In this document: one piece after another, positions 1 through 36,750 of the stretch
Layout of the letters: each line of letters begins with the position of its first letter
Position numbering within the stretch: position 1 is the stretch's first letter
Assembly: GCA_016930445.1 (NCBI GenBank)
Contig: JAFGGT010000007.1
Coordinates: 1-36,750 of the forward strand
Origin: Candidatus Methanofastidiosia archaeon
Lineage (GTDB): Archaea > Methanobacteriota_B > Thermococci > Methanofastidiosales > NM3
DNA: 36,750 nt
Direction of reading: 5' to 3'
Notes under the pieces: generated by a model
What the model was told of the DNA's origin: nothing
The model's input: only the letters and a program-made list of their open reading frames with translations
Database searches by the model: none
Position numbers and translations under genes: made by a program

Positions 1-53
1 CCGACAGGGACGCGACCGCAATGGCGGCACTCGACCTCATAGCTGCACTCTAA
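1..53 (+). CDS. 3' end of an S-layer protein paralog (truncated by window start)
   Basis: Frame 3 reads DRDATAMAALDLIAAL*, matching the C-terminus GSDRAATAKAALDLIHALQS* of the S-layer gene at 293-2554; followed by a T-rich terminator. Confidence 0.85.
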   Translation, partial: DRDATAMAALDLIAAL

Positions 54-63
54 AGAAAAGATC

Positions 64-91
64 TTTTATTTTTTCTTTTCTTTTATCTTTT
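64..91 (+). terminator. Archaeal oligo-T terminator
   Basis: TTTTATTTTTTCTTTTCTTTTATCTTTT just after the TAA at 51-53. Confidence 0.7.
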
Positions 92-202
92 ATTATAAAA
101 ATTGTTTATTGTATATTATGATTTTTTTCGTTTATCAACGAGTTTGATATCAGTATTTTTATAATATTCTAATAATATTAATTTTTTATTCAATCAATAT
201 TA

Positions 203-218
203 CCGAAAGCTTTATATA
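203..218 (+). promoter_or_regulatory. BRE + TATA promoter of the S-layer gene
   Basis: CCGAAAGC-TTTATATA, consensus archaeal BRE/TATA in an AT-rich intergenic region. Confidence 0.75.
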
Positions 219-292
219 TTATTGATGAGCAATACTAATTAGAGTCTACATATAGGTAGATAGCAATAACGAAAAAGTAAAAGGTGAATAAC

Positions 293-2554
293 TTGAAGTG
301 GAAGAAAATTGGCGTAGCAGTATCTGGAGCATTGTTGCTCGGATCGACCCTTTTGGGCGCGGTCGGTGCTGCTACAGCAGATGTGGACAAGGATTTCTTT
401 ATAAATCCTGAGAACGGCGAACCAATGTGCCTCATAGTGGTTGGTTCAAACGCAGCCGCTGAGGATGTCGTGTCCGCATCTTGGATCGCTGCTCAGATAG
501 GCAGTATGGCCTATTATGAGACATGGACATCAAATGTCAACTCTTACTCCCTAACATATTACGAGGAGGAAGACACTGACAATTATATCGCGAGTTCAGG
601 CATGTTCGAAGGGAACGATTACTTTGATGACTTCAGACTCAACGAGAGCCAAGTGACCCCAGACCTCGACACACCGGAATCATGGGCAGTATTGCCATTT
701 GCATGCGATGCAATAACCAACAGGGCGACCCTTCTTGCAGCAACGACCACATACAGGCCAGGCCTCTTTGATGGAATAGATGCTGAGATGCCAATCTGGG
801 ACTACGATTTATACTATGACCATAACACGGTCTTCGGCTGCGATGCTGATATATTCGTTGACACAGGATGTGCATTCGAAAGCCTTTCAGTAGACTTCTC
901 CCTAAGGGACTGGCAATGCTCACAGGAGTTCTGCATAGCCTGCACAGCCGCATGCGATCAGATGGGACTTTGGTGGTATGATGCAAACGATAACGATACT
1001 ATCGATTCAGGAGAAGTAACAGACTTTGACACTGCATTCGCTCTAGCCAATCCGGACAACCTTAGCCTTCTTGAGCCAATAGCTAGCATGCTCTCGGAAT
1101 GCCAGACATACCCGAACGTATATCCAAGGATGTACTGGGGTTCACCAGCATGGCAGGAGATATGCGATCCAATTGGCGGAATGGCATACAGGGCAGTCGT
1201 ATATGACATGTACACTGAAGTGGAATCTGAGAAGATCGTGTGGGAAGCCATAATTGGCCCAGATTCAGAGGCATACGGCGTCTGTGACATCAATGAGCCA
1301 GAACTTGTAAGCCTTTACTGCAGCTACTGTGATGTATACTTCCTTGGAGAGCACTACAATGCCTTGTCATTTGGCACAAATGAAGATGGCGTTGACTACA
1401 TGTTCTACGGCACTCCAAAGTGGTATGTCGAGGAGAAGCTGAAGGTAGGGGAGTCCAAGTCATACGGCGACTTCACGCTCACGATCAACGACCTCGGTAT
1501 CTACGAGAACAAGGCTTTCATAACTATAACTGACAACGACGGCGAGAGCCACGACTATGTAGTGGTAATCAACACCTACACTTCCAACGTACCATCCAAT
1601 GGCGATGGCGATTACGGAGGCGAATACTCAGGTGCAAACGAGGAGAATGACACGATTGCCTTTGTAGAGGAAACATGCGGGACCTCTGAAGTAGTCTTTG
1701 CAGTCAAATTCGTCAAGACCCTCATAGGCGCAGCCGGCAACTATGTTGTTGAGTACCATGCTTACAGCCTCCTGGATTGCGGATGCCTTACGGAGAAGAT
1801 ATACCCTGGCCCATGCGACACTGTGACCGATGACCTTTACAAGCCATACGTCGTCTCAAGTTGCGGCGGCGAGGACCTTGAATGGTACCTTGACATCATT
1901 CCGGCCGATATATCGGAGACAGACACTGATGGTGTGCAAGTGTTGGACCTCGACAACGATTTCGACCTTTGGACAGAGGGCAACCCCAACTTCGATGCAT
2001 CTGACGTGTTCATGCTGTACGACCCTCAGAGGGACTACTCCATGTACAACTGTGTTCCGGTCCTTGAACTATGGCTTGCAACGCCTGTAGAGCTTGCTGG
2101 AATGTGCAGCGAGAAGCTCACGATATGCCTCGACGACCTGGATGGAGAGAACTACTTCACTCTTGAAGTTACGGACAACATCCACACCGACTACAGGATA
2201 GACGGCGCAATAAAGCTGACGAAGGTAGAGGAGCTCGCACCGACCAAGTCTACTACATACGTGGACATCGACCCAACGCTGCTCGTAGCGCTTGACATGG
2301 ACGTCGAGAACGACCCAGATCTCAAGAGCCAATACAACCTCGTGCTGGTGGGCGGGCCTGTCGCCAACTCACTTGTGCAGGAGCTTGTTGACCTAGGTTT
2401 CACAACCTTCGACGAGTGGGACACATCTACAGGTGACTCAGTCCTATACGAGGATGTCTACGCGTTCGGCAAGGACGTGCTCATAGTAGCCGGTTCCGAC
2501 AGGGCAGCTACTGCCAAGGCAGCACTTGACCTGATACACGCTCTTCAATCTTAA
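293..2554 (+). CDS. S-layer protein, Methanococcales/Thermococcales type, acidic and Cys-rich
   Basis: Signal peptide MKWKKIGVAVSGALLLGSTL (TTG start 5 nt after GGTGA; ORF track starts at GTG 284); N-terminal IVVGSNAAAEDVVSA; C-terminal NLVLVGGPVANSL...LIVAGSDRAAT. Confidence 0.9.
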   Translation: MKWKKIGVAVSGALLLGSTLLGAVGAATADVDKDFFINPENGEPMCLIVVGSNAAAEDVVSASWIAAQIGSMAYYETWTSNVNSYSLTYYEEEDTDNYIASSGMFEGNDYFDDFRLNESQVTPDLDTPESWAVLPFACDAITNRATLLAATTTYRPGLFDGIDAEMPIWDYDLYYDHNTVFGCDADIFVDTGCAFESLSVDFSLRDWQCSQEFCIACTAACDQMGLWWYDANDNDTIDSGEVTDFDTAFALANPDNLSLLEPIASMLSECQTYPNVYPRMYWGSPAWQEICDPIGGMAYRAVVYDMYTEVESEKIVWEAIIGPDSEAYGVCDINEPELVSLYCSYCDVYFLGEHYNALSFGTNEDGVDYMFYGTPKWYVEEKLKVGESKSYGDFTLTINDLGIYENKAFITITDNDGESHDYVVVINTYTSNVPSNGDGDYGGEYSGANEENDTIAFVEETCGTSEVVFAVKFVKTLIGAAGNYVVEYHAYSLLDCGCLTEKIYPGPCDTVTDDLYKPYVVSSCGGEDLEWYLDIIPADISETDTDGVQVLDLDNDFDLWTEGNPNFDASDVFMLYDPQRDYSMYNCVPVLELWLATPVELAGMCSEKLTICLDDLDGENYFTLEVTDNIHTDYRIDGAIKLTKVEELAPTKSTTYVDIDPTLLVALDMDVENDPDLKSQYNLVLVGGPVANSLVQELVDLGFTTFDEWDTSTGDSVLYEDVYAFGKDVLIVAGSDRAATAKAALDLIHALQS

Positions 2555-2555
2555 A

Positions 2556-2583
2556 TTTTTTTCTTTTTTTATTATTCTTTTTA
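2556..2583 (+). terminator. Oligo-T terminator
   Basis: TTTTTTTCTTTTTTTATTATTCTTTTT after the S-layer stop. Confidence 0.7.
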
Positions 2584-2619
2584 CATAAAATATATATACA
2601 GTCTTCTTAGATTCAGTTC

Positions 2620-3978
2620 ATGAAAAAAGTGGGGTTCGCCTTACTGTTTGTCATTGCACTATCCTTATTGCCACTCTCTAGCGCAGCCCCCATAGAGATA
2701 AAATACTTCTATTCTTCGGGGTGCTCGCACTGTAAAACCACTAGTGCAATCTTGGACCAGGTCGAGGACCACTATGGGGACGTCGTGAACATTGAGAGGA
2801 TCAATATCAATGTGCCCACAAATCAGGCAATATGGGATGAGTACAAATCTCGCTACAACATAGGTGGGGTCCCAGCAATCATCATTAATGAGGATAAGAA
2901 GCTAGAGGGCGATATAAAGATCAATTATAGCGCAGTCCTTAAAGCCATCGATGAGCTCTTGGAAGGTATAGAGGTCAAGGGCGACGAGTACTATGTGGAT
3001 GGGATAGCGGCCATGGGCAACGGTAAGTTCGACACTGCGATAGATTTTTTCAACGATGCCATAGAGATCTACACAGCAGCAGAAAATCAGACAAAGATCA
3101 ATCTCTGCAATCTGAAGATCCAGAACTGCAATGATTACATCTTGGCGAGGAACAAGTTCATCGAAGCCGAGAATCTATATTTGGCTGGCGACTATGAATC
3201 CGCAAAGCTCCTATATGAGGAGATAATTCAGATATACTATGACATTGGCAATGAGTCAATGGCCTCCACCAGTGAGGTTAGGCTGCAAAACTGTAACTTT
3301 TATATCTCCTATGCTGATGCCTCCCTCGCTTTCGAGAACAAGGAGTGGGCGGCTGCGATCGAGTCGTACAATGATGCGAAGAGCTACACTTCAAAGAAGG
3401 AAACGATAGATGCGATCAATGAGTTGATATCTTTTTGCGAGACCCAGATCTCCGCCGAGGGCCTCTATGTTATGGCAGAGGAGGCATTTTCCTCTGAATC
3501 CTATATCGATGCAAAGCAGTATTACATCGATGCCTCTCTACTTTTCAGCGACGCTGACAAGATAATGGACTGCACTGCGAAAGCAGCGCTGTGCGACTCA
3601 TACATGTTGGCAAATGACACCTATGAGTATGCCATGGGCCTCTACGGGGAGGAGGATTACGAGGCTGCAATGGCCACGTTCGCAAACGCCAGGGAGCTCT
3701 ATCTGGCATTGGGAGAGGATGGGCTAGCACAGGCGTGTGATGACAGTATCGATGAGATACAATCTAAGCTGGATGAGATAGCTTACCAAAAACAGCTTGA
3801 AGATGAGGAGAGGGAACATCAGAAGAACATGAAGATGATATACATATCAGTTGCCGCCATCTCCATCATAGCGTTCTTCTCGGTTTTGATCCTATACTAT
3901 AGGAGGAGGGGAGCCCCCGCTTCTTATGAAGCCGAGTACGCCGCCGAAGACGAGGAGGAGGAAGGAGAAACCCAGTAG
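2620..3978 (+). CDS. Secreted, membrane-anchored thioredoxin-fold (CSHC) + TPR-like repeat protein
   Basis: Signal peptide; YFYSSGCSHC and GVP cis-Pro loop; repeated helical units (AENLYLAGDYESAK-type); C-terminal TM followed by RRR. Confidence 0.8.
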   Translation: MKKVGFALLFVIALSLLPLSSAAPIEIKYFYSSGCSHCKTTSAILDQVEDHYGDVVNIERININVPTNQAIWDEYKSRYNIGGVPAIIINEDKKLEGDIKINYSAVLKAIDELLEGIEVKGDEYYVDGIAAMGNGKFDTAIDFFNDAIEIYTAAENQTKINLCNLKIQNCNDYILARNKFIEAENLYLAGDYESAKLLYEEIIQIYYDIGNESMASTSEVRLQNCNFYISYADASLAFENKEWAAAIESYNDAKSYTSKKETIDAINELISFCETQISAEGLYVMAEEAFSSESYIDAKQYYIDASLLFSDADKIMDCTAKAALCDSYMLANDTYEYAMGLYGEEDYEAAMATFANARELYLALGEDGLAQACDDSIDEIQSKLDEIAYQKQLEDEEREHQKNMKMIYISVAAISIIAFFSVLILYYRRRGAPASYEAEYAAEDEEEEGETQ

Positions 3979-4833
3979 ATAGGCAGAGTCCATCTTTATG
4001 TCAAATACTATCCTATCATCTTTCATTATCTCTGTCAGTGATGTTTTGCTAACATAGAGAATGTTGGAAGATGAGCTGGATTGGGAATGGACCAGCACCG
4101 GTATCCTCTTATGGACACTCTCGATCCTGATCGACAACCAATGATGGCCTTCTATCAAGGGTACGAAGGTCATGGATATCGTCCTTTCGCCAGGTTGGAG
4201 TGTCAATGAAAGGACCTCATCCCTTCTAAGTTCCTGATTGTCTATCACAACAATCGGGGCAGACGCCATCTCGTCAATTACTAGCTCGGTCTCAATGATG
4301 CTGTCACTGTTGTTGGATATCTTCAGCTCCACCATATAGCTTTCTGACTTGGTGGCGTTGATGCTGTCCCTGGCAGCTATCTCAAGGATGTTAGTTTCGG
4401 CAACATTGCTCTTGTAAGCAACCTCTATCCTTGCCTTATAATCTAAAACGGCAATATTTAAGACATTCAACGATACGATTGTAACATCATCATATAAAAT
4501 ATTGAGGTCATGAACACCAAAGTTCATGTGGTCCAAGGTTTCCGAATCGACGATCTCCTTCGTTTCAATGTCTAGTTGCTTTATGATGACGGCTATAGTG
4601 GGTATGCATGAGAAATTTGTAGACAGCTCCTTATCACAGGCGTCCAGATTGGTGAGTTCTATGTTATATTCGTATTTTTCACCTGTAATAATGGTCTGTT
4701 CCTTGTTAAGTAGCACTTCGATCGTGCCGGTAGACTTAACGCTTGCGGCATTAATTGAGTTTGGCAGGCATAGGGAGCCTAATGCCAGCAATGCCATCAA
4801 AGAGAGGACCAACACTTTTCTGGGACGATCCAT
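3892..4833 (-). CDS. Hypothetical secreted beta-rich (Ig-like) protein with hydrophobic C-terminus
   Basis: 313-aa ORF with N-terminal signal peptide; TATA-like TTTATATT about 25 nt upstream; overlaps the 3' end of the previous gene by 87 nt. Confidence 0.65.
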   Translation of the reverse strand: MDRPRKVLVLSLMALLALGSLCLPNSINAASVKSTGTIEVLLNKEQTIITGEKYEYNIELTNLDACDKELSTNFSCIPTIAVIIKQLDIETKEIVDSETLDHMNFGVHDLNILYDDVTIVSLNVLNIAVLDYKARIEVAYKSNVAETNILEIAARDSINATKSESYMVELKISNNSDSIIETELVIDEMASAPIVVIDNQELRRDEVLSLTLQPGERTISMTFVPLIEGHHWLSIRIESVHKRIPVLVHSQSSSSSNILYVSKTSLTEIMKDDRIVFDIKMDSAYLLGFSFLLLVFGGVLGFIRSGGSPPPIV

Positions 4834-4922
4834 ACATCAAAATCATTGCCTTTAATATAAATAATTTACGTTGTTTGCAGAAAGCAAAATTGTCTTTCCG
4901 CAGACCAAAAGATTTATAAATA

Positions 4923-4955
4923 ATTGTCAACTTTTTCTCTTAGAAAGTTTACAAT
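4923..4955 (+). promoter_or_regulatory. BirA operator (bio box) upstream of bioY
   Basis: TTGTCAAC-N15-GTTTACAA, matching the BirA consensus TGT.AAC-N14/15-GTT.ACA; lies between TATA (TTTATAAA, 4913-4920) and the bioY start. Confidence 0.85.
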
Positions 4956-5525
4956 GTGATTGATGTGAAATCGACAGACCTTGCATTGAGTGCACTTTTC
5001 GCGACGCTTACCGCGGTCGGGGCATTCATTCAGATACCCTTTGTGCCCGTCCCTATTACCTTGCAGACCTTTTTCGTTTTGCTCTCAGGCCTTCTTTTAG
5101 GCGCACGCCTTGGCGCCTTCTCTCAGATCATCTACGTGCTGATGGGAGTGATAGGGCTTCCTGTCTTTGCGGGGGGTACATCGGGCATAGGCGTGGTGAC
5201 CGGCCCCACTGGCGGGTATCTGATAGGCTTCGTGGCAGGCGCATACGTCGTTGGCCTTATCGTCCAGAAGGGACTAGGTGAGAAGTATGTCCATGAGAAA
5301 AGGAAAGGTTATCTTATCAGGGATGCCATCGCCCTGGGCCTTGGCATATTTGTGATATACTTTTTCGGCATACTGCAGCTGATGAATTTTTTAGGTATAG
5401 GATTATATTCGGCAATGGAGCTAGGCGTCATACCATTCCTTTTAGGTGACCTTGTCAAGACCATACTCGCTATCAGCCTTGCTGAGAGGGTCAGAAAATC
5501 AGGGGTCCTGGGTCTGACATCCTAA
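4956..5525 (+). CDS. bioY: Biotin ECF transporter S component BioY
   Basis: VPITLQT, GLPVFAGG, GPTGGYLIGF, PFLLGD motifs; multiple TMs; BirA box upstream. Confidence 0.95.
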   Translation: MIDVKSTDLALSALFATLTAVGAFIQIPFVPVPITLQTFFVLLSGLLLGARLGAFSQIIYVLMGVIGLPVFAGGTSGIGVVTGPTGGYLIGFVAGAYVVGLIVQKGLGEKYVHEKRKGYLIRDAIALGLGIFVIYFFGILQLMNFLGIGLYSAMELGVIPFLLGDLVKTILAISLAERVRKSGVLGLTS

Positions 5526-5602
5526 ATAGTCATTGAATAAGTAGTAAAATTTATATGTAGTTCGTCAAAGGAAATTTAAAATGGCTTTGGTGGTTTTCGA
5601 CT

Positions 5603-5773
5603 ATGATGTTAACATGTCCACTATGTGATGAGGATATAGAAGCTCCTGAGATCGACGGGGAGATTTTCAAATGCCCCGTTTGTGAGGAAAAACTGCAGTC
5701 CTTCCGAATAGGCAAATTCTGGGAAGTACATAAGGCTATGGAAAGAAGATATGATGAAGATGACGATGATTGA
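5603..5773 (+). CDS. 56-aa zinc-ribbon protein (CPLC...CPVC) with acidic tail, LysW-like architecture
   Basis: Not in ORF track. MMLTCPLCDEDIEAPEIDGEIFKCPVCEEKLQSFRIGKFWEVHKAMERRYDEDDDD*; GGTGG SD at 5589-5593; stop 2 nt before the hmgA ATG. Confidence 0.85.
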   Translation: MMLTCPLCDEDIEAPEIDGEIFKCPVCEEKLQSFRIGKFWEVHKAMERRYDEDDDD

Positions 5774-5775
5774 TC

Positions 5776-7002
5776 ATGAACTATGATGACGTCATAAGGG
5801 AGTTCAAGAAAGGCAACATAAAGATGTACGCGTTGGACGGCCTTATAGGCAGCAATAAGGCGACCGAGGCCCGAAGGCATTTCCTTGAGGAGGCCGGAGG
5901 CAGGAAATATACAGAAATAGCCAATACTTCCCTAGATTTTGATAAGGTCTGTGGGAAGAACGCGGAGAACACTATTGGGGCAGCACAGATACCGATGGGA
6001 GTGATAGGCCCGCTGATGGTCAACGGCGAGTATGCCAAAGGCGAGTACTACGTTCCCCTAGCGACGAGCGAAGGAGCCCTGATAGCTTCGGCTAATCGGG
6101 GGAGTGCGGTCATTACGCAATCCGGAGGTGCAGTCGCAAGGGTCGTCGGCGACCGGATGACCAGGGCACCCCTGTTCAAGGTCCCTGACATCGACCATGC
6201 AAGGATGCTGGCCAAATGGGTCGAGGAAAACTTTGACGAGGTCAGGTCCATCTCAGACTCGCAAACTCGATTTACAAAGCTTGAATCCTTCCTACCTTTC
6301 TTTGCCGGAAGGAATCTGTTCCTAAGGTTCTCCTTTTCCACCGGCGATTCAATGGCAATGAACTCTGCCACGAAGGCCAGTGATGCCATAGCGTCATTCC
6401 TCGAGGAGAAGTTCAGCTGGGCAAAACTTGTATCCGTCTCAGGGAACATGTGCGTGGATAAAAAACCTTCAGCTGTCAATCTGGTCCTTGGCAGGGGAAA
6501 GTCCATCGTTGCCGAAGCGCTCATACCAAAGGAACTTGTGGAAACCAAGCTGAAGACAACAGCTGAGAGGATGGCCGACGTGTGCTATAGGAAGATATAT
6601 GTGGGTTCCGCCATGGCAGGGTCGCTTGGAGGTTTCAATGCCCATTTCGCTAATCTTACTGCAGCTTTCTTTGCTGCCACAGGCCAAGACCTGGCGCATG
6701 TCGTCGAGGCGGCGAACGGGCTCACAATGATGGAAGAGTCAGACGGAGACCTCTATGCCAGCGTCACTCTACCTGATGTCCCCCTGGCGACATTTGGCGC
6801 AGGCACCTCACTGCCCACTCAGAAGGAGGCCTTGGAGATACTTGGGCTATATGGGAGTGGGGAGAATCCAGGAGACAACTGTAAGGCTTTGGCCGAGATC
6901 CTTTCGTGCACAGTGCTGGCTGGGGAGCTTTCACTTATAGGTGCCTTGGCCTCGAGGGACCTTACAAAGGCGCATATGACCCTTGGAAGATCCAAGCGAT
7001 AA
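5776..7002 (+). CDS. hmgA: Class I HMG-CoA reductase (NADPH)
   Basis: ENTIG..QIP, ATSEGAL, DKKPS, GFNAH, GQD, GELSL and C-terminal His; ATG 5776 preferred over TTG 5770. Confidence 0.95.
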   Translation: MNYDDVIREFKKGNIKMYALDGLIGSNKATEARRHFLEEAGGRKYTEIANTSLDFDKVCGKNAENTIGAAQIPMGVIGPLMVNGEYAKGEYYVPLATSEGALIASANRGSAVITQSGGAVARVVGDRMTRAPLFKVPDIDHARMLAKWVEENFDEVRSISDSQTRFTKLESFLPFFAGRNLFLRFSFSTGDSMAMNSATKASDAIASFLEEKFSWAKLVSVSGNMCVDKKPSAVNLVLGRGKSIVAEALIPKELVETKLKTTAERMADVCYRKIYVGSAMAGSLGGFNAHFANLTAAFFAATGQDLAHVVEAANGLTMMEESDGDLYASVTLPDVPLATFGAGTSLPTQKEALEILGLYGSGENPGDNCKALAEILSCTVLAGELSLIGALASRDLTKAHMTLGRSKR

Positions 7003-7034
7003 ATTATAAATATTAATCATTTTCATATTATTCA

Positions 7035-8084
7035 ATGAACATTCTTTTTGTCGGCCTTTACCCTCCGCATATCGGCGGCATAGCTACGCACACGTTCAAT
7101 TTGAGGCAAAAGCTTACCGAGATGGGCCATAATGTATACGTCCTGACCTATAGGACTGACAAACCCCTTGGCAAGGACATTTTCATGGTGGACTCCTTTA
7201 CAAGGATGAGGGGCCTTTTCTTTATGAAGAATGCCCCAAAGGAGGCTGGGAGGATAATAAGGGAGCACGATATAGACATAATCCATTCACACTACCTCGC
7301 GCCTCCAGGGTACGTTGGCAGCAAGCTGACCGAGAAGTATGGCATACCGAACGTGGTGACGACACACGGCAGTGATATCAACTTCATGTACAAGGGCACC
7401 ATAGGCAGGTATCTTATCAATCTTGCCCTCAAGAGGACGAGCTATGTCATATGTGTCAGCAAGTCTTTGCAGAGGCAGATATCTGCCATCACGGACAATC
7501 CTAGTGTCCATATCCCGAATGGCGTTGATACGTCCATGTTCAAGCCTTCGGATGAAAAGAAGGAGTACGTGCTATATACGGGCGCCCTTATAGCCCAGAA
7601 GAAGGTCGGCACGATAATAGATTCACTTGCCGGGAGCGGAGAGAGGCTTGTTGTCGCAGGCGATGGCACACAGAGGCCAAAACTGGAGTGGCTTGCCCAA
7701 AAGAGGGGCCTAGAAGCCGATTTTTTAGGATATGTTACTGATGTGGAAAGGGTAATGAGAAAGGCGAAGGCCTTGGTGTTCCCGTCTTCCGAGGAGGGAT
7801 TTGGCCTTGCGGTGCTCGAGGCGATGGCAGCGGGAGTGCCAACGATAAGCAAGAGGAGCTCTACCATTGAGGAGATGGTGAAGGATAGGAAGAATGGGAT
7901 GATCTATGATGATCCTTCGGATATCCCCAGGCTGTTAAGAGAGCTAGAATCCAATAGAGACCTGAGGGAGAGCATCATAGCGGAGGGTATAAGGACGGCA
8001 TATAGGTATACATGGGACTGTGTCGCCAAAAGGACCTCTGAACTCTACAGTAAGGTGTTGGGTAGTCAGCATGATAATATCTAA
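7035..8084 (+). CDS. GT4 (GT-B fold) glycosyltransferase
   Basis: YPPHIGG, THGSD, IPNGVD, EGFGLAVLEAMAAG motifs. Confidence 0.92.
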   Translation: MNILFVGLYPPHIGGIATHTFNLRQKLTEMGHNVYVLTYRTDKPLGKDIFMVDSFTRMRGLFFMKNAPKEAGRIIREHDIDIIHSHYLAPPGYVGSKLTEKYGIPNVVTTHGSDINFMYKGTIGRYLINLALKRTSYVICVSKSLQRQISAITDNPSVHIPNGVDTSMFKPSDEKKEYVLYTGALIAQKKVGTIIDSLAGSGERLVVAGDGTQRPKLEWLAQKRGLEADFLGYVTDVERVMRKAKALVFPSSEEGFGLAVLEAMAAGVPTISKRSSTIEEMVKDRKNGMIYDDPSDIPRLLRELESNRDLRESIIAEGIRTAYRYTWDCVAKRTSELYSKVLGSQHDNI

Positions 8085-8661
8085 GAGCTTCAAACATGGG
8101 TGGTACTACTGGTTCAGATACGACAGGCAGAAGATAATAGATCACTTTAGGAACATTATCAAAGATCCAATTTTGGACTATTTCGACGCGATCGATGACT
8201 GTCCGCACATCTACTTTTGCCAGGAGCCCAGGGCATCATCTCTCAGAAGCCCAAGGCTTTATGTAACGAGGATAAGGCACCCGATAACGAAGTTCACCGA
8301 ATACGGAAAAAAGGTGTACAAGGATAGGTATTCCTCAAATCATTCCAGGGTTGAGATGTTCCTATTGGAAAATGACATGGATTCCGTTGCCGTAGAGGTG
8401 CCTGTATGGTTCGAGGAGGACGAATCGACAGAGCATGGCTTCGACTATCCACTGACAGGCCATATAGACCTTCTTCGTCTGACAGATAAAATAGAGATAT
8501 GGGACTATAAACCAAAGGCGGACAAGGAATTATACGCCTCGACCCAGGTGTATTGGTACTCTAGGATGCTTTCCAGCAGATTGGGACTGCCATTGGACGA
8601 GTTCAGATGCGGTTATTTTGATGAGGACAGCTGCTATCTTGTTGACATAAGGTCTCTATGA
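8071..8661 (+). CDS. PD-(D/E)XK nuclease superfamily protein
   Basis: EVPVW...LTGHIDLL...IWDYKP...QVYWY (RecB-like motifs); ATG 8071 overlaps the end of the GT gene. Confidence 0.75.
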   Translation: MIISKSFKHGWYYWFRYDRQKIIDHFRNIIKDPILDYFDAIDDCPHIYFCQEPRASSLRSPRLYVTRIRHPITKFTEYGKKVYKDRYSSNHSRVEMFLLENDMDSVAVEVPVWFEEDESTEHGFDYPLTGHIDLLRLTDKIEIWDYKPKADKELYASTQVYWYSRMLSSRLGLPLDEFRCGYFDEDSCYLVDIRSL

Positions 8662-9055
8662 ATATCCTTATCTCGCTCTCCGGGTCCCTGAGGCACGATA
8701 CCATGTCCTTTGGAATGTCGCATGCCGCCTTGTCAGAGCTAACCATCAAGGTCCTGTCGCTCTCATATCCGCTCTTTCTCATGACCATTTCCCTCTCATC
8801 CCTCATCCCCAGACCCTTAGTCCCGTGTCCTTCCACACTCCAGACATGCCCATTGCATTGAAAGGTCACCCTCATCCTTGAGCTTCTCAAGGCTTCCTTG
8901 AAGGGTTCATCAAGGTCAGAGAAGGCCTTGTCGGCCCTTACAGCAACGATGCAGTCACCATTTGGCCCAAGGTCGGAATCTTTTGTTATCTCTATCGTCG
9001 TCCTATGCCTTGCAGTTATGTTCTTATGCCCCATGGCCCGAATCTCTACCATCAT
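8603..9055 (-). CDS. DUF371 family conserved archaeal protein
   Basis: GHKNITARHRTTIEITKD...GDCI, RKS.Y...RT...SDKAA; start reassigned to ATG 9055, 29 nt from the TATA. Confidence 0.9.
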   Translation of the reverse strand: MMVEIRAMGHKNITARHRTTIEITKDSDLGPNGDCIVAVRADKAFSDLDEPFKEALRSSRMRVTFQCNGHVWSVEGHGTKGLGMRDEREMVMRKSGYESDRTLMVSSDKAACDIPKDMVSCLRDPESEIRIFIETLCQQDSSCPHQNNRI

Positions 9056-9076
9056 AGTTCTATGAGGGAGATACAA

Positions 9077-9084
9077 TTTATAAA
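9077..9084. promoter_or_regulatory. Palindromic bidirectional TATA box
   Basis: TTTATAAA lies symmetrically, 29 nt from ATG 9055 (-) and 29 nt from TTG 9106 (+). Confidence 0.65.
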
Positions 9085-9105
9085 TACGATAGTACCGATA
9101 TAAAA

Positions 9106-9688
9106 TTGAAAAGAGTGGATTGCTATGAGTTGTGACCATGAGGAGTACGTTGTACTAAAGGAGAGGGGCAGGCTTGTGACAGCCAAATGTCTGGATTGCG
9201 AGCAGATCTTCACTTTCAAAAAGGAAAAGGACGTCAAGGTCCCGGTAATCGTCAATAGGAGAGGCAGCTCTGAAAAATCGTCTGTAAATCTCGAGAGGGA
9301 CAGGATGGTGGTGCTGGACGAGATACTGGACCTCGGGGATGAGGAGATCGAGGTGCATTCCATCGAGGTGGGCAACAAGAGGGTAAAGAGCGAGAAGGCC
9401 TCTGAGATCACTTCGATCTGGGGCATCTCCTTGACCTATCCGAAGGTCGTAGGGGCATCGATACACTTCCCCAGAAAGACCGCTTCCTACAAGGTCATAG
9501 TGGACAGGGAAACGATCTATAATGTTGGGGACCCGATACAGGTCGGAGCCACTACTTTCAAGGTGACGACCTTGATCACCGAGAGAGGGAAGAGGAAGGC
9601 CGCATATGGCGACGAGATCAAGAGGATATACGGGACGCCGTCTAACATAAGCCCCCTGCATGTTTTGGAGGTCTACGATGGACCTTGA
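9106..9688 (+). CDS. Archaeal Zn-finger protein (COG1326/HVO_0476-like) with an apparent 1-nt frameshift near 9124
   Basis: Main frame from 9125: SCDHEEYVVLKERG...KCLDC...VPVIVN. TTG 9106 reads MKRVDC and joins it to restore the first CxxC if one base is removed. Confidence 0.75.
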
Positions 9689-10322
9689 TGAAGGTAGGTC
9701 GAAACTGGTAAATTACCTTGAAAGGAACGGATTCATAAGGTCTCCAGATATAAGAGAAGCATTTCTCTCTGTCAGGAGAGAACACTTCATCCCCTCGGAC
9801 ATTGCGTCTTTGAGCTACGAGGACACCCCTCTGCCGATAGGGGAGGGGCAGACGATATCTGCACCGTCGATGATAGCTATCATGTTGGAGGTCTCTGATC
9901 TTGGAAAAGGCATGAAGGTGCTAGAGGTGGGGGCAGGTTCAGGTTACAATGCATGCCTATTGGCCCATATTGTGGGCAGTGGCAATGTGACAAGCATCGA
10001 AAGGATAGGGCCGCTTCTAGAACTAGCCAGAAGCAATCTGAGAAATTGTCCCCGTGATGTCGAGCTGGTGCTGGGGGACGGCACCTTGGGATATGAGGCA
10101 AACGCCCCTTATGACAGGATAATAATTACGGCAGCATCACCTGATTTTCCCTCTCCATTGATAGGACAGCTCAAGGTAAATGGCAAGATAATAGCCCCCA
10201 TAGGCAGGGACAGGATGCTTCAGAGACTGAAGGTGGGCACAAAGGCCGAAGATGGCAACCTTTTGGTCAAATCGCATGGCAGCTGCGTCTTCGTACCACT
10301 TATTGGTAAATTCGGCTTTTAG
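9678..10322 (+). CDS. pcm: Protein-L-isoaspartate O-methyltransferase
   Basis: GQTISAP, VLEVGAGSGY, GDG..G....APYDRI, FVPL; GGAGG SD before ATG 9678. Confidence 0.95.
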   Translation: MDLDEGRSKLVNYLERNGFIRSPDIREAFLSVRREHFIPSDIASLSYEDTPLPIGEGQTISAPSMIAIMLEVSDLGKGMKVLEVGAGSGYNACLLAHIVGSGNVTSIERIGPLLELARSNLRNCPRDVELVLGDGTLGYEANAPYDRIIITAASPDFPSPLIGQLKVNGKIIAPIGRDRMLQRLKVGTKAEDGNLLVKSHGSCVFVPLIGKFGF

Positions 10323-10375
10323 AGCAACGATGTAGAAACATTTTAAAGACTCATGCTTTAGATATACCTAAGAAC

Positions 10376-11500
10376 ATGAAAGCGTATTTTATTCCCCTCT
10401 TGGCACTGCTACTACTGTCTATAGAGACGAACGAACCCACGATGTCGATCGACTACAACGATGTCGTGATACCTGGCGATACCGTAGTGTTCAATATTAC
10501 TGTGGAGAACACGACTGTAAATCAATGCAACGACTGCATCATCTATATCGATACCATCTCGATGGACAATGAGACGCTGGCCCATATCAAGAACATAGGT
10601 TCGCCCATAGCGTTGCCGAGCACCTTCGAGAGCGAGAGCATAATCAATGCCGAGCTTATGTTGGAACTGGGGTCGGATACGCCAAATGGAGTGTATTACA
10701 TCCCTATCGTTTTCGAAGGAACGCTTGGAAATTGCGATGGCGGATGTTTCCCGTTCAGGATCTCCCATACATACGGGATCACCGTCACCAGGAACGTCCC
10801 TGAGATAGCCTATGAGTGCAACAGGGTCTGCGATGTGATCGGGGGCCTCAATGCAGAGCTGCCCCTGAGATTCACGAACAATGGAACAGGGGATGCAAAC
10901 AATGTCAAGATATCACTCTATGGAAGCATTGATGGATACATCAGTCCCGACAACTTTGACGTGATGGAACCGAACGAACAATACTTCACCACGGTATACA
11001 TCAATACTTCAGAACTTTCCCCTGGCTTCTATGACCTTGGTGTCAACTTCGTATACTACGATGACTACTTCAAGCTCTACTCGAGCAAGATCACGTTTCG
11101 AATACAGGTAAGGCCACAGAGGCCCCAGATGGAGATAAGCATCTTAACGGATGGCAGGAATCTATTGATAGACCTTAAGAATGAGGGCGGTCTAAAGGCC
11201 AAGGATGTCACCTTAGAGCTGGCCATAGATGGCGAAAAGATGATTGAAGAGGAGATAGATGTCATCAATTCGACAGGATCTGTCCTTCTGCCAGTATCTC
11301 TGCCTTCGAGCGTGGATGGCGAGGTCAGCCTTAGCGCCTATGTCACATACTATAATACGGAGGGCGAAGTATATACTGACAATTCAGAAATGTTTTTATA
11401 CATACCCAAGGATAGTTCGGGGAACGACAATATTTATTATTACCTAGTGGCCGGTGCTCTGATCATCTGCATATTTTTGATATGGGTGAAAAGACGATGA
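10376..11500 (+). CDS. Cell-surface protein, COG1361/CARDB-like Ig-fold repeats, C-terminal anchor
   Basis: Signal peptide; NNGTGDANNV and KNEGGLKAKDV CARDB-like motifs; TM + KRR; Cys pairs CNDC, CDGGC, CNRVC. Confidence 0.75.
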   Translation: MKAYFIPLLALLLLSIETNEPTMSIDYNDVVIPGDTVVFNITVENTTVNQCNDCIIYIDTISMDNETLAHIKNIGSPIALPSTFESESIINAELMLELGSDTPNGVYYIPIVFEGTLGNCDGGCFPFRISHTYGITVTRNVPEIAYECNRVCDVIGGLNAELPLRFTNNGTGDANNVKISLYGSIDGYISPDNFDVMEPNEQYFTTVYINTSELSPGFYDLGVNFVYYDDYFKLYSSKITFRIQVRPQRPQMEISILTDGRNLLIDLKNEGGLKAKDVTLELAIDGEKMIEEEIDVINSTGSVLLPVSLPSSVDGEVSLSAYVTYYNTEGEVYTDNSEMFLYIPKDSSGNDNIYYYLVAGALIICIFLIWVKRR

Positions 11501-12936
11501 TGAAAAAGGGAATGTTTCTGAAGCTGTTTTTCGTGGCCATGATCCTTTTAATGATGATGCCCATTTCAAAGGGCTCAGAGCCTTTGGAGATAATATACTT
11601 CTATGAGGAAGGATGCGATGAGTGCAATGCGTTCAAACCCATTCTGAACGAGATAGAGGCCGAATATGGCGAATCGATCAACGTAACAAGATATGAGGTA
11701 TGGGACGAGTGGGACCTCTATACGTCAAACGGCTTTACGAAAGTGCCCTCTTTGGTCATAGGTGATACCAAGCTGCAGTTCACTGAAGACACCTTCACGA
11801 AGGATTACGTATCCTCGGTGATAGACTCATATCTCGAAGGCCCTAAGGTGACGATAGAGTACTTCTTTGAAGCAGGCTGCGATGCTTGCGATGCCTTCAA
11901 ACCCATACTGGAGCAGCTGAAAAGCGAGTACGGGCCTCAGCTGGAGGTGTTTGAGTATGATGTCTTCACATCCGAGGGATGGGACCTCTTCACTTCATAC
12001 GGATTCACGGTCAACCCTGCCGTGGCCATCAATGGTGAGTCCAAGATCGAATATCCTGAGACCACTTACGAGCGGCTCTCTGATATAATCGAGGACTATA
12101 TCTCCGGCGGCGGTGACGGGTATTCCAACATCACCGAATGGTCCATACCCGTGGCCTTCACCCTTGGGTTCTTCTCCTCTTTCTCCCCGTGCCTCATGGC
12201 AGTCCTATCGTTCATCCTGGCATATACTGCTGGCACGTCCAAGAAGAAGTCAGAGGCCATGTCGAAGTCGATGCTCTTTGGCCTCGGTCTTGTCATAATG
12301 TACACGCTCATAGCAGTGATAATGGCGATTGTGGGAAAACAGCTCACTAACTTCAAGTTCTACATGTCGCTTTTCGGCAGCATGATAACGTTCCTTTTGG
12401 GGCTGAATCTGCTCAACTATGTTGTTCAGGTGGTGGAGTTCCCTGTCTCCACCAAGAACTACTCATCAAAGATGGTCAAGCATTTCGTTGGTGAGAAGGG
12501 TTACTTGGGGGCCGTCATATTGGGTATCATATTCTCGGCGGTAAAGCTTCCCTGCGCCGCCCCCGCTCTCGTGGTCATACTGACACAGATAGTTGACAAG
12601 GGAGATATGGTCTTTGGACTTACCCTCATAGCGTCCTTCTCATTGGGCGTCATGCTCCCCTTCTTTTTCATAGGGCTTGTGAGCGGCGGCACGACAGATG
12701 TTGCCAAGAAGGTGCGCTGGTCGAAGTACTTCAGGGCTTTCATATGGGGTGGAAGCGGAATAGTGGTCATAGTTGTATCGGCATGGATCCTGTATACGGC
12801 GTTCGAGCTTCTTCCGGCGGTGACGGACACACACTTTCTAGTCACCCTCTTTGCAGGGGTGCTGACCGCCATGCTCATAATCTATTCTGTAGTCGTATGG
12901 AGAAGGCGTGGGCCGAAGAAGATCATGGCGCAGTAG
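11497..12936 (+). CDS. Two thioredoxin-like domains fused to a CcdA/DsbD transmembrane domain
   Basis: Signal peptide; CDEC and CDAC domains; SFSPC and LPCAAP membrane Cys motifs; ATGA overlap with the upstream stop. Confidence 0.88.
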   Translation: MMKKGMFLKLFFVAMILLMMMPISKGSEPLEIIYFYEEGCDECNAFKPILNEIEAEYGESINVTRYEVWDEWDLYTSNGFTKVPSLVIGDTKLQFTEDTFTKDYVSSVIDSYLEGPKVTIEYFFEAGCDACDAFKPILEQLKSEYGPQLEVFEYDVFTSEGWDLFTSYGFTVNPAVAINGESKIEYPETTYERLSDIIEDYISGGGDGYSNITEWSIPVAFTLGFFSSFSPCLMAVLSFILAYTAGTSKKKSEAMSKSMLFGLGLVIMYTLIAVIMAIVGKQLTNFKFYMSLFGSMITFLLGLNLLNYVVQVVEFPVSTKNYSSKMVKHFVGEKGYLGAVILGIIFSAVKLPCAAPALVVILTQIVDKGDMVFGLTLIASFSLGVMLPFFFIGLVSGGTTDVAKKVRWSKYFRAFIWGGSGIVVIVVSAWILYTAFELLPAVTDTHFLVTLFAGVLTAMLIIYSVVVWRRRGPKKIMAQ

Positions 12937-12941
12937 GCCTT

Positions 12942-13442
12942 TCATAGGTCATAGATGATCTGGGAGGGGTCGACCTTCCCATTCGTTATCCTTATGCCCT
13001 CTTTCCTGAGGATCTGCTCCTTGATGTCAGGGCCACATTCAAATCCCCCCAGGGATCCATCCTTCCTGACGACCCTGTGGCAAGGTATGAAGAGGGGGAT
13101 GCTGTTTTTCTTAAGTGCCTGCCCCACTGCCCTTGAACCCTTGCAGCCTATGGCCTTTGCAACGGATGAATAGGTAGACACACTCCCCTTGGGGATCTTT
13201 GAGATGGCTTCATAGACCTTTCTCTGAAAAGGCGTTGCGTTCGGCCCGATGTCGACCGCGCTTACATTGCCTTCCAGTATCCAACGTCTCGCGAGCTCGG
13301 CGACCTTCATCATGTTGTCATCGCCAGCGCAATCGGGGGAGGATTCCTCCCTGAGAAGCAGCTCCTCCAGTCTCCCATCCCCAATGGCAACGATATAGAA
13401 GACCTTGCCACCAAGGGAATACTTGCTCCATCCACAAGCCAT
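12942..13442 (-). CDS. ogt: Methylated-DNA--protein-cysteine methyltransferase
   Basis: TPFQ..V, RAVG, IPCHRVV motifs. Confidence 0.93.
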   Translation of the reverse strand: MACGWSKYSLGGKVFYIVAIGDGRLEELLLREESSPDCAGDDNMMKVAELARRWILEGNVSAVDIGPNATPFQRKVYEAISKIPKGSVSTYSSVAKAIGCKGSRAVGQALKKNSIPLFIPCHRVVRKDGSLGGFECGPDIKEQILRKEGIRITNGKVDPSQIIYDL

Positions 13443-13470
13443 AAATCTTGTCTGTCGCCATAGTATTTAA

Positions 13471-14478
13471 ATGATGCATATCATGATAGACGGAAGCCTG
13501 GGCGAGGGAGGAGGCCAGATATTAAGGACCTCGCTCGCGCTTTCTGCGATCTCCAATATCGGCATAGATGTCGAGAACATAAGGGTTGGAAGGCCAAACC
13601 CCGGATTGAGGCCGCAACATCTATGTTCCCTGAACGCCATCAGGGAGATCACGTCCGCCGACATGAGCGGTGGCAAGGTCGGATCTTTGCATGTATCTTT
13701 CCTGCCTAGGGGGATAAAGCCTGGAGATTACCTTTTTGACATAGGGACCGCAGGATCCGTTACCTTGCTTGCCCACACATTGCTATTGCCACTTCTTCTA
13801 TGCGAAGAAAGGTCGACCATCACATTGAAGGGAGGAACTGATGTGCCTTGGAGCCCTACTACCTCATACTATGAGAATGTTACGCTTGAGGTCCTTCGAA
13901 AGCTTGGCATAGATGTCCACTTCGAGGCCTCTATGCGTGGGTACTACCCTAAGGGAGGGGGCATTGTCAAGATGGAGATAGAACCCTGGCTGGATAGGAG
14001 CCCTTTGGGCGATGTTAGGGTAAGGAAGCCCCGCAAGCTGTTCATTGATTCCTCATGCTCGGGGCTTAGTGGGGGTGTGGCCGAAAGACAGGCAGCCTCT
14101 GCAGAAAAGGTTCTAGGGGAGTTTGAAACAGAGATGGTCAATGGCATCCCTGGAAGCGGGATCGGAAGCTCCATAACGATATGGGCGCAGGCCGGCGATC
14201 TGCCCATTGGATTCTCGGCTATAGGAAAGCGAGGTTATCTGGCGGAAGATGTTGGAAGGGACGCTGCGCTTGGCATCCTGCGAGTGATCGAGGGCCATGC
14301 TTCTGATGAGCATCTTCCTGACCAGCTCATTCCATTCCTGTTATTTCCTGATGGCAGAAGCTCCATACCAATACCAGCGATGACAGGGCATCTGTCGACA
14401 AATATCCAAGTATCGGAGAAATTCATGAACTTCGAACACACATACGAGAAGGGAAAATTGGAGATAAGAAAAAAATAA
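13471..14478 (+). CDS. rtcA: RNA 3'-terminal phosphate cyclase
   Basis: DGS.GEGGGQILR, GLRPQH, GGTDVPWSP, GYYPKGGG, DQL, GHL.TN. Confidence 0.95.
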   Translation: MMHIMIDGSLGEGGGQILRTSLALSAISNIGIDVENIRVGRPNPGLRPQHLCSLNAIREITSADMSGGKVGSLHVSFLPRGIKPGDYLFDIGTAGSVTLLAHTLLLPLLLCEERSTITLKGGTDVPWSPTTSYYENVTLEVLRKLGIDVHFEASMRGYYPKGGGIVKMEIEPWLDRSPLGDVRVRKPRKLFIDSSCSGLSGGVAERQAASAEKVLGEFETEMVNGIPGSGIGSSITIWAQAGDLPIGFSAIGKRGYLAEDVGRDAALGILRVIEGHASDEHLPDQLIPFLLFPDGRSSIPIPAMTGHLSTNIQVSEKFMNFEHTYEKGKLEIRKK

Positions 14479-14486
14479 AAAGGGAA

Positions 14487-14867
14487 TTAGAAGGTCTCTA
14501 TCCCTTCCTCTTCCAGAAGGCTGCTGGCCCTTTGCGTGTCCGAGACCTTTAGCACGACAAGGGACCTGTCATCCCTATTGACGGCATAGATGGCCTCATC
14601 GATGTTGATGTTCCTCCTCTCGAAGATCTCTATTACGTCCATCAACTTGTTGTCCTCTATGGCAATGGCGGGTGTCACATGTGCTATGAGGTCATGGCGC
14701 TTTAGCTTGTCAACAGCCTTGTGTGGGTCCTCGAGGCATAATCTGACCACACCGAATTCGCCTGCATCGGCTATGGAGAAGCCATAGAGCTTCAAGGACA
14801 TTACCTCCTTTAATATCTGAGACAGTCTTCCAGGTCTATTCTGTATGAAGACCGATATAACATCCAT
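14487..14867 (-). CDS. ACT domain protein (COG4747 type, usually linked to phenylacetate-CoA ligase)
   Basis: ISVFIQNRPGRL, SIAD.GEFGVVRL; last gene of the paaK operon. Confidence 0.88.
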   Translation of the reverse strand: MDVISVFIQNRPGRLSQILKEVMSLKLYGFSIADAGEFGVVRLCLEDPHKAVDKLKRHDLIAHVTPAIAIEDNKLMDVIEIFERRNINIDEAIYAVNRDDRSLVVLKVSDTQRASSLLEEEGIETF

Positions 14868-14870
14868 TCA

Positions 14871-16376
14871 TTACTCCTCCTTGATGCTAATGAAGAAGCC
14901 CGTGTGGGTCCTCTCCAATACCTCATCTGGTGGTGGCTTTGTGAGCAGGCTCACCACTATCATCACTACCACAGATATTATGAAGCTGTAGATTGAAAAG
15001 TGCATTGGTAGTTTCTGAACGTATTGGTGGATGTACCCGAATATCACTGCCGCAATGAATCCTACGATCATCGATGCCATTGCCCCTTCCCTTGTGGCCC
15101 TCCTCCAGTACAATCCTGCCATTATGGGCACGACGAATACGGAGAGAGTGATGCCGATTGTCATCCATATCAGCCACGCCAGGAGGCTTGGCGGGTTTAT
15201 TGCCAGTATGATGGTCACCATTGCGACGATGAACACCATTATGCGGGTGTAGAGGGTCACCTTCTTGTCCTCTGCGTTAGGATTCAAGATGTTCTTGTAT
15301 ATGTCCCAGCTGGCCGTGTTGCCTATTGTCAGCATTATCCTGTCAGTTGTCGACATGACGGCTGCAAGCACTATCACGACAAATATCGGCCATATAAAAT
15401 CAGGGAGCGCGTGTTCCACAGAGGCGACGAACGAATAATCAGCGTATGGTATCGTCATCTCCCCGTTCTCGACCAAGGTCCTTGCGGAGAACCCTATGAT
15501 CTTTATCAGGTACATCACTACGACGTAGATTGAGAATGCGGCCACCGGCGCGTACTTGAAGTACTTCTGCTTCCTTACTGCCAGGATGTTGTTGACGATA
15601 TGGGGGCTTGCACCAAGTCCTACGGCAAGCAGGAAGAAGAAGGACACCAAGTATGCTGGGGTCGCAAATGCGTATCCTGCGTATGCTGAAGGGTACGAGA
15701 GAGTGATCATCTCAGGATCGATCGACGCGAGGGTGTTGTTTATGAATGTGAATCCTCCCGCCGACTTGACGATGAAAGGCGCAAGTATCACGACCCCTAG
15801 TATTATCGCGAATCCTTGGACCATGTTCGTCCAGGCAACGGCATAGAGCCCACCGATCATGACGTATAGGAACACTATGGTCCCAGCAATGAGAAGGGCC
15901 TGCGTGTGCGTTATGTTGAATATCCATACCAGCACTATGCTGATGGCAGTATATTGGCCAACGAGGTATATCACGCCCGTGACTATGACCGAGAGGCCTG
16001 CTATGCCCCTGATGCCCCTTGGGCTGTAGAATCTGTCGGCAAAGTAGTCCTGCACAGTCATATATCCCCTCTTACGGCCGATCTTCGCCATCTTTGCACC
16101 GTAGACGATGATACACACCGCCACCGTCAGTGGCACGAATATCTGCTCCCATATGGTGGGCCATCCCGTCACGTATCCCAACCCCGATGACCCGAGCAGC
16201 GTCATGCCCGACGTGGTCGAGGCCACTATCAGGAAGACGAACACCCAAAATCCGAGGTTCTTCCCCGCAACCATATAATCACTTGAGCTCTTGATCTTTC
16301 TTGATGCCCAGGTACCAATGCCCATAAGTATGACGAAATAGATGAGAACAGTTAGTATCTTGTAGTATTCGTTCAT
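14871..16376 (-). CDS. Sodium:solute symporter (SSS family)
   Basis: About 13 TMs; DYMVAG, SGMTLLG, GGLYAVAWTN, AAVMST, GLYWRRAT; start at ATG 16376 or 16385. Confidence 0.93.
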   Translation of the reverse strand: MNEYYKILTVLIYFVILMGIGTWASRKIKSSSDYMVAGKNLGFWVFVFLIVASTTSGMTLLGSSGLGYVTGWPTIWEQIFVPLTVAVCIIVYGAKMAKIGRKRGYMTVQDYFADRFYSPRGIRGIAGLSVIVTGVIYLVGQYTAISIVLVWIFNITHTQALLIAGTIVFLYVMIGGLYAVAWTNMVQGFAIILGVVILAPFIVKSAGGFTFINNTLASIDPEMITLSYPSAYAGYAFATPAYLVSFFFLLAVGLGASPHIVNNILAVRKQKYFKYAPVAAFSIYVVVMYLIKIIGFSARTLVENGEMTIPYADYSFVASVEHALPDFIWPIFVVIVLAAVMSTTDRIMLTIGNTASWDIYKNILNPNAEDKKVTLYTRIMVFIVAMVTIILAINPPSLLAWLIWMTIGITLSVFVVPIMAGLYWRRATREGAMASMIVGFIAAVIFGYIHQYVQKLPMHFSIYSFIISVVVMIVVSLLTKPPPDEVLERTHTGFFISIKEE

Positions 16377-16377
16377 G

Positions 16378-16491
16378 TCAGTCATCTTCCCCTGGATTGT
16401 ATATCTTAGCCCATGCCAACAGCACTATGACGATCAGGACCGGAATCCCGAAGGCCAATAGGAATGTGCTTTCTTCAAGACCGTATATCAT
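16378..16491 (-). CDS. 37-aa single-TM symporter accessory protein
   Basis: Not in ORF track. MIYGLEESTFLLAFGIPVLIVIVLLAWAKIYNPGEDD*; GGGGAG SD; ATGA overlap with the paaK stop; directly upstream of the SSS gene. Confidence 0.85.
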   Translation of the reverse strand: MIYGLEESTFLLAFGIPVLIVIVLLAWAKIYNPGEDD

Positions 16492-17783
16492 TTTTTTACT
16501 CCCCTTAGATCTATTACTCTTTGAGCCTTGCCGACCGAGCGCGGCATGCTCCCCTCCTCAACAAGCTTCACATCAGCTTTTATGAAGAATGTTGACCTTA
16601 AGCTCTCTTCTAGCTCCCTTTGCACCTTCAATAGATCGCTTAAGCTTCCAGAAAAGAGCTTCTCTGTGACTTCCATATTAATCGTTATCGAGTCCATGAA
16701 GCCTTTCTTTTCCACTACAATCTGATAATGTCCCTTGAATGCAGGATGCATCGATATGACCTCCTCTATCTGGGACGGGAATATGTTCACGCCCCTGATG
16801 ATGAGCATGTCATCGCTCCTGCCAGTTATCCTCTCGATCTTCCTGAAAGGCAGGCCGCACTCGCATTCATCTACGATTATCCTCGAGATGTCCCTTGTCC
16901 TATACCTCAAAAGAGGCATGGCCTCCTTCCATAGAGGGGTGAAGACAAGCTCTCCCTTCTCCCCTTCTGGCAGCACCTCGCCGGTCTTGGGATCTATCAC
17001 CTCAAGAATGAAGTAATCCTCCCAGAAGTGCAGGCCGTCCTTCTGCTCACATTCGCATGCGATGCCTGGTCCGCACATCTCTGAGAGCCCATAGTTATCG
17101 TAGGCGTCTATTCCAAATGACTTCTCGATCTGTTTCCTTATGGCCTCGCTCCATGGTTCGCCTCCAAATACGCCCTGCCTTAGCTTAAGGTCCTTGTCAG
17201 GGTCCATTCCCATCTCCTTGGCGACCTCTGCCAGGTGAAGGGCGTAAGATGGCGTGCTGGTGAACGATGTGGTGTTGAAGTCCTTCATTATCTCCAGCTG
17301 TTTCTTCGTGTTACCAGATCCTGAAGGTATCACCGATACGCCAAGCTTCTCTGCCCCGTAATGAAAACCAAAGCCGCCAGTGAAGAATCCATAGTTGTAA
17401 ATGATCTGCATGATGTCCTTGTTGGTCAATCCAGTTGTCTTCAGTACCCTGGCCATGAGGCCCGACCATACATTTATGTCCTCCTGGGTGTAGTACACGA
17501 CCGTGGATTTCCCTGTGGTCCCTGAAGAAGCATGGAATCTCACTACCTTGTCCAGCGGGCATGCAAGCAGTCCAAAAGGATAATTCTCCCTGAGGGTGTC
17601 CTTCGTGGTATATGGCAGTTTGGCAAGGTCTTCCTTGCACTTTATGTCCTCTGCCTTGAGACCGGCCTCCTTAAGCTGTCGCTTGATCCAAGGCGATGTC
17701 TTCTCACCTACCCTTATCATCTTGCGCAATGCCATTTCTTGCTGAGAAATAATATCATATCTACTAACCTTTGTTGATAACAT
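16488..17783 (-). CDS. paaK: Phenylacetate (aryl-acetate)-CoA ligase
   Basis: HASSGTTGK, YGLSE, RYRTRD, GRSDDM; ATG 17783 preceded by AGGAGG. Confidence 0.93.
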   Translation of the reverse strand: MLSTKVSRYDIISQQEMALRKMIRVGEKTSPWIKRQLKEAGLKAEDIKCKEDLAKLPYTTKDTLRENYPFGLLACPLDKVVRFHASSGTTGKSTVVYYTQEDINVWSGLMARVLKTTGLTNKDIMQIIYNYGFFTGGFGFHYGAEKLGVSVIPSGSGNTKKQLEIMKDFNTTSFTSTPSYALHLAEVAKEMGMDPDKDLKLRQGVFGGEPWSEAIRKQIEKSFGIDAYDNYGLSEMCGPGIACECEQKDGLHFWEDYFILEVIDPKTGEVLPEGEKGELVFTPLWKEAMPLLRYRTRDISRIIVDECECGLPFRKIERITGRSDDMLIIRGVNIFPSQIEEVISMHPAFKGHYQIVVEKKGFMDSITINMEVTEKLFSGSLSDLLKVQRELEESLRSTFFIKADVKLVEEGSMPRSVGKAQRVIDLRGVKK

Positions 17784-17790
17784 TGTAAGT

Positions 17791-17950
17791 CCTCCTAGGT
17801 TCTCTAGGTGCTTAGGTAACAAATGAGCAATCGTCAATAACTATAAGCGTATACCATCATAGAATTAGCAAGGGTGGTAGTACACGCATTACTCTTTATC
17901 TTTCCTTTAACGATTGTCCGGTTCATAAAGTTCACCAGCTATGCCTAGAG
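17791..17950 (-). promoter_or_regulatory. Structured 5' leader of the paaK operon (candidate attenuator)
   Basis: Nested helices 17944-50/17802-08, 17930-36/17815-20, 17923-26/17823-26, 17907-16/17828-37, 17883-87/17847-51, 17875-79/17852-56; alternative SD hairpin CCUAG-AGAAC-CUAGG. Confidence 0.55.
17834..17926 (-). CDS. 30-aa leader peptide (uORF) ending in YAYSY
   Basis: MNRTIVKGKIKSNACTTTLANSMMVYAYSY*; GGTGA SD 5 nt before ATG; TATA (TTTATATA, 17969-17962) upstream. Confidence 0.6.
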   Translation of the reverse strand: MNRTIVKGKIKSNACTTTLANSMMVYAYSY

Positions 17951-18012
17951 CCATGTCCCATTATATAAATGCTTTGTAAAAATGATGGACAATTTGATAT
18001 ATAAGGATTTAT

Positions 18013-18088
18013 TGGTAGCCGGGCGCGGATTCGAACCGCGGTCGCGGGATCCAGAGTCCTGCAGGATTGTCCCCTACCCTACCCGGCT
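18013..18088 (-). tRNA. tRNA-Gln (anticodon CUG), CCA encoded, no intron
   Basis: AGCCGGG/CCCGGCU acceptor stem with A1-U72, loop CU-CUG-GA, GGUUCGAAUCC T-arm; BRE/TATA CCGAAAGGTTTTTATT at 18132-18117. Confidence 0.97.
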
Positions 18089-18175
18089 AATGGCAGATTT
18101 AAGCATAAAAATGATTAATAAAAACCTTTCGGTATTTTTTCGATTTTAGGCAAAGGTGGCTTAGAGATCACATTA

Positions 18176-18694
18176 TCATTCCAGAAGCAACAACCCGTAG
18201 CTCTTGTACTCCTCATCCTTCCTCTTGACAGGGGTAAGAGGAAAGCCTGAGCTATTGGCAAGCTCGTATACGTCCACGCCCAGCGACTCGAGGGATGGCC
18301 TTCTGCCCATGTCGTTACAAGGGCGTCCATTGATGGCCTTGCAGCTCTTACACAGGTGGCAGGGGCCGGCAGCAATTCCGAAGGCCTTGTGATATCCGTC
18401 AAGGAAGCAGTCCCTCTCGAGCCTTAGAATGATCTTTTGGACCTTCTTCTGGTCATCCAAGGTCTCAAGCCCCCTAAGCTCGATCAGTATGCCCTTCCTG
18501 TACTCACTGAAGAACTCCCTCACCTTATCCAATTCGGGCACGTTCGGCGGGCAAGTGTAATTATTATTGTATATAGGGCAACCAAATTGGCATTTCATCC
18601 TCACCCATTGGTAAACGTTTATCTTCCTGGGATCTATGGTCCTGATATCATAAGCACCATACTCCCTCGCTTTCTCTAAGATATGGCCTATCAT
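18176..18694 (-). CDS. DUF2284 predicted metal-binding protein
   Basis: KCQFGCPIYNNNYTCPP, GPCHLCKSC, RPSLE.LGVDV. Confidence 0.88.
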   Translation of the reverse strand: MIGHILEKAREYGAYDIRTIDPRKINVYQWVRMKCQFGCPIYNNNYTCPPNVPELDKVREFFSEYRKGILIELRGLETLDDQKKVQKIILRLERDCFLDGYHKAFGIAAGPCHLCKSCKAINGRPCNDMGRRPSLESLGVDVYELANSSGFPLTPVKRKDEEYKSYGLLLLE

Positions 18695-18763
18695 TAAAGC
18701 TCACTTCCGGAACATAATCCATATCTGAGAAATATTTAAAAGAGTTTTTATCGTCAGGTCAAT

Positions 18764-19435
18764 ATGGATACTGTCATATTCGATCTCGATGACACCTTGG
18801 CGGATACATGGCATGCAACAAAGAGGGCAAATCGGAAATTGTTTTTTTATTTTCTGAAAAAGAGGCTCTTCAAACTGGTCAGGGCGCTCATCTTCAGGGA
18901 GAATGTGGACTTCATAGCCAATAGCAGTTACATACTGCTGATGGATTCAAATGATATAATCAGAATGTTCATTAAAAATTACTATCCTGACATCCCTGAG
19001 GAGTTCTTGGATGGCGCGGTCATGGAATTCGATAAGGAGTTCTTTAGGAACTTCAAACTGAATGAGGGGGCCTTGGATGTCCTTGATTATCTGAAGGGCC
19101 GTTACAGGCTCTGCCTGGTGACCGATGGCACACTTAGATGGCAGGAGCAGAAGATCGAGCTCCTTGGCATTAATGGGTACTTCGACAAGATAGCTATTGC
19201 CGGCGCCCTGGGCACTTCCAAGCCTGACCCTATGAACTTTATGGAGGTTCTTTCAGGGAGTGAGGACAAGGTGTATGTCATAGGCGACAGGGTCGAGACG
19301 GACATTGCTGGCGGGGCGTCGATCGGCGCCGTCACCATACTTTTCAAGAACGGTTTTTTCAACTATGACCGTGATTGTGGCATAGTGCCGACCTACACCA
19401 TAGAGCATTTGAGCGAGTTGCGCCAATATCTCTGA
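18764..19435 (+). CDS. HAD-superfamily hydrolase (subfamily IA)
   Basis: FDLDDTL, VTDG, KPDP, IGDR..TDI.G. Confidence 0.92.
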   Translation: MDTVIFDLDDTLADTWHATKRANRKLFFYFLKKRLFKLVRALIFRENVDFIANSSYILLMDSNDIIRMFIKNYYPDIPEEFLDGAVMEFDKEFFRNFKLNEGALDVLDYLKGRYRLCLVTDGTLRWQEQKIELLGINGYFDKIAIAGALGTSKPDPMNFMEVLSGSEDKVYVIGDRVETDIAGGASIGAVTILFKNGFFNYDRDCGIVPTYTIEHLSELRQYL

Positions 19436-19502
19436 TCCGAAGCGCCTTTATCGGCAATTGGCTTTTTGAGATAAAAAGGTTTTTTAATGAATCTAATGAA
19501 TC

Positions 19503-19515
19503 GAGTTTAAAACTC
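19503..19515 (+). promoter_or_regulatory. Perfect inverted repeat, candidate operator of nadA
   Basis: GAGTTT-A-AAACTC between the TATA-like TTTTTTAA (about 19480-19487) and the nadA start. Confidence 0.4.
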
Positions 19516-19528
19516 ATATGGCGATCGA

Positions 19529-20437
19529 TTGAATCTTCCTGAAAGGATCAATGAACTCAAAGAAAAGAACGACATGGTGATATTGGCCCACAACTATCAG
19601 TTGCCAGAGGTCCAGGACATAGCCGACTACCTTGGTGACTCGCTGGAGTTGTGCTATCTTGCCCAAGAGCTCGAGGCAGAGACCATAGTCTTTGCGGGAG
19701 TGGCGTTCATGGCTGAATCAGCCCTCATTCTCAACCCCGAAAAGACCGTGCTCGTGCCAGAGCTCGATGCTCATTGCCCCATGGCCAAGATGCTGTCGCC
19801 TAGAGATGTCATCAATGGCAAGCTGCGCTATCCCGATGCGGCCGTAGTTCTATATGGGAACACAACGGCAGGCGCAAAGGCGGAGGCGGATGTAATATGC
19901 ACTTCTGCAAACTCAGTGAGGATAGTCAATTCCCTGGACGAGGAAAAAATACTTTTCGGCCCCGACAAGAATCTGAGGCACTGGACCCAACAGCACACCG
20001 ACAAGGAGCTTCTGCCAGTCCCGGACAATGGCTACTGCTATGTCCACAACTCATTGATAACCCCAGAGGATGTAAAGAGCCTCAGGTCAAGCCATCCCGA
20101 TGCGGAGGTGCTTGTCCATCCGGAATGCCTCCCAGAGGTCCAGGCAATGGCCGAAAGGGTCCTCTCTACAAATGGCATGCTGAGACACGCAATGAGCTCA
20201 TCGTCCGACGAGTTCATAATCGGCACAGAGAAGGAGATGTGCTATAGGCTCCAAAAGGAAATGCCTGAAAAGAGATTCTATGGCTTCGACAAGGCAATAT
20301 GTGATGACATGAAGAAGACGGACCTTGAGAAGCTCTACAGGGTCATGAGGGACAGGAGCAACAAGATGGAGCTACCAAGGGAGATCATTGAGAAGGCCCA
20401 GAGGCCCTTGCAAAGGATGCTGGATCTGAGCCGTTGA
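19529..20437 (+). CDS. nadA: Quinolinate synthase A
   Basis: ILAHNYQ, GDSL, FMAE, CPMA, CTSAN, CYVH, HPEC, CDDMK; three Fe-S cysteines present. Confidence 0.96.
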   Translation: MNLPERINELKEKNDMVILAHNYQLPEVQDIADYLGDSLELCYLAQELEAETIVFAGVAFMAESALILNPEKTVLVPELDAHCPMAKMLSPRDVINGKLRYPDAAVVLYGNTTAGAKAEADVICTSANSVRIVNSLDEEKILFGPDKNLRHWTQQHTDKELLPVPDNGYCYVHNSLITPEDVKSLRSSHPDAEVLVHPECLPEVQAMAERVLSTNGMLRHAMSSSSDEFIIGTEKEMCYRLQKEMPEKRFYGFDKAICDDMKKTDLEKLYRVMRDRSNKMELPREIIEKAQRPLQRMLDLSR

Positions 20438-20520
20438 GCGGTTTAATTGCAATATCCTATTTTTCTGGCTAAAAACATTCAAGGAATAAATATAAATAAC
20501 AATAAATCCTCTTAAAAACC

Positions 20521-20919
20521 ATGACAGTATATTCCATTCAAAAAACAGAAGGAGCTACTGTTAAGATTCCGAGCGATGTCCTAGCGACATTGAACGTCAG
20601 GAGCGGAGAATACCTGATTTTTAAAGGCAATAGGGCGAAGAAGGAGATCACAGTAAAACCTCTCATCTCAAGTTGCCTCAAGGCTGCCGAGCTCAAATTA
20701 ATGATACAGAACAAGCCTGGGACCAATGCTAAAGTTGACAAGATCCTCGGAGACCTTGGAATAAACATTGTCTTTGGCCGTGGCGGGCAGGTGGAGGAGG
20801 ACGTATACATATCCGTCAAACTCCTGGACATGTCCAGTGCCGTGGTCGGTGTGAAGGAAGTTCAACGCGAGTTGGAAGCCATTGAAGAGGTTATCGACCT
20901 TATTGTGGAAGAGATTTGA
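20521..20919 (+). CDS. AbrB/SpoVT-like N-domain + ACT domain protein (putative regulator)
   Basis: VKIPSDVLATLNVRSGEYL (AbrB-like); IQNKPG...ILGDLGINI (ACT). Confidence 0.65.
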   Translation: MTVYSIQKTEGATVKIPSDVLATLNVRSGEYLIFKGNRAKKEITVKPLISSCLKAAELKLMIQNKPGTNAKVDKILGDLGINIVFGRGGQVEEDVYISVKLLDMSSAVVGVKEVQRELEAIEEVIDLIVEEI

Positions 20920-20925
20920 AAAGAT

Positions 20926-21546
20926 TCATATAACATCTCTCTTTATCTTTTTTATAAGGTAGTTCTTTTCCCTCTCCTTCTCGTTCAGCCTATCATTTAT
21001 CATCTTTTCAGCTTCAAGCAGTTCAGGTAAGGTCTTCTGCTCGAGGGAATTGACCCTTCTCTTTGTCTTTTCAATCTCTGAGAGGATCTTTTTTATTATG
21101 GTCTCGAACTCTGCCGCAATGATGATCTTTTCCACTACCCTTTCATAGCAAAGCGATGCCTCGTCAATCCTTGATGAGGTGCTTCCAATGCCGTAACCCC
21201 TCTCCGATACCGCGCTTTGCACCTTGGTCTTGGAGATGTGAGGGACCTCTATACCCATGACGTTGGCCTTGGTCAGGGTGAAGCTTGGGCCTTCCTTCCT
21301 CGCGAAGGCGGCAGACTTTATCTTGACTATCCCGTCCGTCGCCTGGGCCATACCTATCTTCTCCCTGGCGAGGGCATATTCGCTATCGAACTCGTTGCGG
21401 GCGTTCTTGGCCTTCTCGATGCTAGAGAGAAGCTCTATTATGAGTGCGTCCCTCTTCTTTTTGAGCAGCCTGTAACCCATCTGGGAGAGATAGATCTTTT
21501 TCTTGACATCCAAGAGGTCTGACCTGGTGGGTTTAATATCCCTTAT
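20926..21546 (-). CDS. atpD: A1A0 ATP synthase subunit D
   Basis: [29 protein letters not shown]; the conserved N-terminus lies upstream of the track's TTG 21513; probable ATA start at 21546 after GGAGG. Confidence 0.93.
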
Positions 21547-22930
21547 GTTCAGTTTCCTCCCTCCGGTAATACCTGTCCAAAATATCCTTCGGTACCCTTG
21601 AGAGATCGTCCTCTGGCACTTTCGAAAGGCATTCCCAACCGATGTCCAGCGTGGTCTCTATCGGCCTGTTCTCGTTCCTGCCCTGTTTCACGAACCTTTT
21701 CTCGAAGGAATCGGCAAAGTCGAGGAATCTCTGGTCCCTCTTCGAGAGGGCGTCCTTTCCCACGATGTTTATAAGCCCGCGGAGCTCGAGGCCCTCAGCG
21801 TAGGCTGAATAGAGCTGGTTGAAAAGGGCCTTATGGTCCTCTCTTGTCTTTCCTTTCCCTATGCCCTGATTCATGAGGCGCGAAAGCGATGGCAGGACAT
21901 CTATTGGGGGATAAATGTTCCTGTTGTGAAGTGACCTGGAGACGAATATCTGTCCTTCAGTGATGTATCCTGTAAGGTCTGGAACCGGGTGGGTCTTGTC
22001 ATCACTGGGCATTGTGAGTATAGGCAGCAGGGTCACGGACCCCTTCTTACCCGATATCATCCCTGCCCTCTCATACAGGGATGCCAGGTCCGTGTACAGG
22101 TATCCCGGGTATCCCCTTCTTCCAGGGACCTCCTCCCTGGCAGCGCCGATCTCAAGCAACGCCTCACAATAATTGGTAATGTCCGTTATTATGGTAAGTA
22201 CGTGATAACCGAGCTCATAAGCCAGATACTCGGCTGCTGTGAGGGCCATCCTCGGTATGATTATCCTCTCGATCGACGGGTCGCTAGCCAGATTCAGGAA
22301 GACGACGCATCGTTCAAGCGCTCCGGTCCTCTCGAACTCGTTGATGAACTGCTTTGCCTCCTCCTGTGTTATGCCTATAGCACAGAAGACCACCGCGAAG
22401 GGCTCATTGCTGTCCCTGACCTTGGCCTGTTTTGTGATCTGAAGGGCCAGTTCATTGTGGGGCAGGCCGGAACCTGAGAATATGGGGAGCTTTTGCCCCC
22501 TGATGAGGGTGTTCATACCATCTATAGTTGATATGCCCGTTTGGATGAAGTCCTTTGGGACGTCGCGCCTGTAGGGGTTGATGACCTCGCCCTGTATCTC
22601 CAGCTTCTCCTCTGGGATGATCTCTATCCCGCCGTCCCTGGGCTTGCCGATGCCTGAAAGGATCCTGCCGAACATGTTGCTCGAGACCGGCATCTTGAGC
22701 GTCTCTCCTGAGAAGTGGACATATGTATGCTTGTCGATCCCCTGCGTGTTCTCGAATACCTGGACAATGACGAAGTCCTTGGAGGTCTCAAGGACCTGTC
22801 CCCTTTTGATTTCCCCAGATGGCAATTTTATCTTGACATATTCCTTGTATCCTACGGATTCCACCTTCTGTACGAAGAGGAGCGGTCCTTCGATCTTGTT
22901 TATCGTCTGGTATTCCTTAATCTTCCTCAC
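21533..22930 (-). CDS. atpB: A1A0 ATP synthase subunit B
   Basis: [40 protein letters not shown]. Confidence 0.97.
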
Positions 22931-24665
22931 CCCTTAGTAGGCTGTTGAAGTCCTTCACTATCATCTCAGAGATCTTTTCCGTAAATTCCTGATAATCCTT
23001 CTCATATCGGATCTTGCCTATCATCGCCCTACATGGAAGGTCGATGATCCGCTCTACCTTCTTCCCTATCTCTATCGCGGACATGGCCTTCTCAGAAAAG
23101 TCAAGTATGAGCTTCACCATCAGGTGCTGTTTTTCAAGGTTGCAGTACGTGTCGACCTCATGGTATGCATTTTGCTGGAGGAAGTACTCCCTTATCATCC
23201 TTGCCACTTCCATTATCATCTTCTGGTCCTCTGGCAGCGCGTCCGAACCGACCAGTTGGACGATCTCCTCAAGCTCGCTTTCACGGACCAGTATTGACAT
23301 CATCTTTGTCTTGTTCTCCGTCCAGCCGGGGAAGTCCCTTTCCAGAAGGGGTGTCAGCTGCTCCTGATATAGTGAGTAGGATTTCAGCCAGTTGATCGAC
23401 GGGAAGTGTCTCCTGTGGGCCAGCTTGGAGTCAAGGGCCCAGAACACCTTTGTGACCCTCAATGTGTTCTGCGTTACAGGTTCGCTGAAGTCTCCCCCCG
23501 CAGGGGATACTGCTCCTATGATGGTGACCGACCCGTTCTTGCCAGAAAGAGTTTCGACATATCCCGCCCTTTCATAGAAGTCGGCCAGTCTGGAGCCGAG
23601 GTAAGCAGGATATCCTTCCTCGCCTGGAAGCTCCTCGAGCCTGGATGAGATCTCCCTCATGGCCTCTGCCCACCTTGAAGTGGAGTCTGCCATCAGGGCG
23701 ACATTGTACCCCATGTCCCTGAAGTATTCGGCAATCGTAATGCCGGTATATACGGATGCCTCCCTTGCAGCCACGGGCATGTTCGAGGTGTTGGCTATTA
23801 GAACGACCCTTTCTATAAGTGGCGAGTTCGTCTTGGGGTCGATAAGCTCGGGGAATTCCTTCAGCACGCTTGTCATCTCATTGCCCCTCTCTCCGCAGCC
23901 GACATACACAATGACGTCTGCATTCGACCATTTGGCCAACTGGTGCTGGGTTATGGTCTTTCCGCTACCAAAGGGCCCTGGAATGGCCGCTGTGCCCCCC
24001 TTGGCGATCGGGAAAAGCGTATCAAGCACCCTTTGCCCCGTAACCAGTATCTCCTCTGGCCAAAGCTTCTCCTTTATGGGCCTTCTCTTCTTTACCGGCC
24101 ATCTGTGCATTAGCTGTAGATTCTTCTTGCCGTCCAGGACACACACGGTCTCTTCAACAGTGAACTCGCCTTCAATAATCTCAGTTATCGTTCCAGATAC
24201 GTTCGGTGGCACCATGATGCCATGCCTGAAGTTCTTAGTTTCATCGACATAACCAATTATATCGCCAGCAGCGACCTTGTCCCCTACATTTCTCGTGGGA
24301 ACGAAGTGCCATTTCTTGTCCCTTGACAGGCCAGGTATCTCCAAGCCCCTCTTTATGAAGTTGCCTTCCAGCGAGATGACGTCCAAGGGTCTTTGTATGC
24401 CATCATAGATGGAGGTCAGTAGGCCGGGCCCAAGCTCGGCAGAAACTGGCTCCCTGGTGTCATATACGGGTTCATCCGGTCTAAGCAGGTCAGTGTCCTC
24501 ATATACCTGCACGATCGTCTTGTCGGAATCTATCTCTATGATCTCTCCCTTGAGCTTATTTCTGCCTACGAGTACCACATCGTACATCCTGCCATCCAGG
24601 TCCTTCACTACCACAACGGGTCCGGACACCCTGTAGACTTTTGCTCCCTTACTGTGTCCTGTCAT
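22917..24665 (-). CDS. atpA: A1A0 ATP synthase subunit A (no intein)
   Basis: [38 protein letters not shown]; start at ATG 24665 (ATGA overlap) or 24671. Confidence 0.97.
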
Positions 24666-24964
24666 TTCCATAGGTCAACACCAATGAGTTTGATAATCTG
24701 GTCTTTAATATCTAGGTCCCTTTTCTCTCCAATAGGGAAAACGATGGGCCTGATAGCCTTTTCTATCTTGTTCTTCAATGAAAGAGAGAGCCCCTTAAGG
24801 GCAGCATACGGCAACACTATTATGCCTACCTCAGGATCATTTAGGAGATGTTTCAAATTGTATTCATAGTCTTCACTGGAAAGAGACAATATGCTTCTTT
24901 TTATGCCAGCCAGCTTGAATCCTATTATGAAGCTCTCGTCCCCCAGTACGACTATGTCCATCAC
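24662..24964 (-). CDS. atpF: A1A0 ATP synthase subunit F
   Basis: IVVLGD..F..GFKLAGI, ..IGVDLWK; operon position. Confidence 0.93.
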   Translation of the reverse strand: MMDIVVLGDESFIIGFKLAGIKRSILSLSSEDYEYNLKHLLNDPEVGIIVLPYAALKGLSLSLKNKIEKAIRPIVFPIGEKRDLDIKDQIIKLIGVDLWK

Positions 24965-25944
24965 ACCACCAACATCTTCTCTATCGACCCAAGTTCCAGA
25001 CCCAGCTGCTTTCCTCTCACTATAAGTCTTAGATTGCTTATTTCGCTATTCTTTCTCAGTATGAATCCAAGGGCGGCAAGCGTGGAGAACATGTTAAGGT
25101 GGGAGACCCTTTCCCCAAGCCTTATCAAGTAATTGTCGATCTGCTGCTCAAGGATAGAGATAGGTTCCTTTGGGTCAAGGTCCATTCTGTCGAATAGCTT
25201 GTTTGCGAACCTGATCGATTCCTCATAGTCCATGACCTTGAACTTACCTAGGGATTCCTTGGTAATCTTCTTACCTAAGGGTATGATGTTCTCCTGTATG
25301 ACGCTAAAATCGGCCCCAGACCCCTTTAGCCTCAGCAGTATTTTTAGGTTGTAGATATCTACCTCGTTCAGCAGATATATTGTGAGGCCTTCCTCCCCTA
25401 TGTCGTCTGCCAGGGCTATGCTGTCCATATAGTAGTTCCTATCCAGCTCGTATTCAAGCTTCTTTAGCTCTTCAATTCCCGAAGGTATTATCTTCTTTTC
25501 CTCAAGGTCCCTTTTCGCAGATTCGTAGTCCATTTTTGTAAGGCTAAGAAGATAGGCGAACTTGAGCTTTCCCACAGGAACTATGGCCTCGGCTATCTCT
25601 TCGGATGAGGCTTGCGACTGCAGCCCCCGTAAAATGGATTTGATGTTCTCATTGTCCCATCTCTTCATGTACTGTGTTATGAATCTGTTTATATTGCCTG
25701 AAGAGATGTTGATAAGCTTTTCATACGTCCTTGCCAGGTTCAGGTTCAAGGCATATTCTATCAGGTCGATGCCCTTGAAGTTCTTGGAAAGCTCTGTCAC
25801 ATCCTGATGGTAGTCCCCTTCACTAATGTATCTCGTTATCTCTGGCAGCTCCATTAGCATCATCTTCTCGTATGTCAGCTTAGGAAATATCTTCGCTTTC
25901 ATGGCCGAGATCCTGGCATTGAAGTATGCTGCATTGTCTTCCAT
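24961..25944 (-). CDS. atpC: A1A0 ATP synthase subunit C
   Basis: YFNARI.AM, RWD..NIK.ILRG, EISNLRLIVRGK; operon position. Confidence 0.93.
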   Translation of the reverse strand: MEDNAAYFNARISAMKAKIFPKLTYEKMMLMELPEITRYISEGDYHQDVTELSKNFKGIDLIEYALNLNLARTYEKLINISSGNINRFITQYMKRWDNENIKSILRGLQSQASSEEIAEAIVPVGKLKFAYLLSLTKMDYESAKRDLEEKKIIPSGIEELKKLEYELDRNYYMDSIALADDIGEEGLTIYLLNEVDIYNLKILLRLKGSGADFSVIQENIIPLGKKITKESLGKFKVMDYEESIRFANKLFDRMDLDPKEPISILEQQIDNYLIRLGERVSHLNMFSTLAALGFILRKNSEISNLRLIVRGKQLGLELGSIEKMLVV

Positions 25945-25947
25945 CGA

Positions 25948-26568
25948 TCATTCACCCAGAAGGTTCTTGTATGCCTTTTTCATGGAGTTCTCGAATACCT
26001 CTTCAAGAAGGGAATCATAAGTAAGATTTATTTTCCAGTGCCTATCCTCGGATTCAGCTACAATACCACCGATGCAATCAATGTTTCCGGAATATTCCAG
26101 GTCGGAATATTTCCTGATAGTATCTTCATCCCGCGGATTTGAGTATATATAGAAGGGCCTCTTCGTAGGCACCTCGACCAGGTCATGGTCCACATAAGTT
26201 ATCGAGGATATCGAGAACACTGGGGTTGCCCTCGCGATGTGCAACAGACGCCTTATGAGCCTTTTGTTGGTCTCATCGTCTATTTCGGATACCTTCTCCC
26301 TTACTCTCTCCCAGAGCTTTTTGATAATCTCCCTCTCCATCTCAAGCTTCTTTCTCTTATACTCCATCCTTACCTTCGATAGCCTGATCTCCTTTAATTT
26401 TTCCAAAGTGCTCTCAAGTTCCCTGTTCTTTTGCTCCCTAAGCTTTTCAGCTTCATTCCTTGCGTTCTCAGTGATCCTAAATGCCTCTAGTCTGCCTTCT
26501 TCTAGTATCATATCCACTTCTTTCTTTGTGACTTCATTGATCTGGTCGAGCACTTGATCAAGGGACAT
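25948..26568 (-). CDS. atpE: A1A0 ATP synthase subunit E
   Basis: Coiled-coil N-terminus, IDCIGGIVAES, NLTYD; operon position. Confidence 0.9.
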   Translation of the reverse strand: MSLDQVLDQINEVTKKEVDMILEEGRLEAFRITENARNEAEKLREQKNRELESTLEKLKEIRLSKVRMEYKRKKLEMEREIIKKLWERVREKVSEIDDETNKRLIRRLLHIARATPVFSISSITYVDHDLVEVPTKRPFYIYSNPRDEDTIRKYSDLEYSGNIDCIGGIVAESEDRHWKINLTYDSLLEEVFENSMKKAYKNLLGE

Positions 26569-26572
26569 AATA

Positions 26573-26809
26573 TCACAGTCCAGGAATGACGACGAATAGC
26601 AATATCAGGCCTACAGCCAGCCCAAAAATAACTATGGTCTCCGGTATCACAGTAAGGATCAAGGCCTTACCAAACAATTCCTCTTTTTCTGCGATTGCTC
26701 CAACTGCCGCTGAGCCAATGTGCTTTTCAGCTATGGCCGTGGCGATTCCCGTAAGTCCCACAGCCAATGCGGCCGCCAGAGCTATCAATCCAACGTTTAT
26801 ATCAGCCAA
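26573..26809 (-). CDS. atpK: A1A0 ATP synthase proteolipid subunit K (c), single hairpin
   Basis: GAIAE..ELFGK.LILTVIPETIVIFG; GGAGGTG SD + TTG. Confidence 0.95.
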   Translation of the reverse strand: MADINVGLIALAAALAVGLTGIATAIAEKHIGSAAVGAIAEKEELFGKALILTVIPETIVIFGLAVGLILLFVVIPGL

Positions 26810-26811
26810 CT

Positions 26812-28452
26812 TTACACCTCCTTATGTCTTATACCTAATGGGGTGAACTTTATCCCCCCACCCTTGAAGAACTTAGTAAAGAACTCAACATACTGTAAGC
26901 GTATAGAGTGCAAGAACGATGCGATTATGCCCAAGGCAAGATTCAACGTGTGTCCAAATACCAGCATCAAAACACCGAGGATAATTCCTAAGATCCCCTT
27001 AGGTATCAATACGTCGGTCACTATCTTGTTTATGGCCATTGCGATGCCCACCGATGAGAGGCCTATTGCCAGTAATCTAGTATAGGATATCACATTGGAT
27101 ATAAGTGTAAATATCTCTATCAGGGCCAGTGCCCCCTCGCCCATCACCATCAGGACAATGAAGAACGCCAGTCCGCCCAACAACGGGTATATCATATCAG
27201 GGAATACGACCATTCCCATGAGACAGTATAGGATGCCAATCCATGAGACCTTTTCAAGTATCGCGTGTTTGAGCCCCTTGTTCCTCAGGACATTGATAAA
27301 ACCTATGATGTAGCCTATGGTGATATGTACCACTCCAATGGCGGCACTGGCAACGAGCAAGGGCACTATCTCCTCCAACCTGTGCACCAATGGCATGTGT
27401 ATGCCGCCGATCTCGCTTATGCCGAAGAAATCGTGGTACATCTCGAAGCCGAAGAACTCTCCGTATACAATTCCGAATATCATGGTGTAAATGCTAGCAT
27501 AATTGAGGATGTTCAGAAGGGACTGCCATCCTACTGTCTTCATCCTTCTCCGAAGATAAGCGACCAAAAGCAGAAGTGACAATCCGTAACCTAGGTCGCC
27601 AAGCATGATGCCATAGAACAGCGGAAAAGTGAAAGATATCAGGAGCGTTGGCGATATCTCATGGTAGTTGGGTGTGGAGAACATGTCGACAAGGGTCTCA
27701 AAGGGTTTGAAGGGCTCCGGCGTCTCAACGTAAACAGGAACGTCCTCAAGGCCCTCTTCTTCTATCTCTATTATCTGTGCATCGCCACCAGTCACCCTTT
27801 CAAGCGTTTTTTTTGTCTTCTCAACATCGTCTGTCTGCATCCAACCTTCGAGTATGTAAGTGTGCTCTGTGGTCGCCAATCTTAGTGGGGTCTCAGACTT
27901 CTCTATCTCACGCGATAGGAACTCCTCGGCCGTGCTTATGAAATCCCTGTATTCCTTGTTGATCTTGTGAAGCTCCTCTGTAAGATCATTCCTTTCCTGC
28001 ATCAGCCTATCCTTGGACTTGACCAGGTCTATCATTATCTCCTTCACGTTCGGTGATAGGTCCATCTTTACCAGGTCATTGACATCGCTAATGTGTTCTA
28101 TGTCAGATAGCAGGACCTCTATATCATCGATCTTCTTTCTTTTTTCCATCACTTTGTTCTCTATCGACTCGAGCCTCTTCTTGAACTCGATGGAGAACTC
28201 GATGTCTTTGATCTCGCTCTTGGATTCTTTGCTTGTGATGTGCAAGATATCCTTCAAGGCGCGCAGGGAAAGCACGTATTCGCTGAATATTGATGACATC
28301 TTTGAAGGTTTTCCCCTCTCAAAACCTTCCTCCTTGTCGTTATAATCAATGATGTGGATGATTTTAAGGTCATAGAGAGCATTGATGGTGTCCTCAAGCC
28401 TCTCTTTGTTCCCTACGATCAAGACCTTACTCATCTTCTTCGGACTTAGCAT
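26812..28452 (-). CDS. atpI: A1A0 ATP synthase subunit I (a)
   Basis: PKKMSK, FYGIMLGDLGYG, SYTRL.A, HSIRLQYVEFF.KF. Confidence 0.95.
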   Translation of the reverse strand: MLSPKKMSKVLIVGNKERLEDTINALYDLKIIHIIDYNDKEEGFERGKPSKMSSIFSEYVLSLRALKDILHITSKESKSEIKDIEFSIEFKKRLESIENKVMEKRKKIDDIEVLLSDIEHISDVNDLVKMDLSPNVKEIMIDLVKSKDRLMQERNDLTEELHKINKEYRDFISTAEEFLSREIEKSETPLRLATTEHTYILEGWMQTDDVEKTKKTLERVTGGDAQIIEIEEEGLEDVPVYVETPEPFKPFETLVDMFSTPNYHEISPTLLISFTFPLFYGIMLGDLGYGLSLLLLVAYLRRRMKTVGWQSLLNILNYASIYTMIFGIVYGEFFGFEMYHDFFGISEIGGIHMPLVHRLEEIVPLLVASAAIGVVHITIGYIIGFINVLRNKGLKHAILEKVSWIGILYCLMGMVVFPDMIYPLLGGLAFFIVLMVMGEGALALIEIFTLISNVISYTRLLAIGLSSVGIAMAINKIVTDVLIPKGILGIILGVLMLVFGHTLNLALGIIASFLHSIRLQYVEFFTKFFKGGGIKFTPLGIRHKEV

Positions 28453-28771
28453 CTATATACCTCACGAAATCTTTGATGATAATGTCTGCGGTCTTATCGA
28501 GGTTCTCCAGTTCCTTTTCCTTAAGCGCAAGGATATTCTTTTCGGACTTCTTCATTATCTCGATCTCTTCTGGGGTCTTGGAGGAATATAGTTCGTCAAT
28601 AGTGCTATCGTAACGTTCCTTGGCCTCTTTTAGCACCTCTTCCCTTATGGCCACGGATTTGAGCTTTGCTTCCTCTATAATTAGTTCCTTGTCCTTGCGA
28701 GCTTTCTCCAAGTCCATCTTGGCCTTGTCTTCTGTTTCCTTTATCTTGATCAGAATATCCTTTTTATTGAT
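28427..28771 (-). CDS. atpH: A1A0 ATP synthase subunit H
   Basis: Charged coiled coil, first gene of the operon; typical DILIKIKETE N-terminus upstream of the track's ATG 28717; probable ATC start at 28771 after GGGGG. Confidence 0.85.
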   Translation of the reverse strand: MNKKDILIKIKETEDKAKMDLEKARKDKELIIEEAKLKSVAIREEVLKEAKERYDSTIDELYSSKTPEEIEIMKKSEKNILALKEKELENLDKTADIIIKDFVRYIDAKSEEDE

Positions 28772-29122
28772 AGAAAAGCCCCCTAATTACAGCCCTGAAT
28801 ATTATTACTTATAATGTTTTTGATTGAAAACCCGATGTTATTATTAATTTTTATAGTTTTCTCCAGACGAGGCTTTGCACATAAAATCCCAGCTGAAAAT
28901 AAAGTATGACAAAGTGGGCATAAAATCCTGATTCAACTTTTATTTTTTTTATGCAAGACCCACTCCATGTTCATTTTATCCTCATTTGTATTATTCCTAT
29001 TGTGCATGCTTATCGCACACGCCAGGTGGCACTGCGGGGCAGGCATTTCTCCAAATGGGGCAAATTGTATCGTGTTATGCAATATCTTAATAATTCTAAA
29101 CCAATATATTCATGGTGATACC

Positions 29123-29494
29123 ATAAAAGAAGAAGAGATGCTGGATGAGCTGAGGCAGATAAGAGAACTGCTTACCCCCAAACCGCCTGCCGAAGTACCA
29201 AAACCTGTTGGAATGAAGAACGAGTTCATAGACTTCATTACAAAGTACAAGATGCTTGGTCTGGCAGTTGCCTTCATAATAGGCATCTATCTAGGGTCCC
29301 TTGTGCAGGCCTTGGTCAACGATCTGATCATGCCACTGCTCGAATATGCCGTGCCAGATGCATCCAACTGGGAGAACATCCTTGTTGGCCCATTCAGGGT
29401 GGGGCACTTCTTTGGCACGCTGTTGACCTTTATCATAATAATGCTTGTGATATTCTTGATAATAAGGGCAGCAAGGAAATATCATATCGAGTGA
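29123..29494 (+). CDS. mscL: Large-conductance mechanosensitive channel
   Basis: EF.DF..KY..LGLAVAFIIG, LVNDLIMP, G.F...L..F.I; start at ATA 29123 (after GGTGA) or ATG 29138; the track's 52-codon N-terminal extension is unlikely. Confidence 0.9.
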   Translation: MKEEEMLDELRQIRELLTPKPPAEVPKPVGMKNEFIDFITKYKMLGLAVAFIIGIYLGSLVQALVNDLIMPLLEYAVPDASNWENILVGPFRVGHFFGTLLTFIIIMLVIFLIIRAARKYHIE

Positions 29495-29546
29495 TCCAAG
29501 ACCCAATGGGTCTTTAGGCTCTTGGAGAATGAGGGGAGATATCCCT

Positions 29547-30782
29547 CTAGGTAGTTCCCCAAAGCTCCAAGGCCTTTTTAAGCTGCGGATGGTCCTTGGC
29601 ATATTCAGTGGCATCTATGCCCTTCATCTTGGCATCCACTGCCTGACGCAATGCCCTTGCCCCTTCTATGGTGCCGTCCGGATGGCCGTGTATGCCTCCA
29701 CCAGCCTGGATGACGATGTCATTTCCAAGGATGTCGAGCAATTTGGGGACATGGCCAGGATGCAATCCCCCTGAGCATACGGCAAAGGTCGCTTTCATCG
29801 AGGATAGGGGCCTCTCCAGTTCGCTCTTGTTGAAAAGCACCTCCTCGCGCCCGCCTTCCATCTTGCCTATTACAGTCCCTATGTGCAACTGGTCTATGCC
29901 ACCCAATCTTGAGAGCAAGGCGATCACACCCATCGATATGCCATGCAATGGATTCCTGGTGATGGCCGCGTGCATGGCACGATGCCCGTGGAGGAAAAGG
30001 CCAAGGTCAGCATCCCTGAGCTCTTGCAGGGCGTAATAACCCGCGGCGATTATATCTATCATCGCGCAATTCCCTCCATGGTCCTTCACGAACTGGGAAT
30101 GCTCGATCATCTTTGGGCCTGTCACGTTTGGGGCGTATGCCTTCCTCTCCCCGGTCTCCTCCCTGGCAAGGTCCATAGAATCCAGGACCTTTATTATCCT
30201 CTCCTCGAATGGGCAGAACCTTTGGTCCGTTAGATTCTCATCATCCTTTACAAAGTCGCATCCGCCGTAATATGCCTCATACGCGACCTTGGCGGTCTCT
30301 TTTGGATCAAGCCCTATCTTCGGCTTTACTATGGTGCCGACATGAGGCCTTCTGCCCTTGTCGGTCCCTATGAGCTTTCTCACGCCTTCCATCCCAAATG
30401 CCGGTCCCTTGAAAGTGTCAACATACCTATCTGGGAGTTCAATGCTGTTCAGGCGCAGATTGCTTACCTCCTTCATACCCAGGATGTTTCCGGCGACGTC
30501 GGATAACAGTTGAGGGATGCTGTTATCAACGAACATGTCTGTCGGATAGGCTATCTTTATGTTATTCCCATCGATGTAGAAGACTTTCGCAGCAAGCCTT
30601 TCAATCCTTTTTTTCATGGTATGGATCTCGGTCCAAGTGCCTATTGAAGACTCTCCAGCTGCCACATTAGCCGCTTTGTGCACGTCGTCGGCCTCTATGT
30701 AAAAGTTACAGATAATGTTATCATCAGGGTCGATATTGGCATTCATGTCAATGAACTTATCTTGATAACGGATCTTTGTCAA
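29547..30782 (-). CDS. rbcL: Form III RuBisCO large subunit
   Basis: GESSIGTW, KPKIGL, GCDFVKDDENL, HRAMHAA, HIGT..GKMEG, SGG, GGGIHGHP; start at TTG 30782 (after GGTGA) or ATG 30794. Confidence 0.95.
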   Translation of the reverse strand: MTKIRYQDKFIDMNANIDPDDNIICNFYIEADDVHKAANVAAGESSIGTWTEIHTMKKRIERLAAKVFYIDGNNIKIAYPTDMFVDNSIPQLLSDVAGNILGMKEVSNLRLNSIELPDRYVDTFKGPAFGMEGVRKLIGTDKGRRPHVGTIVKPKIGLDPKETAKVAYEAYYGGCDFVKDDENLTDQRFCPFEERIIKVLDSMDLAREETGERKAYAPNVTGPKMIEHSQFVKDHGGNCAMIDIIAAGYYALQELRDADLGLFLHGHRAMHAAITRNPLHGISMGVIALLSRLGGIDQLHIGTVIGKMEGGREEVLFNKSELERPLSSMKATFAVCSGGLHPGHVPKLLDILGNDIVIQAGGGIHGHPDGTIEGARALRQAVDAKMKGIDATEYAKDHPQLKKALELWGTT

Positions 30783-30836
30783 AAGTATCACCATGTGATA
30801 TTATGCTCGGAATGTATATAAAATTACTTAATTTGA

Positions 30837-30926
30837 CAAAATAGAGTGACGGGCAATAATAAGGGGGAGTTGCCCGCCACAAATCCTTTTAGAATATGGG
30901 AGGAATTAATAAGGGTCTGAACCCCT
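30837..30926 (-). ncRNA. Candidate approx. 90-nt three-hairpin sRNA with C-rich loops
   Basis: Own BRE/TATA (CAAAAACAAACTA-TTTATA, TATA at 30957-30952); hairpins GGGU-UCAG-ACCC, UCCU/AGGA and 11-bp GUGGCGGGCAA/UUGCCCGUCAC; followed by UCUAUUUU. Confidence 0.5.
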
Positions 30927-31137
30927 GAGCAATGGTGTAACCGAAGTTCCCTATAAATAGTTTGTTTTTGGTCAAAACGTAATATGAGATTATTTTAAGC
31001 CTTGATAGTAATTTTACTAAATATTTAATTCTTGACCTTAATATGGACAAATATCCCAAAAATAGCATTAACCCATGTTACAATATAAAAATATATAAAT
31101 AAAACAGCATGTTATAGCTCATAAATTCGGTGAATCC

Positions 31138-32106
31138 ATGATCACTCTAGGCATTGAATCGACCGCCCATACTTTTGGGATCGGCATATGTGACAAGAGG
31201 TCCATTCTGTCGAATGTGACAGATTCGTATTCAGGGGAGGGAATACACCCCAGACTTGCGGCCGACCATCATGCAAGGGTATCCTCGAACGTGGTCAAAA
31301 AGGCGCTGGAAGATGCCGGCCTCTCCATCGATGACATCGAGCTTATCTCATTTTCCCAAGGGCCTGGCCTAGGCCCATGCCTTAGGATAGGGGCGACCAC
31401 CGCCAGGGCATTGGCACTGAGCAGGGACCTTCCTATAATGGGTGTCAATCACTGCATCGCCCATATAGAGGTAGGGCGGTTCCTTCTGGGCGTAAGAGAC
31501 CCTGTCACCCTATATGTCTCCGGGGGCAATACGCAGATACTGGCCTTTGCAGGAGGGAGATACAGGGTGTTCGGCGAGACATTGGACATTGGCATAGGCA
31601 ATATGCAGGATACATTTGCAAGGGCGATAGGCCTGGAATTCCCTTGTGGCAGGCAGATAGACCAACTTATGTCAAGGGGCACTAAATACCTTGACATACC
31701 TTACACGATAAAGGGAATGGACTTCTCCTTCACAGGGATGTTGACCGAGGCGATCAAGCATATCCATGGAAATAGCAAGGAGGATGTGACGTTCTCCTTG
31801 ATGGAGACTGCATTCTCTATTGTGGTGGAGGCCACGGAGAGGGCAATGGCCCACACACAAAAGGATGAGCTTCTTCTCGCAGGCGGCAATGCGGCATCCC
31901 CGAGGCTGAGGGAGATGTGCAGGCTGATGTGCGATGAGAGGGGCGCGAGCATGCATGTGCCCCCATTTGATGTGTGCAGGGACAATGGGGCCATGATAGC
32001 CGTGCTAGGAATGACAGAATATGATTCTGGAAAGAGGATGGAGATGGGAGAGACAAAGGTCAGGCAGAAGTGGAGGACCGACGAGGAGGATGTGAAATGG
32101 AGATAA
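31138..32106 (+). CDS. kae1: tRNA t6A threonylcarbamoyltransferase Kae1 (KEOPS)
   Basis: LGIESTAHT, GPGLGPCLR, NHCIAH, YVSGGNT, GETLD, DNGAMIA. Confidence 0.96.
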   Translation: MITLGIESTAHTFGIGICDKRSILSNVTDSYSGEGIHPRLAADHHARVSSNVVKKALEDAGLSIDDIELISFSQGPGLGPCLRIGATTARALALSRDLPIMGVNHCIAHIEVGRFLLGVRDPVTLYVSGGNTQILAFAGGRYRVFGETLDIGIGNMQDTFARAIGLEFPCGRQIDQLMSRGTKYLDIPYTIKGMDFSFTGMLTEAIKHIHGNSKEDVTFSLMETAFSIVVEATERAMAHTQKDELLLAGGNAASPRLREMCRLMCDERGASMHVPPFDVCRDNGAMIAVLGMTEYDSGKRMEMGETKVRQKWRTDEEDVKWR

Positions 32107-32717
32107 TAAAGGCAGAGAGATTGAAGGACCCCTCTTTCTCATCATCGCTTGCGAAGCTTATCATCGGCGGGAGCATAATCTGCTACCCTACCGACACTTG
32201 CTATGCCATAGGCACGAACGCCTTGAACGAGCAATCGGTCTATAGCATATATATGATCAAGGAGAGGGAGTTCTCAAAACCTCTGCCCGTCATAATCAGG
32301 GACATAGAGGCGGCCAAGAAGTTCAGCGTTTTGGACATCAAGGCAAGAAGGTTGTTTGAGAGATTCCCCGGAATATCCCTTGTGCTCCCCAAAAGGAACA
32401 TACCAAACATAGTCAACCCGACCCGGATAATGGTCCGCATCCCGGAAGATGAGATCGTGCGGGCCATGATGTCGAACATCGCGATCCCCATCATCTCAAC
32501 TAGCGCAAATCGTGCCGGCGACCCGAATCCTTATTCCCCATCTGACATAATAGCCTCCCTAGGCGACAAGCTGCCGATGATACAGTTCCTCATCGATGCA
32601 GGCAGGCTCACTGGTGAGATGCCATCGACCATATTCGACTGCATCGAGGGCAAGGTCTACAGGGAGGGGAAATATACGGCCAAGGAGGTCATGGAGGTGT
32701 ACAATGAAACTGATTAA
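32097..32717 (+). CDS. tsaC: Threonylcarbamoyl-AMP synthase, single-domain TsaC/YrdC type
   Basis: PTDTCY, K.R...KP, STSAN..G, PSTI; no C-terminal SUA5 domain; GGAGG SD before ATG 32097. Confidence 0.88.
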   Translation: MEIIKAERLKDPSFSSSLAKLIIGGSIICYPTDTCYAIGTNALNEQSVYSIYMIKEREFSKPLPVIIRDIEAAKKFSVLDIKARRLFERFPGISLVLPKRNIPNIVNPTRIMVRIPEDEIVRAMMSNIAIPIISTSANRAGDPNPYSPSDIIASLGDKLPMIQFLIDAGRLTGEMPSTIFDCIEGKVYREGKYTAKEVMEVYNETD

Positions 32718-33351
32718 TCAGGGGGCTGAGGCGAAGATATACAGCTGCAGATTCGAGGAGTACTTTGGCACCGACTCAAAAGGCGACCTCATAATAAAGG
32801 AAAGGATAAGCAAGGGTTACAGGATAAGGGAGCTCGACGAGAGGATAGTGCTGCAAAGGACCCTGTCCGAGGCAAAGCTACTGCACGAGGCAAAGATGGC
32901 TGGCATCCCCACACCTGTGATCTACTTCATAGACAAGCGCAAGCATGCACTGGTCATGGAGAAGGTGGGCGGCCAGAGGGTCAAGGAGGAGCTTGTAGGG
33001 TCCCCAAAGGAGAGCATGGGGTTGATAGAGGCCGTAGGCAGGAGCGTAGGCCTGATGCACGGGAACAACATCATCCATGGCGACCTGACCACCTCCAATA
33101 TGATACACCGCGGGGATGAGGTCGTCTTCATTGACTTTGGTTTAGGGGAATTTTCGAGCGAAGTGGAGAAACAGGCCGTGGATGCGCACCTCCTCAAACA
33201 GGCTCTTAAGAGCACTCATTTCGATTTCTGGGAGGAATATTGGGAAGCGTTCAAGCAGACCTACTGCAGAACGTATCGGAAAGGAAGGGAAGTATTGGAA
33301 AGGATCGGCGACATAGAGTTGAGGGGAAGGTATATAGAGAGGGGTGAATGA
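32704..33351 (+). CDS. bud32: KEOPS kinase Bud32
   Basis: GAEA, KERI.KGYR, HGDLTTSN, IDFGL, RGRY; GGAGGTG SD before ATG 32704. Confidence 0.95.
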   Translation: MKLINQGAEAKIYSCRFEEYFGTDSKGDLIIKERISKGYRIRELDERIVLQRTLSEAKLLHEAKMAGIPTPVIYFIDKRKHALVMEKVGGQRVKEELVGSPKESMGLIEAVGRSVGLMHGNNIIHGDLTTSNMIHRGDEVVFIDFGLGEFSSEVEKQAVDAHLLKQALKSTHFDFWEEYWEAFKQTYCRTYRKGREVLERIGDIELRGRYIERGE

Positions 33352-33906
33352 ATGGTGCTGGTCTTCGTCACAGGGAATGGGCATAAGTTCCAGGAGGCCT
33401 CATGCCTTTTTTCCCAGATGGGCATCGATCTGGAACAGGCGGACCTAGGCTATCCCGAGGTCCAAGCGGACAGTTTGGAGGAGGTAGCGGAATTTGGCAT
33501 CGCCTGGTGTAAGGAAAAACTTAAAAAGCCTTGTTTTATAGAGGACGCAGGCATATTCATAGATGTGCTCAACGGCTTCCCCGGACCATATTCGAAATAT
33601 GTGTTCCAGAGGATAGGGAATCAGGGAATATTGAAGTTATTGGATGACAAGATGAACAGGCAAGCGACCTTCAGATCGGTAATTGCCCTTCAGGACGGCC
33701 TTAGCACTCATCTGTTCATCGGCGAGACTAAGGGTCGCATCGCCCATGAGGCGATGGGCACCGGGGGATTTGGGTACGATCCCATTTTCATCCCAGAGAA
33801 AAATGATAGGACATTCGCCCAGATGGGCATGGAAGAGAAGAATCAGCTCTCACATAGAGGGAAATCTTTATATAAACTTGTAAATCATTTCAAAGAACGT
33901 AAGTAG
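33352..33906 (+). CDS. rdgB: XTP/dITP diphosphatase (HAM1 family)
   Basis: [28 protein letters not shown]. Confidence 0.95.
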
Positions 33907-33916
33907 GTTGATAATA

Positions 33917-34372
33917 ATGGCGAGAATGCATTCTAGAAAGAAGGGACAGTCTGGCTCAACCCATCCACTTAGGAATTCGACCCCACAGTGGGAAGAAGCG
34001 AGCGCTGAGGAGATTGAGAACCTTGTGGTGGACTACGCAAAGAAAGGTCATTCGTCATCAGAGATAGGCATAATTCTAAGGGACCAGCACGGCATAGCGG
34101 ATGTCTCATTGTCTACAGGAAAGAAGATAATGAAGATCCTTGATGAGAAGGACTTGGCACCCCAGATGCCGGAAGACATCATGAATCTTATCACAAAGGC
34201 GGTGCTTTTGAGAAAGCACCTAGAAGAGAATCCAAAGGACAAGCATTCGTTCAGAGGCCTCAAGCTTACCGAGTCCAAGATAAGGCGCCTGGGTAAGTAC
34301 TATAGGCGCTCAGGGAAGCTGCAACCCAGATGGATTTACGATCCAGAAAAGGCCAGATTACTTGTCAAGTAA
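33917..34372 (+). CDS. rps15: 30S ribosomal protein S15 (uS15, archaeal)
   Basis: [32 protein letters not shown]. Confidence 0.97.
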
Positions 34373-34398
34373 TCACTTTCCTTTTCTTATCATTGTGA

Positions 34399-35754
34399 TT
34401 GAAGATGGATGATTTTCTTTTAAGATGTAGAGAAGCAGCCGAAATCCTTAGTAAGAAGGAGAAGATCACCGTAATAGGCCATCGGGATGCCGATGGCATA
34501 TGCGCCGCGGTGATAGTGAAGAGATGCTATTCTGAGAAAGAGGTTGTCATAAGGATAATCAGGCATTCTACCGATTTGGCCAGATTGAAGGCGGATTGCG
34601 GGGACTCATTCCCCGTGTTCGTCGATTACGGCAGTTCCGAGATCGCTGGTATAGAAAGCGCTTTTGGTGATTTTCTCATACTTGACCACCACCCCCCTGA
34701 AAGGTCACATCCCAAGATGGTGAATCCCTGGGACTTTGGTATCGATGGCACTAGGCAGCTCTCAGGTGCGGGGGTCTCCTATTTCGTTGCAAGGGAGGAA
34801 GATCCTGCAAACATCTCCCTTTCGAGCATAGCATTGATAGGTGCCATGGGGGACAAGATGCACTTATCCGGATTCAATGGCCCTAACGCCCTATTGATGG
34901 ATGACGCTCTCAGGGCAGGCCTCATCTCTTTCAAAAGCGATGATGACGGCATATTGGTGGGCAGGCTGCCGTTCTCTTCAGAACCTCTCCCTGCATTGCT
35001 TGTAGCGGACATCATAGATTCTTGCGCTTCTGTCAACAGGCCAGAGTTGGCCGTTGGCATGCTGATGGGCGACCTTGATTCCTACAAGTCCGCACTTGGG
35101 GTGCATGAAGAATACGAACGGCTTTTCAATGATCAACTGCAGGCAATACGCTCTGGCTGGAACGAGATTATGGAAAGAAATTCCCAATATCTGGCCTACT
35201 TCATATACCTGCCAGAGATACAGCCGGGGTTCACAGGCCCCCTTGCGGAGGAGATCGTGCTCGAGGTCAGAGATAAGCCGATAGTCATCATATCGAGCAC
35301 CCACTATGGGCTCAAGGCCTCAGGCAGGGCAACGAAGGAACAGGTCGAAACACTAGGCCTCGACCTGGGCAGGGCCTTATCCTCTGCCGCACAGGAGTGT
35401 GGGGGCAGGGGAGGGGGGCACGACATAGCGGCAGGTGCCAGCTTCAGGGAAGAGGATCTAGAAAGGTTTAAGGGTCTAGTCACAATGGGCCTTTTCAGGC
35501 AGTGGAGGTCCAGATTGAAGGTCCTCCTGGATGTCGAGACCAGGTCGCAGAGCGACGCCTCGTCGCTTGCCTCATCCCTTGCTGTCGACAACGAGCGTTA
35601 CAGATCAACGACTTCGATCGCTCTATCGCTGGATAATAAACTATATATAATCGTGCTCTCAGAGGATATTGGAACTTTTAAGAACACCGTTGATGACCTC
35701 ATAGTATGCCTGACCTCTAGCAAGGATATATTAAACATTTCAAAATTGGATTGA
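34399..35754 (+). CDS. DHH/DHHA1 (RecJ/GAN-like) protein with in-frame C-terminal Pcc1/Pcc2-like domain
   Basis: H.DADG, VDYG, LDHH, GAMGD, SGR, GGGHDIAAGA; last 79 aa (from TTG 35515) resemble Pcc (DN...I.SED...KNTVDDL..CL); start at TTG 34399 or ATG 34405. Confidence 0.85.
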   Translation: MKMDDFLLRCREAAEILSKKEKITVIGHRDADGICAAVIVKRCYSEKEVVIRIIRHSTDLARLKADCGDSFPVFVDYGSSEIAGIESAFGDFLILDHHPPERSHPKMVNPWDFGIDGTRQLSGAGVSYFVAREEDPANISLSSIALIGAMGDKMHLSGFNGPNALLMDDALRAGLISFKSDDDGILVGRLPFSSEPLPALLVADIIDSCASVNRPELAVGMLMGDLDSYKSALGVHEEYERLFNDQLQAIRSGWNEIMERNSQYLAYFIYLPEIQPGFTGPLAEEIVLEVRDKPIVIISSTHYGLKASGRATKEQVETLGLDLGRALSSAAQECGGRGGGHDIAAGASFREEDLERFKGLVTMGLFRQWRSRLKVLLDVETRSQSDASSLASSLAVDNERYRSTTSIALSLDNKLYIIVLSEDIGTFKNTVDDLIVCLTSSKDILNISKLD

Positions 35755-35770
35755 TCGAGGATTGATAAGA

Positions 35771-36750
35771 ATGGATGTGCTTATAATCGGTGCCGGGCCT
35801 GCCGGCATGTTTGCCGCCCAGAAGTTGGCGAACGATTCGGACCATAACGTTACCGTAATCGACATGGGAAAGGAATCGTTGAAGAGAAAATGCAATGCCC
35901 TTTACAGGGACATGTGCACAAACTGCCAACCATGTGAGATATATGCAGGCATAGGCGGCGCTGGGGCGCTTTCCGATGGTAAGCTGAATCTTACGCCTTT
36001 GATAGGCGGGGACCCCGACTCAATACACAGGTCCTATGATGAGGTAAAGAGGTACATAGACATCGTAGATGAGACATTCTTAAAGTTTGGGGCCGATTCC
36101 GATGTGTTCGGGACCAATGAGGATGACCTTAAATTGCTCAGGAGGAAAGCTTCGGCCCATGGCATAGAGTTCATATCTGGGAAGCAAAGGCACATGGGCT
36201 CTGACAAGACCCCGATAATCATAGACAAGTTCTATACAGACCTTAAATCGAAGGGTGTCAAGTTCTTTACCAAGACGAAGGTAGAGAAGATAGACATCGT
36301 AGATGGAAAGTTCGTTGCGACGACCGGCAAGGAGACCTTCAAGGGGGACTATATAATCGTTGCTCCTGGAAGGGCCGGAGCATACTGGTTCAGAACGCAG
36401 GCAAAGAGGCTTGGCATAACGAACAACTATGGCCCCATAGACGTCGGGGTAAGGGCCGAGTTCCCTACGACGATTTACGAACCTGTCGAGGAGATCATGT
36501 ACGATGCCAAGTTCAAGCTTTACTCAAAGACATATGACGACCTTATAAGGACATTTTGTACTAATCCCAAGGGCTTCGTGACCGAGGAAAGATACCCAGA
36601 CTTTGTGCTCGTGAACGGCCATGCGAAAAAGGATGAGAAATCCCAGAACTGCAATCTTGCCATCCTGACCAGGATAGAGCTGACAGATCCTGTGGAGGAC
36701 ACGACGATGTATGGCAGGTCAATCGCAAGGCTGGCCACAACCATAGGCGG
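35771..36750 (+). CDS. FAD-dependent oxidoreductase (COG2509-like), truncated by window end
   Basis: Not in ORF track. MDVLIIGAGPAG, C..C..C, GIGGAGALSDGKLN, HMGSD, APGRAG, RTFCTNP, VNGH. Confidence 0.9.
   Translation, partial: MDVLIIGAGPAGMFAAQKLANDSDHNVTVIDMGKESLKRKCNALYRDMCTNCQPCEIYAGIGGAGALSDGKLNLTPLIGGDPDSIHRSYDEVKRYIDIVDETFLKFGADSDVFGTNEDDLKLLRRKASAHGIEFISGKQRHMGSDKTPIIIDKFYTDLKSKGVKFFTKTKVEKIDIVDGKFVATTGKETFKGDYIIVAPGRAGAYWFRTQAKRLGITNNYGPIDVGVRAEFPTTIYEPVEEIMYDAKFKLYSKTYDDLIRTFCTNPKGFVTEERYPDFVLVNGHAKKDEKSQNCNLAILTRIELTDPVEDTTMYGRSIARLATTIG

Follow-up and report, generated by a model that had tools for sequence, protein, structure and literature searches.

A conserved tyrosine-tipped leader ORF upstream of a paaK-family operon in a methanogenic archaeon, a candidate for ribosome-mediated amino-acid sensing

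The leader ORF and the operon downstream

The window analyzed in this study is a stretch of 36,750 nucleotides from a Candidatus Methanofastidiosia archaeon (contig JAFGGT010000007.1). Because its genome encodes McrA, the host is a methanogenic archaeon. The minus strand of the window carries an operon headed by a paaK-like gene, and the 5' leader of this operon contains a short ORF with its own ribosome-binding site. A tRNA-Gln gene is the same-strand neighbor upstream of the leader and lies outside the leader itself. In the direction of transcription, the features of the locus are the following.

18013..18088, minus strand: tRNA-Gln(CTG) (ARAGORN; Rfam tRNA, 47.2 bits)
17962..17975, minus strand: BRE/TATA-like promoter element AAAGC-A-TTTATATA (sequence; family alignment)
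17932..17936, minus strand: Shine-Dalgarno motif GGTGA of the leader ORF, 5 nt before the ATG at 17926
17834..17926, minus strand: leader ORF of 30 codons plus TGA, with the peptide MNRTIVKGKIKSNACTTTLANSMMVYAYSY
16488..17783, minus strand: PaaK-family aryl-acetate-CoA ligase, 431 aa (Pfam AMP-binding and AMP-binding_C_2)
16378..16491, minus strand: conserved hydrophobic ORF of 37 aa, with no Pfam family
14871..16385, minus strand: sodium:solute symporter family transporter, 504 aa (Pfam SSF, 192 bits)
14487..14867, minus strand: ACT-domain-pair protein, 126 aa (Pfam ACT_8, 39.9 bits; PDB 2F06, E 1.4e-7)
14469..14481, minus strand: T5-A-T7 run directly after the ACT stop (sequence)

The leader ORF ends in TAC GCT TAT AGT TAT TGA (17851-17834). 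Its Tyr codons occupy 17851-49, 17845-43, and 17839-37, followed by TGA at 17836-34, and these three Tyr are the only aromatic residues of the leader peptide. The spacer between the leader stop and the paaK ATG is 50 nt long and contains GGAGG (17795-91), the paaK Shine-Dalgarno motif. The distance from the promoter element to the Shine-Dalgarno motif of the leader ORF is conserved in the alignment of the window's family, and the transcript would be expected to start a few nucleotides 5' of GGTGA. In a crude count, GGTGA was present upstream of 66 of the 881 long ORFs in the genome. The 3' end of the 16S rRNA, searched for in the window's assembly as a check on the anti-Shine-Dalgarno sequence, was not found.

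A preliminary description of this DNA, made from the sequence alone, had listed a TATA box, GGTGA with 5 nt to an ATG, a Tyr-tipped ORF of 30 codons, and a spacer of 50 nt, and all of these were confirmed on the minus strand. It had also pointed to a TTG (17837-35) that overlaps the leader stop. This TTG is indeed open in the paaK frame, but it was rejected as a paaK start, because the upstream extension is closed or absent in the orthologues and the protein alignments begin at the ATG.

The 431-aa protein matches the solved phenylacetate-CoA ligases PDB 2Y27/4R1L with E values of ~1e-121 to 1e-123 (2Y27: 3.9e-123), and judged by its Pfam domains and the match to 2Y27 it is a member of the PaaK family. 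Against the TIGR02155 equivalog it scored 496.4 bits, which is below the cut-off of 646.3. The genes behind paaK are tightly packed. The ATG of the 37-aa ORF overlaps the paaK stop (ATGA) and its 3' end overlaps the symporter start; it may encode a small subunit of the symporter. The same symporter gene also comes next after paaK at two orthologous loci (L002 and L008). Three bases separate the symporter from the ACT-pair gene, and the T5-A-T7 run behind the latter is likely the oligo-T terminator of the operon. A search for transcripts of the locus yielded no RNA run; four runs, among them a metatranscriptome from the same study, contributed only contigs from DNA, and the organisms themselves are represented by assembled genomes.

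Conservation of the leader ORF and its control sets

The comparison set was an order with 34 genomes, in which Tyr-type paaK orthologues with 67-87% identity were present at 21 genome loci. Six of these belong to the window's family, and the other fifteen come from a single genus in a second family. The host is tentatively placed in a small order of methanogens, the sister group of a large family that has genomes of ~2 Mb and lacks this gene. Two of the loci (L005 and L018) were excluded as uninformative, the contig ending within 35 nt of the gene. At all 19 informative loci, 5 in the window's family and 14 in the genus of the second family, an ORF of 27-30 codons is found at the same position. 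The same holds for all three metagenome contigs with full upstream sequence (L117, L118, and L120). L120 is identical to L002, and L117 and L118 provided new peptides, both ending in KVYAYSY. Retention of the ORF and its Tyr cluster in relatives had been named beforehand as the check on the proposed leader, and the result was positive throughout. The 14 second-family sequences are closely related to one another, so that the conserved set represents perhaps four to six independent lineages.

A separate Shine-Dalgarno motif precedes every conserved leader ORF, and each ORF ends in a Tyr-rich stretch, either Y-x-Y-x-Y-stop or YCYYY(Y)GY-stop. In the window's family the endings are VYAYSY, KYGYRY, VVYAYSY, and IYGYRY, with Tyr at positions -1, -3, and -5. 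In the second family the peptide at the 14 loci is MRENLF...VYCYYY(Y)GY or a near variant, with 5-6 Tyr among the last 9 residues. The arrangement GGTGA, 5 nt, and ATG is kept at all five genome loci of the window's family and in L118 and L120 (L117 has GGTGT), and the leader ORF of the second family is preceded by GAGGGA or GGGGA, 4 nt before the ATG. The stop stands at an identical position in the genomes and metagenome contigs and varies between TGA, TAG, and TAA. Lengths of 30, 30, 29, 29, and 28 codons and an in-frame TAT indel were observed, all length changes being whole codons.

The rest of the peptide drifts. In the alignment of the 14 sequences, 12, 10, and 9 of 19 columns of the N-terminal part vary at codon positions 1, 2, and 3, respectively, compared with 5 of 30 columns in the tail, and between the two families the N-terminal part differs completely. 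The locus combines two properties of known leaders: the 5' leader contains a short ORF preceded by a ribosome-binding site of its own, and codons for one amino acid are clustered in an otherwise drifting peptide. Judged from these alignments, the pattern fits a reading frame that must be read and in which only the Tyr codons and the end point would matter, and it does not appear to fit a functional peptide or an untranslated RNA. A Thr triplet and a Met pair, which the preliminary description had offered as alternative sensors, were lost in relatives, where TTT is replaced by TNT or TNN and SMM by STK, SVK, or CTK.

As a background for the single sequence, 3,006 stop-defined small intergenic ORFs were collected from the window's genome. 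A Y-x-Y-x-Y end was found once, in the paaK leader itself, and at least three Tyr among the last five residues were found in seven ORFs. The other Tyr-rich ORFs of this genome lie in AT-rich spacers with unrelated genes downstream. Taken alone, the single-sequence evidence is unusual and not compelling; the leader stands above chance because it is conserved in relatives. Two genome-wide scans for further leaders in the window's genome gave only ORFs in AT-rich spacers or ORFs before unrelated genes. The candidates checked precede a PiT-like transporter and an ADP-forming acyl-CoA synthetase-like gene, and a second convincing leader did not emerge.

The external control consisted of 80 unrelated, mostly bacterial paaK loci with ~50% identity, obtained by a PaaK profile search of genome contigs. 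An ORF with Y-x-Y-x-Y near the gene was present at one of them. This locus, L067 from a Christensenellales MAG, has an upstream ORF of 21 codons, MAQHHKGACAKKIYRYEYCRL-stop, with Y-R-Y-E-Y near its end, 58 nt before the paaK homologue. Within the same control set, small Phe-rich ORFs were observed upstream of paaK homologues at four loci from Desulfobacterota MAGs (L037, L040, L063, and L069). The L037 and L040 versions are similar (MRRGFFYFFCFGW… and MRLRFFWRFSFSF…). These Phe-rich ORFs might represent Phe leaders of bacteria or composition artefacts.

Predicted RNA structures and the paralogous loci

Folding of the window's leader with RNAalifold, together with single-sequence folds and inspection of the sequence, gave three elements.

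17847..17887, minus strand: predicted stem within the leader ORF, GCGUGUACU (17887-79) paired with GGUAUACGC (17855-47)
17828..17833, minus strand: CGAUUG directly after the leader stop, the complement of CAAUCG in codons 4-6 of the leader ORF (17916-17911)
17791..17808, minus strand: predicted hairpin CCUAG (17808-04)/CUAGG (17798-94), its 3' arm overlapping the paaK Shine-Dalgarno motif GGAGG

The first of these is a stem of 9 bp that holds the first Tyr codon and is invariant in four sequences of the window's genus. The complementarity between CGAUUG and CAAUCG, as read from the sequences, is kept in all four. In the 5-bp hairpin CCUAG/CUAGG the stem is invariant and the loop variable, again in four of four sequences (RNAalifold). 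Because the stems of the window's genus are invariant, they are without support from covariation.

In the second family, RNAalifold predicted pairing of the ribosome site of the leader ORF with its own last Tyr codon, the stop, and the next five bases, in an invariant stem (P1, including UAUUGA). A predicted fold of L006 likewise pairs the ribosome-site region with the stop region. Further downstream, a predicted hairpin of 41 nt starts 6 nt after the stop and is closed by CUCGU:ACGGG, part of the paaK Shine-Dalgarno motif (ACGGGG), with a T7 run three bases downstream. Three pairs of this hairpin show compensatory changes, in eight cells; the number of cells with changes on both sides exceeded that in all 500 shuffles, a control that has known limits for related sequences. 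Covariation was seen in this hairpin downstream of the ORF only.

The placement of the Shine-Dalgarno motif of the regulated gene within a hairpin, as in translational attenuation, is predicted for the window's genus and for the second family. The combination of a terminator hairpin and U-run with a competing antiterminator, as in transcription attenuators, is missing from the window's leader. A simple scan for bacterial-type terminators gave no sites in the leaders of the window, L008, and L036, and no antiterminator pairing was identified, the T7 hairpin of the second family included. The 50-nt leader spacer has no T-run longer than three, as compared with T5-A-T7 at the end of the operon.

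The effect of a halted ribosome was modeled by masked folding, with ribosome footprints at six positions across the 19 leaders. Whether the footprint was masked over the stop or over one of the Tyr codons, the paaK Shine-Dalgarno motif did not become consistently more accessible in the window's family (five leaders) and in the majority of the other 14 leaders, and its mean accessibility showed no consistent increase in any of the 19. The hairpin base of the second family disappeared from the masked folds solely when the last Tyr codon or the stop occupied the A site. The idea of the preliminary description that stalling remodels the leader received no support from these predictions for the window, which has no terminator-like site and in whose family the masked folds leave the paaK Shine-Dalgarno motif closed. 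A clean mechanistic model is disfavored, because accessibility was not consistently raised, the terminator scan was empty, and the spacer of the window has no long T-run.

Two paralogous types of paaK were compared with the Tyr type. In the second family, a paralogous paaK with ~46% identity is preceded at three of three loci (L034-L036, from three genomes) by a leader with the peptide MAMMLVSPKTQVKFSREGTIFVNTWWWN-stop (…NTWWWN-stop). This paaK is followed by genes for TrpP, a tryptophan transporter component of the ECF S type (PF17099, 36.5 bits against a cut-off of 27.2), and for ECF A, A', and T; in L036 the leader ORF lies at 192-278, paaK at 336-1583, and TrpP at 1586-2128. The Trp-type and Tyr-type leaders have only their position and the codon run in common. 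The stop of the Trp leader is immediately followed by a hairpin, and T5 and the Shine-Dalgarno motif come next. The codon run and the amino acid of the operon match here, Trp codons standing before paaK and TrpP. The 5' UTR of a third paralogue (~53% identity) is short at the ten loci examined and contains no ORF of this kind. That Tyr codons precede one operon, Trp codons the operon with TrpP, and neither of them the third paralogue is the strongest argument that the codons would serve as the sensor.

A TrpE-type chorismate-binding gene was not found in G008 and G022 of the second family (E ≤ 1e-20; genomes 96-97% complete), which hints that this genus depends on Trp uptake or on salvage of indole acids. 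The window's family has one such gene. Upstream of trpE lie trpD and another gene, and the loci covered end short of the start of that operon; in the aro/tyrA cluster (C104) the operon extends to the contig end.

A different structured element was observed ~190 nt upstream of a paaK-like gene in L023-L027 (e.g. L024:1176-1420, minus strand), with 13 compensatory pairs in five sequences. Its opposite strand matched the H/ACA sRNA family HgcG/Pab40 with 62.7 bits, below the gathering score of 77 (E 8e-17). According to this match it is a divergently placed sRNA gene, and it was discarded as a paaK leader.

A leader peptide for tyrosine supply and the alternatives

The physiological setting was considered from the gene content. 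The α subunit of indolepyruvate:ferredoxin oxidoreductase (IOR), which aryl-acid salvage requires, scored above cut-off in all five genomes tested, and chorismate synthase and prephenate dehydrogenase are also present. Since genes for de novo Tyr synthesis are there, salvage is not obligatory. Methanococcus maripaludis is described as making aromatic amino acids from aryl acids through IOR (Porat et al., as cited in PMC4162585). It is likewise a methanogen with both a de novo and an aryl-acid route; for the operon studied here, homology is the only basis for assigning the ligase step and the transporter. With IOR and the de novo genes in a setup that resembles the one in M. maripaludis, it is plausible that the ligase and the uptake system are switched on at low Tyr-tRNA, the substrates being those suggested by the gene context. 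We know of no regulatory leader for the M. maripaludis route.

From the conservation pattern and the gene context taken together, the 30-codon ORF probably encodes a leader peptide with a regulatory role, monitoring how much charged tRNA-Tyr is available and controlling an aryl-acid salvage operon. The products of the operon would take up an aryl acid from outside, presumably 4-hydroxyphenylacetate, and channel it through IOR into the synthesis of Tyr. When Tyr is scarce, a ribosome would linger on the Tyr codons in the last five to nine positions of the leader, up to the stop. Its footprint would then cover the sequence just after the stop, which would otherwise be part of an inhibitory fold of the spacer, and with this fold blocked the operon would be expressed more. 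We infer that the ORF is translated and that ribosomes stall on it, and likewise the direction of the response, the substrate, and the controlled step.

As for the mechanism, we consider occlusion of a hairpin that either sequesters the Shine-Dalgarno motif or resembles a terminator most likely. For the window's family we would place translational control ahead of transcription termination, although confidence in both is low. In the second family and the Trp leader, the position of the predicted hairpins suggests that a slow ribosome would occlude them directly, because they begin near the stop and, in the modeled second-family leaders, only an A site at the last Tyr codon or the stop removes the hairpin base.

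This leads to the question whether the conserved Tyr codons could be explained without sensing. The ORF might be translated and affect paaK as a constitutive damper or a re-initiation aid, with its Tyr-rich end kept for RNA stems or for a nascent-chain effect on termination. The overlap of Tyr codons with predicted stems, GGUAUACGC in the window's genus and UAUUGA of P1 in the second family, is in line with this explanation, as are the masked folds with their lack of a clear stall-dependent switch. However, the unrelated leaders of the two families both keep Tyr at -1 and -3 with a Tyr codon number of 3 to 6, and the TrpP-linked paralogue has Trp codons at the same place, a match of codon and operon that is hard to explain in this way. 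We therefore regard an ORF without Tyr sensing as unlikely.

Still less probable is a micropeptide with a function of its own, such as one that partners the ligase or the transporter or serves as their substrate. Conservation of the ORF, its Shine-Dalgarno motif, and the C-terminal motif would be expected for such a product, and with the 37-aa ORF the same operon does contain a second conserved micro-ORF. On the other hand, the N-terminal two thirds of the leader peptide vary alike at the three codon positions and are wholly different between the families, the peptide has no hydrophobic segment and no Pfam match, and the Trp-type version shares nothing with it besides position and codon run.

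The open frame could also be incidental if the region acts as an untranslated, structured RNA, e.g. a riboswitch or a leader bound by a protein. The whole leader ORF is predicted to fold into nested stems, and the pairing of ribosome-site and stop regions in the second family and L006 would suit such an element. Yet the ATG, the Shine-Dalgarno spacing, and the stop position are kept despite the use of three different stop codons, and lengths change by multiples of three. No match to an Rfam family was obtained, and covariation is confined to the hairpin downstream of the ORF. Its probability is, if anything, slightly lower than that of the micropeptide, and both are very small. Finally, a chance ORF ending in TAT/TAC codons in an AT-rich promoter-proximal region can be practically discarded: seven background ORFs do have at least three Tyr among their last five residues, and several Tyr-rich ORFs lie in AT-rich spacers before genes of no relevance, but the 19 of 19 informative orthologous loci in two families already contradict it.

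A leader peptide that senses Tyr supply can be compared with the transcription attenuators of bacteria, of which trpL, pheL, and hisL of Escherichia coli are the familiar examples. Leader-peptide attenuation is textbook coupled transcription/translation control and has been treated as a bacterial invention. Like trpL, pheL, and hisL, the present leaders place a short ORF, served by a ribosome site of its own, in the 5' leader of an operon; the otherwise unconstrained peptide includes a codon run for an amino acid that the operon would help to provide, and the Trp version has three Trp codons two codons before the stop. Unlike them, the host is a methanogenic archaeon, the window's leader is without a terminator hairpin and U-run, the regulatory codons reach the last sense codon, and the specificity is for Tyr. 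Furthermore, the target is aryl-acid salvage and uptake, not a de novo pathway.

Translational attenuation is represented by ermC and cat, and direct occlusion by the pyrBI type. As in these systems, a ribosome halted at the end of the second-family or the Trp leader would hinder a footprint-adjacent hairpin that hides the next Shine-Dalgarno motif. In contrast to them, the signal here would be tRNA charging and not an antibiotic or UTP, and the predicted effect is limited to a ribosome on the last codon or the stop and was not reproduced in the window's family.

In mycobacteria, Cys-responsive leaderless short ORFs encoding poly-Cys have been described to attenuate downstream operon genes (bioRxiv 10.1101/834739). 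They share with the present leaders a richness in codons for one amino acid, but according to that preprint they are bacterial, leaderless, and Cys-specific. The full-text literature searched described only bacterial leader-peptide systems and no archaeal attenuator of this kind, although an older report in a subscription journal could be missed in such a search.

The original proposal of Tyr attenuation of aryl-acetate salvage is thus retained in its core, supported by conservation of the leader ORF, the Trp counterpart, and the presence of IOR, and has lost the Thr and Met sensors and the TTG start. On balance, we favor the view that methanogens of this order use true ribosome-mediated amino-acid sensing, in which Tyr and Trp leaders couple tRNA charging to aryl-acid salvage and uptake, and which would be the first case in Archaea. 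These leaders may work by stalled-ribosome occlusion of a stop-adjacent hairpin that hides the Shine-Dalgarno motif and, in one family, precedes an oligo-T terminator.

If true, a conserved pair of Tyr and Trp leaders in methanogens would mean that archaeal ribosomes are used as amino-acid sensors. The leader would also offer a short, concrete sequence for the question what a stalled archaeal ribosome conveys to the archaeal RNA polymerase or to a ribosome site further downstream. Likely substrates are also suggested for the PaaK paralogues, which would comprise a 4-hydroxyphenylacetate type and an indoleacetate type, besides a third type that is unregulated. The finding points to regulated scavenging of aryl acids in uncultured methanogens.
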